Under the pieces are notes generated by a model. The model searched no databases, was not told the DNA's origin, and was given only the letters and a program-made list of their open reading frames with translations. From sequence record MG748547: DNA of 64,000 nucleotides; one strand, 5' to 3'. The position numbers and the translations under genes were made by a program. This DNA is from Escherichia phage EP75. Of the stretch, positions 1 to 64,000 are shown in pieces (position 1 is the stretch's first letter; every line of letters begins with the position of its first letter).

Positions 1-245
1 TAGAAGATACTATCGGTATGGTTAGTTCCGATGAAAGTCGTGGAAAGATGGTGGTCGGAGTATTCATTTCAGATTCAGGTGTGTTGGTACATGAACTGAG
101 CCATGCGGTAATAAACATATTTGAAGCCGTCAATATGGTAGCTAACACTCACACCACGGAAGCATTTGCCTACCTGTTAGAGAGTCTGTATAACCAATGT
201 AATCACCATCTGAACTTATGGAGTTCTTTTGATGAGCCGAGATGA
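1..245 (+). CDS. hypothetical protein, 5'-truncated at window edge
   Basis: Frame is open from the window start to the stop at 243-245 (first in-frame ATG at 18); contains an HELSH (HExxH-like) motif; no family recognised. Confidence 0.3.
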   Translation, partial: EDTIGMVSSDESRGKMVVGVFISDSGVLVHELSHAVINIFEAVNMVANTHTTEAFAYLLESLYNQCNHHLNLWSSFDEPR

Positions 246-510
246 AATTCAGATTGCTTGCGATATCGCTGTCGAGTTATGGAATCAGCGAAACAAACAT
301 TATCAGGTGACGTTGACACCAAAACGTTACCTAGAGCAAGGTGGGTTGATCGTTGTTGACGCCGTCTTGGGTTTCAACAAGTACACAGATATGCAAATCC
401 TCCAAGGGGATTTCATAGTGGCATCAAAATCAGCTTGGGATGATCCTATGGAATTTGTCTACGGTTGGTTGGAATGCATCGAGGAATCATACCATCTGAT
501 CTACGAATAA
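229..510 (+). CDS. hypothetical protein
   Basis: 93-aa ORF on the plus-strand early block; followed by a hairpin terminator. Confidence 0.4.
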   Translation: MMSRDEIQIACDIAVELWNQRNKHYQVTLTPKRYLEQGGLIVVDAVLGFNKYTDMQILQGDFIVASKSAWDDPMEFVYGWLECIEESYHLIYE

Positions 511-514
511 GGTG

Positions 515-548
515 AAGGGCACTAAATATCACGTGCCCTTTATCTTTT
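515..548 (+). terminator. intrinsic terminator
   Basis: Stem aagggcac (515-522) / gtgccctt (533-540) followed by tatctttt. Confidence 0.5.
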
Positions 549-606
549 AACCCTGTCAGGAGGCTCCAGCGAGCTGCAAGTCGACAAACACATAAGGAAC
601 GCCATC

Positions 607-1224
607 ATGACGATGACAACGTTGAAGGCCATGGCCTTGTCCGTGACCTTTACCATTGCCAGCGGGAGTGTGCACGCTTCCCAAAGTACCACCCAATGTG
701 ATTATGAGTTTTCTGATCAACAACTTTCAACCATGGCCACAGCCTATCACGTGGGCAAACAACAAGACCTTGGTTTCACCCTCGCCGCAATATCATGGAG
801 GGAAAGCCGCGCCGGAGAAGATGTTGTATCCATGCGGAATAACCTGAAATCGGCTAATATGGGGGCATTTCAAAATCGCGTCCAAACCGTCGGGAAACGG
901 GAGGGATGCAAAACACAGAAGTGTTACGCCAATGTTGCGATCAAATTACTGGTCAATCAAGAATATGCTGCCAATGCTGCCCTTGATGAAATGAATTTCT
1001 GGCTAGAATATCATAACCAAAACATCCGCAAATCCCTTTCCTCTTACAATGCTGGGTTCAATCGTAACCAGAAATCCAATTCTTATGCAGCCGACGTCGT
1101 GAAGAAGGCTAAATATCTTCAACGATGTGTGTCTTTCAAAGGCATGGCAATAAACCCAAAGGTCGACCCAGGAGTGATCGCCATGAATAAGCGCACGATT
1201 GAGAAACTCAAGAGGACCAGATAA
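607..1224 (+). CDS. SLT-domain lytic transglycosylase-like protein with N-terminal signal peptide
   Basis: Hydrophobic N-terminus (LKAMALSVTFTIASGSVHA); AISWRESR catalytic Glu-Ser motif and downstream GAFQ resemble the SLT ES...GLMQ signature. Confidence 0.5.
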   Translation: MTMTTLKAMALSVTFTIASGSVHASQSTTQCDYEFSDQQLSTMATAYHVGKQQDLGFTLAAISWRESRAGEDVVSMRNNLKSANMGAFQNRVQTVGKREGCKTQKCYANVAIKLLVNQEYAANAALDEMNFWLEYHNQNIRKSLSSYNAGFNRNQKSNSYAADVVKKAKYLQRCVSFKGMAINPKVDPGVIAMNKRTIEKLKRTR

Positions 1225-1862
1225 TGAATATCACTCCATCTCAGACCGGATATGAACACATAATGGTATTTCTGGCTATTCAGGGCGCGAAGGAAGGGAT
1301 CATTACTTCAGAATATTCCGGTACAATGCGCCTTGCGGATTATGTCGCGCCTGAAGCATTCATCAAGAAATGCATTGACGCTTGGTGCCTTTATGCGCTC
1401 GGCACGTATCCATCACCTCCTGCTGGTGAGTTATTGTTTGCCATACCGACTCCGGCAACTGGTGACACAGACGCGATATTCGCTGATATGCTGTCAAAGG
1501 GTTATCTGACATATGACAGTGCTCACGGCGTGTATGATTTTTCTGCGCTGAATCGTATCTTCGGATTCACCATAACTTCTGAAGCCAATATTCCTGATTA
1601 TGGAATACTAGCATGGGGCGTCGACGGTTTGGGGGCAACATATGCATCTTCGGATGTCGGTCCTGTGTTGATAGACCCAGGGGTGACGATGGAGCAATAC
1701 ATGTCACAATTCCCTCAACATAATGTAACCGGAAGCGATATCATTATTGTCTATCCTGGTTCTAACGCGTTGTCCCGCCTGGTGGACGGCTGGAAGCCTC
1801 AGCTGAAGGACATTGTCTCTGGAATCAGGTTCCATATTCCCGTTGTCAATCCAACACCTTAA
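1224..1862 (+). CDS. hypothetical protein
   Basis: 212-aa ORF; ATGA start/stop overlap with the upstream gene. Confidence 0.45.
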   Translation: MNITPSQTGYEHIMVFLAIQGAKEGIITSEYSGTMRLADYVAPEAFIKKCIDAWCLYALGTYPSPPAGELLFAIPTPATGDTDAIFADMLSKGYLTYDSAHGVYDFSALNRIFGFTITSEANIPDYGILAWGVDGLGATYASSDVGPVLIDPGVTMEQYMSQFPQHNVTGSDIIIVYPGSNALSRLVDGWKPQLKDIVSGIRFHIPVVNPTP

Positions 1863-1876
1863 AATATTCAATAAAA

Positions 1877-1898
1877 GGGGCAAAAGCCCCTTTACTTC
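1877..1898 (+). terminator. intrinsic terminator
   Basis: ggggc-aaaa-gcccc hairpin (1877-1890) followed by tttacttctt. Confidence 0.5.
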
Positions 1899-1918
1899 TT
1901 CAATAACCCACGTATAAT
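1891..1918 (+). promoter_or_regulatory. sigma70-type early promoter (TTTACT -35, 16-nt spacer, TATAAT -10)
   Basis: -35 tttact at 1891-1896, -10 tataat at 1913-1918; sits directly after a terminator and ~50 nt upstream of the ATG at 1967. Confidence 0.45.
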
Positions 1919-1966
1919 TCTAAACATAAGCAGTACGACACCAACTTGAAAAGCAGGAACTACATT

Positions 1967-2242
1967 ATGAAAATCATCCTCGACGCATATATCCGTTACG
2001 GCAGCAAATGGTTGATGGCCAAAGTTTACGACGGTGAAGAATTAGTCCACGCCCAAACCGCCCCTTCTGAACAATTGCGTGAAATTATGAAACGCGATTT
2101 TCCTACTGTTGAAATGATTGAACCTGCCAACCAAACCGAAGTTGACAAAGAATGGGAACGCGAATGGAGTCCGGCGGCGTTGGCACAATTTGATAAGAAT
2201 TACAACAATCGCCAAAACGCGTCTCGCCCGTTCCGTCGTTAA
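1967..2242 (+). CDS. hypothetical protein
   Basis: ATG at 1967 preceded by AGGA; the track ORF from TTG 1946 probably over-extends; start lies in a conserved 24-nt element. Confidence 0.45.
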   Translation: MKIILDAYIRYGSKWLMAKVYDGEELVHAQTAPSEQLREIMKRDFPTVEMIEPANQTEVDKEWEREWSPAALAQFDKNYNNRQNASRPFRR

Positions 2243-2246
2243 GAAT

Positions 2247-2276
2247 AAAGGGGTGTTAGCATCCCTTTCTTTTCGC
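2247..2276 (+). terminator. intrinsic terminator
   Basis: aaaggggtg / catcccttt stem with ttag loop, then cttttcgc. Confidence 0.45.
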
Positions 2277-2320
2277 TAATTAAGGGAAACCGCACCGATT
2301 TTATAATCAGGAGAATTACA

Positions 2321-4708
2321 ATGGCCATCCCATCTTTCTTGAACTTTCTTGAAGAGTCTAAACAATTAGACGAAGCGTTTAACTCATCCCCGTATGAATT
2401 GACATTCGGTAAGAAGAACGCTGGTGACATTTTCTTCACATTTGTTGATGAAGACGAAAAAGAATTCCGCATCCAATTTTATACCCCGCAGGGGCTGGGC
2501 AAGAACGTTCGTCAGGTCTTCATAGGCCAGAAACGTGGTTCGACCTATCCAGACGCAATCGGTCGTTTCAAAAACCCAATGCGTGTCATCGCATCCATGA
2601 TCGAAGCAACAAAGCAATTCATGGCGACGCCTTTGGGGAAAACCATTGACGGCTTTGCAATTAACTTCTCCAAGAAAGCATTGGAACGTGGTGTTACCCT
2701 CCTGCCGAAGATCATCCGTCAGTCCGGCCTGAAGCAGAAGCTCAATGTCATGGACCTGACGTATACCCCTATCCCTGATCGTGCATTCGTATGGGTTGTG
2801 CGTAAAGGTAAGGATCCTGCTCAGGTATTCGATGGTCCGAAAATGAAAGGCGTGACTTGGGACGACCCAGACAAAGTCGGCGACGTTCCTGACCAGGCTG
2901 CTCGTGACGCCGCACTACAAGGTGACATAGATGATTTGAGCCAAGCCATAAATGCCGATTCTCGCTGGATTCTGACCAAGGCTGATCATACTCAGCCTAT
3001 GCTGGTCTGGTCTGGTAAAGAACGTGGGCGGACTATTACCGCCAATATCGCACCTCACGCGAATGAACCTGGTGTGTATGCTGGTAGTATCATGAACGAG
3101 AAACGGATCCGCGCTCAATCCCCAGACGCTATTGTACGCCAACTGGGATTACCGCAGATCCCTGTGAATATTCTGAATGATTTCACCAAGCAGTCGTCCA
3201 TCTTCTGGAAAGAGATGACGGGAGATTCTGGAAAAATAGACATGCAGACTTTGCCAAAAACAGGATCTGTGGATGACTTACGAAATCAGGGTTATATTGC
3301 TCGCCTTCTGGGGATTGTAGACACATATGCTCCACAACAGGTCGGTATGTATGCAGGTGAAAAACTAACACGAATCGGCGCGGGCAAATATCGTACTTCG
3401 GGTGGTCTGGACATTCAGGTTTATTTCTGGGGAATTGTCAACGGAAAACTTTCTGTAGAAGTAGTATCAGATTTGTCTGGTCATTACCAACTTATGCTGG
3501 AAGGAGACGTGAAAAACGCCGCTTATGAAATAGTGGGCGCAATCTCCCGTGCAGCCGATTCTCAATTTGCGGGAGAAGTAGAATGCCGTGTGGTTCCTAT
3601 CAATGGTGCCCCATATCCGATTCAAAAAATTTCCCGTTCTCAGGGATATTCTTACGTTGATTGTGGTTCTTTCACATTGAAGATCGCTGACGCTCTGCTG
3701 AATCGGTTTACCTTGGGCAAGGCGGTCAAACTTGATCTGATGAAAGAGTTTCCTCGTACAACATTCAAAGTCCGCTATGATTGGCGTGGAAAAGATACTC
3801 TGTTGGTTCAATCTTCCGACGAGCGTACTATCTTTGGTGAAATCAACACCAATTCCAGTGAAAATGCAGTGATCACTGCAAACATCAAAGTACCAAGCAA
3901 CGCTAAATTTTTTGGTGAAACCGTTCATGGCTTCTCTGTAGCGTGGGATTTCCAGTTCCCTGCTGGTAGCAAGTTGCAAGCCGCAAGATTCGTTACCAAC
4001 GTAACTTACGATTTTGATCGAAATAAAGCCAACATCACCACCATGTTGACTGAAAATGGTCGAAATGTGGTAGACAGCAATGGATATGATATTTCGTTGT
4101 CTGTCAAATCAGTGCAAGATGCATTGGATGAGATTTCTCGACGCCTGAAAGACGCGGCTTCGCAACTGAGCCATCTCAGTTCATCAAACTATAACCCTAA
4201 CAATCTGTTCCTGAATGACATCACTGTCAGTAAATTTGGCGCGATTATGTTCCAAGACAAAGATTTGGCACAGTCCAGGAACCGCACGGCAGTCATTGAT
4301 GCTTTGGCTCGGGCTAAAGATCAGGCTGCTGGAGGTAAGAATGCAGGTGATCTGGCCACCTATGCCGAATCCATTCGTGACAGCGCTCCTAATGGACGAG
4401 ATCTGGATTGGCAGGTATACACAGCCAGTAATGGTACAGTTCTGAATGTTGCTTGGGATATCACTTTCCGTCGCAATACGACCGAAGGAGCATATCGTGA
4501 ATTCAAGGATCAGATCAACCGTGCCAACCAATACCTGCAAACGGTATACAACGACGCGAAATCTAAAGGCTATAATCCTACCGAGCCAAATCTCATGACT
4601 CTTGAACGCGCTCGCCAATCCGACGAATGGGCTATGAGTAATGGTGATAGTGCATACAGTGAATATGAACAATCGCTGGGTGGTAATCTTCAGATTAGTC
4701 TGAAATAA
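2321..4708 (+). CDS. large hypothetical protein (795 aa)
   Basis: Long uninterrupted ORF with AGGAG RBS; no catalytic motif recognised. Confidence 0.6.
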   Translation: MAIPSFLNFLEESKQLDEAFNSSPYELTFGKKNAGDIFFTFVDEDEKEFRIQFYTPQGLGKNVRQVFIGQKRGSTYPDAIGRFKNPMRVIASMIEATKQFMATPLGKTIDGFAINFSKKALERGVTLLPKIIRQSGLKQKLNVMDLTYTPIPDRAFVWVVRKGKDPAQVFDGPKMKGVTWDDPDKVGDVPDQAARDAALQGDIDDLSQAINADSRWILTKADHTQPMLVWSGKERGRTITANIAPHANEPGVYAGSIMNEKRIRAQSPDAIVRQLGLPQIPVNILNDFTKQSSIFWKEMTGDSGKIDMQTLPKTGSVDDLRNQGYIARLLGIVDTYAPQQVGMYAGEKLTRIGAGKYRTSGGLDIQVYFWGIVNGKLSVEVVSDLSGHYQLMLEGDVKNAAYEIVGAISRAADSQFAGEVECRVVPINGAPYPIQKISRSQGYSYVDCGSFTLKIADALLNRFTLGKAVKLDLMKEFPRTTFKVRYDWRGKDTLLVQSSDERTIFGEINTNSSENAVITANIKVPSNAKFFGETVHGFSVAWDFQFPAGSKLQAARFVTNVTYDFDRNKANITTMLTENGRNVVDSNGYDISLSVKSVQDALDEISRRLKDAASQLSHLSSSNYNPNNLFLNDITVSKFGAIMFQDKDLAQSRNRTAVIDALARAKDQAAGGKNAGDLATYAESIRDSAPNGRDLDWQVYTASNGTVLNVAWDITFRRNTTEGAYREFKDQINRANQYLQTVYNDAKSKGYNPTEPNLMTLERARQSDEWAMSNGDSAYSEYEQSLGGNLQISLK

Positions 4709-4713
4709 GTCAT

Positions 4714-4729
4714 AGCCCCTTCGGGGGCT
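4714..4729 (+). other. GC-rich stem-loop (agcccc-ttcg-ggggct) without U-tract
   Basis: Perfect 6-bp stem with UUCG-type tetraloop immediately after the stop of the 795-aa gene; tail is A-rich rather than U-rich. Confidence 0.4.
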
Positions 4730-4759
4730 AAATACATCAAAATCCTTAGGAGATCCACG

Positions 4760-5329
4760 ATGAAACCGTTTATAGAATATTTTAAAGAACAAGCTCAACA
4801 ACCGCAAACTCATGGCGGCATACAAGGCAAAAGTGTAACCATCACCAAACAGGCCGACGGAACCCAATGGTGTACTGGTGCCACCGTGACCCAGATCACT
4901 CCAGATAATCAGGCCGACATCTATAATCTGGAATTGACTAACGGCAACACCACCAAAGTAAAACTCACACCGGACCAGGTTCATGCAGTTTCTGTCGGTA
5001 AAGATGTGGTTGCCGTTCATGACGGTTTTGAGTTCTTCTTTGGGAAAGATGCCAGCAAAGGTCAGGTCACAGAATCCTATGCCCAAGAATTGGCGAACAT
5101 GGATAAGATGATCGGTAAAGCGCTGGGCGTTGGCAAATCTCGTAAAAGCGGTCGTACAGAGTTTGAATATTCCGGTATTCCTGGTATTGGAAAACCTGTC
5201 GCAATCGACTTCGGCGGAGAAGACGATCCATATGTAATTGTCACAGTCGCTGGCAAACAGCATGACATCAGTAAGGGAAAAACCCTAGCTGCGGACATTG
5301 CCAAATATATCGGCGTTAAACCTGTCTAA
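4760..5329 (+). CDS. hypothetical protein
   Basis: 189-aa ORF with AGGAG RBS. Confidence 0.45.
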   Translation: MKPFIEYFKEQAQQPQTHGGIQGKSVTITKQADGTQWCTGATVTQITPDNQADIYNLELTNGNTTKVKLTPDQVHAVSVGKDVVAVHDGFEFFFGKDASKGQVTESYAQELANMDKMIGKALGVGKSRKSGRTEFEYSGIPGIGKPVAIDFGGEDDPYVIVTVAGKQHDISKGKTLAADIAKYIGVKPV

Positions 5330-5338
5330 GGAGGTTGT

Positions 5339-5581
5339 ATGAAAGGATTCCAGGACTTCCTCTTGAAGGAAGCAAAGGTTGACCATCGCCGTCTTGGACA
5401 GCAGGGCATGTATGACATCACCGACGTTGGCCGCCCTAACAAAGGCGATCTGATTGATTACTATGATCGCAACGGGGATAAACATCAGGGGAAAGTGAAG
5501 TCTGTGAACGCACAGAACATTATGACCCTGACGAACACCAGCACGGGTGAAACCGTCAAGCTGACTTTGATCAAGCCTTGA
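5339..5581 (+). CDS. hypothetical protein
   Basis: 80-aa ORF with AAGGAGG RBS. Confidence 0.45.
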   Translation: MKGFQDFLLKEAKVDHRRLGQQGMYDITDVGRPNKGDLIDYYDRNGDKHQGKVKSVNAQNIMTLTNTSTGETVKLTLIKP

Positions 5582-5587
5582 TGACAA

Positions 5588-5616
5588 TCCCCCTAAATAC
5601 AGGGGGATTTCTTTTT
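5588..5616 (+). terminator. intrinsic terminator
   Basis: tccccct / aggggga stem followed by tttcttttt. Confidence 0.55.
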
Positions 5617-5630
5617 CTGAGGAAACAATC

Positions 5631-5984
5631 ATGGTTAACGCGAGTATATTCATCAACCGTGGACTGCTTGCTATAGCCCACTCTCATGCCCTCCACTTCG
5701 TTACAACGTCCTATGCCAAGCACAAGGCACTCGGGGAGTTCTACGGGAAACTGGAGGACTTGCTGGACACCTTTACGGAAGCGTATATTGGTGCGGGTGG
5801 TATATACATTCCAGGATTCGAGAACATCAAATTATACAATCCTGAACCGATATCGTATATCAACAGCGTGGTCATCGACGTTAATGGGATCTACAATCAG
5901 TGTGATAGCCATTTACAAAACACGCTTGACGAAATCAAAACTTTGTGCTATCAAACGATTTACAAACTGAAGCAATTGTCCTAA
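5631..5984 (+). CDS. hypothetical protein
   Basis: 117-aa ORF with GAGGAA RBS. Confidence 0.45.
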   Translation: MVNASIFINRGLLAIAHSHALHFVTTSYAKHKALGEFYGKLEDLLDTFTEAYIGAGGIYIPGFENIKLYNPEPISYINSVVIDVNGIYNQCDSHLQNTLDEIKTLCYQTIYKLKQLS

Positions 5985-6047
5985 CTCAATAGGATCATCA
6001 TCAGGTTATAATTTTGCCCATTCGTCATCAATAGGATACAGATAACA

Positions 6048-6665
6048 ATGGGCAAAATCTTTATACCTTCTCACTCAGAAGGTTGTCAAATCGCTGCAAA
6101 ATTTCTACACAAACAAATGAATTGTGGTGCTGTGTTCGTAGAACCAAATTCATTCGATAATCGTGAATCCCCTGACGCCATCGGGTTCAGACCTGGAGGT
6201 TGTTCTATATTAATGGAAGTTAAAGTCTCCCGCGCCGACTTCCTGACAGACAAAAAGAAACCTCATCGCATGAATCCTTCCATAGGCATGGGAGCATATC
6301 GTTTCTATGTTTGCCCAGCAGATGTTATTAAAATTGAAGACCTCCCTCCCAAGTGGGGTTTGTTGTACTTCACCCCTAGAAAATCTTTGAAGCCCGTTCA
6401 CGTTCCAAATATGCAATATTCCTCTTTGTCTTCACCGGAACATTATGCATCATATTTGTCTAAATCTTTGGACAAAAGAAGACCTACAGATATCCCTCCT
6501 TATCTATTAGGGTACAAACAGATGCTGGAAGAATTCGCCCACTTTGAACGCAATCAGGTTGCGGAACAAAATATTCTGTATGGGGCTTGGCGACAGCTTT
6601 GCATAGCTCAAAGTCGCGGGGTGGATTATAATGTGACAGAAGTGTTCCAGAGGCCAAATATCTAA
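6048..6665 (+). CDS. hypothetical protein, possible PD-(D/E)XK-type nuclease
   Basis: ESPDAIGF ... ILMEVKVSRADF resembles a D...E-x-K nuclease core; weak. Confidence 0.35.
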   Translation: MGKIFIPSHSEGCQIAAKFLHKQMNCGAVFVEPNSFDNRESPDAIGFRPGGCSILMEVKVSRADFLTDKKKPHRMNPSIGMGAYRFYVCPADVIKIEDLPPKWGLLYFTPRKSLKPVHVPNMQYSSLSSPEHYASYLSKSLDKRRPTDIPPYLLGYKQMLEEFAHFERNQVAEQNILYGAWRQLCIAQSRGVDYNVTEVFQRPNI

Positions 6666-7729
6666 TGAAATTCTTGGACGAACAATACATCAATTTTCTC
6701 GCCCCCCGACTTGATAAATTCAGTTGGGAACGTGTTGGCGCTGTCGCCAAATTTCGTTGCCCATTATGTGGGGATTCTAAGAAGAGTGCCAACAAGCGTC
6801 GTGGTCACTTCTTTTATGATCGTGATGACGATGTGTTTCGTTTCAAGTGCCACAACTGTAATGAAATGAGCGGTTGGGCGTTTGAATTCTGGTTGAAGAA
6901 GTTTGACGAGCGTCTGTATAATGAATACAACCTTGAAAAATTCAGGATCATGGGGGATACCAGTTCCCGCCCGTTACAAAAACTCAAACCATTACAGCGC
7001 CTGACCCAGACAGCACGTATCGGTTCTCAGGTCGCCAAACGGGATGAAGAGCACCTTGGGAATATGATACGCCTTGATCTTCTTGACCGTGATCATATCG
7101 CCCGTCGTTACGTTGAAGGCAGGGGAATGCCGGAGAGCGCGTTATCTCTTTTGTATTACAGCAAGAACTTCCGCGAGGATCTTTTGAATTTTGAAACAGA
7201 CGTTGAAAAACAGAAGAAGATCCCTGAAGATGAACGGTTGGTTATCCCATTCTGGACTCAAGACGGTCGCATGAAGATCGTTCAGGGGCGCGCATTCGGT
7301 GATAACCTTCCTGATAATGTGTTGCGGTACGCCACTGTCAAACCCAAAAACGAGGATACTAAAATCTATGGGGAAGAGCGCATCATATGGAATAAGACCA
7401 AATTGGTCGTTGAAGGTCCAATTGATAGCCTGTTCCTCCCGAATTGTTTAGCAACTGCGGATGCCGACCTTCTGAGCGCCAAGGGGGATATCTATATCCC
7501 TGACAACCAATATCGAAACAAACAAGTTTGTGATGGTATACAGAAAATGATAGACAGCGGAGTCAAAGTCGTTCTGTTCCCACCAGAAATTCCATGGAAG
7601 GATATCAACGATATGGTCCATCCGGATAAGGGGAACATCCCTATTCGTGATTTGCTTCAGATCATAGCCAAGAACGTGTATCAGGGGTTGGCAGCGTCCC
7701 TGAGGTTTTCAGATTTGAGGAAGATATAA
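6665..7729 (+). CDS. 61: DNA primase (T4 gene 61-like)
   Basis: N-terminal zinc-binding CPLCGDSKK...CHNC; TOPRIM-like VVEGPIDSLF...ADADL; size 354 aa. Confidence 0.65.
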   Translation: MKFLDEQYINFLAPRLDKFSWERVGAVAKFRCPLCGDSKKSANKRRGHFFYDRDDDVFRFKCHNCNEMSGWAFEFWLKKFDERLYNEYNLEKFRIMGDTSSRPLQKLKPLQRLTQTARIGSQVAKRDEEHLGNMIRLDLLDRDHIARRYVEGRGMPESALSLLYYSKNFREDLLNFETDVEKQKKIPEDERLVIPFWTQDGRMKIVQGRAFGDNLPDNVLRYATVKPKNEDTKIYGEERIIWNKTKLVVEGPIDSLFLPNCLATADADLLSAKGDIYIPDNQYRNKQVCDGIQKMIDSGVKVVLFPPEIPWKDINDMVHPDKGNIPIRDLLQIIAKNVYQGLAASLRFSDLRKI

Positions 7730-7834
7730 GAACTGACCTAAAACTTTTTAACTCAAAATATTTCCCTCCAGGCCTCGTTCTATGAGGCCTCTTAAAATAC
7801 TTCAAAAATATTTTAAAAATTTATTGAAAAAGAC

Positions 7835-7863
7835 TTTACTCTTCAATAATGACGCACTATTAT
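7835..7863 (+). promoter_or_regulatory. sigma70-type early promoter (TTTACT -35, 17-nt spacer, TATTAT -10)
   Basis: -35 7835-7840, -10 7858-7863, inside a 210-bp AT-rich intergenic region upstream of a highly codon-optimised gene. Confidence 0.4.
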
Positions 7864-7940
7864 AGTTCACATAGGGCGGTACACAACACCCCGCCGAATG
7901 AAAAGTGAAACGAACCAACTACATTATGAGGAATTACATC

Positions 7941-8429
7941 ATGGCTACTACCAAAACTCTGATCACCAACGGCACCATCTCTTTTGAACTGAACACTGAA
8001 GTTGCAAAAGTTGAAATGTTCCGCATCGCTCAGGCAGCTGGCTTCACTGGTGGCAAAACTTCCTTCATGAACCTGCTGAACGGCAAAGTCAAAGCGACCA
8101 ACGGCTTCACCCTGGTTGAGCAGGTTGTGGTTGACAAAGCAGTCGTCGCAAAAACCGCTGACAAAGTTGGCATGCTGAAAGGCCTGGGGCACGACATCCA
8201 CGTTGTTGAAGCTACGACCGAAACTTACGGCACCATCACTGTCGGAAAGGGGCGCATCCAGCTGAACCCGCTGAATAACGGAACCTTCTCTGTGATGGTA
8301 TTCCCGAAAAAAGGTTACGACAACAGCGATATCGTGAAAGCCGCTGGCGGTGAAGCAAAATCCCAATATGTCAAAATGGGTAAACTGAGCGCCGACGCCG
8401 TTGAAACTCTGGTAAGCAAACTGGCATAA
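7941..8429 (+). CDS. hypothetical protein, probably highly expressed
   Basis: ATG at 7941 with GAGGA RBS; codon usage (ctg, ggc, aac, ccg, cgc) is strongly biased compared with neighbouring genes. Confidence 0.5.
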   Translation: MATTKTLITNGTISFELNTEVAKVEMFRIAQAAGFTGGKTSFMNLLNGKVKATNGFTLVEQVVVDKAVVAKTADKVGMLKGLGHDIHVVEATTETYGTITVGKGRIQLNPLNNGTFSVMVFPKKGYDNSDIVKAAGGEAKSQYVKMGKLSADAVETLVSKLA

Positions 8430-8435
8430 GTCACA

Positions 8436-8461
8436 AGGGGAGGCAACTCCCCTCCTTATTC
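8436..8461 (+). terminator. intrinsic terminator
   Basis: aggggag-gcaa-ctcccct hairpin followed by ccttatt. Confidence 0.45.
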
Positions 8462-8483
8462 AGAATTTTGGTAGGAGATTATC

Positions 8484-8672
8484 ATGGGACGTCCGATTAT
8501 CCACGTTTCAGAAGGCGCGATTTGGGTTATGACCCGCATCCCTAATGTTCATTTTCCTCAGTTCCAAGAGGAAATCGAGCAAGCAATGCTAACGATCCTG
8601 GAAAAATACGGGTACGACACTGAAGTCCGTGAATCCTTCAACGAAATTATGCCTGTGGTGGTTGCGCGATGA
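8484..8672 (+). CDS. hypothetical protein
   Basis: 62-aa ORF with GGAG RBS. Confidence 0.35.
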   Translation: MGRPIIHVSEGAIWVMTRIPNVHFPQFQEEIEQAMLTILEKYGYDTEVRESFNEIMPVVVAR

Positions 8673-8974
8673 CCCTGACCCTCGAACAAATCGGCGAAGC
8701 AACCTGTCACCTCCTGAAGGAAAAGACAGGCAAGCAGTGGAAGCATCAGTTGTACAAAGATCACCCTGATGGCGTAGGGGCGATCATGATTGATAGCGAA
8801 GAGTCAACAGCCGTCCTCTTCTATTGGCAAGACACTGGCCGCTGGTCGGCTCAGACTTATGGTGGGAATAAGCAATCTAACTCCGTGCCTTCACCAGTGG
8901 AGGCATATGAAAGTCTGAAGAGAGGCATTCAAATGCAGATCGCTAATCTAAACACTCTCTTGTCAACTATCTAA
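8669..8974 (+). CDS. hypothetical protein
   Basis: 101-aa ORF, ATGA overlap with the upstream gene. Confidence 0.4.
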   Translation: MTLTLEQIGEATCHLLKEKTGKQWKHQLYKDHPDGVGAIMIDSEESTAVLFYWQDTGRWSAQTYGGNKQSNSVPSPVEAYESLKRGIQMQIANLNTLLSTI

Positions 8975-9044
8975 CATAGCAGTTCCTCAAGTCAGTTCAC
9001 TTTCACTTTAAATACCTCTGCAATCACTGCGGAGGTATTTTCTT

Positions 9045-9839
9045 ATGGCCATTCTAAAACTTGGCAACCGAGGTTCTGAAGTCAAATCACTTCAGCAAAG
9101 CCTCAATAAAATCGGGTTCTCTCTTATAGCTGATGGCATATTTGGTAAGGCGACCGAGAATGCTGTCAAATCCGTTCAGGCAGGTGCCGGACTGGTGATT
9201 GATGGTATTGCAGGTCCAAAAACCTTCTATGCTATCCGTAATGCCGGAGACGCTCATCAGGAACATCTTACCGAAGCCGACTTAGTTGACGCAGCGCGTG
9301 AACTTGGTGTCGAACTGGCCAGCATGAAAGCTGTTAACCAGGTCGAATCTCGGGGTACTGGTTTCACCAAAACAGGTAAGATCAAAACTCTGTTCGAGCG
9401 CCACATCATGTATAAGAAAGTGGCGGCTAAATTCGGACAAGCAAGAGCCAATGCTCTGTACCAACTTTACCCAACATTGGTTAACCCCAATTCTGGTGGC
9501 TATATCGGCGGAGACGCGGAGTTGGAACGCCTTCAGGGTGCAATCGCCCTTGATGAGGACTGCGCGTACGAGAGTGCGTCCTACGGCTTATTCCAGATCA
9601 TGGGGTTCAATTGCCAGATATGTGGTTATCCGAACGCCAAAGAAATGTTCACAGATTTTCTGACTGGTGAACGTGCACATCTTCTGGCATTTGTGAAATT
9701 CATCAAAGCTGACGCCAATATGTGGAAAGCATTGAAGAACAAAAATTGGGCTGAGTTCGCCCGTCGGTACAATGGTCCAGCATATGCCAAGAACCAGTAT
9801 GACACCAAACTAGCGGCGGCATACAAGAGTTTCTGTTAA
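9045..9839 (+). CDS. endolysin: peptidoglycan-binding domain plus N-acetylmuramidase-like domain
   Basis: N-terminal PG-binding-type repeat (GSEVKSLQQSLNKIGF...DGIFG...DGIAGPKT); C-terminal YGLFQIMG lysozyme-like motif. Confidence 0.6.
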   Translation: MAILKLGNRGSEVKSLQQSLNKIGFSLIADGIFGKATENAVKSVQAGAGLVIDGIAGPKTFYAIRNAGDAHQEHLTEADLVDAARELGVELASMKAVNQVESRGTGFTKTGKIKTLFERHIMYKKVAAKFGQARANALYQLYPTLVNPNSGGYIGGDAELERLQGAIALDEDCAYESASYGLFQIMGFNCQICGYPNAKEMFTDFLTGERAHLLAFVKFIKADANMWKALKNKNWAEFARRYNGPAYAKNQYDTKLAAAYKSFC

Positions 9840-9842
9840 CAA

Positions 9843-9867
9843 AAGGCCGGAAACGGCCTTTTTCTTT
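9843..9867 (+). terminator. intrinsic terminator
   Basis: aaggccg-gaaa-cggcctt hairpin followed by tttctttat. Confidence 0.6.
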
Positions 9868-9944
9868 ATCTAACATACAGGTATGCTGGGCACGTCGCTT
9901 AATTAAAGGTGTCGACAACCCCTGTAGATATAGGAAGGTTCAAC

Positions 9945-10784
9945 ATGCAATCTGCGTCTAAAGTTGTATCCATGAAGCCAGCGAAGACAAAATCTGCTCG
10001 TAAGAAAGACACCATCCAGAAGGAAGAAGACTGGATGAAGTTTTCCAAAGGCGATTTCAAAATTGCTCCGTTCAATGGCCTCTCAGAAAATCAGAACCTC
10101 GCATATCAATCCGCACTCAATGAACATCTCACTATCGCTATCGGTCCGGCAGGTACAGGCAAATCCTATTGTGGTGCGTCCGCTGCTGCCAAGCATCTGA
10201 TTGACAAAACCATCAACAAGATTATCATCACGCGTTCTCCTTTACCGACTGGAACCACAGCGGGGTTCCGGCCTGGTGACACATATGAAAAGCTGATGCC
10301 TTATTTGATGCCGCTCATACAGACATTCAAAAAGGTTCTCAAAACAGATACGGGTTCCGACGGTTTCTTCAACTATCTGTGGGAGAAACGCATCATAGAA
10401 ATTCAAGACCTTGAAACTGTGAAGGGGATGACTTTCGATGATTGTTTCCTGATTATCGAAGAGGCGCAGGAATGCGATATGGAGCAACTGAAAAACTTAT
10501 TGACTCGTGCTTCAGATTCTTCGTACATCTTCGTGAATGGAGATATCAAACAGTCTAACAAGCGACTGCGTGATAGTGCGTTACAGACGTATGTGGATTC
10601 CTTTAAAGACTTCAACAACAAGCTGGAAACAGGTTCTTTGCAAATTGACGGTGTAGAAATCGGAGATGAATATCCTGAGTGGGTTCAGCCATTCAGCATC
10701 ATCGAATTCGATAAGTCTGATCGTAATGGTCGCGGTAACTTCACCCGCCTGATGTTAGAAATTAACGACCTGTACAACATTTAA
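9945..10784 (+). CDS. phoH: PhoH-like ATPase
   Basis: Walker A GPAGTGKS, PhoH-like architecture; ATG 9945 with AGGAAGG RBS. Confidence 0.6.
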   Translation: MQSASKVVSMKPAKTKSARKKDTIQKEEDWMKFSKGDFKIAPFNGLSENQNLAYQSALNEHLTIAIGPAGTGKSYCGASAAAKHLIDKTINKIIITRSPLPTGTTAGFRPGDTYEKLMPYLMPLIQTFKKVLKTDTGSDGFFNYLWEKRIIEIQDLETVKGMTFDDCFLIIEEAQECDMEQLKNLLTRASDSSYIFVNGDIKQSNKRLRDSALQTYVDSFKDFNNKLETGSLQIDGVEIGDEYPEWVQPFSIIEFDKSDRNGRGNFTRLMLEINDLYNI

Positions 10785-10868
10785 ATACCACACGAACTTC
10801 CCCGTCGCCTTCAATCCATGGAGGCGACGTATAATAACAGCCTGCATTAACACAAACCGAGGATCGCT

Positions 10869-13145
10869 ATGATTAACATCATAAAGCGGGACGGATCTTC
10901 TGTCCCCTTTGACATTGAAAAACTCCACACTGTTCTTGAACGTGCCTGTGAAGGATTAGAAGGAGTTTCGGTGTCTGAGGTGGAAGCAGCATCGAAGATT
11001 CAGTTCACAGACAATATGAAAACCGAACGCATTCAGGATATTATCATCCAAGCGGCGGCTACATTGATTTCTGTAGAAAAACCCAACTACCAATATGTTG
11101 CTGCCCGCCTGAAATCGTATGACCTGCGCAAAGTCGTCTATGGGCGATACAAGCCACCTCACTTGCTTGATATATTCGCTAAAAACATCAAGCAGGGCGT
11201 TTATGATCGTGAATTCCTCGAACTCTATACGAAAGAAGAATTTGAAGAACTGAACACGGTCATCAATCACAAACGCGACAAGAATTTTACTTGGGCGGCT
11301 ATGGGCCAGCTCACGCAAAAATATCTTTTGCGCGATCGCTCAGCAGACAGCAAAGTATATTACGAAACGCCTCAAGTCATGTATATGGCGATCGCGATGG
11401 CTCTGTTCTCTGCATGGGATAAAGAAACTCGCCTGACGATGGTGAAGAAATTTTATGAATACGCCAGTACAGGTAAATTCAGTCTTCCAACACCCATCAT
11501 GTCCGGCGTTCGTACCCCAACCCGCCAATTCAGTTCTTGTGTTCTTATCAAAACCGGTGACACTTTGGACTCAATCAATGCTACAGCCAAAAGTATTGTT
11601 GATTATGTATCCAAACGCGCTGGGATCGGATTTGATGTCGGAGCAATTCGTGGCATCGGTAGCCCTATCCGAAAAGGTGAAATGGTGCACACAGGTCTGG
11701 TTCCTTTCATAAAATATCTGACTGGGGCATTAAAGTCTTGCTCTCAAGGCGGTATTCGTGGCGGATCAGCAACTTGCTATATCCCTATCTGGCATTATCA
11801 ATTTGATGATGTTGTGGTCCTGAAGAACAACCGTGGTCTTGAAGAGAACCGTGAACGCCGTATCGACTATGGTATTCAGATCAACCGCGTCATGTTCGAA
11901 CGTCTGGTGAACAAACAACCCCTGTATTTGTTCGATCCGAAAGACAACCGCGATATGTACGAAGCGTTTTTCGCAGATGTCGATAAGTTCCGTACCCTGT
12001 ACGACAACATGGTCAAAGCTGCTGATGCTGGTTTGGTTCGTGCCAAGAAGATGAATGCGGAAGAAGTATTCCAGATGTTGTTGGATCAGCGTTCAGATAC
12101 AGGCCGCATCTACATCGCGTTTGTCGACCACATGAACCAGTACAGTCCATTCAATCTAGACACAATCTATAGTTCTAATCTGTGTCTGGAGATTGCGCTT
12201 CCTACTCGTGAGTTCCAACAGTATGATGATGAAGATGGTCGCATTGCCCTGTGTACACTCGCATCATTTAACCTGACGGCGTTTGAAGATCCAACAGAAA
12301 TGGAAGATGTTGCTTTCGTTCTGGTTTCAGCTTTGGATATGTTGTTGGAATATCAGGACTACCCAGCTCGCCAAGCCCGTTTGGCTGTAGAAGAATATCG
12401 TCCTCTGGGTATCGGTATCGTCAACGTCGCGCATTTCCTGGCCAAGAACTTCACGGGTTATGGATCGCCTGTCGGATTAGAACTTCTAGACAAGTGGATG
12501 GCACATCTTCATTTCTACTTGGTCAAAGCGTCCAACCGTCTGGCCATGCGTTTCGGATCTTGTAAGAAGTCAACTATCCATGATTCTGGATTTGTGACAG
12601 CAGACCTTCAGCCTCTCCCGCTAGACATCCTACCCAATGGCAAAAAGCCTGTTGGGCAAGCCTATGGTCTTGACTGGGAAGGTCTGAAGCAGAACCTATC
12701 CGAGTATGGGATCCGTAACGCCACGTTGTTAGCCGTAGCACCAACTGAAAGCTCCTCTCAGGTGCTGAACGCAACGAACGGTATAGAACCACCAAAAGGT
12801 CTCATCAGCATCAAAGGCAGCAAGGACGGCGTCTATAAACAGATCGTTCCGGATGTAGAAACCCTTGGTCCTCTATATGACCTGAAATGGAATTTGGATT
12901 GTATTGAATACCTGAAGACGGCTGCGGTCATACAACGTTGGGTAGATCAATCTATCAGCACCAACACATGGTATGACCCAGAGAAATATCCAGAAGGCAA
13001 GATCCCGCGCTCTCTTATGATGCAGGATATTCTGTCTTTCTACATGTGGGGTGGTAAAACTCTGTATTACAACACCAACAAAGACTCCAAGGAAGACGAG
13101 GAGTTGTCTCAGGCTGTTGTTGAATGTGACACCTGTGTTGTTTGA
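10869..13145 (+). CDS. nrdA: ribonucleotide reductase class Ia large subunit
   Basis: 758 aa; N-terminal ATP-cone (IIKRDGS...FDIEKL); typical NrdA size; followed by nrdB. Confidence 0.8.
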   Translation: MINIIKRDGSSVPFDIEKLHTVLERACEGLEGVSVSEVEAASKIQFTDNMKTERIQDIIIQAAATLISVEKPNYQYVAARLKSYDLRKVVYGRYKPPHLLDIFAKNIKQGVYDREFLELYTKEEFEELNTVINHKRDKNFTWAAMGQLTQKYLLRDRSADSKVYYETPQVMYMAIAMALFSAWDKETRLTMVKKFYEYASTGKFSLPTPIMSGVRTPTRQFSSCVLIKTGDTLDSINATAKSIVDYVSKRAGIGFDVGAIRGIGSPIRKGEMVHTGLVPFIKYLTGALKSCSQGGIRGGSATCYIPIWHYQFDDVVVLKNNRGLEENRERRIDYGIQINRVMFERLVNKQPLYLFDPKDNRDMYEAFFADVDKFRTLYDNMVKAADAGLVRAKKMNAEEVFQMLLDQRSDTGRIYIAFVDHMNQYSPFNLDTIYSSNLCLEIALPTREFQQYDDEDGRIALCTLASFNLTAFEDPTEMEDVAFVLVSALDMLLEYQDYPARQARLAVEEYRPLGIGIVNVAHFLAKNFTGYGSPVGLELLDKWMAHLHFYLVKASNRLAMRFGSCKKSTIHDSGFVTADLQPLPLDILPNGKKPVGQAYGLDWEGLKQNLSEYGIRNATLLAVAPTESSSQVLNATNGIEPPKGLISIKGSKDGVYKQIVPDVETLGPLYDLKWNLDCIEYLKTAAVIQRWVDQSISTNTWYDPEKYPEGKIPRSLMMQDILSFYMWGGKTLYYNTNKDSKEDEELSQAVVECDTCVV

Positions 13146-13177
13146 TTAGGTCTATACAACACAAACGTTTAATATCA

Positions 13178-13203
13178 GGGGTGATTCGTCACCCCTTATT
13201 CAT
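13178..13203 (+). terminator. hairpin between nrdA and nrdB (attenuator or weak terminator)
   Basis: ggggtga-ttcg-tcacccc followed by ttattcat. Confidence 0.35.
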
Positions 13204-13215
13204 CAGGAAAGAAAT

Positions 13216-14319
13216 ATGAACGAACAAAAGCAATTTTCAGTATTTGACCCATCTTCAGATAATACAGGTTTACCGTTCTTTGGCGACCCTGTGAGCATCC
13301 AACGTTATGACAAAGTCGCATGGCCTTTTGTGCAGAAATGGTATGAAAAAGGTCTTAGTCAATTCTGGCGTCCGGAAGAAGTAGACGTGACTAAAGACAA
13401 AGCCGACTTTGCCACACTCTCCGCAGCAGAACAACACATTTACTTCAGCAATCTGAAACGGCAGACCATGCTGGATTCTATTCAGGGTGCCGCCCCTGAC
13501 GAGGCGTTCAAGGTGTGGACTTCAACGCCTGAAATGCAGTTCGCTGTACAGGAATGGTGTCGTCAGGAATCTATTCACTCCCTGTCGTACACGCACATCC
13601 TGCGCAATACGGTGAACGACCCTGGCATCGTGTTTGACCACCTCCTGGACGATGCCGAAATCGTAGACTGTGCCAAGCAGATCAGCACCTACTACGACGA
13701 TATGGTGCGTTATAGCGGAATGCGCATGGCGGGACGTTTGTTTACCCGTGATGATATCATGAACGCCAAGCGTGCATTCTGGCGTGCTCTATTTGCCGCC
13801 AACTCCCTCGAAGGCGTCCGTTTCTATGTTTCATTTGCGTGTTCTTGGGCTTTCATGCAATTCCTCAACAAAATGGAAGGCAACGCTAAAATCATCCGTC
13901 AGATTGCTCGTGATGAGCAAGACCATTTGATCCTCACCCAAACACTGCTGAACCGTCTACCACTGATGGACCCTGATTTTGCCATTATCAGAGAAGAACT
14001 GCGTGGCGAAATGACCCAGATGTATGTGGATGTGGTCAACCAAGAGAAAGAGTGGGCGAACTATCTGTTCAAAGACGGATCCATGCTGGGTCTGAACGCA
14101 AATATCTTACACCAAATGGTTGATTGGCTAGCAACACATCGTATGGGCGCGATTGGCCACCCGTACCCTGGGCAAGCCCGTAAAGACAATCCGGTTCCAT
14201 GGATAAATGAGTGGCTAGATAATAAAACAATGCAATACGCATTACAGGAAGCGGAAGCCCCTGATTATCTGACTGGTGTCCTTACTGGATCAGTCTCCGA
14301 CGGTCTGAAATTTGTTTAA
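13216..14319 (+). CDS. nrdB: ribonucleotide reductase class Ia small subunit
   Basis: 367 aa immediately downstream of nrdA; ferritin-like R2 size and position; ORF uninterrupted. Confidence 0.75.
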   Translation: MNEQKQFSVFDPSSDNTGLPFFGDPVSIQRYDKVAWPFVQKWYEKGLSQFWRPEEVDVTKDKADFATLSAAEQHIYFSNLKRQTMLDSIQGAAPDEAFKVWTSTPEMQFAVQEWCRQESIHSLSYTHILRNTVNDPGIVFDHLLDDAEIVDCAKQISTYYDDMVRYSGMRMAGRLFTRDDIMNAKRAFWRALFAANSLEGVRFYVSFACSWAFMQFLNKMEGNAKIIRQIARDEQDHLILTQTLLNRLPLMDPDFAIIREELRGEMTQMYVDVVNQEKEWANYLFKDGSMLGLNANILHQMVDWLATHRMGAIGHPYPGQARKDNPVPWINEWLDNKTMQYALQEAEAPDYLTGVLTGSVSDGLKFV

Positions 14320-14328
14320 AGGTGAGAA

Positions 14329-14553
14329 ATGATTACGATCTATTCCAAACAAGGTTGTGCGCAGTGTTTACAAGCCGAAAACATCTGCCGCATTCGCGGT
14401 ATTGAACACAAGATTCTGAAACTTGATAAAGATTACAAGCTGGAAGAATTACAGAAAATCACTGGTAAACAGCGCATGTCTATGCCCGTGATTGTCCTGG
14501 CTGATCAAACCGTGACCGATGTTACTGGACTCGCCGCAAGTTTAAAACGTTGA
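14329..14553 (+). CDS. NrdH/glutaredoxin-like redoxin
   Basis: 74 aa, CAQC active-site motif near N-terminus, directly downstream of nrdAB. Confidence 0.6.
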   Translation: MITIYSKQGCAQCLQAENICRIRGIEHKILKLDKDYKLEELQKITGKQRMSMPVIVLADQTVTDVTGLAASLKR

Positions 14554-14560
14554 TATTTCA

Positions 14561-14589
14561 AAGCCCCTGATCCAGGGGCTTTACTTTTG
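14561..14589 (+). terminator. intrinsic terminator
   Basis: agcccctg-atc-caggggct hairpin followed by ttacttttg. Confidence 0.55.
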
Positions 14590-14608
14590 AAACCTTCCCG
14601 CCTATACT
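14580..14608 (+). promoter_or_regulatory. sigma70-type early promoter (TTTACT -35, 17-nt spacer, TATACT -10)
   Basis: -35 14580-14585, -10 14603-14608, terminator-promoter junction as at 1877-1918. Confidence 0.4.
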
Positions 14609-14659
14609 TCCCAGTAATTCATTGGCAAACGCCACAAATTGAACAGCAGGAACTATATC

Positions 14660-14893
14660 ATGACCAATTCTGAAATATATCATGCTTCTATGCATTATCA
14701 TGACCTACGCGCCCGTCCAGGACACGCCAAACAAAAAGCATTCTGGGTAGCAGAACTCAGATTACGCCGTGCTGTCGTTAACCACCAAATAATCATGAAT
14801 CGGAAAAACGACAAATCACCGTTGTTGGCAGATTCTTATCTTGAACTCCGCACAGCCTATGAACAAGCCAAACAGCACGTAATAGGAGCATAA
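14660..14893 (+). CDS. hypothetical protein
   Basis: ATG at 14660 with AGGA RBS inside the conserved 24-nt element; the track ORF from TTG 14639 probably over-extends. Confidence 0.4.
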   Translation: MTNSEIYHASMHYHDLRARPGHAKQKAFWVAELRLRRAVVNHQIIMNRKNDKSPLLADSYLELRTAYEQAKQHVIGA

Positions 14894-14894
14894 T

Positions 14895-15356
14895 ATGTCC
14901 AACAAATTACTCACCAACCCCCGCCACAACTTTGGTTATATCCAATTACCAGAAGTGATAGACACGTTGTTTGCTGAAGACAAGGAAGAAGTTTGTTGGG
15001 CACCAACGACTCTTATTGAACGTGAAATTTTCAAATCTGAAGTGGATGTGATGTTCCGCATCGGTTCATTCGGAGACCTTCATTATTTGGGAAAAGTGAC
15101 TGAGTTAAAGACCTGTCACGCTCAAAGATTTTTGCGCATTGACACCACTCAATGTGAAGACATTTCATTCAGCATTCTGCGTGAATATGTTCAGGTCAAT
15201 CGCCCTGTGTACCAGCACCGCCCTTACCTGACGTCTATGCATATAGACAATTATATTTCTGACATTCATTTACGTGCATCAACTATCCATGAAGAAGATT
15301 CTGGTATCGCGGTTGATACAGTACTCAATATGATCGTCATTACTTTGGTGCCGTGA
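14895..15356 (+). CDS. hypothetical protein
   Basis: 153-aa ORF with AGGAG RBS. Confidence 0.45.
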   Translation: MSNKLLTNPRHNFGYIQLPEVIDTLFAEDKEEVCWAPTTLIEREIFKSEVDVMFRIGSFGDLHYLGKVTELKTCHAQRFLRIDTTQCEDISFSILREYVQVNRPVYQHRPYLTSMHIDNYISDIHLRASTIHEEDSGIAVDTVLNMIVITLVP

Positions 15357-15357
15357 T

Positions 15358-15696
15358 ATGTACAAATTCCCGATATTAGAAACGGTGTACTCTGTTCACA
15401 AAAAGGAAGGTCCATTATTTGAAAATTTGGATATTCTGTTAAAGGAAAATGTCCGTATCCCTCTGGTTCTAAAGGGAAAGCAAATAGGATATAGCCATGA
15501 CTGCCAAATAATGCGTTCTGAAGGCATCGACGTCTTACGCATCCGTCTAACATTTGTGTTGACAGGTGATCTGGACGGTATGGTGGTTAATCTGAAACCA
15601 ACCACCATAGTCCACAGAACGGGTGGGAAAATATTATATCGTTTATTAACTCATTTTGAGATAGTGACAAAATGTTCTGCCACCGACGTTCTTTGA
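15358..15696 (+). CDS. hypothetical protein
   Basis: 112-aa ORF; last gene of the plus-strand block before the strand switch. Confidence 0.4.
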   Translation: MYKFPILETVYSVHKKEGPLFENLDILLKENVRIPLVLKGKQIGYSHDCQIMRSEGIDVLRIRLTFVLTGDLDGMVVNLKPTTIVHRTGGKILYRLLTHFEIVTKCSATDVL

Positions 15697-16077
15697 TCAA
15701 TTTGTCCGTTTCAACCATATGGTATCTGTTATCGGCTCTGGGTTGTTAACCACATAAAAAGTTATGGTTACGCCCAGAGAATGATAATCGTCAGACAATG
15801 ACACATCAACTGATTGTATCTCCGCTCTCGGTTCAAATAAAGCAATCGCGTCTTCAACTTTGTTTTTAACGTCAACCTGAATTGTGGGGTTTGTATTTTC
15901 CCCCAGCATGGTATACAGCCCAGCTCCGATACTTGGGTATGTCGGCCAATCCCCAACAGTCGACATCACGATATTCCGCACGGATTGCAACACGGCATAA
16001 ACACCTGTTTTCTTAGTGACATCTTTGGTGACCGGATGCATGCCAAACTTCAGGTCAATGTCCTTGTACTCTTTCAT
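15697..16077 (-). CDS. 25: baseplate wedge protein (T4 gp25-like)
   Basis: Internal Met start at 16077; gp25/GPW-family-like core and size (~126 aa); adjacent to the gp5-like gene. Confidence 0.5.
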   Translation of the reverse strand: MKEYKDIDLKFGMHPVTKDVTKKTGVYAVLQSVRNIVMSTVGDWPTYPSIGAGLYTMLGENTNPTIQVDVKNKVEDAIALFEPRAEIQSVDVSLSDDYHSLGVTITFYVVNNPEPITDTIWLKRTN

Positions 16078-16141
16078 GTTAAACCCCTTTGGATATTGCC
16101 TCTCCGGCACGAGAGGGCAATATCTGCCCTCGCCAGTGTAA

Positions 16142-17767
16142 TCATGCGTCTTTACCACCAAAGTTGCCGCCATTATCCTCTAGTTCCGGTTTTATATCAA
16201 TTGGACCAGGACCAGAAGTAGATACTGGAGTTGCCCCAGCGCGTGATGCAGCACGACCAGCACCTTCAGCATATTTGATGTTGCCTTCAATAGTCTGCGC
16301 CACCGACAACTTATCACAAACTATTTCACTAGCCAGTATTTTAGGCACTTTCAAAGTATTGGAAACTTCCAACATCTCGCAGATGATACGCATCACGTTT
16401 TGCGCTTGAATTTCGGCCAGCTGTGAAAATTTCAACAGCGCCGTGCCAGCAACCACATTGGAATAGTTCGATGAATGTAGATGATAGACCTCACCTGTCT
16501 TGCGCTGAACTTCAGTCCCACCAATGGTCAGGTTGTGATCACGACCAACATAGTAACGTTTGTCAAACATCGTCAGATCATAGTGATCTTTAACTGATTT
16601 ATTGACCACGTCCCCGTCAGGAAGCATCTGCTTATAAGACCCCGAGGAGTGCATCCAATGGAGACGTTCCCCGCCTGGTGTGTCATCAACCTCCATAATA
16701 TGTCCCGAACGAGATGCCATGACATTGTTGTAAGGATAACGAGACCCGCCAGCAGAAGGAACCGACACCTCTCCTGTGTTATCAATATCTTGAACACGCC
16801 CAGAAGGAGGCGGAGTTTCCTGAACTTTTGGTGTACGATCAGGGATTGGCTCAGACCATTTACCATTTTGTTGTGTAGGAGCCGCCGATGCTGTCGTAGC
16901 AGGACCAGGCCAACGATAACCCAACACAGATGAGCGGCTGAAGCGACTCACCTTCACAGAATCTGATTGGTTGCCTCCAATACACCAAACATAATTGGCA
17001 TCGAATTTCTGCACGAACGCAACGTGTCCGAATGTTGGGTTGTTGCCACGCCGGAATACAACAACAGCGCCGTAGCGGGGTTCCGACAAAGGGGAACCCC
17101 ATTGCAAATATGAACGAGCCAAAGCCGAGCGCGTTGAAGTGTATCCTGCTTGGATCAACACCCATCCCACAAATGATGCACACCAGCTGACTTCATCTTC
17201 CGAAGCGCCCAAAGATGTTGTCTTGTGATATTCCAAAATCCTTGGGTTATTATTGAATTTACCAGAATATTCTTTGACACCTAATTCACCACGAGCCACT
17301 GTCATCCATTTCTCAGGATCATAACCGTCCACAGGAGGTTGAGGTTCTGGTTGAGGTTCGTCTTCAATCTTGACAGGAACATTTTCAACGGCGTTATATT
17401 TCTGCCTTTCTATAGATTGAACGACCTGGCCCAGCGCCAACGGGTTTGTGTCTGAACCATCTGTTGGTGTCGCCGCTGGCCAAACCCAGGCGATACGAAT
17501 ATTTTGGTATGCTTCATCCAAAGCAAAACCCATAACATCCGACCCGACTGTAATACCCGTTGGAGACCAGCCTAAACCTGCCGAGGAGGCGTTAGATGCT
17601 GGCATGAGCATTTTACCCCAAGGCAATAATTCGGTAGGTAAGAGAGTGGTATCTTCCGTGTGTACACCATAGATGCGCACAGCGACGCGCCCGTTCTGGT
17701 CGGGATCATTCACGTCTTCAACGCGCCCGTAAAACCAACGCAAGTTGTCTAACATATTGAAACCCAT
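16142..17767 (-). CDS. 5: baseplate hub/cell-puncturing protein (gp5-like) with central CHAP peptidase domain
   Basis: N-terminal gp5 OB-fold-like segment (NLRWFYGRVEDVNDPDQNGRVAVRIYGVH); central Cys/His pair (SWCASFVGW ... GHVAFV) typical of CHAP domains; no lysozyme motif. Confidence 0.6.
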   Translation of the reverse strand: MGFNMLDNLRWFYGRVEDVNDPDQNGRVAVRIYGVHTEDTTLLPTELLPWGKMLMPASNASSAGLGWSPTGITVGSDVMGFALDEAYQNIRIAWVWPAATPTDGSDTNPLALGQVVQSIERQKYNAVENVPVKIEDEPQPEPQPPVDGYDPEKWMTVARGELGVKEYSGKFNNNPRILEYHKTTSLGASEDEVSWCASFVGWVLIQAGYTSTRSALARSYLQWGSPLSEPRYGAVVVFRRGNNPTFGHVAFVQKFDANYVWCIGGNQSDSVKVSRFSRSSVLGYRWPGPATTASAAPTQQNGKWSEPIPDRTPKVQETPPPSGRVQDIDNTGEVSVPSAGGSRYPYNNVMASRSGHIMEVDDTPGGERLHWMHSSGSYKQMLPDGDVVNKSVKDHYDLTMFDKRYYVGRDHNLTIGGTEVQRKTGEVYHLHSSNYSNVVAGTALLKFSQLAEIQAQNVMRIICEMLEVSNTLKVPKILASEIVCDKLSVAQTIEGNIKYAEGAGRAASRAGATPVSTSGPGPIDIKPELEDNGGNFGGKDA

Positions 17768-17788
17768 TAGTCAATTAGAATCATGGGT

Positions 17789-17796
17789 TATTTATG
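17789..17796 (-). promoter_or_regulatory. candidate late promoter (CATAAATA, 7/8 match to T4 TATAAATA)
   Basis: Minus-strand CATAAATA 22 nt upstream of the gp5-like ATG at 17767. Confidence 0.35.
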
Positions 17797-18093
17797 GCGG
17801 GGATTTGAAATCTGTCGAATAGTAATATTATAGGAAGCTCTGCTTCCGTTCAACTTTATTCTTTTCATTTCTACTCGCTGAAGCTCGTAACACCGCCTTG
17901 ACAGGCAGTCCCATTCCAATGCCATGGAGGCATAAAGGCGAGGAAAATACTGTACACCTCAGAACATGCGTAGAAAAGGATTATTTTTGCTTCAAAACAA
18001 ATTCAAACCCCAATTTACACAACACTTACTTCAGCAACAACGGTTTTATAGCAATTTAAGGTTAAACGTTCCTGTCTTAACCTATAAAACAGT

Positions 18094-18123
18094 TAAGCAA
18101 AGAAAACCCCACATTACGTGGGG
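18094..18123 (-). terminator. intrinsic terminator (minus strand)
   Basis: ccccac-attac-gtgggg hairpin (18107-18123); on the minus strand it is followed by ttttctttgc. Confidence 0.5.
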
Positions 18124-18274
18124 TTGGAAGATTTCTTAGACAATCGGATCTTCAGTGTCTCTGTTAGCAAATCAAGATGCCAAGGCATCGACTCGCTTAT
18201 TTCAAATATGCTATAGCCATGTGCCTTTAATTCGTCACACATCACAAAGTAGGAGAGTAAATCAATTTCAAAAA

Positions 18275-19078
18275 TTAAATGAAAATTTCAGTGACACTGT
18301 TAAATTTGACTTCGTGTTCTTTCCCACACGAAGGACATTTAATTTTCGTCGCGTAACGGATACGAGGAATCTTTTTAAAGAAATCGTCGGATATATCTTG
18401 AACAATCTCAGATTCAATATTTTCCCCCACCCATTTAATGAATTCATCCTTGACACGTTGACGTTCTTTAGCAACATCGGGAGATATGCCAGGCTCTGCT
18501 GGATTCTCTACTTTCCAAACCTGACCATCATCGTCATACAAACAATCAATAAAGGTCGCGATCATTTGCTCCACAGATGATGCTTCGTTGAGCACTGAGG
18601 CGTCCGAGAAGGACGGTTGACGCATCTTGATGTGATAGCCACCAGGGAGGTCAAATGTTTCCCTGAAGCCTTCTGGGGACACGCATTTCACTTGGTTGAG
18701 GGGGATCGGTAAAACAAGTTCTTGACCGCATTCTTTAAGGCCAGAAACTGGTTCTTCGCCTTCATCTGTGGCAGCTGGAACTTTGTTGTTGCATTTGTAA
18801 CGTATCTTCATGATCTCACCGATAGATATACAGCGCATCTTTAAAAATACTTCTTCAGTAACACCGATCGGCAGTTTACTAAAGGGAACCCCAGCGTCAA
18901 CACAACTATCAAATAGTTGCTCCAGCGTCGCCACACGTTCACTCATAGGAGTGTTCGGATCAGCAACCTGAAGTAACATGGTCTGTTGCCCTGCTGTGAA
19001 GGCGCGGTATTTGATCACAGTCGGCCAGAAATCACTTTTATGTGTTCTCTCAGTTTTGGGCAATGATGGTAAATTCAT
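18275..19078 (-). CDS. late-expressed protein with C-terminal zinc ribbon, possible baseplate component
   Basis: 267 aa; CPSCGKEH near C-terminus; GGAG RBS; TATAAATA late-type promoter ~30 nt upstream. Confidence 0.45.
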   Translation of the reverse strand: MNLPSLPKTERTHKSDFWPTVIKYRAFTAGQQTMLLQVADPNTPMSERVATLEQLFDSCVDAGVPFSKLPIGVTEEVFLKMRCISIGEIMKIRYKCNNKVPAATDEGEEPVSGLKECGQELVLPIPLNQVKCVSPEGFRETFDLPGGYHIKMRQPSFSDASVLNEASSVEQMIATFIDCLYDDDGQVWKVENPAEPGISPDVAKERQRVKDEFIKWVGENIESEIVQDISDDFFKKIPRIRYATKIKCPSCGKEHEVKFNSVTEIFI

Positions 19079-19106
19079 AATGTATCTCCACGGTATATTG
19101 TAATTG

Positions 19107-19114
19107 TATTTATA
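19107..19114 (-). promoter_or_regulatory. late promoter (TATAAATA)
   Basis: Exact TATAAATA on the minus strand 29 nt upstream of the ATG at 19078. Confidence 0.5.
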
Positions 19115-19127
19115 ACGAGGACTGAAA

Positions 19128-19652
19128 ATGCACGCGTTCTGTTTCAGTAAAGTGGGGGAGCAACTCGCAATTAATTATCCGGATGCAAACACGGACTTTT
19201 TTGTATTACTCACAGATTTTGCAAATAAATTGGGGATAAAGAATGTCGCCATGACCGTGTCCGATATGAAATTCGGGTGGCTGGGAGTTAAAGATTTATT
19301 GAATTATGGTTTCAATGTGATTATCGTTGATCCAACGTACAGCCCAATTGAAGAGGATGATGTTATTCCGGTTTGGGTGCAACGAGATATTAACACCCTG
19401 GACAAACACTATCCGGATTGTATCATCATCGGTGAATTAATACCGTATTTTCATAAACGTCGTCGGCTTGAATCAATTAAAAGTTATTTTCAAGATAGCG
19501 ATGACGGATATAAAATGGATGTCCTTACGAGCGGTTGGGTTGTGAAGAATACCACAGGCAACGCCGACCGAATTACTTCTCGTCTTTATGAATATGTTAA
19601 AGAACGGGATTATGAACTGGAGAACAATAATGCCAAACGTAGAACGCGCTGA
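19128..19652 (+). CDS. hypothetical protein
   Basis: 174-aa ORF, first gene of a plus-strand block. Confidence 0.4.
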   Translation: MHAFCFSKVGEQLAINYPDANTDFFVLLTDFANKLGIKNVAMTVSDMKFGWLGVKDLLNYGFNVIIVDPTYSPIEEDDVIPVWVQRDINTLDKHYPDCIIIGELIPYFHKRRRLESIKSYFQDSDDGYKMDVLTSGWVVKNTTGNADRITSRLYEYVKERDYELENNNAKRRTR

Positions 19653-20115
19653 TATCCAGCAAGTACAAAAAGTTATCCTTCAACGCCTCCGTGCTGTTAT
19701 CACAAATGAAAAGGGAGAAATTGCGCCAGGGTTTGAAGGCGCATTCGACGGTTTCGTTGCCGATGATCAGGGGAACCCCGTTGTACAAACGATCGCTGGC
19801 ATGATTATGCTGAATAGCGAATTTATGGCTGATGGTAAAATCCATTATTCTCCCAATCTCAGTGTTGACGGAGAATCTTTGGCTTCCGAAGTGGTTGATT
19901 TAACGGTTGCCGTTGGTGAGTTGGGTTATGTTTTGATGGTTTGCACCGCGCATTATGTGGACGCCAACGGCCATGTGTCGTATGGTGATGAGGCGCGAGG
20001 GATCAAACGTCATGTGGACACTTCTGCATTACTGCAACAGATACGTCAGATGCAAGAAGAAATGGACTCCAAACCTCGCCTGATTTTACCGGAAAGCAAA
20101 ATCGTCACCAGATAA
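19630..20115 (+). CDS. hypothetical protein
   Basis: Internal ATG at 19630 (MPNVERADIQ...) avoids a long overlap with the upstream gene. Confidence 0.4.
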   Translation: MPNVERADIQQVQKVILQRLRAVITNEKGEIAPGFEGAFDGFVADDQGNPVVQTIAGMIMLNSEFMADGKIHYSPNLSVDGESLASEVVDLTVAVGELGYVLMVCTAHYVDANGHVSYGDEARGIKRHVDTSALLQQIRQMQEEMDSKPRLILPESKIVTR

Positions 20116-20152
20116 TCCGGTCTAAATACCCATAACACAATGAAACTTCGTT

Positions 20153-20764
20153 ATGGGTATTTTTATGAAATTTTGCGGAATCGACTATTCTTACGGCTGT
20201 CCAGCCATGTGCTTCTGGGACGACAAAGATCCTCTGGATTTTGATCATCTTCATTTCTATGCACATCATACCGTTGAGAAGCACTGTCGTCAAGTGCGAC
20301 ACAATATTCTTATTTTACGTCAACCCAAATATGAATCCCCCGAAGAACGGTTTTATAACATTTCCAAATGGGCTGAAGCCGTACTTCTTACAGAGAAGCC
20401 GGATTTCATCACCCTAGAAGGCTATGCTATGGGGAATTCAAAAAACTCCAACAACATATGCCAAACCGCCGAGAACACATCTCTATTGAAACAAGCGATG
20501 CGCCGTAACAATATGGAATTTCAGATTGTTACCCCGTCTTTTGTTAAGAAACATTTTTGTGGTAAAGGAAATGCCGACAAATTGGTCATGATAGATCACT
20601 TTGAGAAGCTGTTCAACGTTAAGATGCGTGGTATAATGGACATGTTGGACGTGAAGGATCCAAAGCCTATCGATGATCTTGTAGACTCATTCGCAAACAT
20701 GGTGTCTGGACCTTACTTCATAGAAAATTATCCCGATTTCAATAGAGGTGTAAGAAATGATTAA
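20153..20764 (+). CDS. RuvC-like Holliday junction resolvase (putative)
   Basis: FCGIDYSYG (RuvC motif I-like), ITLEGYAMG (catalytic Glu region), DDLVDSFANMV (D-x-x-D-A/S motif); start may be ATG 20165. Confidence 0.45.
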   Translation: MGIFMKFCGIDYSYGCPAMCFWDDKDPLDFDHLHFYAHHTVEKHCRQVRHNILILRQPKYESPEERFYNISKWAEAVLLTEKPDFITLEGYAMGNSKNSNNICQTAENTSLLKQAMRRNNMEFQIVTPSFVKKHFCGKGNADKLVMIDHFEKLFNVKMRGIMDMLDVKDPKPIDDLVDSFANMVSGPYFIENYPDFNRGVRND

Positions 20765-21053
20765 TTACTGGCTGTTGGCAGACATACTGCTTTTCGCCTT
20801 GCTGTTGATAACGGCATTTATTTGGGTTAAGGGATTCTTGACATTCCTTCATTCATTAAGTGCCATGGTATCTTTCTATGCGGTTTCGCCACATAGTGAC
20901 GTCAATGTAAGAGCTGCAAATCAATCTGATATGTTGGCCGAATATGTTTTGCTGCGTGACAAAGCAATCAGGATTGTCCTGTTTTCTACGCTGGTGGGAG
21001 CAGTTATTATATTTCTGCGACACGTATTGGAGGCGATTCATGCCGTTTTATGA
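20757..21053 (+). CDS. small membrane protein
   Basis: 98 aa with two or three hydrophobic helices. Confidence 0.4.
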   Translation: MINYWLLADILLFALLLITAFIWVKGFLTFLHSLSAMVSFYAVSPHSDVNVRAANQSDMLAEYVLLRDKAIRIVLFSTLVGAVIIFLRHVLEAIHAVL

Positions 21054-21285
21054 TTATGCCTGTACAGGTTGTGGAAATTCGTTTAGTGCTCGAAAATCTT
21101 GTGCTGAACGTCATACACCTGAATTAGAGCCATGTTCTGAATGTGGCGGTGAAATAAAAATGATTATTGGAGCACCAAAGATCGTATCTGGTGTTCGTGG
21201 TCCTCAGTCCGCGCCTGATGGCTTCAAAGACGTTTTGCGTCATATTAAGAAGCAATCAGGGAAGGGGAATACAATCGATGTCTGA
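21040..21285 (+). CDS. zinc-ribbon protein (FmdB-like CxxC...CxxC)
   Basis: MPFYDYACTGCG ... CSECGG; GGAGG RBS before the ATG at 21040. Confidence 0.45.
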   Translation: MPFYDYACTGCGNSFSARKSCAERHTPELEPCSECGGEIKMIIGAPKIVSGVRGPQSAPDGFKDVLRHIKKQSGKGNTIDV

Positions 21286-21520
21286 TCAACAAATAGCACA
21301 AGTGCTCACACCAGATTCTTTTTCCGAATTGGTGTTGATGAGAGCAAGCCAACGCAAGGAATCAATCCTTGAAACGATGGCCAGTGTTTGTGAAGAGTAT
21401 GACATCGAAGAAGCAAAGGTCAAAAAATTGATCACGCCTCCTCTTCTGTCAAGGCTAACAGCTGAATGTTCTGATGCTCGGTTGTTGAAGGGTGAATTGA
21501 AATCTAAAAAACTCATTTAA
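21278..21520 (+). CDS. hypothetical protein
   Basis: 80-aa ORF from ATG 21278. Confidence 0.35.
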   Translation: MSDQQIAQVLTPDSFSELVLMRASQRKESILETMASVCEEYDIEEAKVKKLITPPLLSRLTAECSDARLLKGELKSKKLI

Positions 21521-21529
21521 GGTTGTAAC

Positions 21530-21769
21530 ATGAGCAAAGAGCAAATCTATAAAATGTTGAAGGCGCAAGAGTATCTGCCAGGTTCTATCCGCTGGCGGCA
21601 CGGTAGCCTCAATGAACATGCTGATGATATGGATCGTGTACGTTACACGACGCCGGAAGGTAAATCCTATGTCATCGAATACCATACATTCTTGGAAGGG
21701 CACAAAACCTTCTCAGATGTGTACGATATTATTGAAATAGACCCAGCAAAACAAATGATTGCGGGTTAA
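21530..21769 (+). CDS. hypothetical protein
   Basis: 79-aa ORF. Confidence 0.35.
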   Translation: MSKEQIYKMLKAQEYLPGSIRWRHGSLNEHADDMDRVRYTTPEGKSYVIEYHTFLEGHKTFSDVYDIIEIDPAKQMIAG

Positions 21770-21793
21770 CTCAATAGCAAAACGCAGTATAAT
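21765..21793 (+). promoter_or_regulatory. candidate promoter upstream of the SSB gene (GTTAAC -35, TATAAT -10)
   Basis: tataat at 21788-21793 with a -35-like hexamer 17 nt upstream; ~70 nt before the gene 32-like ATG. Confidence 0.3.
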
Positions 21794-21865
21794 TACACCG
21801 TCGGAATAATTGACAAATACATTTACAGAATAGCCCGAAGGGGCGGATTATAGAGGAATATTAAA

Positions 21866-22897
21866 ATGGGTAATTTATTTGATCGTCTTAAACAATCTCG
21901 TGGCCAACAAGCCGAAGCTATGCAACAGCGACTCGCTCAGCAAGGCCAGCGTGTTGGTGGCGGTCGTGACCCACGCATCTGGAAGTGGACCTGGAATGAC
22001 AAGGGTACTTCTGAAAACATCATTCGTTTCCTGCCGATCCCTTTGGTGGACATGAAGGCTCAAGAAGAAGGCACCATCCCTGAAGATGCTGTGTTAACTC
22101 CGTGTGCCATGATCATGAAACACGCATTCCAGGGCGCTGGTGGTTGGTATATCGAAAACTCTCCACAGACTTTCGGTAACGATGATCCTGTTCGTGACCA
22201 TGACCGTCCTCTGTGGGCACAACAGAAAGAAACGAATGATGAAAAGCTGAAAACAGTTCTCAAAAAACGTCTGCCGGACACCAAATACTACGCCAACATC
22301 CTGGTGATCAAAGATGGCAACAATCCGGAAAACAACGGCAAGGTCTTCTTGCTTGAGTTCGGTAATGCCGTCAAGAAAATCCTGGATTCGGCTCAGAATC
22401 CTAAGTTCTCAACTGACCCTAAATTCGACCCGTTCGATATGTGGGAAGGCGCGAACCTGATTCTGAACCTCTTTGGCGAAGAGAAAGAGTTCGGCAACTG
22501 GAAAGGTCTGGTGGCCAACTTCACCAATGTGAAGTGGGATACTCCGGCACCTTTGGGGACAGACGAATACATTGAAGAGATCTGGGAAAAAGAGCACAGC
22601 TTGTTTGAGTTCTTTAATCCGGCCAACTTCAAATCGTACGAAGATCTGGAAAAACGTTTGCGCAAAGTTCTGGCCATCCCTGATAATCAGCCTCTGGTTG
22701 AAGGTGGTGCTTCTACTATGGCGCATGCGCCTACCCAGTCTCAGGAACCCCAGCGCCCAACAGCGCAGGAAAGTCTGAACCAACAACAATCTCAGCCTTC
22801 TAATGCACAGCAATCTGTTCCAGCCAATAATGGTGGTGCCGATGCGAAACAGACGGCTTCCATTGATGAGTTCGAGCAGTTCCTGAAGCAAGACTAA
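21866..22897 (+). CDS. 32: single-stranded DNA-binding protein (T4 gp32-like)
   Basis: IRFLP, WYIE, YYANILVIKD...PENNGKVF, WEGANL segments resemble T4 gp32 as recalled; acidic C-terminus; optimised codon usage. Confidence 0.75.
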   Translation: MGNLFDRLKQSRGQQAEAMQQRLAQQGQRVGGGRDPRIWKWTWNDKGTSENIIRFLPIPLVDMKAQEEGTIPEDAVLTPCAMIMKHAFQGAGGWYIENSPQTFGNDDPVRDHDRPLWAQQKETNDEKLKTVLKKRLPDTKYYANILVIKDGNNPENNGKVFLLEFGNAVKKILDSAQNPKFSTDPKFDPFDMWEGANLILNLFGEEKEFGNWKGLVANFTNVKWDTPAPLGTDEYIEEIWEKEHSLFEFFNPANFKSYEDLEKRLRKVLAIPDNQPLVEGGASTMAHAPTQSQEPQRPTAQESLNQQQSQPSNAQQSVPANNGGADAKQTASIDEFEQFLKQD

Positions 22898-22906
22898 TTT
22901 CGCTAA

Positions 22907-22933
22907 AGCCCCTTCGGGGGCTTTTTAGTTTTT
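22907..22933 (+). terminator. intrinsic terminator, shared by convergent genes
   Basis: agcccc-ttcg-ggggct hairpin followed by ttttagttttt; overlaps the 3' end of the convergent minus-strand gene. Confidence 0.6.
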
Positions 22934-23869
22934 GACAACATCCTGCAACAATCCGAGTAAACTACTCTTCTCAGACGCCGTCAGGTTATCATTGCCTAAT
23001 ATATCCCTCTGGATGCCGATAGAGATCCTTTCGAAATCAGCCAGGCTGATACCAGCCAGATTGTTTACAAGCTGATCGAGTTGCTTATAAGCCAGCAGGG
23101 CTTCACCTGTGAAGTTTCCTTCTTTGATCTTTTTATACAGCTGTCCGGCTTTTGACGCAGCGGTTTCCCAGTCTCCGGAAGCAAGAGCATCAGTAATACC
23201 CAAAGGAAGAAAATCGCTGGCGAGGCTGCGCGTTTCATATTCAGTCTCCGATAATACTTTGTTATAAGAAAAGGAAATGTTGTACTGATTAAATTGATCG
23301 GCGGCGCTTTTATCCAGGTCTATAGAACTGAAGTTGATGGGGTGAGCCTCAGTCACATAAACGCGATGAACAACCTGATCTTCTGTATCCATTTGTTCTA
23401 TACAAATATCGGTCACGAAATCTTCATAATAACCCATCTTGGTTGTGTATGGGTCGAATATCAGATTCTTCCATTTGTCCATGACCGACTTTTCATAATA
23501 ATCGTTGGCGAGGAGGAACGACAACTCCAGATCAATGTTCGTCTTGTTGTTCGGCATTTTAATGTGGTTGCCGTTGTTGGTCATGGGAGTAGTGTCAATC
23601 CCTGTACCAGGTAAAGATGCGACCATACACATCATTTGCAGGGAACGAGATGTTTGGTTTGTCCCTCCAAAGAATGCGTTTACAATACGGGCGCTTTGTT
23701 TGAACAGATCCCCAAATGATGAAGATGAAGGATACGCGTTCCCATCATTTGCTAGTGTTGCATTGGAATCAAATATCCCAGGCGGCAACGGAATTGTAAC
23801 ACGAAATCTGTTCTTGCGGGAAATACCCCGTTGAAGCAGTTGCGTTAGAAAATTGCGATAGTCTTCCAC
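22925..23869 (-). CDS. late-expressed hypothetical protein (probable virion component)
   Basis: Start reassigned to GTG 23869 (GGAG RBS 8 nt upstream, TATAAATA at 23904-23911); the longer ATG-24064 form would overlap the plus gene by 140 nt. Confidence 0.45.
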   Translation of the reverse strand: MEDYRNFLTQLLQRGISRKNRFRVTIPLPPGIFDSNATLANDGNAYPSSSSFGDLFKQSARIVNAFFGGTNQTSRSLQMMCMVASLPGTGIDTTPMTNNGNHIKMPNNKTNIDLELSFLLANDYYEKSVMDKWKNLIFDPYTTKMGYYEDFVTDICIEQMDTEDQVVHRVYVTEAHPINFSSIDLDKSAADQFNQYNISFSYNKVLSETEYETRSLASDFLPLGITDALASGDWETAASKAGQLYKKIKEGNFTGEALLAYKQLDQLVNNLAGISLADFERISIGIQRDILGNDNLTASEKSSLLGLLQDVVKN

Positions 23870-23903
23870 GATGAGGACTCCATTTAAATAATATATCTGT
23901 TGA

Positions 23904-23911
23904 TATTTATA
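23904..23911 (-). promoter_or_regulatory. late promoter (TATAAATA)
   Basis: Exact TATAAATA on the minus strand 35 nt upstream of the GTG at 23869. Confidence 0.45.
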
Positions 23912-23923
23912 AGGAGTTGACAA

Positions 23924-24628
23924 ATGGCTAAGAACGCTATGGGTGAAGAAGACCCGTTGTTGCTTCCCGCCGAGATGGACGCCCCAGAACTGGTCAAGCG
24001 TTACATCCGCAAATATCGTCAACATTTTGGGCCGGAAGCGAAGCGTAATATCCGTCGTTCTCATGTGTGGTTTATGGAGCGCGTGTCGAAAGATGCTAAC
24101 TTATCTCCGAATCACATGATGAAAGCATTCGCTGAAAATAAACGTCCTGTTCAGGGTGTGCGTTATATTGTTGGTCGCATGTATTATTTCAAATATGATG
24201 CGCTGACTAAAGATGAACTCCCGTATTGGGATATGTATCCTCTGGTGTTCTTCTTCAATTTTGTGAAGGGGGATGGAGTGAAATTCGGTGAACGTGGTGT
24301 AACCTATCTTTATGGCCTAAACCTCCATTATTTACCGCCTAAACTCAGATTGTTGGTATTTGAAGATCTCATTAAATTGAGAAATGAACGGGCATATCGT
24401 TCTAAAACACGTTTGAGACTTACCTGGGATGCGCTAAAGCGGTTTGCGAATCACCCTTTGTACAATCATTGTGTCAAATTATACCGCGCAGATCAATTTC
24501 GTTCACAACTTTATGAAATTGAACCGCAATATTGGGAGGTCGTTTTGTTTATGCGTACTGCTCGATTCCAGAAACAGAGTCAGATGTCTGTTTGGAAGGA
24601 CGCACGTCGTAAACACAAAAATGGTTAG
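23924..24628 (+). CDS. hypothetical protein
   Basis: 234 aa; strong AAGGAG RBS 7 nt before the ATG. Confidence 0.55.
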   Translation: MAKNAMGEEDPLLLPAEMDAPELVKRYIRKYRQHFGPEAKRNIRRSHVWFMERVSKDANLSPNHMMKAFAENKRPVQGVRYIVGRMYYFKYDALTKDELPYWDMYPLVFFFNFVKGDGVKFGERGVTYLYGLNLHYLPPKLRLLVFEDLIKLRNERAYRSKTRLRLTWDALKRFANHPLYNHCVKLYRADQFRSQLYEIEPQYWEVVLFMRTARFQKQSQMSVWKDARRKHKNG

Positions 24629-24633
24629 TTCTA

Positions 24634-24668
24634 AAAGCCGTTCTACGTGATAATTCGCGAACGGCTTT
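24634..24668 (+). terminator. hairpin, possible terminator
   Basis: aaagccgttc / gaacggcttt 10-bp stem with 15-nt loop; weak U-tract. Confidence 0.3.
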
Positions 24669-24689
24669 CTATAAACATGAGGTTATGAT

Positions 24690-25436
24690 ATGTCACAGCT
24701 ACATCGTATTTTTGGTATTGAATTCAGTTCTAATTGCGTTCGATATGATCGCACCCATAAAGATTCGGGTGGTAAAACCGGATATGAACTCGGTAGCCAG
24801 TTGGGATATTCCAAGGAACAATTGTTTAATCAGCACAGGCTGAATGAAACGGATCTTCTTAAGGTTATGGGTATTGAACTTGATTCCGAAGCCAGCTTGG
24901 ATCTGGGCGACGAAATTCGTTTTGGCAAACCAGAAGCATTGGAATTCATTGAAGACTTCGTTTCTGGTTATACCCAAGCCGCTACGAACCGCCGCGCTGC
25001 TAATGATGCAGTGGGTAAATTCTACTTTGCGGCGAAATATCTTGCCGACAAACGTATACAGATGGAAGCGGAATTCAGTAAAGAAAATCTGAAAGCGGTT
25101 TTCGGCGAAGAAGGCGATTTCCGTTTAATGCCAGAATCTGGCACTGATTCAGCTCGTGATTTCTTTGAAAAACCATTTGTGGTCAAAGGCTGTAAAATTC
25201 TTACCGACGAAGACCACGCTTTCGCAATCCATACTGAAGTCGTTTACAATGAAGAGAATTGCCTTGTTATTTCCAGATTGTTCAACAGTCTGTCATATAC
25301 AGCGTATTCTTTGATTGAACGTTGTATGGAAGAAGAGCATCGTCAGGTAGTGGTGAATAAAATTCGCTTACACGTTGAGCAGAATTTTAACGGGTTTGGT
25401 TGTGAATCCGGCGAAATCCCTAATTTCTATCTGTAG
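24690..25436 (+). CDS. hypothetical protein
   Basis: 248-aa ORF. Confidence 0.5.
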   Translation: MSQLHRIFGIEFSSNCVRYDRTHKDSGGKTGYELGSQLGYSKEQLFNQHRLNETDLLKVMGIELDSEASLDLGDEIRFGKPEALEFIEDFVSGYTQAATNRRAANDAVGKFYFAAKYLADKRIQMEAEFSKENLKAVFGEEGDFRLMPESGTDSARDFFEKPFVVKGCKILTDEDHAFAIHTEVVYNEENCLVISRLFNSLSYTAYSLIERCMEEEHRQVVVNKIRLHVEQNFNGFGCESGEIPNFYL

Positions 25437-25453
25437 CACAAGCAGGGGGCTGT

Positions 25454-25741
25454 ATGAAGAAATATGTTCGCCTGAACACGGTACTGGAATCTGTAATCGA
25501 ATATTTCATAATGCAGCACCTGAGAGCAGAAAATGAACACGTGAGCGACGCTCTGACTTATGATCACCGGATAGTGGTTCATTCCGTCGAAATAGTGGAT
25601 GACGAAATGTTGATTGCCAATGTTGAGCATGCCCTCTGGGATGAAGTGTTGGATCAGTATGTTCAACCGAAGTTCACACAGATCGAGTTATCTGCCATGT
25701 GGCCACCTGAAACAGTTTTCAATATTGATATACAAAGTTAA
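25454..25741 (+). CDS. hypothetical protein
   Basis: 95-aa ORF. Confidence 0.4.
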   Translation: MKKYVRLNTVLESVIEYFIMQHLRAENEHVSDALTYDHRIVVHSVEIVDDEMLIANVEHALWDEVLDQYVQPKFTQIELSAMWPPETVFNIDIQS

Positions 25742-25819
25742 TATTCACGTCAGTCCGCGCTATTCCAGCGTTCCGTTGTCTAACACAGAAGTGTTAACCA
25801 ACTTTTCAATAAAAAGTGG

Positions 25820-25847
25820 TTTACATCTTCTAAAAAGGCAGTATATT
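25820..25847 (+). promoter_or_regulatory. sigma70-type early promoter (TTTACA -35, 16-nt spacer, TATATT -10)
   Basis: -35 at 25820-25825 preceded by TTCAATAAAAA; -10 at 25842-25847. Confidence 0.4.
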
Positions 25848-25916
25848 AATGTTCCAGACGCACAGTTGAACATTAAAAACTGCCAAAGAAGGTTACTACA
25901 CAAAAGGGTTTTTATT

Positions 25917-26876
25917 ATGTCCTATATTCTTCATATCGAGTCCGGCCTGAAATTTGAAATTGATGGTAAAACCGCTGCTGATCTTCAAGCAGAAATCAAA
26001 GGTGCAGACCTTATCATCGGCAACGTCACGTTGCGTCGCATGATGGAAGGCGTCCTCCAGTCAGCCAACGGCTTTGAACTCATTGAAGGTCTGAGCCAGG
26101 AAGAGAAAGAAGAGACTCTCGAAGCTCTTGACCGCGCTGAAGCCGAAAAAGTTAAACCGACCGAAGATGCGGGGGTTAAACAGGGCGACGGTGAATCAAA
26201 TCCGGTGATTGACGCCGAAGAAACGGTTGAGCAACCTGTCGGTGATCAAAATTCCCAGACCGTTGAAGACGGTTCTCTTGAAGTCAACAAAGACGGCTCC
26301 ATTTCCCTGGTAGTTGAAGGCGAAGAAGTTCTTGACGAAGAAGCGCAAGCCCGTGCTGAAGAAGTTCGCCGTCGTATGCTGGGCACAACCGTTGCTGAAG
26401 CAATCGCCGACGTTGAAAATCCGAAGGATGATCAGGCTTTAGCGAACGCGAAGGCGGTTCTGGCCAAGAAATCTTCTGAAATGCGTCCTGCGTCTTCTAC
26501 TGAAGAACGCAAGCGTCGTCATAACAAACGTGAAGAAATGGTTGACGCTGCTCGTGCTTCTAACTATGGTCCAATCCTGGCGGCGGTTGAAGCAGGGGTT
26601 ACTCCTGGAGTATATTTGAGTTATGTGAACCCTGATATGCGCTGGTTCCAGTTCCCTGTTACAGAACTGGCGGATGAAGCCAATCCGCATGCCCGCACCA
26701 ATACGTATGTTGATCTGGCACCTATCGTTTCCGGCGGCTGGGGATTCAGCCTGTATGTGAACGGTAAGTCATTCACCAAGCGTCAGAAAATCAAAGAAAC
26801 TGACGCTGAGTCTCTGGTGAAGGCAATCAACGAATGGTTGCCTCAGGCGTTGGCTGAAGCGAAAGATGCTGCGTAA
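25917..26876 (+). CDS. acidic hypothetical protein
   Basis: ATG at 25917; Glu/Asp-rich central region; the track ORF from 25614 reads through the upstream intergenic region. Confidence 0.5.
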   Translation: MSYILHIESGLKFEIDGKTAADLQAEIKGADLIIGNVTLRRMMEGVLQSANGFELIEGLSQEEKEETLEALDRAEAEKVKPTEDAGVKQGDGESNPVIDAEETVEQPVGDQNSQTVEDGSLEVNKDGSISLVVEGEEVLDEEAQARAEEVRRRMLGTTVAEAIADVENPKDDQALANAKAVLAKKSSEMRPASSTEERKRRHNKREEMVDAARASNYGPILAAVEAGVTPGVYLSYVNPDMRWFQFPVTELADEANPHARTNTYVDLAPIVSGGWGFSLYVNGKSFTKRQKIKETDAESLVKAINEWLPQALAEAKDAA

Positions 26877-26905
26877 TTTAACTCAGAAGCATTCAATAGA
26901 TGAAG

Positions 26906-26938
26906 GGGCTGCTATAATAGCAGCTCCTTTTGTTTATT
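26906..26938 (+). terminator. intrinsic terminator
   Basis: gctgctat-aat-agcagc palindrome followed by ttttgtttatt. Confidence 0.5.
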
Positions 26939-26948
26939 GGAGCACACC

Positions 26949-27620
26949 ATGTCGTATTCGCTCAAAGGGTTGTTGAAGCGCCCTGTTCATCTGTTTGTAA
27001 AACCACCCGCTGTTGAAGGGGAATATCCGGCACGAGGAGAGTTGTATTACGTTAAAGGCTCCAACGGTAGCGGCAAGTCCACTGTCCCTTCCTATCTGGC
27101 GGAGAATGATCCTCAGGCATATGTCGTGGCCCGCGATAGCAAGATCATGCTCACGGTTTGCCCTTCTTATAACATTATCTGTATCGGTAAATATGACAAG
27201 TCTAAGTCTAAAGGTGTTGATTCCCTGAAAGACACCGAGCAGATGTTGTTCGCCTTGTCCATTGCGGACCAACCAGAATATCTGAAATACGACGTGATAT
27301 TTGAAGGCATCATCCCTTCAACTCTTCTCAGTTCATGGATTCCCCGCCTGACGCGCCCACCACGAGAATTGGTCGTCCTCTTCATGGATACCCCTCTTGA
27401 AACATGTATTGCCCGTGTGAAATCACGCAATGGCGGCGCAGAGTTCAATGAAAGCCTGGTGGTCGAAAAGTGGGAGAGAGTTCATGACCACCGCCAACGG
27501 CATAAAGGCTTGTTCCCTACCGTTCCCGCAGGTATGATGAAGTCTCACGGTCTAACAGTAGACCAAGCTGTAATGGCATTCCTCTGTCGTGATTTTGGGA
27601 GTATTGATTGTGGAAATTAA
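26949..27620 (+). CDS. P-loop kinase, polynucleotide-kinase-like
   Basis: Walker A GSNGSGKST followed by an ARDS segment (compare T4 Pnk GCPGSGKST ... RD); no phosphatase domain. Confidence 0.5.
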   Translation: MSYSLKGLLKRPVHLFVKPPAVEGEYPARGELYYVKGSNGSGKSTVPSYLAENDPQAYVVARDSKIMLTVCPSYNIICIGKYDKSKSKGVDSLKDTEQMLFALSIADQPEYLKYDVIFEGIIPSTLLSSWIPRLTRPPRELVVLFMDTPLETCIARVKSRNGGAEFNESLVVEKWERVHDHRQRHKGLFPTVPAGMMKSHGLTVDQAVMAFLCRDFGSIDCGN

Positions 27621-28656
27621 AGCAATAAACAACAACGACATGCTGAAACAGGCTGTCTTGGCTATCCGTGAGCACGGGATTGAATCTGATCCAGGTAACG
27701 CGGAGATCAACACCGACGGCACCCGCTTCCTCGATGGTGTGACTATTACCGTCAGTGATATTCGCGACCGCTGGCTTTCCGTTGAAGGTCGCAACTCATC
27801 AGCAATAGCAGCCATCGGCGAAACCTTCTGGGTGCTGTCGGGGCGCGATGATGTTCGCTTCCTTTCTCGTGTGTTACCCCGCGCCGCTAACTTCTCCGAT
27901 AATGGCCACACGTGGCGAGCCGCCTATGGACCACGCCTGTATGCCCATGGCCAGCTGGATAGCGTCATCAACCGCCTGCGCAAGAATCCTAACACGCGCC
28001 AGGCATACCTCACCATCTATGATCCGGCTCTAGACTCAGATTTTGGTCTGGCGAAGTTCAGCCTGAGTGGTGAAGCGAAGACCAAAGACATGGTATGCAA
28101 CCTGGCCCTGCTATTCGCTATCGTTGAAGGTCGCTTGAACCTGACAGTCATCAACCGATCGCAGGATGTTCTCTGGGGTATGAGTTCAATCAACTTCATT
28201 GAGTTCTCTATCCTTCAGGAAGTGATTGCTCAGGTGCTGGATGTTGACGTCGGCCAGTACAAGCTCTTCTCTAACAATCTTCATTACTACAACAATGAAA
28301 TGAGCCAGAAGCAGCTCGGTAAGATCACGAAGGAAACCAAAGTGGAAGCCGGGTTCATCAACTCGTTGATCTACTTCAAGAACGTGACCAACCAGAACCA
28401 TATCCGTGATCTATTCACTGGTGTTCTTCATCACTGTGATATTGGTAGCCCGTGGGAAACTGTCGTCGCCCATCTTAAGAAATACGACGCTGATCGCGGC
28501 CTGATACCACAGATGGCATACTGCTTGTACTGCAAACTGAACGACTACAAGATCAACATGGACATGATCCAAGACCACGGGTTGAACGCAGCACTGCAAC
28601 ATTCACCTGTTGACCGCAAGATCATTGACCCCAAGTTCCTGGAAGGTGTGGTATGA
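27589..28656 (+). CDS. thymidylate synthase-family pyrimidine C5-methylase/hydroxymethylase with C-terminal extension
   Basis: TS-fold motifs FWVLSGRDD, RQAYLTIYDP, catalytic Cys in KDMVCNLAL, NRSQDV (R-S-x-D), Asn in SSINF, NLHYY; start may be GTG 27610. Confidence 0.6.
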   Translation: MILGVLIVEIKAINNNDMLKQAVLAIREHGIESDPGNAEINTDGTRFLDGVTITVSDIRDRWLSVEGRNSSAIAAIGETFWVLSGRDDVRFLSRVLPRAANFSDNGHTWRAAYGPRLYAHGQLDSVINRLRKNPNTRQAYLTIYDPALDSDFGLAKFSLSGEAKTKDMVCNLALLFAIVEGRLNLTVINRSQDVLWGMSSINFIEFSILQEVIAQVLDVDVGQYKLFSNNLHYYNNEMSQKQLGKITKETKVEAGFINSLIYFKNVTNQNHIRDLFTGVLHHCDIGSPWETVVAHLKKYDADRGLIPQMAYCLYCKLNDYKINMDMIQDHGLNAALQHSPVDRKIIDPKFLEGVV

Positions 28657-29222
28657 TGTACCCGAACCTTGAATTCTTCACGGGGCGCAAGCGCTCCGGT
28701 AAGGACTTCTGTTTGGAGTCCCTGATCAGTTTTCATCATATTCAGGGTGATATGGATATTCGTCGTCTGTCTTTCTCGGATGAACTACGACGTGTCGCTA
28801 ATTTCATCTATCCATGGCTACCAGCGGAGGTGGAGGATGCTGTGAAGGACGTTCCCTTCGTACACCCTGATAACCCCAAGGGCTTATCCCCGCGCCAAAT
28901 CTGGCTTCATCTGGGCAGCGATACGGGCTTGCGTTATGTACAGCCAGACCTGTTCCTGTCATTCTTTAAACGATATCAACTTCCTTTGGTTGAACAGAAC
29001 CCCAATGTTCATTATATCGTGAGTGATTTGCGTACTCCTCAGGAATATGAATGGGCGCTGAGCACTAAATGTCCTATCACCCGCATTTCAAAGGCGGATC
29101 GTGGTGGTATCATAGAGGATGACATAGAGGCTTTCATTGATAAGATGGAAGTTGATTATGAATTTGTCAATCCGTTTGAAGGTTGGCAACCGTTCGTCAA
29201 ATTTTATAGGGATCGGAAATGA
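28653..29222 (+). CDS. 1: deoxynucleoside monophosphate kinase (T4 gp1-like)
   Basis: N-terminal GRKRSGKD P-loop variant as recalled for T4 gp1; 189 aa. Confidence 0.55.
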   Translation: MMYPNLEFFTGRKRSGKDFCLESLISFHHIQGDMDIRRLSFSDELRRVANFIYPWLPAEVEDAVKDVPFVHPDNPKGLSPRQIWLHLGSDTGLRYVQPDLFLSFFKRYQLPLVEQNPNVHYIVSDLRTPQEYEWALSTKCPITRISKADRGGIIEDDIEAFIDKMEVDYEFVNPFEGWQPFVKFYRDRK

Positions 29223-29773
29223 TCACAGCAGAGCATATTAAAAGTCTGCTCGAACTTCAAAAGGCCACCAACGTGGCCTACTTTGGGGAAGAGTGGAAGA
29301 ATGTATGGAGTCATAACGCCGTCGTCAACTCCATATATCGTGAGTGGGCAGAGTTTCTTGATGAAACGACTGCTGACTGGAAGGTTTATGGAAACGACAT
29401 CGGGTTTAACCATGCGAACGCAGTCTATGAACTGGTGGACGTGGTTCACTTCATGCTGTGCTTCGTCCTGTTGGACCGTACCAAAGGCGAGATCGAAGAA
29501 GAATTCGAAATCCTCAGTGGTCGCGAATTCACCTTATTTGCTTCGATTGCTGTCGGACATCGAGGTGTGACGTATCGCCTTGGGCAATTCATGAACGATC
29601 CTTGCGTCGAGACTCTCATGTTCTTCCTGTCGGATGCTTGCTTTTACATGGAGATTGACATTGAGACCTACATGCTGGCACACAAACGCAAAAATGATCG
29701 CAATCGGCTGCGTGCTGCTGGTGGCGCGAACTACGATAAGTCCGCAGAAACCCCTCTGACCCTGGAGTTCTAA
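29219..29773 (+). CDS. all-alpha NTP pyrophosphatase (MazG/dimeric dUTPase family; T4 gp56-like)
   Basis: EWAEFLDE and YELVDVVHF acidic motifs spaced as in the E-x2-E ... E-x2-D signature. Confidence 0.45.
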   Translation: MITAEHIKSLLELQKATNVAYFGEEWKNVWSHNAVVNSIYREWAEFLDETTADWKVYGNDIGFNHANAVYELVDVVHFMLCFVLLDRTKGEIEEEFEILSGREFTLFASIAVGHRGVTYRLGQFMNDPCVETLMFFLSDACFYMEIDIETYMLAHKRKNDRNRLRAAGGANYDKSAETPLTLEF

Positions 29774-30303
29774 TGTTTACAGTTGTCGTATCATATTATG
29801 CGGAACATGCCCCGCACATGGCAGAGAACTTCGCTGAGTTTATTAAACCAGGCGGTCATGTCGTTATTGCGACCAATTTCAAGAAAGAGCCAGATGGTGC
29901 GGCTACTGTAACACAACACATTACAACCAAAGAGCCGGAAACACTTTTTAAACGCATTGAGGATTTTGCTTTTGGCGGGGAAGAAATTCCAGAGTCATTA
30001 CAGCATATCTATTTTGAAGATGCGATATATTATATTCATGCTATACCAAAGGATGTTACGACCGAACAACTAATGTATGTTTTGAATATTGCGTTAAATT
30101 TATCGTGCGTCAACAGGGCACAGCATAATCGTTTGCGCAATATGTATTTAACAGAACGCGGGGGTTCCGAAATTAACGATGAAAAACTCCCGTCAATAAT
30201 GGCGATTCACGAAGCAATCAATATATTGTCCAAGAAAGTCTTGGGCACCGATTTATTAATTACGATCAACAAGCAAGAGGAAACGAAATGGCCGATTCAT
30301 TGA
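29773..30303 (+). CDS. hypothetical protein
   Basis: 176-aa ORF between the nucleotide cluster and uvsX. Confidence 0.45.
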   Translation: MFTVVVSYYAEHAPHMAENFAEFIKPGGHVVIATNFKKEPDGAATVTQHITTKEPETLFKRIEDFAFGGEEIPESLQHIYFEDAIYYIHAIPKDVTTEQLMYVLNIALNLSCVNRAQHNRLRNMYLTERGGSEINDEKLPSIMAIHEAINILSKKVLGTDLLITINKQEETKWPIH

Positions 30304-31373
30304 TGGCTCGCATGCTCAAGACAGCAAAGAAACTGGACCCGAATGCCGAAGTGCTGTCAAAGACCGATGCGCTGAAGCCTGACATTATTTGCAGTACGGG
30401 TATTCCTATTCTGAATTTGGCCTGGTCCGGTCGTATTGATGGTGGTCTGATATCAGGCATCAAACAGTTGGTGGGGGATTCTCGTACATTCAAAACCATG
30501 TTTGGGCTGGTGGATGTTAAGGCTTACATGGATAAGTTTCCTGATGCAATTTGTATCTTCGCGGATTCAGAAGGCGGTGCGAATGAAAACTACTGGACAT
30601 CTATGGGTATTGACATGGACCGTGTCTTGTATCTGCCGATTGAAAACGTTGAAAAGACGAAGATCAAGCTGACACAGCTTCTGAACGATGCACAGAAAGG
30701 TGACAAGATCATCGTATTCATTGACTCAATCAGCCAGTTGCCGTCTACCAAAGAAGTTGATGATGCCATCGCGGGCAAAGACACACAAGATATGACCCGC
30801 GCTCGCGCTCTCAATAGTTTTTGGCGTGTTATCACCCCGTTGGTCACTGAAAAGAAATTCGTTTTGGTATGGATCAACTCGTACTATGATGAAATCGGGA
30901 ACCAATACGCCGAGCCGAACATCAAAGGCGGTAAACAGGGGTTCCTGTCTTCTAACCAATTGTGGTTCATCACGCGTGCTCAAGTTAAAGAAGACAAAGA
31001 CCTTTTGGGATGGCAGTTTACAGTCAACATTATGAAAGGCCGCTTTGTCCGTGAAAAAGCCAAGTTCCCTGTCACTGTGTTGTATGAAGGCGGTATTGAC
31101 CGTTGGTCCGGTATGTTAGAAATTGCGCGCATGCTGGGGTATGTGGATTTGGTGAGTGGTTCTTGGTATCAACGCACTGCCAAAGGCGGGTTTGATCCAG
31201 AAAAAGAAAAGAAATATCGTAAGGCAGAGCTGGGGGATGACTTCTGGTATCCGCTGCTGGAAAACCCAGACTTTGTTGACGATGTGAACAACATGTTCGG
31301 TATCTCTCAGAGTTCGGTTATGCCTGCAGATATGCTGGAGCGCCTCGATAATGTCATCAAAACAACCGAGTAA
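30288..31373 (+). CDS. uvsX: RecA-like recombinase UvsX
   Basis: Degenerate Walker A (GDSRTFKT), Walker B-like VFIDSIS, size 361 aa, position next to the helicase gene. Confidence 0.6.
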   Translation: MADSLMARMLKTAKKLDPNAEVLSKTDALKPDIICSTGIPILNLAWSGRIDGGLISGIKQLVGDSRTFKTMFGLVDVKAYMDKFPDAICIFADSEGGANENYWTSMGIDMDRVLYLPIENVEKTKIKLTQLLNDAQKGDKIIVFIDSISQLPSTKEVDDAIAGKDTQDMTRARALNSFWRVITPLVTEKKFVLVWINSYYDEIGNQYAEPNIKGGKQGFLSSNQLWFITRAQVKEDKDLLGWQFTVNIMKGRFVREKAKFPVTVLYEGGIDRWSGMLEIARMLGYVDLVSGSWYQRTAKGGFDPEKEKKYRKAELGDDFWYPLLENPDFVDDVNNMFGISQSSVMPADMLERLDNVIKTTE

Positions 31374-31680
31374 TATTGCAGGGGGAGGAGACTCCCCCGT
31401 TAATTACAAAATCATCGACCCTGGTTCTGATCAGTTAGCAATAATCGAAATAACGGAAGGCAAATTCCGTGGCGTTCAATTTCGTATAGGGAAAGTGGGT
31501 GTCCATTTAGATAATGGAGAGCCTCGGTTATCCTTTACAACAGATATATTGAAGAAACCATGGCGTTTGTTATTTGTTAATTTGAAAGAAAATGACTTGT
31601 TCACTGTGGTGTCTGGGGATATCTTAGTTGATCTGATACAGCAAAATGCTCAGGATTACAACAAAATTTTGGTGGGGTAG
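31351..31680 (+). CDS. hypothetical protein (occupies the position of T4 gene 40)
   Basis: 109-aa ORF between uvsX and the helicase gene; synteny only. Confidence 0.35.
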   Translation: MSSKQPSNIAGGGDSPVNYKIIDPGSDQLAIIEITEGKFRGVQFRIGKVGVHLDNGEPRLSFTTDILKKPWRLLFVNLKENDLFTVVSGDILVDLIQQNAQDYNKILVG

Positions 31681-31686
31681 TTGCCA

Positions 31687-33111
31687 ATGTTACTCGAATC
31701 TGTCGTGCTTTCCCAATTAATCTATAACGAAGAATATCAAAGAAAGATCCAGCCGTATTTGAAAGCCGATTATTTCGATAACGAAGGCGAGAAAATTATA
31801 TTCGGTCTCATTGACCATTACACTTGCGAATATAATGCTCGTCCTTCGGTTGAAGCGTTGTCTATTATGCTGGAAAAGACTTCGCTCAACGAACACGTAT
31901 TTGAACAAGCTATTTCTGCTCTTGAGAATATCAATGACAACACATTCCATCAGGAATGGCTTGTAAAAGAAACAGAAAGTTGGGCGCGGCAGAAAGCTGT
32001 TCATAATGCGATCAAACACGCCGTCAACATCTATGGTGATGAGAAACGTAAAGATGAGATGAACACGATTCCAACTCTCCTACAAGAGGCGTTGGCGATA
32101 AGTTTTGATTCTTATCTTGGCCATATCTATTGGGAAATGGCTGAACAACAATACGACCACATGAACTCTAATGAAGCGAAGATTCCTTTCGCTGTAGAGA
32201 TATTCAACAAAGCGACTCGTGGTGGTGTTGGTAAGAAAACGCTGAACATCGTGACGGGTGCAATTAATGCGGGTAAGACAACAACTCTGATTGATTTGGC
32301 TGCTGGTTACTCCGAGCAAGGGTTGAACGTATTCGTATTCACCCTAGAAGTGGCTGAGAACGTCTGGCGTCACCGCCTTGATGCCCGTATGATGCGCAGG
32401 GACTTCGAGTCCTTAGAGAAGCTCTCACGACATGAATATGTCGCTACGATACAAAAGTTGCGAACTCGTCAAGACGGTTCCATGAAGGGTGATATTGTTA
32501 TCAAGGAATATCCTTCAGGCGCTGGGCATACAGGACTGTATCGCCGCGATATTCTTGATTACGCGACATCAACGGGAATTACGCCGGACGTCATTATTAT
32601 AGACTACTTGGGTGAATCAGCGTCTTCTCGTCTTCCTGCTCATTTAATGCAGAACACCAACGTGTATTATACTTCGGTGGCGCGTGAATTCCGTGCGCTT
32701 GGATTTGAATTTGATTGCCCTGTATGGACGGGTATGCAATTTAACCGTGAAAAACAATCGGCGACTGATGGTGATATTAGCGACCTGGCAGATGCTATCG
32801 GTATTCCGAAGGTTGCAGACTTCATCATGGCGTTCTATGCTCCTGATGAACTGGCGGCTGTTAAGAAAGCCAGAGCATCAATCTTGAAAAATCGTTATGC
32901 CAACAAGCAGAAACTCAAATCATTCTTGTTTGGTATGGACCAAGATAAACAGATCTTGTTCGACTTGGACTGGAATGAAGTCAAACGAGACCTGACTGAT
33001 GAAGAAGCCCGTTATGTTGAGAATGTTCATATCAAACATGACTTAAACAAAACAGGCGACTCGAATGATGTCAAGAAAGCCGAGACCGTGAATAATTGGA
33101 ATTTCGGTTAA
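31687..33111 (+). CDS. 41: replicative DNA helicase (DnaB-like, T4 gp41-like)
   Basis: Walker A GAINAGKTT, DnaB-like size; ATG at 31687 after GGTGGGG. Confidence 0.65.
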   Translation: MLLESVVLSQLIYNEEYQRKIQPYLKADYFDNEGEKIIFGLIDHYTCEYNARPSVEALSIMLEKTSLNEHVFEQAISALENINDNTFHQEWLVKETESWARQKAVHNAIKHAVNIYGDEKRKDEMNTIPTLLQEALAISFDSYLGHIYWEMAEQQYDHMNSNEAKIPFAVEIFNKATRGGVGKKTLNIVTGAINAGKTTTLIDLAAGYSEQGLNVFVFTLEVAENVWRHRLDARMMRRDFESLEKLSRHEYVATIQKLRTRQDGSMKGDIVIKEYPSGAGHTGLYRRDILDYATSTGITPDVIIIDYLGESASSRLPAHLMQNTNVYYTSVAREFRALGFEFDCPVWTGMQFNREKQSATDGDISDLADAIGIPKVADFIMAFYAPDELAAVKKARASILKNRYANKQKLKSFLFGMDQDKQILFDLDWNEVKRDLTDEEARYVENVHIKHDLNKTGDSNDVKKAETVNNWNFG

Positions 33112-33140
33112 CTTCAATAATGGTGATCATAGGGTATAAT
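33112..33140 (+). promoter_or_regulatory. candidate promoter (TTCAATAA element, TATAAT -10)
   Basis: tataat at 33135-33140, cttcaa 17 nt upstream. Confidence 0.3.
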
Positions 33141-33174
33141 CTCTATGATCTGAATATTAACCCAGGAGCACATC

Positions 33175-33507
33175 ATGTCGGATGTTGCATTTATAGCTGA
33201 CCTGATTCGGGCGGCACAACAGGTGTGCCAGTCTGGAGAAACCAGTCTCAAACTCACTACAGAGCAGACTCTAGAATTTTATAAGAATCGTCGGCATTGG
33301 GGTAAGAATGTCAAGATACATTGCGAACCAGGTGAATTGGTTCAGCTTGATCTTCCGTCTTTTCCATTGCCAGTACAGACCAACACTCAGGAATATTACA
33401 ATGTTGAAGGCGTTGATATTATTCCTAAGTTTGGTTTTCACAGTATCGTTTATTTCTTCCTGCGCCGTTTGGGAACTAGTATCGGTCCACTCGGTTCTCG
33501 TCATTAA
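33175..33507 (+). CDS. hypothetical protein
   Basis: 110-aa ORF with AGGAG RBS. Confidence 0.45.
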   Translation: MSDVAFIADLIRAAQQVCQSGETSLKLTTEQTLEFYKNRRHWGKNVKIHCEPGELVQLDLPSFPLPVQTNTQEYYNVEGVDIIPKFGFHSIVYFFLRRLGTSIGPLGSRH

Positions 33508-33519
33508 TGAGGATATATT

Positions 33520-33822
33520 ATGTCAGTTGAACAAATTGGTTTTTATCAACTCCCTTCTGATCCAAAACTGCGTCAAAAGATGATGCAGACTTTAGAAAAT
33601 TGTCGTGCCGCCCAGATCCGTATCAAGTCTGAACAGACCTTTGTTACCGAAGCCCTGGCTGAATTGGCAAAAGAAACAGGCATCAAAGCCGTTGATCTGC
33701 GCAAAGTCGTTACCGATCGCGCTGGTGGAACTTATACCAAGACCATCGAGACCAGCGCCAAATACCAAGATCTTTATGAGTCGCTGTATCCTAACGCCGC
33801 GCCTGATCGCACGGATGAATAA
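33520..33822 (+). CDS. hypothetical protein
   Basis: 100-aa ORF. Confidence 0.4.
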   Translation: MSVEQIGFYQLPSDPKLRQKMMQTLENCRAAQIRIKSEQTFVTEALAELAKETGIKAVDLRKVVTDRAGGTYTKTIETSAKYQDLYESLYPNAAPDRTDE

Positions 33823-33830
33823 TATCGGTT

Positions 33831-33857
33831 AAAGCCCAACATTTGTTGGGCTTTACT
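33831..33857 (+). terminator. intrinsic terminator
   Basis: aaagcccaac-attt-gttgggcttt 10-bp stem followed by a T-rich tail. Confidence 0.55.
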
Positions 33858-33882
33858 TCAATAAAACTTTACTTCAATAAAA
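33851..33882 (+). repeat. perfect 16-bp tandem direct repeat (CTTTACTTCAATAAAA x2)
   Basis: Copies at 33851-33866 and 33867-33882; each carries TTTACT plus TTCAATAA. Confidence 0.8.
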
Positions 33883-33896
33883 CTTGCGGCTATCAT
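33868..33896 (+). promoter_or_regulatory. sigma70-type early promoter (TTTACT -35, 17-nt spacer, TATCAT -10)
   Basis: -35 from the second repeat copy (33868-33873), -10 at 33891-33896. Confidence 0.4.
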
Positions 33897-33939
33897 TTAA
33901 CCTACATTGAAAAGTTTCACTACATCATGAGAGGCAAAA

Positions 33940-35133
33940 ATGAAAGCCAAGACCTTCAGCATCCCAATTGATAACATTGGTCGTGTCAAGGAACGTCTTG
34001 CCAAACTTGAAAGAACGGCAAACCGCCTGAAACTCGAGTTCCCTCTTGTTGAGTTCAGTGAACCATACAAAACACAACACCGCTATTCTATCACTGGCGA
34101 AAAATTTTATCGTTGGTGGCAAGATTGTACTCTAACTGGTGAAGGCATCGACCGCCCCGTTTCTTATGGTGGGTGGAGTATCATTGGACAATTCAACCAC
34201 CAGTATCCAAAAGTCATTCTGAATAAACTGTCAGATGACATCCACCAAAATTTCGTTCAAAGATTTGAAGCTGAAAACGTATCTTGGTGCGAGCATTGCA
34301 ACAAATCTGTGCGTCGTCATAACACATATGTCGTTCGTAACGAACAATCTGGCGCACAGATGCTCGTGGGTAGCAGCTGTATGCATCATTATGTCCCGCA
34401 TCAGAAATCCCTTGATGCGGTTATGTCTTATTACATGTCTATTCACGAAATGTTTACCCCCGATGAAGATGACCCAGAAGGGATTTATCGGGTTAATGAA
34501 CCAGATTATGTTGACACAGAAGGATATTTGCGTAAATGCTTTCAGGTTTTGCTGTCCGGCCTGAGCATTAAAAGTGATGATTTTGGTCGAGTTCTTGGTC
34601 ATATCTCTAGCGGTACTCGTCCAGAGAAAGGTTCTGACATTGATATATTCTATAACAAGGCTGTTAAAGCCCGTGAAGATGCTCAATCAGAAATGTACCA
34701 TATGATGCTTTTCATCTCATCGTTGTCTGAAAATAACGATTTCAACGTCCGGCTGAAACGTATGTGCGAACCTGGTTATCACCTTGTTAAAGACTCAACA
34801 ACAGTTCGTTGGGGAGCAGCAAAGTATTATGATTATATCCACACCCCCCGCCAAACGCGCACTGTATCAAATTGGGTTGGTGAAGTTGGTGAAATGTTAG
34901 AAGCACAGGTCAAATTTGAAGCAAGGATTTTCCTGTATTCATCTGATTATGGTGACACGTATCTGTATACTTTCAAAACCAAGGAAGGCAATACCATTAC
35001 ATGGAAGACTTCCTATATGGAAACCGAATTCCTGGAAGGTGATATGATCATTCGTGGTCGCGTCAAAGAATTGACCGAATTCAAAGGTGTTAAACAAACT
35101 CAGATCACAAGGGCAAAACTGAGGAAATTATGA
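33940..35133 (+). CDS. hypothetical protein with Cys/His cluster
   Basis: 397 aa; WCEHCNK ... SSCMHHY suggests metal binding. Confidence 0.5.
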   Translation: MKAKTFSIPIDNIGRVKERLAKLERTANRLKLEFPLVEFSEPYKTQHRYSITGEKFYRWWQDCTLTGEGIDRPVSYGGWSIIGQFNHQYPKVILNKLSDDIHQNFVQRFEAENVSWCEHCNKSVRRHNTYVVRNEQSGAQMLVGSSCMHHYVPHQKSLDAVMSYYMSIHEMFTPDEDDPEGIYRVNEPDYVDTEGYLRKCFQVLLSGLSIKSDDFGRVLGHISSGTRPEKGSDIDIFYNKAVKAREDAQSEMYHMMLFISSLSENNDFNVRLKRMCEPGYHLVKDSTTVRWGAAKYYDYIHTPRQTRTVSNWVGEVGEMLEAQVKFEARIFLYSSDYGDTYLYTFKTKEGNTITWKTSYMETEFLEGDMIIRGRVKELTEFKGVKQTQITRAKLRKL

Positions 35134-35245
35134 TTATTTTTCAATTTGTTTTGAAAGCATTTGCATTCGGTCTTATCGCATGCGGAGTGATCACAGCTAT
35201 GCTGTTAATCATAGCCCTGATCATCCCCTTTAAGAGGAAACGCTG

Positions 35246-35455
35246 ATGGAATGTTCATGCGGAGGGCAAGGCACAAGTGCATACTTGCCATTTAACACCG
35301 TCAAGGAAGCCGAAGACGCTGGATATGCCGTGGACAAGGCTCCCTGTGTAATTGCCACCAAGGATTGTCCGTGCTGTAAGAGGCACTCTCAGAACGTTTG
35401 GTATGCCCCAGAAGCAAAGGGTAAAATTAATTTATTGAATATGATGAGGAAGTAA
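35246..35455 (+). CDS. small Cys-rich protein
   Basis: 69 aa, CSCGG ... CPCCKRH. Confidence 0.35.
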   Translation: MECSCGGQGTSAYLPFNTVKEAEDAGYAVDKAPCVIATKDCPCCKRHSQNVWYAPEAKGKINLLNMMRK

Positions 35456-35456
35456 T

Positions 35457-35795
35457 ATGACCACACTCGTAGAAACATTATTCCCAGGATGCACCCTTGG
35501 GCGCGGCGGTAGCGAAGCCAACGGGCTGGCAATTGACGCCGAACCCCAGAACTGCGTTGTTATCGACAAATTCCATGACAATCACTATCCTTTGAGCCAT
35601 CGCCGTGATCATTATCTGGTTTCTGTTGGCGAAACATTGGTCTCTCTTCGTATTTGTGAAGCAATGCCTGGTTATGGTTACGATGCATTTGCATATATCC
35701 ATAGCGTTTCCAATGGGGAAATGGGGAAAGAATCCCTGACCGAACAATTTAAAGGATGGAAAGAATCTTTCACTTCTGTCAAGGAAAGGAGTTAG
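35457..35795 (+). CDS. hypothetical protein
   Basis: 112-aa ORF. Confidence 0.4.
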   Translation: MTTLVETLFPGCTLGRGGSEANGLAIDAEPQNCVVIDKFHDNHYPLSHRRDHYLVSVGETLVSLRICEAMPGYGYDAFAYIHSVSNGEMGKESLTEQFKGWKESFTSVKERS

Positions 35796-35817
35796 AATAA
35801 TTCTATTGAAGTCTCTG

Positions 35818-35844
35818 GGGTTATAATAGCATGACGAATAACCC
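35818..35844 (+). other. stem-loop directly upstream of the ligase RBS
   Basis: gggttat / ataaccc 7-bp stem with 13-nt loop, ending 9 nt before the ATG at 35854. Confidence 0.3.
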
Positions 35845-35853
35845 TGGAGACAC

Positions 35854-37281
35854 ATGATGCTTCCTCTTTTAGAAATAATTCAAAATCTTCGCGATACCAA
35901 AGGCACCAACGCCAAGAAAGCTGTGCTGACCGAGGCGTTCAGAACCAATCCGGAATTGGTTGATTTCCTTCAATACGTCTACGACCCGATGCGTTCTTAT
36001 TACCGCACTCAATTCAATATAAACGCATTCCCTCGCATGCTCTCGCGCGGCGTTGTTGGTAGCTGGGATCAGGTTTATGACGTTCTTGATATGATGGCCG
36101 AACGCAAGATCGGTGGGATGAAGGCAGATCAAGAACTTGCGAAGGCCGCGACCAACATCCATCCGGATTACCATACCCTGATACAAATTATACTCGACAG
36201 AGACATCAAAGCGGGAATTGCCGAGAAAGGTATAAACGCAGCATTCAACGCAGCAGGTGGTACAGGGCGTCTGATTAATATCCTTCCATATCACCGTTAT
36301 GATAACATGACGATTGACTTGCTGAAGAAGATGGACTTCAAGCGCGGCGTCTTCAGCCAGCTGAAGTCAGATGGCATGTTTGCCAACATCATCTGTCGTT
36401 ATGGAAGAGACCCAGAGATTCGTTCTCGTTCCGGTTCTCTTATTGCGGGTGGTTCCGTTGATAACCTATCATTGGTTTTCAAAGACCTGATCTACGATGC
36501 GGGGATTGGTGAAAGCGTCTTCCATGGTGAACTGCTCGTCATTGATCTGAAAACGAATACAGTGTTGCCTCGGGCTATCGGCAATGGTAAGCTCAACAGT
36601 GTTATCCAAACGGGTGAACCCCTGGAAGATCGTTACAAGGTGATCTATCGGGTATGGGACGTTGTGCCGTATGATAATTGGTTCAATGCTCAGCGTGTGG
36701 ACACCCCATATGAGCGCCGTTTTGATATCATACAACAGTTGTTCGAAGGGGATGACGGACTGGTTCAGGTTCAAGAAACCCGTGTTGTTCATTCATTTGA
36801 AGAAGCTGTCGAACACTTCAAAGACGCTTTGGCTCGTCGGGAAGAAGGCACGATTTGTAAGGCCGCAGATATGCCTTGGGAAGATGGAACATCATCTGAA
36901 GGGTTAAAGCTAAAAATGGAAGTAGAATGTGACCTTGAAATCGTTGGCTTCAACGAGGCCGATAAGAAAGGGAAGCACGCCAAGACATTTGGATCTCTCC
37001 TCTGCAAGACCTCTGATAGCCTCTTAGTTGTTGGCGTATCGGGGATCTCAGATGAGTTGAGACTACGAATGTGGGAAAACCAAGAGGACTTCATTGGTAA
37101 GATTGCCGCCGTGCTCTCTAATGGCGTACAGGATAAAACCGATGACGCCATGAAGTCTCTATTCCTTCCACGTCTCGTTGAAGTACGCACAGACAAGAAA
37201 GTCGCTAATACACTGGCTGAAGTCTATGCTATCCAGAAAGCATATATCGAAAATATTTTGGTGTTGTTGGAAGCGGCATGA
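35854..37281 (+). CDS. 30: ATP-dependent DNA ligase (T4 gene 30-like)
   Basis: Adenylation motif KSDG (QLKSDGMFANI); size 475 aa. Confidence 0.65.
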   Translation: MMLPLLEIIQNLRDTKGTNAKKAVLTEAFRTNPELVDFLQYVYDPMRSYYRTQFNINAFPRMLSRGVVGSWDQVYDVLDMMAERKIGGMKADQELAKAATNIHPDYHTLIQIILDRDIKAGIAEKGINAAFNAAGGTGRLINILPYHRYDNMTIDLLKKMDFKRGVFSQLKSDGMFANIICRYGRDPEIRSRSGSLIAGGSVDNLSLVFKDLIYDAGIGESVFHGELLVIDLKTNTVLPRAIGNGKLNSVIQTGEPLEDRYKVIYRVWDVVPYDNWFNAQRVDTPYERRFDIIQQLFEGDDGLVQVQETRVVHSFEEAVEHFKDALARREEGTICKAADMPWEDGTSSEGLKLKMEVECDLEIVGFNEADKKGKHAKTFGSLLCKTSDSLLVVGVSGISDELRLRMWENQEDFIGKIAAVLSNGVQDKTDDAMKSLFLPRLVEVRTDKKVANTLAEVYAIQKAYIENILVLLEAA

Positions 37282-37286
37282 AAATT

Positions 37287-37304
37287 GGGGTTCTTCGGAA
37301 CCCC
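37287..37304 (+). other. GC-rich stem-loop (ggggttc-ttcg-gaacccc) followed by TTCAATAA
   Basis: Perfect 7-bp stem with UUCG-type loop just after the ligase stop; no U-tract. Confidence 0.4.
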
Positions 37305-37331
37305 ATTCAATAAAGACAGTAGCAGTATAAT
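37303..37331 (+). promoter_or_regulatory. candidate promoter (TTCAATAA element, TATAAT -10)
   Basis: tataat at 37326-37331, weak -35. Confidence 0.25.
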
Positions 37332-37358
37332 TCCAAGAAATCATTACCAGGTGTTATT

Positions 37359-37622
37359 ATGAAACTTATTGATAAGAAACCAAGGAAAGACAATGATTCT
37401 CTTCACCTCATAAACATTATGAGGGAATTGGGAGTTTCTGAATTACAGATGATGAAGATGATGAATTGTTCTGACGTTGTCTATAATTGGACAAACGGTT
37501 ATCGTCTTATCCCAAAATCATTCCGTCGTTTTATTTTGGCATTGGTGTTTATTCATCGCCAAGGAAAAACAGAAGAGTTTCAACGTTTCGTTAAATCAGA
37601 GGAGAGATCACGTGGTTGGTAA
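37359..37622 (+). CDS. hypothetical protein, possible small HTH regulator
   Basis: 87 aa; LINIMRELGVSELQMMKMM segment is helix-turn-helix-like (weak). Confidence 0.35.
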   Translation: MKLIDKKPRKDNDSLHLINIMRELGVSELQMMKMMNCSDVVYNWTNGYRLIPKSFRRFILALVFIHRQGKTEEFQRFVKSEERSRGW

Positions 37623-37772
37623 AAATCCGCCGACATATGCCAAAATCGGGATCGCTTTCCGGAACGCCATGCTTTTCATTAAAGAGAAAGGCTTGGTGGC
37701 GGAGTTCAATCAGTTCTGTTCCGAACGCCGCAGATTACAGAAACAGAAACAGAAAAGCAGGGAGAAACGCCA

Positions 37773-38434
37773 TGATAACTGAGTGGGAGAAAATGCAATA
37801 TGAAAGGGCATTCAACGTTTATTGCATCTATATGGCGATCAAATTGCATTTCACCACAAAAGACTTTGATTATGGCCTGTATGGGCCGATGAACAATTAC
37901 AAGTTTGAAACGTTCTATTCTAAACAGGGCGTGGCCAAACAATTTGCTAAACTTGCTCGTCGGTTCGAATCTTCCCAAGGTGAAGTGGTGGAAAATTATA
38001 TTATTGCCAACTTTGTTAAATCACCAAAGACGTGGGTGACAACATTACTTACAAGACAGGCCCAAGAAAATTATAATGAATATCGCCGCCTGTATGACAA
38101 CTTCTCATATAATTTTCTTGAACATTTTGAGAGATATATGATCCCTGAGATAAAAGAAAGAGGCGTGAATTTTATCCAATATATCAAAGGAAATGGTAAT
38201 GGGCATCCACCTTTACTGACAGATATTATTGTTAAACGCTATCCAATTTGGTTTCTCGTTGGATTGAATAAAGTAGTGGGGTTCATCCATTTATATGATA
38301 CAATACTCAAGGATGACATCTATTGGAACTCTGAGTCTTTTTTATTAAAGAAAACCAATTCAGTTGTTCCTGATGAAAACACAGAATACACAAAAGGAAA
38401 ACTCCGTGAGCTAATCCTTGCCCACGGAATTTGA
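37773..38434 (+). CDS. possible helicase loader (T4 gp59-like)
   Basis: 220 aa from ATG 37773 (GGGAG RBS); YCIYMAIKLHF...DFDYGLY is reminiscent of the gp59 N-terminus as recalled; low certainty. Confidence 0.35.
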
Positions 38435-40375
38435 TTACCAATCCCAGAGAATGCGCCCTGTATCAGTACGGTTGGACGGCTCCAGTTGTGAACTGTTGAA
38501 GTTGTTCGTCGTACTGACTTTCTTCGAGTTGTCCACATTTTGTTGTACAGGCATTACCACACTGGCTGGCGGGTTAGCATAGGCGGATTTAACTTCTTCG
38601 ATGTTATTGGCTGCTCTTCCTTGAACCGGATAAGCCCCGCCCAGAGTACCTCCCCCGATCCCAGCATATGCATCTTTCAATTGAGAAGTGCGATCTGTTA
38701 CGTTCACAGCATCCGAAGAAACCCCAGAAGGCATTGGAGTCAGCGTGCTGATATCTGCATTAGGTTGTGCTGGCGATTGACTGTTCGGTGGTACAGAGGC
38801 ATTCTCAGGAGCCTTATCGTCTTGGCTTATCAGCATAGACTGTCTTGCTTCCACCATCTTATTCCTGGCTGCTTCACCACCCAACGCATCGGGGATAATG
38901 CTGACAAACTTATCTACGATATCAAACATCGCATTGGTGATAGCATTCAACATGTTGAAGAAAGGTTTCTTCACATTTTCAGCAAATCCTTTCTTCATGT
39001 CTTCAACGACTTTGTTTGCAGCCGCCATGCCGTCATCTATCAGGCCAGTTATTCCACCCGTTACCCAATCAACCAATTTTATCAATTGGCCTTGCAAGTT
39101 ATCTGCAAGTTTACCAGGTATTTCGGTCAGTGATGTACTCTTCCCGATACCCGCAAACAAATCGTTGGTGACCCAATCAACAATCGAGTTCAACCAACGC
39201 ACGGGCGCTTCGGTCATTTTCAGCACTTGTTCACGGAACGCCTTTCCAAACCCAGCATTGTTCCATCCGAATATTTCAGCAACCCAATCGGCGAGATCCC
39301 CGAAACTACCGACCAGCTCTGTTATCCCTGCCTGAACCCGATCAACGATCGATACTTGCGCTTTACCAAGGATTTCTTTAGCATTAAAGAACCCTTTACC
39401 GAATTCAAATACAGATGTTATCAGAGCCAAAGGTCCGACTCGAAGCATCTTGGTTGCTGCTTTCAGAGGCGCAAGCAACCCGCCGATCCCAGCACCAAAC
39501 CCCATGAATAATTTAATGAAGCCACCAACAAGTTTTAATGGGGACATCAGGAGTTTTAACGCGCCCAGTCCAAGGAGTGCCCCCAGCGCCGCGCCTAACC
39601 CAGAAGATTGACCATCTTGTTTAGGCTCAGACGGAGGGATAGAACCAGCCTCTGGGTTGTTCTTGTTTTCCTTACCTTCTTCGCCACGACGGAATTTCTC
39701 TTCTTCTCTATATTTTTGATCACTTTCATAGATACGTGTCAGAGTATCATTAAGATCTTCGTTCATGTATCCCAATTTGTCATCAATGCTGTCGAGGCGG
39801 GTAACAGTTTCGTTACTGGCATCTTTATTGAAATCCAGCGTGTCCTTATGTGTTTGAAGCATTATGTCAGTCAGGTTTACGATCTCCCCTCCGACCAACG
39901 CCAGCTTATCCTTTAATCCATCAAGGCGTTCAAGACTATCTTCGTTGGCCGCACCCAATTGATCTGATATCATGTCAAGATATTCAACTGACATGTCGTC
40001 AACCGGACCATTCGCCGCTTCACCAAATTTTTCGATCTTGGTGGCGATACGCATCAGTTCTTCATTGCCATCCTTTGTTAGACTGACGGTGTCTTTCATC
40101 CAAGTGCTGTAATCCCTTGTGAAAATAGGACTGACGCGGACAAACCCACCAACAATATCATTCACCGATGGGAATTTAATTGGCGGGACTTTCTGCTCCT
40201 GATTAGACGCCTGGCGTGTCTTCAGAGATTGCAGTTGTTTGTTGACATCGGCGAGCTGTTTATTCGTCTCGGATTGGGCGCGCAATTGCTTGCGCTCCAT
40301 CATTTCTTTTTTGATTTTATCCAAAACCTTGACGATGTCTTGCTGCCCTGGTGTCGGTTGATTGTTATCTGCCAT
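38435..40375 (-). CDS. tail tape-measure/baseplate hub protein (gp29-like)
   Basis: 646 aa; N-terminal coiled-coil-like region, central Gly-rich hydrophobic segments (GLGAALGALLGLGALKLL ... GFGAGIGGLLAPL). Confidence 0.45.
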   Translation of the reverse strand: MADNNQPTPGQQDIVKVLDKIKKEMMERKQLRAQSETNKQLADVNKQLQSLKTRQASNQEQKVPPIKFPSVNDIVGGFVRVSPIFTRDYSTWMKDTVSLTKDGNEELMRIATKIEKFGEAANGPVDDMSVEYLDMISDQLGAANEDSLERLDGLKDKLALVGGEIVNLTDIMLQTHKDTLDFNKDASNETVTRLDSIDDKLGYMNEDLNDTLTRIYESDQKYREEEKFRRGEEGKENKNNPEAGSIPPSEPKQDGQSSGLGAALGALLGLGALKLLMSPLKLVGGFIKLFMGFGAGIGGLLAPLKAATKMLRVGPLALITSVFEFGKGFFNAKEILGKAQVSIVDRVQAGITELVGSFGDLADWVAEIFGWNNAGFGKAFREQVLKMTEAPVRWLNSIVDWVTNDLFAGIGKSTSLTEIPGKLADNLQGQLIKLVDWVTGGITGLIDDGMAAANKVVEDMKKGFAENVKKPFFNMLNAITNAMFDIVDKFVSIIPDALGGEAARNKMVEARQSMLISQDDKAPENASVPPNSQSPAQPNADISTLTPMPSGVSSDAVNVTDRTSQLKDAYAGIGGGTLGGAYPVQGRAANNIEEVKSAYANPPASVVMPVQQNVDNSKKVSTTNNFNSSQLEPSNRTDTGRILWDW

Positions 40376-40385
40376 TTGTCACCTC

Positions 40386-41774
40386 TCAGACCTTCTGGGC
40401 TTGTCCTTTCTCTATTGGCGTCGGAGTTGGTGTAGAAGCCACAGTTTGACCAGTCTGAGGCGGTAAGACCTTCTGGATCATACTATCTTTGGCAATCTCG
40501 GCGACGCATTGATAATCATTTGTCAGGCGTGAAATCTTATGGCGTATCTTTGTGACGATATAATGGCCTGATGATAACTTACTTAACTCGGCAATGTTTT
40601 CATTAGATTTAGGGCGGTTCGACAAATCTTCAATATAATAAACCTGCCCAACATTCAGACGGTTATCCCCCACGACCAGCAAACGCATAACCGTTGACGC
40701 GAGGCTGAATTCTATAACGCGTCGTGCGTAATCTATTTGTTCGGCACCATCCGGTTGCGCTTCAATGTACCTAACGTTCTCGCGGTCGAATTGATCAGAG
40801 AACAAAGGGAAAGGATCAAGGTGAGCAGTGCTGTCGAACCATTCTGAATAAATGCGTTGGGTCGCTGTCGTGGATTTTGTACTAAAGTCATACACGCGCT
40901 CGTTCACTGCCAAGATATCCCGATAATTCGCCATGTACTGATCACGCGCCAGTTTCTTTTCAGCCTTGATGATAGTCCGCATGAAACGTTCTGAGTTGAA
41001 ATTGTTATCCTGCATCAACGGCGCATCTTGAGGGTCTCGGAAGAATTTCTTTTCAATAGAAGCCTCTTGCTTCTCTTCAGCAGTCATAGACTGGTTGCCC
41101 TGGTTGAACAATGTTGTCATGCTTTTGAAGTGATAACCCGTAAAGTCTTCATAGAAAACGAATGGCATGAATAATTCGTCATATGCACGGCTGGCCATAT
41201 AATCTATGGAGCGGAGTACAGGCCAAAGAGGGGTGGCGAACCTTTCTTGTATCCCATATGAAGGATCTATGTCTTCAAATTTGGTGCGTGAATTCAGTTG
41301 CTCAAAGATCTTAGCTGCCATCTCAGAATAAGAACCGCTTAATCCAAGAGATTTACGCAACATGCTATCTCGATACGCGTCTGTTGTCACCAAGTGTAAC
41401 CAGAATGCCTTTTTCGAAGAAGAGTTCGATTCATCAGCAACTCTCCCTACCCGACTGACTCGCAATGAAAGCGTAGTGTAGTCGGAAGCCGCAGGTGATT
41501 TGAACGATACCACTACTTCCTCACCTCCGAGGATTGGCATTGTATCCAATATATCCCAGCCTTCTTTGATCAGAATATTAGCTGTCAGCGACGGTGAAGC
41601 ATTCCCTTCCAGACCAAGATCCTGATATACGTTGAATTCTTGAAACAACGATGAAAGGTCATAAGGCTTGGGAGTACCGCCTTCAGGCGTGTGCGGTAAT
41701 ATCGCCATATATTTCAAATCAAATGTTGTGGACGGAGTTAAAATTCCGTCCTGGGATTCTTTATTTTCGATCAT
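40386..41774 (-). CDS. putative baseplate/tail structural protein
   Basis: 462 aa in the minus-strand late block upstream of the tape-measure-like gene; assignment by synteny only. Confidence 0.4.
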   Translation of the reverse strand: MIENKESQDGILTPSTTFDLKYMAILPHTPEGGTPKPYDLSSLFQEFNVYQDLGLEGNASPSLTANILIKEGWDILDTMPILGGEEVVVSFKSPAASDYTTLSLRVSRVGRVADESNSSSKKAFWLHLVTTDAYRDSMLRKSLGLSGSYSEMAAKIFEQLNSRTKFEDIDPSYGIQERFATPLWPVLRSIDYMASRAYDELFMPFVFYEDFTGYHFKSMTTLFNQGNQSMTAEEKQEASIEKKFFRDPQDAPLMQDNNFNSERFMRTIIKAEKKLARDQYMANYRDILAVNERVYDFSTKSTTATQRIYSEWFDSTAHLDPFPLFSDQFDRENVRYIEAQPDGAEQIDYARRVIEFSLASTVMRLLVVGDNRLNVGQVYYIEDLSNRPKSNENIAELSKLSSGHYIVTKIRHKISRLTNDYQCVAEIAKDSMIQKVLPPQTGQTVASTPTPTPIEKGQAQKV

Positions 41775-42328
41775 TTGGTCAGCTCCTGTTCCAGCTGATT
41801 AACAAAGGAAGAAACATAATCTGGGTCTAGAACCTGAATATTCCGTTTGGCTTCGTTTTTGTTTATAGCATCATCATGATATGTAATACCTGTCAGACCA
41901 TAGTTGGCGATAATCGTGGAATCATCCATAGAACCAAGGCCATATGCTAAACGTATTGCTCTAGGATCTGTTTCATGACCGAATTCGTCAACATAGTATT
42001 TCACATCCCACATTCCGTCAAGGCCGTATCGAGCCGTCAGTTCTTCAATGATACGGCGCTCTGGTTTTGGCCAGTCCTCTGTGATGTCCATGATACCATT
42101 GATAAGACATGGGATCCAAAACAGCTCGAAGGAACCGTAGACGCGTTCGGCAAAAGACCTTGGGGTTTCCCCATCGAAAACAGTATACGGCAGGAGAAGC
42201 CCTTCTATGTCCCTAATTTTCTTAACAACCATAACCCGTCGTGTTAAGTTCTGCAACAGGACTTGGTCATCCTCTTTGACACCAATTAATTGATGCCACA
42301 CGAGTGGAAATTTCTCAAAATATTTCAT
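41771..42328 (-). CDS. putative baseplate/tail structural protein
   Basis: 185 aa, ATGA overlap with the downstream gene in the same late block. Confidence 0.4.
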   Translation of the reverse strand: MKYFEKFPLVWHQLIGVKEDDQVLLQNLTRRVMVVKKIRDIEGLLLPYTVFDGETPRSFAERVYGSFELFWIPCLINGIMDITEDWPKPERRIIEELTARYGLDGMWDVKYYVDEFGHETDPRAIRLAYGLGSMDDSTIIANYGLTGITYHDDAINKNEAKRNIQVLDPDYVSSFVNQLEQELTK

Positions 42329-42340
42329 GGCATCTTCTCC

Positions 42341-43309
42341 TTAGAAGCTGTCGCCTTCGGTATCAAAGCGGCCTTTGTGCAACGGTTCTAGTTCTATAAA
42401 CGTCATGTCGATTTGTGTCGACACGATGCTGTCATCTTTGTGTACAGCATATGAAGAGTCAGGCGTCTCGTTGACAAACATATTTGATAGGACGCAAGTC
42501 GATATCCGATGCAACCATTTGTTGCGTTCTCCCTGGACCATGAACGTGATATCAAACGTGGATGGGTGAAGATAGAATGCGCTGGAATTCTTGTTGTATT
42601 TGTATTCTGGATACATGTGCATCTTGAATAAACGGATAATCTCCCGCACCATTTTCGCCTCTTTTTGCGATCTTGGAGTGAATTTGAATGTGAACGGGAT
42701 TTCTCGGTTGCGCACCCCTTGGAAAATCATCTCCACATACGGGTTGGTCATCGTACCTGTAAACAATTCTAATGTATCATGAGCATTAATTGTCGGCAAG
42801 AAAGGAATTGCTTCCGAAGCAGATTGGATGGCCTTTGTCGCCGCAAATCTCCCCATTTCTTTCCCAACATTCAAAGCATCCCCAAGTTTGAATTGACTCA
42901 TATCTTGGGCGGCGCGTGATAAAAATTGGGCACCCATACCTGCTAATCCCAACTCGGAGCCGTTCCAGCCAACGCCATAGTTGGTTGTAATGGATTCGGG
43001 CATACACAACACAATTGACTCGTTAGAGCGGACATGACGCGCCCAAGCATATTTGCTAATAGACCCCGATTTAGAACCATAAACCACAGGAGTCTTACCC
43101 AATGGATTTTGTATCGGATTTTCGACGGTTTGGGTTGTGGTGTCTCCATATGAAGAACCAGATATTCGGTTGATGTTGAATAGAACATAATGGCCGAGGG
43201 TTTTACCCCCTGTTATGTCTAATGGATAGACCAATTGCTTCTGAGACTTGGCCAAGCCTTTTGTGTTCAGAACTTTGATCTTATCGATGGTCGTCTTGAA
43301 ATTCGCCAT
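42341..43309 (-). CDS. putative baseplate/tail-tube associated protein
   Basis: 322 aa, first gene of the minus-strand late block. Confidence 0.4.
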   Translation of the reverse strand: MANFKTTIDKIKVLNTKGLAKSQKQLVYPLDITGGKTLGHYVLFNINRISGSSYGDTTTQTVENPIQNPLGKTPVVYGSKSGSISKYAWARHVRSNESIVLCMPESITTNYGVGWNGSELGLAGMGAQFLSRAAQDMSQFKLGDALNVGKEMGRFAATKAIQSASEAIPFLPTINAHDTLELFTGTMTNPYVEMIFQGVRNREIPFTFKFTPRSQKEAKMVREIIRLFKMHMYPEYKYNKNSSAFYLHPSTFDITFMVQGERNKWLHRISTCVLSNMFVNETPDSSYAVHKDDSIVSTQIDMTFIELEPLHKGRFDTEGDSF

Positions 43310-43362
43310 GGTCTGAAGCCCTTTAATTAGAATAGAGTGATGACACTATTTAGGACTAGAAT

Positions 43363-44103
43363 ATGGCTATGTATCTCGTATACCAAATTACCAATCTGAT
43401 AAACAATAAAATATATGTTGGGGTTCATAAAGGAACTCCAGATGATGGTTATATGGGTTCTGGCCGAGTTATAACAAGAGCGATATTGAAATATGGTGTT
43501 GAGAATTTTCGCAAAGATATATTGAAAGTTTGTAAAACATCAGAAGAAATGTATGAAGAAGAATTCAGGATAGTGAATCAAGAATTTATAGATAGAGATG
43601 ACACATATAATTTAACATGCGGTGGGCGTGGTTCATTTACGCACATAAATTCGGATCCATTAATCAGGGCCAACGCTTCGGAGAAGGCTCTCAAAACCCT
43701 AAGTTTAAAATCAAAAGACGAATTACAAAGAATTTACAAATCTAGGGGATTTCCTGGAGAAAGAAATTTTTGGTTTGGTAAAAACAGGTCCGGTGAAAAT
43801 AACTCAAGATTTGGCTATGTAATGGAACAAGAAACAAAGGACAAAATAAGAAATTCCAACAAGAAAAGAGTGGAATCCGGCCTCGTGGATTATTCTAATT
43901 GCAAAGGACCAATCACAAAAGAAGGGAAGAACGCAATATCCCAAGCGAACTCCAGAGAATTCAAATTTGTTAATCCAGAAGGAAATTTGGTCACAGTTAT
44001 CAACCTTTCCAAATTCTGTAAAGAAAATGAATTGAGCGAAGGATCTATGAGACATGTCCATAACGGCCGAAACATACAACATAAAGGTTGGAGGAAAGCA
44101 TAA
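43363..44103 (+). CDS. GIY-YIG homing endonuclease
   Basis: N-terminal YLVYQITNLINNKIYVGVH ... GSG matches the GIY-YIG signature; basic C-terminal DNA-binding-like region. Confidence 0.75.
   Translation: MAMYLVYQITNLINNKIYVGVHKGTPDDGYMGSGRVITRAILKYGVENFRKDILKVCKTSEEMYEEEFRIVNQEFIDRDDTYNLTCGGRGSFTHINSDPLIRANASEKALKTLSLKSKDELQRIYKSRGFPGERNFWFGKNRSGENNSRFGYVMEQETKDKIRNSNKKRVESGLVDYSNCKGPITKEGKNAISQANSREFKFVNPEGNLVTVINLSKFCKENELSEGSMRHVHNGRNIQHKGWRKA
43363..44103 (+). mobile_element. free-standing homing endonuclease gene
   Basis: GIY-YIG ORF at a strand-switch point between the late tail block and a nuclease-like gene. Confidence 0.55.
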
Positions 44104-44723
44104 TGGCATCGTATTTACAAGGAAAATTTATTCCCAACAATCCTCAAAAATATGTCGGAGACGTAAAAGATATTGTGTTTCGATCCTCTTTAGAATTGGT
44201 TGCATTCAAATTCTGTGACATGAATCCTGCTATCGTGAAGTGGGGTTCGGAAACTTGTGTAATCCCTTACATATCTCCGGTTGATGGCCGCGCCCATCGT
44301 TATTTCATGGATTTGAAGGTTTGGACTCGTCGGCAGGATTCCGATGAATTACAAATTACTCTTATTGAAATAAAACCCAAAGACCAGATTAAAGAACCTC
44401 GCAAAACTAAAACGATGAAGGAATCAACATTCAATAATTCAATGCGCACTTGGTTGGTAAATCAGGCAAAGTGGACAGCAACTAAAGAACATTGTGCAAA
44501 GGTAGGTTGGAAATTCATTATCTGGACAGAAGAACATTTGGTGCCAGGTGAAGACCCAGAAGTTAAAAAACAATTTGCTCTTCGTTCTAAGAAAAAGCGC
44601 GAAGTCGAAATGGAAGATCGACGCCGCGCTCAAAGGATTAATGCGTTGAAAGAGCAAATGAAGAAGGAAACTGCTAATAAACAACCAACGCAATCGGAAG
44701 ATGATGGTTTGTTATTACCCTGA
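44103..44723 (+). CDS. putative PD-(D/E)XK-type nuclease (possibly head-completion nuclease-like)
   Basis: ATG 44103 overlaps the upstream stop (TAATG); FMDL ... LIEIKPK resembles a D ... E-x-K core. Confidence 0.35.
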   Translation: MASYLQGKFIPNNPQKYVGDVKDIVFRSSLELVAFKFCDMNPAIVKWGSETCVIPYISPVDGRAHRYFMDLKVWTRRQDSDELQITLIEIKPKDQIKEPRKTKTMKESTFNNSMRTWLVNQAKWTATKEHCAKVGWKFIIWTEEHLVPGEDPEVKKQFALRSKKKREVEMEDRRRAQRINALKEQMKKETANKQPTQSEDDGLLLP

Positions 44724-44933
44724 TTTCCTTGGATGTCCAGGGGCAAAGCAAGTTTGTTTGTCCCTGCATATCATCCATCCATCAGCACGGGCTTGTCTAG
44801 CACAGTCTCCCCAAGATTCACCAGCATAAGACTTCATCCCACATCTGGGGTGATGTTCTTGCCAAGCCCAATTACAAGATTTGCATTCAACACACTCACA
44901 ATACAAATCGACGGTGTATCCTGCAGTAATCAT
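44715..44933 (-). CDS. small Cys-rich protein
   Basis: 72 aa with nine Cys (CECVECKSC ... C ... C). Confidence 0.3.
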   Translation of the reverse strand: MITAGYTVDLYCECVECKSCNWAWQEHHPRCGMKSYAGESWGDCARQARADGWMICRDKQTCFAPGHPRKSG

Positions 44934-45341
44934 TTAGTCACCCAGATGATCATAAATTTTTTGACGGAATTCGTTCCCTTTAGCACAACCTGTAGCCAAC
45001 AGGCGAGTACCGCCCGTACCAATAACACTGATGGTCGAAAACTTCAGGATACGGCCTGTAATAGACTGGTCCACCTTAATGGTTTCTACTTTACCAAGAC
45101 GGAGTTCATCAGCATCACGACGAATAAATCCCCGTTTGACAATAACACGCTTGTTGGTGACTGCGAATTCAGTTGTCAATACATTTAAAATTGTTGGTAT
45201 CAGAAATAACAAGCTGAATCCAAATGTTGGGATAATCGTTAAAATAACCAGAACATAAATCCAAAAACCGCTCCACCAAGTCGGGCGGGTGAAAGCGATG
45301 ACATGTTCATTTTCGCCGAGCATGCGGTCTACATAACGCAT
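44934..45341 (-). CDS. membrane protein with bacterial PH (YdbT-like) domain
   Basis: Two N-terminal hydrophobic helices followed by EFAVTNKRVIVKRGFIRR...ISV. Confidence 0.45.
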   Translation of the reverse strand: MRYVDRMLGENEHVIAFTRPTWWSGFWIYVLVILTIIPTFGFSLLFLIPTILNVLTTEFAVTNKRVIVKRGFIRRDADELRLGKVETIKVDQSITGRILKFSTISVIGTGGTRLLATGCAKGNEFRQKIYDHLGD

Positions 45342-45342
45342 T

Positions 45343-45864
45343 TTAATTCCTTACTTTGTCTGGGTTGGATAAGATTTGTTCGTATCCGACTTCGCCTTGA
45401 TCGTCGAAAACATGCTGAAGAATCGCCATATCGTCTACCATCCGATAAACTTCAATTCCAGCGTTCATCAATTTTTTGATTCCATCCATGATACGATATG
45501 GCTCTTGATAATATACTTTATCGATCTTGCCGTTGTCGATGATCTTCTGAGTGCAATCAGGGCATGGGCTATGTGTCACAAACATAACCAACCCTGTGAA
45601 ATCATCTGCATTTTCGGGGATACGCATTAGAGCATTTTCCTCCGCATGAATGACACACGGGTTTGTAACAATTTGCCCGTGTTGTTCCATCTCACAAACA
45701 TTCGGCATGCCAGGAGGCGTTCCGTTCCATCCGATAGCCACAGGCTGATCAGTTTCAGGGTTTACGATAACACAACCGACTTGCAGACGCCGAGCATAAC
45801 TGGTTACACCATATGCTGCAGCTGATCGCATATGGGCGAACATCATTCGTGGTTTGATAGCCAT
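45343..45864 (-). CDS. cd: dCMP deaminase
   Basis: Zinc-binding cytidine/dCMP deaminase motifs HAEENAL and PCPDC; 173 aa. Confidence 0.75.
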   Translation of the reverse strand: MAIKPRMMFAHMRSAAAYGVTSYARRLQVGCVIVNPETDQPVAIGWNGTPPGMPNVCEMEQHGQIVTNPCVIHAEENALMRIPENADDFTGLVMFVTHSPCPDCTQKIIDNGKIDKVYYQEPYRIMDGIKKLMNAGIEVYRMVDDMAILQHVFDDQGEVGYEQILSNPDKVRN

Positions 45865-46181
45865 TATTTTACCAGAGCCTTTTCAAGTAAAAAGATCATG
45901 TCATCCTGGTCGGCGCGGCCAAAGATCTGACCGAGGGACACCATGGAATGAACCTCTTTGACAATCAGGTCTTTGCCTGTTACACCGCTGTTGTCCAATT
46001 CGAGAATTGTAGACATGCGCTCAACCATATGAGGTGGATGATTGATATAACGTTGAAGATACTTTTCACGCAACGCAATTTTTTCGATAAGATCTGACAT
46101 TTCTGCATTCTCTTCTGAATACAGACGTTCTTTAGATTTCAGTTCTTCGAGGCGTTCGTACATTTCTTTTAATGAAATCAT
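45864..46181 (-). CDS. hypothetical protein
   Basis: Start moved to the internal ATG at 46181 (GGGAGAG RBS) because the track's N-terminal extension translates the terminator hairpin. Confidence 0.4.
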   Translation of the reverse strand: MISLKEMYERLEELKSKERLYSEENAEMSDLIEKIALREKYLQRYINHPPHMVERMSTILELDNSGVTGKDLIVKEVHSMVSLGQIFGRADQDDMIFLLEKALVK

Positions 46182-46198
46182 GTTTGTCTCTCCCAATA

Positions 46199-46225
46199 AA
46201 TTAAGGGGAAGTATACCTTCCCCTT
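46199..46225 (-). terminator. intrinsic terminator (minus strand)
   Basis: aaggggaag-tatac-cttcccctt hairpin; T-rich tail on the minus strand. Confidence 0.45.
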
Positions 46226-46244
46226 TCTTCAATAACCTAAAATA

Positions 46245-46595
46245 TTATTCAGTACATGCTTTACCGAGGTCTGTAAGCCTATAGAATGTTACTTCAGACT
46301 TCGGCCAATGCTTATACTCTTCAGAGTTGTCATGAACCATTGTAAACGCAGGTTCTATCAGACCTTTAGACAACAAGGATTGACCTGAACGCGTATCCCA
46401 TGGATCACCCTTTACAGAACGAAACCCGCCAGATATCGGTGGCGCATGAAAAGTCCAAACCGTTTTCCCTTTATCGTTCGTCCAAGATTTGGGATTGAAA
46501 TACCAATGACAAAGGCGTCTGGCTTCACCTTTTTCAAAATTCAACATTCCTAAAAGGACGCAGAGTTGATGTCCTGTGATTCTTGGCTTTTTCAT
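46245..46595 (-). CDS. hypothetical protein
   Basis: 116-aa ORF. Confidence 0.45.
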   Translation of the reverse strand: MKKPRITGHQLCVLLGMLNFEKGEARRLCHWYFNPKSWTNDKGKTVWTFHAPPISGGFRSVKGDPWDTRSGQSLLSKGLIEPAFTMVHDNSEEYKHWPKSEVTFYRLTDLGKACTE

Positions 46596-46963
46596 AATAT
46601 ATCTCTCTTCTTCAACATGCGTTCCACCTCTGGCCAGTTCACGCAGGGGCGATTGGAAACTTCATCCCATACCAGAGGGCAGCCAAGAGCGGCGTCGTCG
46701 ATGTAAACCTGGGCATATGCCTTTGGAGACTCCGTCCAAGTCTTCTGTGATGGGTTTGTATTAACTCCATACAGAGGGATGCCACGGACATGGAACCAGG
46801 TTTTCGCTTGCTCCAATTCCGCACCAGAACGCATCGTGAACAAAATCAGCTGATGCCCTTTGGCAACGAGCCTCTTCAGGCAGGCATCAGCACCGATGTC
46901 CCGCCCGACCTTTGGGTATTCGTGGGTCACACAAGTCCCGTCAAAATCCACTGCAATGATCAT
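46592..46963 (-). CDS. HAD-superfamily phosphatase (small)
   Basis: N-terminal IIAVDFDGT (DxDGT nucleophile motif); 123 aa. Confidence 0.5.
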   Translation of the reverse strand: MIIAVDFDGTCVTHEYPKVGRDIGADACLKRLVAKGHQLILFTMRSGAELEQAKTWFHVRGIPLYGVNTNPSQKTWTESPKAYAQVYIDDAALGCPLVWDEVSNRPCVNWPEVERMLKKRDIL

Positions 46964-47292
46964 AAGATCCCCAAGTCAGTAAGGTAACGATAAAACAAGA
47001 TTATAGACAGAAATCCAATTAACACCCAAGACGACAGGATGGGCTTGCAATTTAGCGTAGTCTTTCCATTGGGTATGTTGGGACTTCCAGTAATAACAAC
47101 CGAATCCGTTTTAGCTCTCAGCGTCATGACAGAACCCATGAGGATGATTGGGCGCACATAATGCCCTTCATGATTGCGCTTCACGATACATGGTGAAGAA
47201 AATCGCAGGAACGGATCACCGCTTTTATAACCAAATAACTCGACCTTTTGTATTTCTTCGGGTACTTTCTGACCAGGAAAGAATATTTTCAT
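46960..47292 (-). CDS. hypothetical protein
   Basis: 110-aa ORF, ATGA overlaps on both sides. Confidence 0.4.
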
Positions 47293-47867
47293 AGCACAAT
47301 TCCTAAATTTGTGTATAACAACTCAGCCAGGGTTACAGGACGCTTGAATTGTTCCCAACTGCAGTTCAGGTATTCGCGCTCTTCGCGAATATTTTCGTGA
47401 AGATGACCATGGATATTATACGCCCAACGGTCTAATTGATAAGGAACATGTGTTGTCAACACACGGCCAACAGGCGTGTCACGTTCATACATAGCGCCGA
47501 AGGAGCTAATCCAGCCGTCCAGATACAGAGACAACAACATCTTAAAGCTGTCATGGTTGCCTTGTGCCACCCTGATGATAAAGTTCGGACGCCAGTCATC
47601 GGGAACGGGGCGGCGTTTGAACTCATCAATGTTTCGCTTGGCACCCTCTCGCATCAGGCGAATGAACCCTTCAGCCCCGATGAAGCATATATCACCAGCC
47701 AGTTCAAGAACGTCCCGAGACTTCAACCCCTGAAAGATACTGTCAATGACCGCAGCGTCATGGGCTTCCTGTGTATCAAATCCACGCGGTTTAAAGACCT
47801 TCTTATGCCCAAGATGAGTGTCACCAAGGTGCTTTACAATTCCCGCCATTATGGTTTCCTCAGCCAT
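47289..47867 (-). CDS. calcineurin-like metallophosphoesterase
   Basis: GDTHLG, GDICF, GNHD, GHLH motifs; start may be the ATG at 47849. Confidence 0.6.
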
Positions 47868-48190
47868 TCTAAAATCGGCACTTTCACAAACCCTTTATGC
47901 CAACGATGCGGTTTGTGACCTCTATTATATTCGAGCAAACACGTGTCTGGTGGGACACTGAAGTGGATGCCTTCGATGTCGTAGTAATGTCCGTCAATCA
48001 GAGTATACACATGACCTTCGATCTGGCTGTAATGGATCTCTGCTTGAGGATACACATGCTTCAGAACCAGAGCAACCTGATAGCACTTTCCGTTCTTCCC
48101 AACATACTCAACATCCACCTGTTGTGGGAAGACGTCTTTGATAAGATTTATCAATCTCGTGATGTCATTTACAACAACTGAACGTTTCAT
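47849..48190 (-). CDS. hypothetical protein
   Basis: 113-aa ORF. Confidence 0.4.
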
Positions 48191-48192
48191 CT

Positions 48193-48855
48193 CTATGATA
48201 ACTCATGGCGATGTCGAACACACGCAGGACAATCACAATTCTTTTTCAAAATTGGCAATTCACACCATGTCATTAAGTCATGTATTGGGGACATGTGATG
48301 ATAGAACCAAGATTTCTTGAGACTAATCAATGGATATAAAATTTCAATAGATCTTTCCCCGTCTCTGGTCATCATGTTGTATCCTTCAATAACTTTATTA
48401 AAGGCGGGTATCCAGTGTATTGCGTCATCGCCGTTAACATATGCCAAGATATACGTGGAAGGCAAGCCACTGCCTTTAAATTGCGTGTTTAATAACCATA
48501 TCGGGGCTTGTGCTAAACAAGCGCGAAAACCACCGTTCGGGACGTTGATGCTACTGATAGGTTCTTGATGATGTGTCCAACGATACATGAGAAGTGGGGC
48601 ATTTTTATTAATCCAGTTGTATATTTTATTCCTCGCCCAATTTTCGCGTTTAGATTTAAATTTATTATTTTCGAGGTGGCAATACACAGTATGAACTGAA
48701 TATCCTTTCGATAGCAACCAAATCAACATGTATGTGCTATCCACCCCACCAGACCAGAACAACGTCACTTCTTGATTATTCTGCGGCAATGGAGCATCCC
48801 CTTGAAGAACACGGTATACAAAATCACAATCAGATATTGAGACAACAATTTCCAT
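48193..48855 (-). CDS. PP-loop ATP pyrophosphatase, QueC-like
   Basis: N-terminal SGGVDST (SGGxDS); C-terminal cysteine cluster C-x8-C-x-C-PAC resembling the QueC zinc site. Confidence 0.5.
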   Translation of the reverse strand: MEIVVSISDCDFVYRVLQGDAPLPQNNQEVTLFWSGGVDSTYMLIWLLSKGYSVHTVYCHLENNKFKSKRENWARNKIYNWINKNAPLLMYRWTHHQEPISSINVPNGGFRACLAQAPIWLLNTQFKGSGLPSTYILAYVNGDDAIHWIPAFNKVIEGYNMMTRDGERSIEILYPLISLKKSWFYHHMSPIHDLMTWCELPILKKNCDCPACVRHRHELS

Positions 48856-49151
48856 TAAAATATTCCTCTTAAAGAATCATTTATCCTGCGCAATTCGTTT
48901 TCCACTTTTATCTTCATATTTTTATCGTCGTTCACGAAAATCATTTTATCTAAATCTTCGCCATTAATCTTTGTATAAAAATAAATGTCATGCTCAAAGA
49001 AAATCGTTTTTCCAACAGAACGCATGGCAAAGAACGTTGCAATAGTTCTTGGTAAAGGTTTGAATTTAATGGCATTGAAACGCAAAGCCTGATAGAGAGG
49101 TTTTAATGTTCCTAAGCGAATACAATGCTGGATAATTTCTTGCTCTTTCAT
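48855..49151 (-). CDS. hypothetical protein
   Basis: 98-aa ORF. Confidence 0.4.
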   Translation of the reverse strand: MKEQEIIQHCIRLGTLKPLYQALRFNAIKFKPLPRTIATFFAMRSVGKTIFFEHDIYFYTKINGEDLDKMIFVNDDKNMKIKVENELRRINDSLRGIF

Positions 49152-49194
49152 TTGTTGTGCGCCATAAAGATATGATGGTACAATGATAATACAT

Positions 49195-49226
49195 TATACA
49201 AATAGAAAAGCCCCTTTCGGGGCTTA
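49195..49226 (-). terminator. intrinsic terminator (minus strand)
   Basis: aagcccc-tttc-ggggctt hairpin with T-rich tail on the minus strand. Confidence 0.45.
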
Positions 49227-49514
49227 TTTGTCTTCAGATTCGTATAAACGCCAATTGCCGATGCTAAACCACTCCCCCACATTATTTGAATATCTGGTTG
49301 TTCGGACTCCTCCGACTTCATACGCCCATTTGAAGAATTTCCATTTGGACGATAAAGAAGGACATTCGCTTCCGGATTTCAAAGAACACGCTGTGAGCCA
49401 ACGCGTAATACTGAGAGCCTGAAAAATCGGATGGATAAATGAAGAATACAATATCCAAAGCGTTATGGCAACAAAAACAATGGTCGTGATCACCCCGACA
49501 ATTTGAAAGAACAT
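49224..49514 (-). CDS. small membrane protein (putative)
   Basis: 96 aa with N-terminal hydrophobic helix; frame choice uncertain. Confidence 0.3.
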   Translation of the reverse strand: MFFQIVGVITTIVFVAITLWILYSSFIHPIFQALSITRWLTACSLKSGSECPSLSSKWKFFKWAYEVGGVRTTRYSNNVGEWFSIGNWRLYESEDK

Positions 49515-49590
49515 TTAAGAACCTCCAAAATATTGAACACAGACTATGAAGAAAACTATGATTGTAAACAACCATGAAACAAGGAAAGAT

Positions 49591-50223
49591 TCATCCTTCC
49601 ACCTTCAGCCCCATCAGGTCTTCCATGGTTTTCTGAATGCGTAGCCAGTCAAGCGCCGCATCATAACGAGGGTCATGATAGATCATACCTTCCAGTTCCC
49701 ACGCCTTGATACCAGCATATCGATCCTGCTGCCCAATACCCTTCAGCCAGCTTACGATGTCAAATGTGTGGTGATAGTCCCAAGGTTCGTTGGAATCTTG
49801 CTTACACGTCACCTCAATGATGTGCTGAGCCTTGCGTAGGTCAAACAGATTCCTATCACACCAGTCAACCGATCGCGGGTCGATCCCAAGGCGATGGCAT
49901 CCCTTGCGAATTTCATCGGCCAATTTGAAAATAGAAATATCCTTGTCGGTCGGATATAGACTGATAGCTCGGGCGGCGTCGCACGGGTTGCGTTTACCTG
50001 TACCCAGCCACCATTCCACAGTGCCCTGGTCTTTCACACGGCCAAGTTCAATCTGTTCTTTGACATCCAGTTTGATAAATGTCGTGCGCTCTACAACAAG
50101 CTGCTGAAGAGTATAACGCTTGGTCAGGTCGGCGATAGTCTGTGCCCAAGACAACATGACAGCATCATCCCAACGACCGAGAGTTTCGCTATCAGCGACG
50201 GCCAAGAAATTAGATTTATACAT
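49591..50223 (-). CDS. DEDDh 3'-5' exonuclease (DnaQ/DexA-like)
   Basis: Exo I motif AVADSETLG (D-x-E) and exo III motif YHDPRYDA. Confidence 0.55.
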   Translation of the reverse strand: MYKSNFLAVADSETLGRWDDAVMLSWAQTIADLTKRYTLQQLVVERTTFIKLDVKEQIELGRVKDQGTVEWWLGTGKRNPCDAARAISLYPTDKDISIFKLADEIRKGCHRLGIDPRSVDWCDRNLFDLRKAQHIIEVTCKQDSNEPWDYHHTFDIVSWLKGIGQQDRYAGIKAWELEGMIYHDPRYDAALDWLRIQKTMEDLMGLKVEG

Positions 50224-50560
50224 CAGTTTCCCCTGCTTTCTCTAAAAGGAGTTTCAAAGGATATGTCCCACAAGCGGTGGCATACTCGACTTTGAAATAT
50301 GAATTATCGTTCATGGCGAAATTGCGATGTGGGAAATATTCCCCGTCATCCAACCCGCCTAATCCCCCGCCGACGCGATATTGTTTTAACTCGACTTCGC
50401 CGCCATAACGGAGTTGGGCATATAGGCCGATAGGAGCGCGAACGTAATGCTCCAGCCATACCCAATTTCCATCGTGTAAACGTGTAGGGATAAATGCAAA
50501 ACGCACCTTGGGATGAAGAACGGCTTTGGCGAGCATCTCTTCTGTTATTTCACGCTTCAT
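50216..50560 (-). CDS. hypothetical protein
   Basis: 114-aa ORF. Confidence 0.4.
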   Translation of the reverse strand: MKREITEEMLAKAVLHPKVRFAFIPTRLHDGNWVWLEHYVRAPIGLYAQLRYGGEVELKQYRVGGGLGGLDDGEYFPHRNFAMNDNSYFKVEYATACGTYPLKLLLEKAGETDV

Positions 50561-51177
50561 CCAATACCTTCCTCTTCGATGATATCTTCTTCACTAGCGA
50601 CGACAGAGATTCCGTAGTCTACCATCTGGGAAAGTTCTTGTAAATCTTGTTCAAACCCGTCACCCTGTCGGATATAAAAGACGGGTACGACACGACGCCT
50701 GGTATCTTCGAAGATAGTCTCCGCGATTTTATTAATCTGACTCACCACGTGAAACAGTTTTAATCCACCGATGCCACAGCCGATGGCGGGTAAACCAACA
50801 TAGACTGTTTCGTCAGTTTTTGCCTCAATGATATCGTGAACTTGTTCAAACATAATCTGAACTGAACTGATAATGGAAGGCATGCGTGCGTTAGGACCAG
50901 GGTAGAACTGAGTATACAAATTGAATCCCCAGACACCAGTGTCATGATCAAACGCATAGGACATGTTCCCCAAACGTTGTTCCGGACCACGTTCATCTAA
51001 TTGGTCGGCTCGGTAAATTTCTGGGAAATCTAATCGAACATGGTTGGCGATACCTGCGCCCATCACAGACCAACAATTTGCTCCATGAGCGAAAGCATTG
51101 ATGAGATTAAAACTCGTAGCGGCTTTCAGTAAATCGCCGTTTGTGATAACATATGTGGTCATGCGTAACGTCTCCAT
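50557..51177 (-). CDS. macro-domain protein (ADP-ribose binding/hydrolase-like)
   Basis: INAFAHGANCWSVMGAGIA and GLPAIGCGIGGL resemble the two glycine-rich loops of macro domains. Confidence 0.5.
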   Translation of the reverse strand: METLRMTTYVITNGDLLKAATSFNLINAFAHGANCWSVMGAGIANHVRLDFPEIYRADQLDERGPEQRLGNMSYAFDHDTGVWGFNLYTQFYPGPNARMPSIISSVQIMFEQVHDIIEAKTDETVYVGLPAIGCGIGGLKLFHVVSQINKIAETIFEDTRRRVVPVFYIRQGDGFEQDLQELSQMVDYGISVVASEEDIIEEEGIG

Positions 51178-51395
51178 TGTATAATTTCGTTGTTGACACA
51201 GCTAACCTGGATGATACACATATTCTGGCGATGGTCAGTGAGTGTCATAATAAAACTGTCTGTCTGTGCCATAACACAATTGACAGATATTCCTCGCATT
51301 ATCAAACGAACACAGATTTCTTGATATAATCGTTTCATGTATCCTGAAACTGAAGCGGACTCATACACGCGTTCAAATTCATATAACTCGTTCAT
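51159..51395 (-). CDS. hypothetical protein
   Basis: 78-aa ORF. Confidence 0.3.
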   Translation of the reverse strand: MNELYEFERVYESASVSGYMKRLYQEICVRLIMRGISVNCVMAQTDSFIMTLTDHRQNMCIIQVSCVNNEIIQWRRYA

Positions 51396-51616
51396 TTATT
51401 CAGACCATCAATAGCGTGTTCAGAAATATATTCAACGAATTGGTTATCAGCTGCCATCTTTAAAAGTTCAAATAATTCCGTTCCAACGGTACTCCCAAAC
51501 ATCCCTTCCAATACACCCTGAACATCTTCATCTATTTCTTCGATGACGAGTCCATACGATTTCAGGCGGCGTGAAATAGCACGGAACTGGGCAATATCAC
51601 CAATTTCATTTGCCAT
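51392..51616 (-). CDS. hypothetical protein
   Basis: 74-aa ORF. Confidence 0.35.
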   Translation of the reverse strand: MANEIGDIAQFRAISRRLKSYGLVIEEIDEDVQGVLEGMFGSTVGTELFELLKMAADNQFVEYISEHAIDGLNK

Positions 51617-51665
51617 GTTATTTGTCTCATTATGGGGTTAGGCGGCAATTATACCGCCAATTTAT

Positions 51666-52079
51666 TCAATAGAGGTCTTCGGAAAAGAGTTCTTTGAAAG
51701 GAGTGTTCTTCAAACGGACCTGATTAGTTTGTCCGGCTTCACGAGCGACCACAGCAGCCTCTTCACGGGACATCCATTGCCCATAGTTATCAATAAACCC
51801 TTGTTCACGAGTGTGGGTGGTTTCGATAATACCTGCTTCCTTCAATCGTTTGAGTTGCGTGTTCATCAATTTGTCGTGATGTCGGGCGCTTACAACGATC
51901 ACATCACCATATTTGTTGGCAGCAGCCACAACACGCCGATCAAACTTGGTTGGGTCAGGTATATCACGAGTATACAAGGCGATGTGAGTGTCGTCCACGT
52001 CCCCTTTCACCTCAGAATATAACTGACACCCATTAGGAGATCCAGTAGGTAAAGAACGAAAATATCCAAGTAATTTCAT
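51666..52079 (-). CDS. hypothetical protein
   Basis: 137-aa ORF. Confidence 0.45.
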   Translation of the reverse strand: MKLLGYFRSLPTGSPNGCQLYSEVKGDVDDTHIALYTRDIPDPTKFDRRVVAAANKYGDVIVVSARHHDKLMNTQLKRLKEAGIIETTHTREQGFIDNYGQWMSREEAAVVAREAGQTNQVRLKNTPFKELFSEDLY

Positions 52080-52082
52080 AAT

Positions 52083-52394
52083 CTAATCTATCCATATTTC
52101 AGGTTCGGGGATATCAACCATCTCCACCGTTTGATTCTTTAATTCGTGGAAACAGTCACCAAGGAATTGTAATTTACCATCAGTCAAGAACAAATGACAA
52201 CGACTCGCCGGATCAGAATGATTCACCAACAGACTAGGAGTGAAAGTCGGTGATTCGAGATCGTGATTCCATTGCCATATTGGGCCAGGCGTTTGCCCTG
52301 AAATGCGATAAGGATGAAGCATATTACATCCAGGACAATGAAAATATATGGAACCACCCATTGATAATAATTTTGGAGTCAATAATTTTGACAT
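52083..52394 (-). CDS. hypothetical Cys/His-rich protein
   Basis: Internal start MSKLLTPK; CPGCNMLHPY ... RCHLF ... GDCFH. Confidence 0.4.
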   Translation of the reverse strand: MSKLLTPKLLSMGGSIYFHCPGCNMLHPYRISGQTPGPIWQWNHDLESPTFTPSLLVNHSDPASRCHLFLTDGKLQFLGDCFHELKNQTVEMVDIPEPEIWID

Positions 52395-52395
52395 A

Positions 52396-52674
52396 TCACG
52401 CCTCCACTTCTTCATCAGGATTGTATGGGCGTAATTCTCCAATTAACTTAGGGAAGAGGGCAAACCCGAACAGATTAAAAGAACGCATGGTCCCAACCAT
52501 ACCAACATCATCCAATTCGGTAACGTCAGAAAGGGCACACAACGGTATCCACACGTCTTCTTGTCCTTCGTAATTTACGAAGGCAACTTCCTCTTTAATA
52601 AAACGAGGGCATAAGATATCGAACAACCAATAGAAGAAAGTCAGCAATGAGAGACTGCGGAAATATACAAACAT
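52396..52674 (-). CDS. hypothetical protein
   Basis: Internal ATG at 52674 preceded by AAGGGG; the track's GTG at 52707 has no spacing to its RBS. Confidence 0.35.
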   Translation of the reverse strand: MFVYFRSLSLLTFFYWLFDILCPRFIKEEVAFVNYEGQEDVWIPLCALSDVTELDDVGMVGTMRSFNLFGFALFPKLIGELRPYNPDEEVEA

Positions 52675-52716
52675 GGTGAACCCCTTGCTTGTTTGGAGGG
52701 AATTCACCCTCCGGAT

Positions 52717-54042
52717 TTATAGGCCCAATGCCTTTTCAAGATCATCTAAATCTTCAGTATAAAGATCGATGTCTTGCTTATTATTTAATTCTTCTCGTTG
52801 AACTTCTAAATTCTTTATCTGGTTCAACAAACGTTCACGTGCGTCTAACGTAATTGATGATAAAGACATCTTGAATAAATCATCGAGATCGCCATCAAAA
52901 TCAGGATAGTCTGTCTGGAATAACGCTTTCAGTTCCGTGAGGCTCCGGCGCATATCTGTAACGACAGCCCACCCAATGAATATGGCACGATTGTTCAAAC
53001 GGTGTATTTTGTCGGTCAATTCCTTGATAAGATACTGACGTCTATCTTCATAGCGACTCAGGCGATAATTGAAAAATGGAAGCAACATGTCTTTCCAACC
53101 ATCATAACGGTGAATAACACCATCTTCATCCCAAGCTGTCCACACGGGCTTATTAGCTGAGTAGAGACGGAACATCTGTTCAACCTGTTCGTCATTCAAC
53201 TTAGACAATTCACCCCGCTTGAATACAACAGTGATATCCCAACCATCTTCGGTCGTATCGTTGGCGTACTCAGTGAGGACACCCGCCTTGTACAGGGGCA
53301 ACAGCACTTTGGTCTCATAGGTTTTAGAGAACCAACCAATAGGAACCTCGGTGATGTTCAAAGTGGTTGCATTAACGCGGGTGAACAAACCACGGCTGTA
53401 TGCTCTTCCTTCCTCAGTATAGCCCGTTTCTCCTTTGAAACCATTCCAGTACGGTTTTAAGTCTTTCGGGTCTTCGCCACGGAGAAGCGCTCTCAGGGCA
53501 CTGAGCACGGACTTAACGGAATGGCATGGGGTGTCGGTGGCATAACCGGAGCCGATACCATTGATACCATTCACGAGAAACATGGGCAGGATGGGTAAAA
53601 AGAATTTCGGCTCTAGTTTCTCTTCCCCAAGATAATTGTATTCCAATATCCCATCGTCCTCCTTTCGGAAGATTTTACGGATAACTTCAGACACTGCCAC
53701 TGAAATATAACGAGCGGAAGACGCTTCGCGCCCCATGATTGAACCAAACTGTCCGTCGCGGTCAAAGTATGGGATGTTATTCGTACCTGGGAACCCCTGA
53801 GCCATGTTCACAATAGTGCCGCTCATGTTCTCGCCACCAGATTTGTAGTTGGTGCGGGCGGCGGCGAACATGCCAAGGCGGTCAACGATCTCCTCCTTGT
53901 TGTACTCAAGAGCAGCAAAGAGGATCTTGCGCTGGCTGGGCTTGAGGCTGTCGATCAGTTGAGGGATTTGACGGATGCTGTTGACCACAGAGAACTCCTT
54001 GTGGTCACCATTTATGAAATCCGTCACGGTAATAGTCGTCAT
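52717..54042 (-). CDS. 52: DNA topoisomerase II medium subunit (T4 gp52-like, GyrA-type)
   Basis: 441 aa; SSARYIS region consistent with the catalytic-Tyr segment; adjacent to the gp39-like gene. Confidence 0.6.
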   Translation of the reverse strand: MTTITVTDFINGDHKEFSVVNSIRQIPQLIDSLKPSQRKILFAALEYNKEEIVDRLGMFAAARTNYKSGGENMSGTIVNMAQGFPGTNNIPYFDRDGQFGSIMGREASSARYISVAVSEVIRKIFRKEDDGILEYNYLGEEKLEPKFFLPILPMFLVNGINGIGSGYATDTPCHSVKSVLSALRALLRGEDPKDLKPYWNGFKGETGYTEEGRAYSRGLFTRVNATTLNITEVPIGWFSKTYETKVLLPLYKAGVLTEYANDTTEDGWDITVVFKRGELSKLNDEQVEQMFRLYSANKPVWTAWDEDGVIHRYDGWKDMLLPFFNYRLSRYEDRRQYLIKELTDKIHRLNNRAIFIGWAVVTDMRRSLTELKALFQTDYPDFDGDLDDLFKMSLSSITLDARERLLNQIKNLEVQREELNNKQDIDLYTEDLDDLEKALGL

Positions 54043-54488
54043 TTATCGTATCCCCCTAAATTAAATACGTCCACTTGGTAATCGACCAACCAAGATACCA
54101 GTTTAATCGCTTGTTCCGATTCATCTGATTCATCAAGAGTGTAATATGGTTTACCCGTCCCTTTAAGCGGGTCATACACCACCAATTTACCATCTCGAGT
54201 GTCCAACAATATCTGATGTAATATGCCAGGGGAAGTCAGGGAAGGGGCGACCAGGACATAAACATAATCGTGATAAATCGTTATATTTTGATTAGCCCCA
54301 CGCCCAGCTATAAATGGCACACCATTGAGATGCAGTGCGTCACCAATAGTCATCTCAAATGATTCGAATGAATCATGGAATTCGTCAATAACATTCTGTA
54401 CAGGGCGGTCGAGAATCATGGCCAAACACGCAGACATACAAGTGTTGCCTGTCGGTTGTTTTTGGTGTACTAATGGATTCAAAACCAT
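54039..54488 (-). CDS. papain-like cysteine peptidase-like protein (C39-like)
   Basis: Q-x5-C (QPTGNTCMSACLAMIL) with downstream His (HQILL) and Asp (VYDP); internal start MVLNP. Confidence 0.35.
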   Translation of the reverse strand: MVLNPLVHQKQPTGNTCMSACLAMILDRPVQNVIDEFHDSFESFEMTIGDALHLNGVPFIAGRGANQNITIYHDYVYVLVAPSLTSPGILHQILLDTRDGKLVVYDPLKGTGKPYYTLDESDESEQAIKLVSWLVDYQVDVFNLGGYDK

Positions 54489-54489
54489 C

Positions 54490-56403
54490 TTATTCCCCTT
54501 CCGTTTCAAATAGGCAAACGTCGCTAAACCAGGTTTTGCGGTAGTCGGCGGCCTCATCACCGAAGCCATTCTTCAGTGACTGTTGATAGCCATCGTCCAG
54601 CGTGACCGTCGTAGTATACGCATCCAGGTTGTTTAGAATACGCTTGAAGTCTTCAGTGCTGTTACCGCCAAGACCTTTCAGATATTTATTCTTCGTGATC
54701 TTCTTGGCGTCAGGTGTCTTCAGGAACTCCTCATACTCGGTGTTGTTCATGAACTCATGCATCACCTTACCACACCACACGCGCATGTATGGAGTACGAA
54801 GGAGCTTCAGCCTACCCTGACGAACGTATTCAGGCCAGAACGTACAATACAGAGTTATTAACAACCCACGGATATGAATGCCGTCGTCATCCGCGTCTGT
54901 TGCCACGACGGTCTGTGGATAGCGACTGATATCAAGCGGCTGGCCTGGCACAGCACCGCCGTGAATGGTGCATAAATTCTTGAATTCTTCGTTCGCCATC
55001 ACCTTTGAGCGCGGGGCGTTCAGGCAGTTGATGAACTTACCACGAAGCGGGAACAAACCAATTTTCTTGGTATCACGAGCGTTCAGGATAGGGTTGGATG
55101 CGCTATCACCTTCTGTCAGTAGCAGCGAACACCCACTGCGGTCGCCTCTGGCGGTCGCCGGATAATACTTCTCAATCTCACGATAATCCCGTTTGCTGAT
55201 ATCCTTCTTCGCCTTTTCAAATTCGGCATCTTCTTGTTCATTGCGTAATGAAGCCAGTTCTTTACTCAGCCCTGCTGTCACGAACTCAAGCGCCTTGCGA
55301 ATCAGTTTATCGCTGGGCTTGTAGGACGTACCAAACTGGCTCACAGGAGTCGTCATGCGCTCCTTGGTCTGGCTGTCAAAGCGAGGGTTGTTGATGTCGG
55401 CGGCGATGAACAATGACATGTGGTTCTTGATCATCGCTGGCTTCAGTTCGGTCTTGAACTTCTTAACCAGCTGAGGGCGTATAGCCGCCACGATCTGGTC
55501 AGCAACATAATCAACGTGAGGTCCACCGATGTGCGTGGCGATTGAGTTCACGTATGATGCATGCATGAACGCACCAGATGAGGGAGTGATAGCAACAGAC
55601 CAATCATCCGTTTCATCAACAGCCGAGCCAGCGTAGAAGTAATCAACGAAATGACCAAATCGATCAATGCGGATTTGCTTGCCGTTGAGAACAACCTTCA
55701 GGCGCGGGTTGCATGCCGCCACTTCGAATGCACGACGGTAAATCATGAGCAGGTTGTTCTGGTCAAGCCCCTTAACACCCAGGCGCGCATAATCAGGGAT
55801 CCAGGCAATAGTGGTGCCGAACTCTTTCGGTGTATTGCCGATGACCGGATTGGACTTCTTGCTCATGTTGTCTTCAAACAGCTGAGTATAAGACTTCTTG
55901 CCGTCACTGGTAGCAACGCGGAACCACTTTGAGAACACGTTGACGAGCGAAGCCCCTTCACCGTTCTGGCCGCCGGACTTCTGGTTGTTGTACTCCTCGT
56001 CCTCATCGTTGAAGTTGCTGCCCGCATAGAGCGAGCCAAACAACATCTCAGGGAGCCACTCATTGGTGACGCCATGCTTGACCACAGGGATACCCCCGTT
56101 GTCAGAAACGATGATTTGACCGTTCATAGGGGAGACCGTGACGGTGATTTCCGTCAAGCCTTTACCCTCAGGGGTCTTGCTGTGGTCAACACAGTTGGTG
56201 ATGATTTCATCAAACTGTTTGATCAGCGCAGGGGAGTACTCAAAGTTGTCACGGAAGATGACTTTGTCTTTGGTTGGGTCATACACCCACACCGTCCCCA
56301 CAGACGAACGGATACTGCCCAGATGACGCTCTGGGCGAAGTAGGATATGCTCTATGTGAGTGAGCTTTTTGTATTTGCGTTCAATATCAATTTTGTTGGA
56401 CAT
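54490..56403 (-). CDS. 39: DNA topoisomerase II large subunit (T4 gp39-like, GyrB-type, contiguous)
   Basis: 637 aa; TOPRIM EGDSA motif (SLLLTEGDSASN); GHKL-ATPase-like N-terminal half. Confidence 0.75.
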   Translation of the reverse strand: MSNKIDIERKYKKLTHIEHILLRPERHLGSIRSSVGTVWVYDPTKDKVIFRDNFEYSPALIKQFDEIITNCVDHSKTPEGKGLTEITVTVSPMNGQIIVSDNGGIPVVKHGVTNEWLPEMLFGSLYAGSNFNDEDEEYNNQKSGGQNGEGASLVNVFSKWFRVATSDGKKSYTQLFEDNMSKKSNPVIGNTPKEFGTTIAWIPDYARLGVKGLDQNNLLMIYRRAFEVAACNPRLKVVLNGKQIRIDRFGHFVDYFYAGSAVDETDDWSVAITPSSGAFMHASYVNSIATHIGGPHVDYVADQIVAAIRPQLVKKFKTELKPAMIKNHMSLFIAADINNPRFDSQTKERMTTPVSQFGTSYKPSDKLIRKALEFVTAGLSKELASLRNEQEDAEFEKAKKDISKRDYREIEKYYPATARGDRSGCSLLLTEGDSASNPILNARDTKKIGLFPLRGKFINCLNAPRSKVMANEEFKNLCTIHGGAVPGQPLDISRYPQTVVATDADDDGIHIRGLLITLYCTFWPEYVRQGRLKLLRTPYMRVWCGKVMHEFMNNTEYEEFLKTPDAKKITKNKYLKGLGGNSTEDFKRILNNLDAYTTTVTLDDGYQQSLKNGFGDEAADYRKTWFSDVCLFETEGE

Positions 56404-56452
56404 CGGCCTATCCCGTCAATGGTAAACACACAAGATTATGTATGGGGTTGGC

Positions 56453-57031
56453 TTATAGACCAAATTTAGTGCGCCATTTTTCCACTTTGTGTTCTATGGC
56501 ATGTTCCACTTTAACGATCGTGTTGATATGGTTTTGATTATATCCACACGCCAATTTGGCAGTATTGCGTATCAGATTTGAAACCAGGTCCACCATATTA
56601 TCTTCTGAACGTTGAGGTTGGTTCAGTAAACGAGTGATGCGGCCTTTGTAATGATTAACCATCGCAAGATATTTGTCTATAGTTTCAACACCACTGCAGA
56701 ACCAATAATCCTCCAACGTATGTTGGCTGAGATCAGTTGTGTGATTGGCCGTAGCCAAAGCAAACACCATGGAGTCAAAGATTTCTTCTTTGGTCATAGA
56801 CCCATGTTGTTGAACTTGTTGATAATCCACAACATATAATAGATCCAGAGCCGAGATGATAACGTCCGCCACTTCACCGTTCAGGGGTTCGGATGCAGCG
56901 ATTCCATAAAGCACATCTGATAGTTCACAAGACTCTTCCACGAGTTTGCAATATACAAACACAGGAGAACGATTAGGATCGCGCTGGCTGAGTTCATATG
57001 ATGTGTTGAAGATAGTTTTTAGAAAATTCAT
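56453..57031 (-). CDS. MazG-like nucleotide pyrophosphohydrolase (putative)
   Basis: LVEESCELSDVLYG ... NGEVADVIISALDLL fits E-E-x2-E ... E-x2-D spacing. Confidence 0.35.
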   Translation of the reverse strand: MNFLKTIFNTSYELSQRDPNRSPVFVYCKLVEESCELSDVLYGIAASEPLNGEVADVIISALDLLYVVDYQQVQQHGSMTKEEIFDSMVFALATANHTTDLSQHTLEDYWFCSGVETIDKYLAMVNHYKGRITRLLNQPQRSEDNMVDLVSNLIRNTAKLACGYNQNHINTIVKVEHAIEHKVEKWRTKFGL

Positions 57032-57528
57032 TTCAAATATCCTTCTAGACGGAAGCGGTTAATATGCTGTATGATAAAATCCATAGAGTTTTGAAAACTG
57101 TATTTCCCCTGATGCTCATATGCATGAATAAGGGGAAGACGGCTGTGGGCCAATTGGAATCTCAACTTGGATGGCATTGTCAGCAATTTTTGACTCGTCG
57201 CTGCGATAATGTCTCGTTTAAATTTGGGATCATCAGGGGACAATACAACGATGCGTGACTTGGCCAGGGTTTGTCCAAATTGCTTGGCGTCGTTCCCGTA
57301 AAGACTACGCAAGTCGTCGTGGCGATATTTTAGCCAATACCAGTAGCCTTCTATTGAGTTGAAATTACCATCAACAGTATCCATGGGATGGTATGCAAAA
57401 TGGGAAAGGAATCTGCCTAGTTCTGTGCGACTTCGACTGTATATGTTGTAATGGGTCTTACCTTCACTATCCGGCGTCATACGTTCTTTTGGAACATTGA
57501 GTAATGGGAGCATGATATAGGGTCTCAA
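57028..57528 (-). CDS. hypothetical protein
   Basis: 166-aa ORF. Confidence 0.45.
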   Translation of the reverse strand: MRPYIMLPLLNVPKERMTPDSEGKTHYNIYSRSRTELGRFLSHFAYHPMDTVDGNFNSIEGYWYWLKYRHDDLRSLYGNDAKQFGQTLAKSRIVVLSPDDPKFKRDIIAATSQKLLTMPSKLRFQLAHSRLPLIHAYEHQGKYSFQNSMDFIIQHINRFRLEGYLK

Positions 57529-57556
57529 ATCAAAATTGCTGTGTGTGTGTGTTAAA

Positions 57557-57748
57557 TCAGATCTTTTTGTACGCTTTCAAAGCACTAATAACCGAGACGC
57601 CGCCAAATAGAACTAACAATATGAATCGTTCCATCCTGAAATCAGGAAGGGAAAGCAGTCCCACAAGGCTGTCTAAAGCAATCATGAACGTTACTCCAGT
57701 CAGCATGCCCAACTTAAAGGAGTTGGAACCTCTTTTGCAACGTAGCAT
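57557..57748 (-). CDS. small membrane protein
   Basis: 63 aa, two hydrophobic segments. Confidence 0.35.
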   Translation of the reverse strand: MLRCKRGSNSFKLGMLTGVTFMIALDSLVGLLSLPDFRMERFILLVLFGGVSVISALKAYKKI

Positions 57749-57794
57749 AAATCACCTCCGATTCAAATGGGGAGTTCTCTCCCCACACAGATAT

Positions 57795-58304
57795 CTAGCC
57801 CAGAAACACTACTAAAGTCAAATTTGTGAGACTGGTCCGAGCATCCTGCAACATTTCACGGGCAGCGGCTAAACGTTTTACATCATGTAGAGTGTCAGAG
57901 AACACGATTATGTTAGCCTTATCGATCCTGGTCCCCATGAAATGGGTGATTGTCGTCGTGCTCTCTTTCTTGTCGACATCAGGGATAAGTAATTCTTCGC
58001 CCGTCTGAGGGTTGCGGGAAGGATAGAAGAATGCATCACGTTCACGAGAAGTATGGAAGACGCCAAACACATATGCATCGTTTTCGACCTGAAACTTTTT
58101 AGAAAGTAGTTTCTTCAGAGCGGCTGTATGTCCGGTCTGGCGGAGCATTCTGTAGTAGAGCATGTTGCCGGAGCAAATAGGGTCTATCACTCCCCTAATT
58201 TGACGTTCCTTTTGTATCTCATACGCATCTGCCACAAGCTGCTGGATCATATCGACATGGGCATTCATGGAGATTTCTATTTTACGTTTGATCATAGATT
58301 GCAT
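57795..58304 (-). CDS. hypothetical protein
   Basis: 169-aa ORF. Confidence 0.45.
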   Translation of the reverse strand: MQSMIKRKIEISMNAHVDMIQQLVADAYEIQKERQIRGVIDPICSGNMLYYRMLRQTGHTAALKKLLSKKFQVENDAYVFGVFHTSRERDAFFYPSRNPQTGEELLIPDVDKKESTTTITHFMGTRIDKANIIVFSDTLHDVKRLAAAREMLQDARTSLTNLTLVVFLG

Positions 58305-58391
58305 TTGGTATATCCTCAGTTAGGTTCCGCTCATGGGGAACGGGTCCATTATACACCCAATGCTGGAAATGAAAAAGAGGCCGAAGCCTCT

Positions 58392-58613
58392 TTAATCGTC
58401 GTATTGGCCTGTCCTGAAATTCCATTTTCGCGCCTTGGATAAATCCAAATCTTTGAAAATGCTGCCAAAGATCTTTTTAAAATCAGACTCTTCTTCAAGA
58501 TCTTTTGGTTTTTTGACAGGCTCCTTAACCATACCGCCTTCGGGTTTCCCCACATCGGCGGTCGTGGTTGCCGGAGCAGAAGAGTCTTCAAGGAAATCCT
58601 GGAAGCTCTTCAT
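58392..58613 (-). CDS. hypothetical protein
   Basis: 73-aa charged ORF. Confidence 0.35.
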   Translation of the reverse strand: MKSFQDFLEDSSAPATTTADVGKPEGGMVKEPVKKPKDLEEESDFKKIFGSIFKDLDLSKARKWNFRTGQYDD

Positions 58614-58616
58614 AAA

Positions 58617-59438
58617 TTACACCACAGCCATTTCACAACGAGTAGACGTGACAGAATGGCCATCTGCATCAGAAACAACACACCAATATTCGCCTTCATT
58701 TGCGGCTTCAACTGCTGTGATAACCAGGTTAGCAGTGGCGGCGGTGGCATTAGTGCCAGCATCGATAACTGACCCCGCACCCCCAGGAGTATCAGAGAAA
58801 TGCCACACATAAGTGTATGGAGTTGTACCGCCCGCAGCAACAACACTAAAGGTTCCGTCTTGTCCAGAAGTCACGTCTTTGGTGGCAGGTAAATCAGTCG
58901 ACAGCGATAGAGCGCCTGCAACTGTAATAACCGTAGAATCTGTGTGATTCCCTTCAACCGTGACACCATAAACCGTTACAGTTCCTGAAGCCAGCAATTT
59001 GAATTTACCACCACCGACATGTACAGCTTTCGTAATATCACCAGAATACCAATTAACGCCTTGATATGTGGCATTGGCAGGGGATACCGTCGCTAGCAAT
59101 TCAACAAATTGTCCGACCTCTCCGCTGGCTGTAGCTGGAGTAATCACAAGTCCGGTGGTTAAAATGGCATTCGGATCGTGGATTTCATAAGATACTTGAA
59201 AGCCGATAGGCTTGGTGGGATCCACTTTGGTGACACCGTCCGCTTGTAAATTGCTCTTGGTGAGCAGAGCGTCAAGACCTTTACATTCGGTCAGGATCTC
59301 ATCAGGATCTTGGTTGAGGCTGGTCTTTTGCCAACCCTTTGCAACACCCGTCACGACATGATTGCGTTCGGTTTCGGGTTTGTTGCGGACAACTTCCGGT
59401 GCGACTAATACTGTGATTGTTGGCATGGTTTCCTCCAC
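58617..59438 (-). CDS. Ig-like domain protein (Big_2/Ig-fold, Hoc-like)
   Basis: ATVSPANATYQGVNWYSGD (Big_2-like) and YTYVWHF ... GEYWCVVSDADG (Ig-fold Y-x-C signature). Confidence 0.5.
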   Translation of the reverse strand: MEETMPTITVLVAPEVVRNKPETERNHVVTGVAKGWQKTSLNQDPDEILTECKGLDALLTKSNLQADGVTKVDPTKPIGFQVSYEIHDPNAILTTGLVITPATASGEVGQFVELLATVSPANATYQGVNWYSGDITKAVHVGGGKFKLLASGTVTVYGVTVEGNHTDSTVITVAGALSLSTDLPATKDVTSGQDGTFSVVAAGGTTPYTYVWHFSDTPGGAGSVIDAGTNATAATANLVITAVEAANEGEYWCVVSDADGHSVTSTRCEMAVV

Positions 59439-59797
59439 TCATCCAAATCGTTGTTCAGAGCCATCATCAGCTCATTATCTGGTTCGTATGAACCGGAACA
59501 TAAATCATCTCGCCAAACTCCTAACGTCAACAGCGCTGCTTTAAGACGAGGATGTTGGTTCTTATCCGTTTTCAACACCAACATTCGGCACACGGCTTCG
59601 GTTTCAAAGGTATTGAAAAGAATAATCAATTGGTTGATAAGTACGCGAGGACTTTTCCCTGGCACAAATCTTTTCAATGATTGATTAATTAGCGAAATTC
59701 GCTGAATGTCTACCATCAAATCATCTCTTGAGACACCAGGGGTGATATAATGTCTTAGAGCGTACTCCATCAAATTGCTTTCGTCAACGATAGCCAT
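59405..59797 (-). CDS. hypothetical protein
   Basis: 130-aa ORF. Confidence 0.4.
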   Translation of the reverse strand: MAIVDESNLMEYALRHYITPGVSRDDLMVDIQRISLINQSLKRFVPGKSPRVLINQLIILFNTFETEAVCRMLVLKTDKNQHPRLKAALLTLGVWRDDLCSGSYEPDNELMMALNNDLDEWRKPCQQSQY

Positions 59798-59829
59798 ATT
59801 GAATTATAATCAGCAGTTATACACTGGGA

Positions 59830-60243
59830 TTATTTAATCTGCAGTTTTTCAGTCAATTGCGAGATTATTTCATTACGGTCAGTCGCGTCGATACCCAGGG
59901 GTTCCGCAAGTGTCTTAAGATCATTGATATCAAGCAAAAGAAGAACTTCAACTGTAATATCGGTTGATACCACAGTACCTGGTTTCATAGGTTTACCGAA
60001 TTTATCTAACCCATAACGGCGCAAAGTTCCGGCAAGTCCGGTGAGTTCCTCTAGAAGCTCCTTAGAGCCGTCTTTATATTCACACACCCAACCGTAGTCA
60101 CCAGCGTAGACAATACCGCCGTCGCCGCCCTGAGGCACGTTATCCACCACGCGTTGCAGATAACTGGGAAGTTTATTTTCTTCCTGTGCAGTGATTTCTT
60201 GAATGGTTTGAGTGTTTTCAATTTTCTTTTGTGTCTTCGCCAT
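59830..60243 (-). CDS. hypothetical protein
   Basis: Internal start MAKTQKK; 137 aa. Confidence 0.4.
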   Translation of the reverse strand: MAKTQKKIENTQTIQEITAQEENKLPSYLQRVVDNVPQGGDGGIVYAGDYGWVCEYKDGSKELLEELTGLAGTLRRYGLDKFGKPMKPGTVVSTDITVEVLLLLDINDLKTLAEPLGIDATDRNEIISQLTEKLQIK

Positions 60244-60523
60244 GATCAGTTCTCCTATAGACTGTAATATATTTACCACAACAATTGCAGCAATAAACAT
60301 GCATGGAATATCCGTCGTCGTTAAAGTCACAGCCGCCACAACGACAAAATAATTTCACGAACTGGTCGCCTATGACTTCTCTCGGAGGAAAATTCCTGAA
60401 CGAGTATTCCTTGAGTTCTCCATCAAATTGGAATGAATCAACAAGGAATTTTGTTTTCCGGCGTAATGAACCAAATGCTTGTTGTTCATACACGAAGTAA
60501 ACATCTCTAGTTTCCATATTCAC
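60218..60523 (-). CDS. small Cys-rich protein
   Basis: 101 aa, CRCGGCDF ... CCNCCGKY. Confidence 0.35.
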   Translation of the reverse strand: MNMETRDVYFVYEQQAFGSLRRKTKFLVDSFQFDGELKEYSFRNFPPREVIGDQFVKLFCRCGGCDFNDDGYSMHVYCCNCCGKYITVYRRTDHGEDTKEN

Positions 60524-60569
60524 CTCAAAGAAAAGGAGGCCGAAGCCTCCCTTTTATATCCATTTACAC

Positions 60570-62153
60570 TTACTTGTATAGACCTTCAACATCAATGGAT
60601 TTATGTTGGCGGTTGTATTCCGTGGTGTAATCGTCTAATACCAGATATTCACAGCAGCGGATTTTACTGGAGCCATAATCATCAGTGATAGACACGATAT
60701 CTTTCGGGTTCAGTTTGCAACGGACAACGCGTTGTCCCAGGCTACCAAAACATTGTTTCAGATAAGCCAGAGAACAAACGTGAAGACCGTAAGAGCACAG
60801 ATCTTTGTTGTTATCGTTCACGAATGAGCGAGCCATCCGAACAATGGTGCCAGGAGCATTACTAACTTTTCCTGTGCGCTTGTCCATGTAGTTACCGCGA
60901 ACGGATTTATACAGGATGATATCACCGTCTTCATGAATTTCGATATCCGAATATGCCATGAATTCATAGATTCGACCGGACTGAACCAGCGCGGCGCTCG
61001 GGTTTTGGAACATTTTGTCCAGAAAACGACCCAAGCGTTCTAAGTTCGGATAATCGCCTTTTAATGCCAGTGCCAAAATGCGTTTGGCGACGGAAGTTCC
61101 CGTGATGTCATAGCCACCCCAGCGAACACGATTGTCTGAAAGGTCAACCATGCCTGTGGTGAATTTGCTGATGGCTTCACGCGGTTTCATCAGAGTGTAC
61201 GCTGTTTTGACGTCACGATTTTTAATCGCTTCAACAATACGATCATACGCCTGATGGCTTGTGGTTATCGTTTCCGGTTTGCCATCCATAACGATAACGA
61301 TGCTTTCCGGTAAAATCATGATCTGGTGCTCATTCAAGAACACTGACAGATCTTTTTCTTTAAATGAGTTTTGAGTTTGTTTGTCGCCAGACTCTTCCTC
61401 AACAGCCGTTGTCTTAACCGAGAAAACAACAGACGACAACGCCAGTCGAAGTGTACGCCCCAGAATTGCGTCAAAGTATCCCACACGCCGACGGGCATCA
61501 AGGGAACCGCGCATCGGGTATGTTTCGCCGTCATGTTGTACACTGATTACCACGCCGTCATTGACTTTGGTAACGCCATCAACCAGTGCTGTCGCCAATT
61601 CGGCCAACGGAGAAATGTTTTCTTCATTGAAGCGGCTTGACCGAGTTTCTAACGGTTTCAGTTCTTCGCTTCTGAAAAGTTTGGCCTGAATAGCAGCAGA
61701 GCTATCGTAACGCATACAGATAAACACTGTTTGGTTTTCCAGGAAACGGCCAACATACCATTCTTCGCCTTCAGAATCGACAGACACCGAACCTTCCAGA
61801 ACTTCATAGGTGTCGGGGATTTTCCCTTCTTCAGTCAATTCTTTAATTGGCGAAATCACGACCACGTTATTAGATTCTTTGATGATACGAACCATCAGGG
61901 CGCGGGCAATTGTTTTGGCACTGACGCCATAAACTGATGCCAGAGAAGAATTGCTTTCACCTTTGCTGCTCTTGGTTTGTATTTCTTGAATCTGTTCAGT
62001 GGTCAGAGACTTAATCGAAGCTGGATCCACTCCCAGTTCTTTATCCGACACGCGTTGTATCATTGAGCGCGGTACGCCCAATTCACTGGCTATTGAACTT
62101 TGACTTCTGTTCTCATTCAACAGCTTGAGAATACGTTTTTCTATAGCATTCAT
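60570..62153 (-). CDS. hypothetical protein with N-terminal helix-turn-helix-like segments
   Basis: 527 aa; SQSSIASELGVPRSMIQRV and SLASVYGVSAKTIARAL resemble HTH motifs. Confidence 0.5.
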   Translation of the reverse strand: MNAIEKRILKLLNENRSQSSIASELGVPRSMIQRVSDKELGVDPASIKSLTTEQIQEIQTKSSKGESNSSLASVYGVSAKTIARALMVRIIKESNNVVVISPIKELTEEGKIPDTYEVLEGSVSVDSEGEEWYVGRFLENQTVFICMRYDSSAAIQAKLFRSEELKPLETRSSRFNEENISPLAELATALVDGVTKVNDGVVISVQHDGETYPMRGSLDARRRVGYFDAILGRTLRLALSSVVFSVKTTAVEEESGDKQTQNSFKEKDLSVFLNEHQIMILPESIVIVMDGKPETITTSHQAYDRIVEAIKNRDVKTAYTLMKPREAISKFTTGMVDLSDNRVRWGGYDITGTSVAKRILALALKGDYPNLERLGRFLDKMFQNPSAALVQSGRIYEFMAYSDIEIHEDGDIILYKSVRGNYMDKRTGKVSNAPGTIVRMARSFVNDNNKDLCSYGLHVCSLAYLKQCFGSLGQRVVRCKLNPKDIVSITDDYGSSKIRCCEYLVLDDYTTEYNRQHKSIDVEGLYK

Positions 62154-62185
62154 CTTGTAGTTCTCACTGTGGGGTAATGGGGCTA

Positions 62186-64000
62186 TTATGCCCCGAGAAT
62201 ACGTTTTGAAATAGCCTTCACAAATCTAGTGGCATCTTCAATCGCGTTGTGTGCCGAAGGCTGATATGTTGACATCATGAATTTCACCAAACGATGACAT
62301 TCAACTCGGTATCGGTTTTTGGCCTTTTGCTTTTGAGATATAGTGCTAGTGACCTTTATCTCATCAAATCCTTCAGCAGTTAATTTTTCATTCAATAAAT
62401 CAACAACTTGAGTTAACTGGTTACAGGCGCGGAAAAATCTCGTAGTTGAGAAAGGCATTTCTATATGATAATGTAATTCCTCAACAGCCTTGCGGAAATA
62501 ACCGTACCCCGATCCAGACGGATTTCGTTTGGCCAGCATACGAACAATCTTCCATTCTTCTTCAGTGATTTGTTGTTTCGCATAACCGATGATTGCTTTT
62601 GCCCTGTGTTGATGATGGGCATAGCCATCCGTAACTTTTCCATGGGAATCAATCAACAGCTTGGCACCATAATCAATGCGATGAGACATGATGTTTATGC
62701 CCTTGCGAAGTTTCAGGAGTTTCTTAGATTCAAGCGCCTGAAATTCATCTTTATAATGCTCAAGCAACATATCAAACACTGCGTCAATGGGGATGAATAC
62801 TTCAGGAAATTTCTTCATCATCGGAACAGATTTACGACGCGCAAGAACGATTGTTGGATGTGCTCCCAGCAAATCAAACAGGTTTTCGTTTCCATTCTCG
62901 CCGAACTTCGTTCTTTCCATCGCTTCACGCAAATGTCCAGCCGTGGATTGTCGTAAGGTATTACCATGAATTTTATGGATACCTTCTCGGCCAGATACTT
63001 CGATATATACGATCTTTTTGCCCGAATCAATAATATCTGAAACGGTTTTTCCATCTAATTCATAAACGCTGTCGAAGTTAAATGAATTGTAATGGAAACT
63101 AAACATCCCAGGATCTTTTTCAACGGTCGGGCGAACATATTCCATTTCATGCATGAAATAGACTTCATCCGGATTGAATAAATCGCCAAAGACCTCGATC
63201 AGTTTATCGGCAAAGACCAGGTAGTCCGGCGTTGTTTCTTGTACACCGATCCATGATTCAAAATAAGACTTCAATTCCTCATGGTTGGTAAATGATTCTT
63301 TATGTGCCGCCAGCTGATTCCGATTACTGAAATAATTTTCATTCGGTTTGACGACGATAACGACATTGAAGTTATTGCGTGCTGTTTGTATCTTCAGGTT
63401 TCGAGCACGATTCGAGTTATCAATAATAACAGCAATTTTTGATTTAGATTTCAACCAATTTCCGACAGAGTTCACATAAATGCTGTCGTGTACTACACCG
63501 TTGTCGTGTACTTCAATTTCGTAAGGACTACCAATAGACCGGAAAGGTGCATCCAAAGAGTAATCGCGCACGACGTCCGGCGCTCCGATATAACGGAACG
63601 TGCCTTTGTAGAAACGGTTATCTGCAGGAAATTCTCGCTCCACTAATTTACGGAAACCGCTACCGAACATATCAGTCAGCTGAGTCTTTTTCATATACAA
63701 CATAAGAGGACCCATTGACTCCGCTTGGCGAAGTTCATACATCTTCGCTTGCATGATATTTTCGGCCACATGCTTGAACACGCGGTTCAGGCTTTCACGA
63801 GTGAATTCGTCGTATGACAAGTCTTCGCGTGACGGCGGTACATTCAGTTCTCCAAGTTCGAAGAAGGTATAGGAACTCGGGAATTTTTCCAGCACGGTGC
63901 ATATTTCAGAGTCCAATTGGTCGAGATCTATCGGGTAAGAAACCCCGCCCATGACAGCATAGTGGATGTTGTCGGAATCTGACTTCGGTTGGATATATGT
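62186..64000 (-). CDS. large hypothetical protein, probably truncated by the window end
   Basis: Frame remains open upstream of the first Met (63952) to the window edge. Confidence 0.5.
   Translation of the reverse strand, partial: TYIQPKSDSDNIHYAVMGGVSYPIDLDQLDSEICTVLEKFPSSYTFFELGELNVPPSREDLSYDEFTRESLNRVFKHVAENIMQAKMYELRQAESMGPLMLYMKKTQLTDMFGSGFRKLVEREFPADNRFYKGTFRYIGAPDVVRDYSLDAPFRSIGSPYEIEVHDNGVVHDSIYVNSVGNWLKSKSKIAVIIDNSNRARNLKIQTARNNFNVVIVVKPNENYFSNRNQLAAHKESFTNHEELKSYFESWIGVQETTPDYLVFADKLIEVFGDLFNPDEVYFMHEMEYVRPTVEKDPGMFSFHYNSFNFDSVYELDGKTVSDIIDSGKKIVYIEVSGREGIHKIHGNTLRQSTAGHLREAMERTKFGENGNENLFDLLGAHPTIVLARRKSVPMMKKFPEVFIPIDAVFDMLLEHYKDEFQALESKKLLKLRKGINIMSHRIDYGAKLLIDSHGKVTDGYAHHQHRAKAIIGYAKQQITEEEWKIVRMLAKRNPSGSGYGYFRKAVEELHYHIEMPFSTTRFFRACNQLTQVVDLLNEKLTAEGFDEIKVTSTISQKQKAKNRYRVECHRLVKFMMSTYQPSAHNAIEDATRFVKAISKRILGA

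Follow-up and report, generated by a model that had tools for sequence, protein, structure and literature searches.

A QueC-like protein of Escherichia phage EP75 appears to represent a phage clade of PP-loop enzymes distinct from preQ0 synthase

In its canonical reaction QueC converts CDG to preQ0 with the consumption of two ATP and ammonia. Mutagenesis of the E. coli enzyme identified Y35, R99 and Y189 as individually essential residues; the variant Y131F retained partial activity, and the aromatic residue of the YPDC motif was found to be essential (PMC13329287). Cap9 of type IV CBASS (PDB 9NTO, chain B) is a protein-deazaguanylating QueC homologue of minimal size, which is bacterial and always encoded beside a CD-NTase and Cap10. 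It keeps the QueC pocket (F/YxQx5E, RN, Hx4YxDC; zinc motif CEx6CxxCxxC), and in its crystal structure the deazaguanine is held by the arginine of RN, which stacks on the base, and by the aspartate of YxDC, which forms a hydrogen bond with it. QatC of the QatABCD system represents another branch of the QueC superfamily with a remodelled pocket, in which SGGxDS and the zinc motif are kept. Extended at both termini, it comprises about 400 aa and has motifs of its own (D..R..WxR, RxRxxxF, HP, TK; C-x19-CGxC). A further PP-loop enzyme to be compared is YcfA of Erwinia amylovora, which we take to be the enzyme of the 6-thioguanine pathway that activates the carbonyl of a guanine nucleotide. It is a stand-alone enzyme of about 220 aa with a purine nucleotide substrate, was crystallised with GTP and ATP (PDB 9KQ6) and has a sulfur-donor partner.

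The phage protein described here belongs to PHROG 1550 (pVOG VOG5614), a family listed as "QueC-like queuosine biosynthesis". While this database name implies a function in queuosine biosynthesis, the evidence presented below lends no support to such a role. The homologue of Escherichia phage ECML-4, which is 91% identical, was referred to by Hutinet et al. (2019) as a "singleton QueC-like" protein, with the opinion, given in one sentence, that it probably belongs to another N-type ATP-PPase subfamily. Apart from this remark and mentions in annotations, our literature search found no functional study of the family.

The window, i.e. the entire stretch of 64,000 nucleotides of phage EP75 that was analysed, originates from a ViI-like Kuttervirus and shares 99.8% identity with Salmonella phages S115 and aagejoakim. 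The open reading frame at positions 48193 to 48855 on the minus strand starts with ATG and is predicted to encode a QueC-superfamily PP-loop ATP pyrophosphatase of 220 aa, which matches PHROG 1550 with an E-value of 9e-82. A Shine-Dalgarno sequence, AAGAGGA (48864..48870, minus strand), is located 8 nt before the start codon, which overlaps with the stop codon at the end of the 98-aa gene upstream (TAATG). The AlphaFold2 model of the protein has a pLDDT of 84, and one peptide of the QueC-like protein was detected in the proteomics of phage Sajous1. The gene is confirmed as real, far beyond chance.

Both motifs named in the initial annotation could be read from the translation. The PP-loop near the N-terminus, the motif binding the alpha- and beta-phosphates of ATP, is present as SGGVDS at residues 35-40 (48736..48753, minus strand), and the C-x8-C-x-C-PAC cluster is present as C198-x8-C207-x-C209-x2-C212 including "CPAC", with W197 before and E199 after C198 (48220..48264, minus strand). 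The cluster presumably forms a structural zinc site homologous to the C-x8-C-x2-C-x2-C site of QueC. A central motif, Y139-V-N-G-D143-D144-A-I-H-W148 (48412..48441, minus strand), was located by a MAFFT alignment with QueC.

Owing to its SGGxDS loop and Rossmann-like alpha/beta fold the protein belongs to the PP-loop ATP pyrophosphatase superfamily. Scans of Pfam, NCBIfam, PADLOC and PDB with the single sequence gave matches limited to the PP-loop, so the protein cannot be classified by such scans. The match to Pfam PF06508, for instance, reached 23.7 bits (gathering threshold 22) but covered residues 33-64 only, with the Pfam families ThiI and tRNA_Me_trans scoring just behind, and the sole match in PADLOC was the PP-loop part of the "QueC" model. 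Among relatives, PF06508 was the top Pfam family in all 50 cases, individual sequences aligning to its N-terminal, middle or C-terminal part and some to positions 112-208. Furthermore, hhalign aligned the family pattern FPLxKxxK...TWCE...CGxCxPC with QueC residues 150-208 (probability 94%, E 1e-7). These matches point to a membership in the QueC superfamily (PF06508), with a homology that appears to extend beyond the PP-loop. Given the results for the 50 relatives and for the zinc/lysine module, a non-QueC PP-loop family, which had been named beforehand as the outcome that would speak against this relationship, was not obtained as the best match.

The relationship to canonical QueC appears to be a distant one. 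Against the QueC equivalog model TIGR00364 the protein scored 17.8 bits, far below the cut-off of 150.3 bits. As a positive control served two uncultured phage contigs (L016 and L029), each encoding a canonical QueC and, 6.5 kb away, a protein of the present family: their QueCs reached 152-156 bits, whereas their family members gave no match or 27 bits. Conversely, an HMM of the family separated its members (73-232 bits) from true QueCs (30-34 bits).

With QueC (PF06508 cluster 1; PDB 3BL5, 2PG3) the protein shares the size of about 220 aa, the single PP-loop Rossmann domain with SGGxDS, the glutamate after strand 2 (E42, here E71), the motif P-L-x4-K (K165, here K181) and the C-terminal Cys4 module. 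In contrast, Y35/Q37/H39, R99-N100, the residues P, D and C of YPDC, and Y189 are missing. Only the glutamate of the QueC motif YxQxHxxE is kept, in all 50 relatives; Y35 is replaced by isoleucine or leucine and Q37 by N63, which is followed in the alignment by an insertion of three to four residues. The VPxRN region aligns to L-A-Q-A-P, where the position of R99 is variable and that of N100 is occupied by proline, and the family conserves Q116 in this region. YPDC aligns to W148-I-P-A151, in which the aromatic character is retained and P, D and C show no conservation in the family. The zinc motif is C-x8-C-x1-C-x2-C, one residue shorter than in QueC, with glutamate in place of Y189. The protein is, as judged by these comparisons, a paralogue rather than an orthologue of QueC and appears to represent a distinct clade with a remodelled substrate pocket. 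The suggestion in the initial annotation of a different PP-loop enzyme is thus supported by the failure on TIGR00364 and the replaced QueC motifs, with the refinement that the enzyme would still be part of the QueC superfamily, in a phage-restricted clade.

As an alternative, a partial 7-deazaguanine pathway relying on host precursors had been considered, with partner genes possibly located outside the window. In line with the earlier observation that no FolE, QueD, QueE or DpdA is recognisable nearby, none of the ten neighbouring proteins matched a 7-deazaguanine family or was a DpdA/TGT transglycosylase. Partners at a greater distance are not apparent either, since FolE, QueD, QueE and DpdA/TGT are not annotated in the complete genome of a phage 99.8% identical, according to which the gene also lacks a linkage to queD, queE or folE as known for QueC. 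A tblastn search with E. coli FolE, QueD and QueE queries gave no significant match (best E 0.22-0.61). In published LC-MS analyses, which as bulk-nucleoside HPLC/LC-MS would overlook a modification at well under 1% of bases, the DNA of phages ViI, CBA6, CBA120 and Vibrio phage 1.255.O contained dA, dG, dC and dT and only 5-NeOmdU in addition (PMC5889632). A partial pathway on host precursors is therefore not supported, in view of the low TIGR00364 score and the replacement of essential QueC residues as well as the lack of an annotated DpdA/TGT and of a 7-deazaguanine signal in ViI-like DNA. Almost certainly, the QueC-like gene does not make a 7-deazaguanine DNA modification.

An involvement in the synthesis of 5-NeOmdU can be ruled out, as the pathway of ViI was reconstituted without a QueC-like protein, using gp67/gp243, gp247 (plus gp160) and gp226. 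The enzyme types of the pathway are a 5-hmdU DNA kinase, an aGPT-PPlase and a PLP decarboxylase; gp160, which has a glycosylase fold, is a different protein from the one described here.

CDG is produced by the Salmonella and E. coli hosts, and a true but divergent preQ0 synthase of the phage could use it, raising the level of preQ0 or queuosine in tRNA or allowing a low-level DNA modification by a host or unrecognised transglycosylase. QueC being the top Pfam family just over the gathering score, the conserved Cys4 module, Lys181 and Glu71, and an aromatic residue at the position of Y131, where QueC tolerates phenylalanine in part, would agree with this reading. It nevertheless seems very unlikely, considering that TIGR00364 is missed by more than 130 bits, that all three residues essential in E. 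coli QueC are replaced, that no DpdA/TGT, FolE, QueD or QueE is annotated in the near-identical genome, and that ViI-like DNA shows no 7-deazaguanine peak. Moreover, the gene would be redundant since the host has a QueC of its own; contigs L016 and L029 carry a canonical QueC beside the family member, and the protein was already separated from QueC by Hutinet et al.

The QueC-like protein was detected by tblastn in 198 phage records; about 165 phage records contain an intact reading frame with 91-100% conservation. The PP-loop and all four cysteines are invariant in 19 homologues down to an identity of 53%. Counted over 50 distant relatives with 25-39% identity to the protein, G37, D39 and S40 of the PP-loop are invariant (S35 in 48 and G36 in 49 sequences), as are E71, Y139, D143 and K181. 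The same applies to C198, C209 and C212, while C207 is kept in 46 of the 50. Position 148, which aligns with Y131 of QueC, is Y, F or W in 48 relatives, position 151 is aspartate or glutamate in 45 but alanine in the EP75 protein, and the residue following the first zinc cysteine is glutamate in 49. The wider family mostly shows the canonical CGxCxxC spacing, which is one residue shorter in the Kuttervirus clade. In ten long family members (299-435 aa) no additional domain could be recognised, and the tails lack conservation.

In Klebsiella phage May, a member of the same viral family, the gene is missing from the syntenic site while synteny is otherwise intact. The term "accessory" used in the initial annotation fits this absence but not the wide distribution of the gene in Ackermannviridae; the gene is dispensable. 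Its absence there, together with the loss of one zinc-motif residue and of the conserved acid at position 151 in the Kuttervirus clade, could also be expected of a decaying or non-catalytic remnant without any enzymatic role. This is extremely improbable in view of the intact and conserved reading frame, the strict conservation of the PP-loop and of the residues named above across more than 50 divergent sequences (C207 again in 46 of 50), the good Shine-Dalgarno sequence with translational coupling, and the peptide found in phage Sajous1.

Among the known branches of the superfamily, Cap9 resembles the phage protein in its minimal size, in "C-E" where QueC has "C-Y", in P-[LF]-x4-K and in the Cys4 module, and presumably also in a single amide-forming step. 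The QueC pocket kept by Cap9 is, in contrast, replaced in the phage family, and the viral gene has no neighbours similar to CD-NTase or TGT. QatC differs by its extensions, the phage protein having 220 aa; its model NF041925 did not appear in the NCBIfam list of matches at E<=10, and qatA, qatB and qatD were not among the scanned neighbours, which are unrelated. A Cap9- or QatC-like function, either the attachment of a nucleobase carboxylate to a phage or host protein at its N-terminus, or a counter-defence by diverting or consuming the CDG of type IV CBASS or Qat, would match the motifs shared with Cap9, the small size and the dispensability and variable presence that are often seen in anti-defence genes. 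We consider it decidedly unlikely, since the residues by which Cap9 holds the deazaguanine (R86 of RN, Y115/D117 of YxDC, here W-I-P-A) are not conserved, the partners CD-NTase, Cap10/TGT, QatA, QatB and QatD are not present and none of the neighbouring genes starts with Met-Gly. In addition, the family is very widespread and located in the replication modules of large phages, which suits a function in metabolism more than one confined to anti-defence.

The close scores of ThiI and tRNA_Me_trans in Pfam raise the alternative of a base modifier of the ThiI/TtuA/TilS type that adenylates the carbonyl of a tRNA or DNA base and swaps in sulfur or an amine, in which case the Cys4 cluster might hold an Fe-S centre. 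The motif Y-V-x-N-D-D-A, which we assume to resemble H-x-D-D of TilS and TtcA, would be in favour of it. Such a function is unlikely, as neither a THUMP or PUA domain nor any other RNA-binding domain is present in the protein of only about 200 aa, and its four cysteines are homologous to the structural zinc site of QueC, not to the three-cysteine Fe-S site of TtuA and LarE. Moreover, no tRNA genes were found within the window, and ViI-like DNA showed no further nucleoside. The comparison with YcfA, of similar size, is based on an identity of 11% and on motifs of the PP-loop only; a counterpart of the YcfA sulfur-donor partner does not occur beside the phage gene.

The QueC-like gene is the second of seven tightly packed co-directional genes on the minus strand (46245..49151) with overlapping or abutting start and stop codons. 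It is preceded by the gene of the 98-aa protein (PHROG 9302) and followed by genes encoding a YunG-like protein (47849-48190), a phosphoesterase (47289-47867), a DUF7618 protein (46960-47292), a small HAD-like protein with a DFDGT motif (46592-46963) and a 116-aa protein of PHROG 4677, all on the minus strand. The DexA block is separated from the QueC-like block by a GC-rich hairpin with a run of T residues (49208..49225), which resembles a terminator on both strands and corresponds in position to a terminator annotated in phages Marshall and May, and a terminator-like hairpin with a 9 bp stem (46203..46225, minus strand) closes the block. Based on the gene spacing and the flanking hairpins, the seven genes presumably form a transcription unit. 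A scan for sigma-70 promoters gave 19 hits against 15.7 expected from shuffled sequences, which was judged as no excess. Two genes of the block are of the phosphatase type, and a dCMP deaminase and DexA are encoded nearby.

At 43 distant loci the family was found close to genes for SNF2 helicase (15 loci), RecA/UvsX (10), Nudix proteins (7), PolB (6) and SbcCD (6), and also for DnaB, SSB, UvsY, exonuclease and dCMP deaminase; the copy in phage HPP-Temi is located close to genes for a dCTP deaminase, DprA and a ligase. ORF clustering of 56 viral loci revealed no universally adjacent gene but an enrichment of replication and nucleotide metabolism, a signal which is soft because replication genes abound in large phages, many loci are closely related and no single partner is conserved. 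The gene content of the block and the location of relatives inside replication, recombination and nucleotide-metabolism modules suggest that the protein most likely has a role in nucleotide or nucleic-acid metabolism.

We propose, with a probability of roughly 60%, that the gene encodes a zinc-containing, adenylate-forming PP-loop enzyme of a phage clade of the QueC superfamily, which acts on a nucleobase-like substrate and forms an amide or amidine. According to fold and motif, the SGGVDS loop would bind ATP-Mg. A carboxylate or carbonyl oxygen of a small planar, probably nucleobase-like substrate would then be adenylated, as suggested by the chemistry that all PP-loop enzymes share and by the aromatic residue kept at the position of QueC Y131. 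Finally, an amine would displace AMP in a single ligation step yielding the amide or amidine, for which the glutamate after the first zinc cysteine argues, as found in the amide-forming ligase Cap9, where QueC requires tyrosine. The substrate is probably other than 7-carboxy-7-deazaguanine, because the base-binding residues of QueC and Cap9 are replaced, and the phage seems to have no means to make this compound or to put it into DNA. With the aromatic residue at the Y131 position and, in most members, an acid near the D133 position retained, a deazapurine-like ligand is still conceivable. Tentatively, and with clearly less confidence than the enzyme class proposed above, the family might perform a new phage reaction during replication or defence evasion, in which ATP would drive the amidation or ligation of nucleobases or nucleotides, or the joining of a nucleobase-type acid to the N-terminus of a protein. 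The QueC scaffold would then have been repurposed independently for a third time, following QatC and Cap9, and here by viruses. Since the QatC and Cap9 branches perform new protein-nucleobase conjugations, it is reasonable to search a viral branch for nucleotide or conjugation chemistry that is new, and as the gene is small and dispensable and the host genetically tractable, the question is open to a direct test.

Hundreds of phage genomes, including those of Kuttervirus phages that are therapeutic candidates and of several jumbo phages, label the gene "QueC-like queuosine biosynthesis" or even "7-cyano-7-deazaguanine synthase", which invites the false inference that their DNA carries 7-deazaguanine. 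Assigning the protein to a virus-restricted branch of its own, whose pocket is remodelled, would correct this annotation and draws attention to a large and conserved family of enzymes encoded among the replication and nucleotide-metabolism genes of phages.

The small HAD-like protein encoded nearby (PHROG 1238) might act in the same pathway as the QueC-like family. As a conserved partner it was ruled out, since it recurs in three lineages only (Kuttervirus, contig L016 and Ralstonia phage RSF1) and persists in phage May, where the QueC-like gene is missing.

The family comprises at least 1,141 sequence clusters at E<=1e-3, nearly all of phage origin, and in contrast to QueC it is almost exclusively restricted to viruses: cellular homologues were limited to three weak loci among 185,579 prokaryotic species genomes. 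At the one cellular locus that was examined, the homologue is flanked by IS transposases.

The QueC-like protein of phage EP75 (48193-48855, minus strand; 220 aa) combines a PP-loop with a QueC-type Cys4 module and belongs to a distinct, virus-restricted clade of the QueC superfamily; it is not an orthologue of the preQ0 synthase QueC. The surrounding region (47000-50500) shares 99.8% identity with the Salmonella phages S115, aagejoakim and rabagast and at least 95% identity with about 130 further ViI-like phages (Kuttervirus, Ackermannviridae). Due to the identity of 99.8% the annotation of aagejoakim (NC_049503.1) could be transferred onto the window. The gene has a good ribosome binding site (AAGAGGA) 8 nt upstream, and its start codon shares bases with the stop codon of the 98-aa gene in front of it (TAATG). 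The SGGxDS PP-loop and the C-terminal Cys cluster described in the initial annotation are present (SGGVDS, residues 35-40; C198, C207, C209 and C212, C-x8-C-x-C-x2-C), and the PP-loop as well as all four cysteines are invariant across 19 homologues of 53-98% identity. The gene is real and conserved, and it is probably expressed, as a peptide of the protein was detected for the related phage Sajous1. According to an AlphaFold2 model (pLDDT 84, pTM 0.85) the protein is predicted to consist of a five-stranded Rossmann-like domain and a C-terminal Cys-rich lid.

Single-sequence scans reveal little outside the PP-loop. The Pfam QueC model matched residues 33-64 only (23.7 bits, gathering score 22), with ThiI and MnmA-type models scoring just below, the match to the PADLOC "QueC" model was confined to the PP-loop, and every match in a PDB sequence search had an E-value above 0.03. 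With the QueC equivalog model TIGR00364 the protein reached 17.8 bits, the cut-off of this model being 150.3. The public annotation as QueC-like is due to PHROG 1550, which matches the protein with an E-value of 9e-82 and is labelled "QueC-like queuosine biosynthesis".

A search of 1.84 billion cluster representatives with a profile built from the 19 close homologues retrieved 1,141 proteins at E≤1e-3 (475 at E≤1e-10), the best 150 of which all match over nearly the full length and are mostly 180-300 aa long. An alignment of 50 sequences with 25-39% identity to the query yielded a family signature comprising W-SGG-x-DST, [IL]-x-N-N-x2-K-x2-R-E, Q-x-P-x-W, Y-V-M-N-D-D-A-I-S-[YFW]-[LI]-x-[DE], F-P-L-x4-K and [WFY]-C-E-x(~7)-C-G-x-C-x-P-C-[KR]-R. 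The CGxCxxC spacing is canonical in the wider family, one residue being lost in the Kuttervirus clade. In some long members the match to PF06508 spans positions 112-208 of the QueC model. Furthermore, a profile-profile comparison placed the family motifs FPLxKxxK...TWCE...CGxCxPC onto QueC residues 150-208 (probability 94%, E 1e-7). Its QueC side comprised three sequences, namely PDB 2PG3, 3BL5 and an E. coli QueC, which scored 436 bits against the Erwinia/Pectobacterium chain 2PG3. The Pfam matches and this alignment show that the family is a true homologue of QueC at either end. The alternative raised in the initial annotation, a different PP-loop enzyme, is right in spirit with regard to the separate branch, yet the protein still falls within the QueC superfamily, as PF06508 is the top Pfam family for all 50 members.

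The signature of canonical QueC was established by Libby et al. 2026 (PMC13329287), who demonstrated that Y35, R99, Y131 and Y189 are essential. In the crystal structure of Cap9, the QueC homologue of type IV CBASS, the YxDC Tyr and the RN Arg stack on either side of the deazaguanine base, to which the YxDC Asp is hydrogen-bonded. According to a MAFFT alignment with QueC and column counts (n=50), E42 and K165 correspond to E71 and K181 in 50/50 family members and Y131 to an aromatic residue at position 148 in 48/50 (Trp in the EP75 protein); thus, the ATP-binding and structural elements are retained. Y35 is replaced by Ile or Leu, Q37 by Asn and N100 by Pro, R99 is lost in a variable column, and the P-D-C of YPDC is not conserved (W-I-P-A in the EP75 protein). 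Y189 is replaced by Glu in 49/50 members, the same residue as in Cap9. About half of the QueC substrate pocket is therefore replaced, and together with the TIGR00364 score these substitutions leave the proposed QueC identity unsupported.

The separation is also evident from the family HMM, which scored members from independent viral contigs with 73-232 bits and true QueCs with 30-34 bits. Moreover, two uncultured phage contigs carry a canonical QueC (L016:423-1220; L029:1428-2231) and, about 6.5 kb away, a family member (L016:8004-8759; L029:7998-8708). Both canonical proteins contain YGQKH, VPNRN, YPDC and C-Y and exceed the TIGR00364 cut-off (152 and 156 bits); the family member of L016 reached 27 bits and that of L029 had no match to this model at E≤0.001. 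Since each contig carries both proteins, they are not interchangeable. An SSB-RecA-exonuclease-DnaB cassette lies between the two genes on both contigs. In public records (BFVD, GenBank) the members from Pseudomonas phage Noxifer, Ralstonia phage RSF1 and Vibrio phage GR28A carry the name "7-cyano-7-deazaguanine synthase", which, judged by their motifs, is probably a misannotation.

The QueC-like gene is not accompanied by a 7-deazaguanine pathway. The complete genome of the relative with 99.8% identity has no annotated FolE, QueD, QueE, QueF, DpdA/TGT or Gat, so that partners lying outside the window find no support, and tblastn searches of the window and this genome with the E. coli proteins FolE, QueD and QueE yielded nothing significant (best E 0.22-0.61). 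When the virion DNA of ViI, CBA6, CBA120 and Vibrio phage 1.255.O, the last of which carries a family member, was analysed by LC-MS, dA, dG, dC and dT were detected together with 5-NeOmdU as the single fifth nucleoside (PMC5889632). The suggested 7-deazaguanine DNA modification thus finds no support. The 5-NeOmdU pathway has been reconstituted with kinases (gp67/gp243), a transferase (gp247) and a decarboxylase (gp226); gp160 is a paralogue with a glycosylase fold and distinct from the QueC-like protein.

In IMG/VR 56 family loci were detected, 13 of them Ackermannviridae-like and 43 distant, many of the latter on contigs of 100-360 kb. In bacteria and archaea, covered by one genome for each of 185,579 species, the same patterns gave only three weak loci. 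The sole substantial cellular copy found (L058:7896-8582) lies on a 4.2-Mb metagenome-derived bacterial chromosome (OW818669.1) with IS transposase genes on either side and adjoining WD40 and CHASE2 proteins, suggesting a stray horizontal transfer. Within the Ackermannviridae the family occurs in Kuttervirus, Taipeivirus, Campanilevirus and relatives infecting Shigella, Serratia, Enterobacter, Erwinia and Yersinia; it was also found in ViI-like Vibrio phages and in jumbo phages, among them RSF1 (Ralstonia), FLC9 and SURPRISE13 (Burkholderia), HPP-Temi and Noxifer (Pseudomonas) and pEa_SNUABM_54 (Erwinia). Klebsiella phage May (Taipeivirus; MG428991.1, 144277-152903) lacks the gene in an otherwise preserved gene order, with the phosphoesterase and HAD-like genes present between DexA and dCMP deaminase, and among Klebsiella-phage records tblastn detected DexA in 45 and the QueC-like protein in only seven. 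The gene is presumably dispensable.

In EP75 it takes second place in a compact block of seven genes with the same orientation (49151 to 46245), which encode a 98-aa protein of unknown function, the QueC-like protein, a YunG-like protein, a phosphoesterase, a DUF7618 protein, a small HAD-like protein with a DFDGT motif (PHROG 1238; 46592-46963, minus strand) and a 116-aa protein of unknown function. Terminator-like hairpins bracket the block at the DexA side (49208-49225) and at the other end (46203-46225). The former is perfect and GC-rich (AAGCCCC-GAAA-GGGGCTT), has T-runs behind it on either strand and a TATAAT directly downstream on the minus strand, and is a bidirectional terminator-like element separating the DexA block from the QueC-like block. 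According to the aagejoakim annotation DexA, a Tk.4-like protein, topoisomerase II and rIIA/B are encoded upstream, and dCMP deaminase just past the downstream end. The 206-aa Tk.4 protein (50557-51177, minus strand; PHROG 335 "phosphatase") has no Pfam match and looks macro-domain-like by eye (NCWSVMGAGIA). In the RefSeq relative "DNA ligase" is annotated twice, as CDSs of 113 and 474 aa with three small genes between them (window ~34801-35142 and ~36603-38027; L001 7802-8143 and 9604-11028), which could represent a split, duplicated or mis-named ligase.

No single partner gene is conserved with the family. Clustering of all ORFs around the 43 distant loci placed an SNF2 helicase near the family member in 15 of them, often directly adjacent, RecA/UvsX in ten, Nudix in seven, a directly adjacent family-B DNA polymerase in six and SbcCD in six; DnaB, gp32-like SSB, UvsY, exonuclease and dCMP deaminase also occur. 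The annotated cultured phages Vibrio YC (gp46/47-type nuclease genes) and HPP-Temi (dCTP deaminase, DprA, ligase, helicase) agree with this context. The HAD-like protein adjoins the family in three unrelated lineages, namely Kuttervirus, L016 (7629-8000) and RSF1 (L066:2436-2921), and is retained in phage May despite the absence of the QueC-like gene there. Its PHROG name, "phosphoheptose isomerase", looks like a mislabel. Two of the adjacent SNF2-family helicase genes (L018:6442-8475; L040:5169-7988) are split by inteins with Hint and Hom_end or LAGLIDADG domains.

Judged by its genomic context, the protein most likely serves nucleotide or nucleic-acid metabolism. The enzyme probably adenylates a planar, nucleobase-like substrate at a carboxylate or carbonyl oxygen and passes the activated substrate to an amine, presumably in one step because Glu replaces QueC Tyr189 as in Cap9. 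That the family hides a new nucleobase or conjugation chemistry seems rather unlikely. The existence of the family was known before, since Hutinet et al. 2019 had singled out the ECML-4 orthologue (91% identity) and the PHROG database lists the family under number 1550; new are its scale and viral restriction, the failure of QueC membership at the motif level, the coexistence with true QueC, the replication-module context and the presumed dispensability. One further viral contig encodes three divergent PP-loop/Cys-cluster paralogues within 5 kb (L052:7163-7879, 7876-8499 and 11639-12346), which scored only 44-60 bits on the family HMM and may constitute yet another branch of the QueC superfamily.
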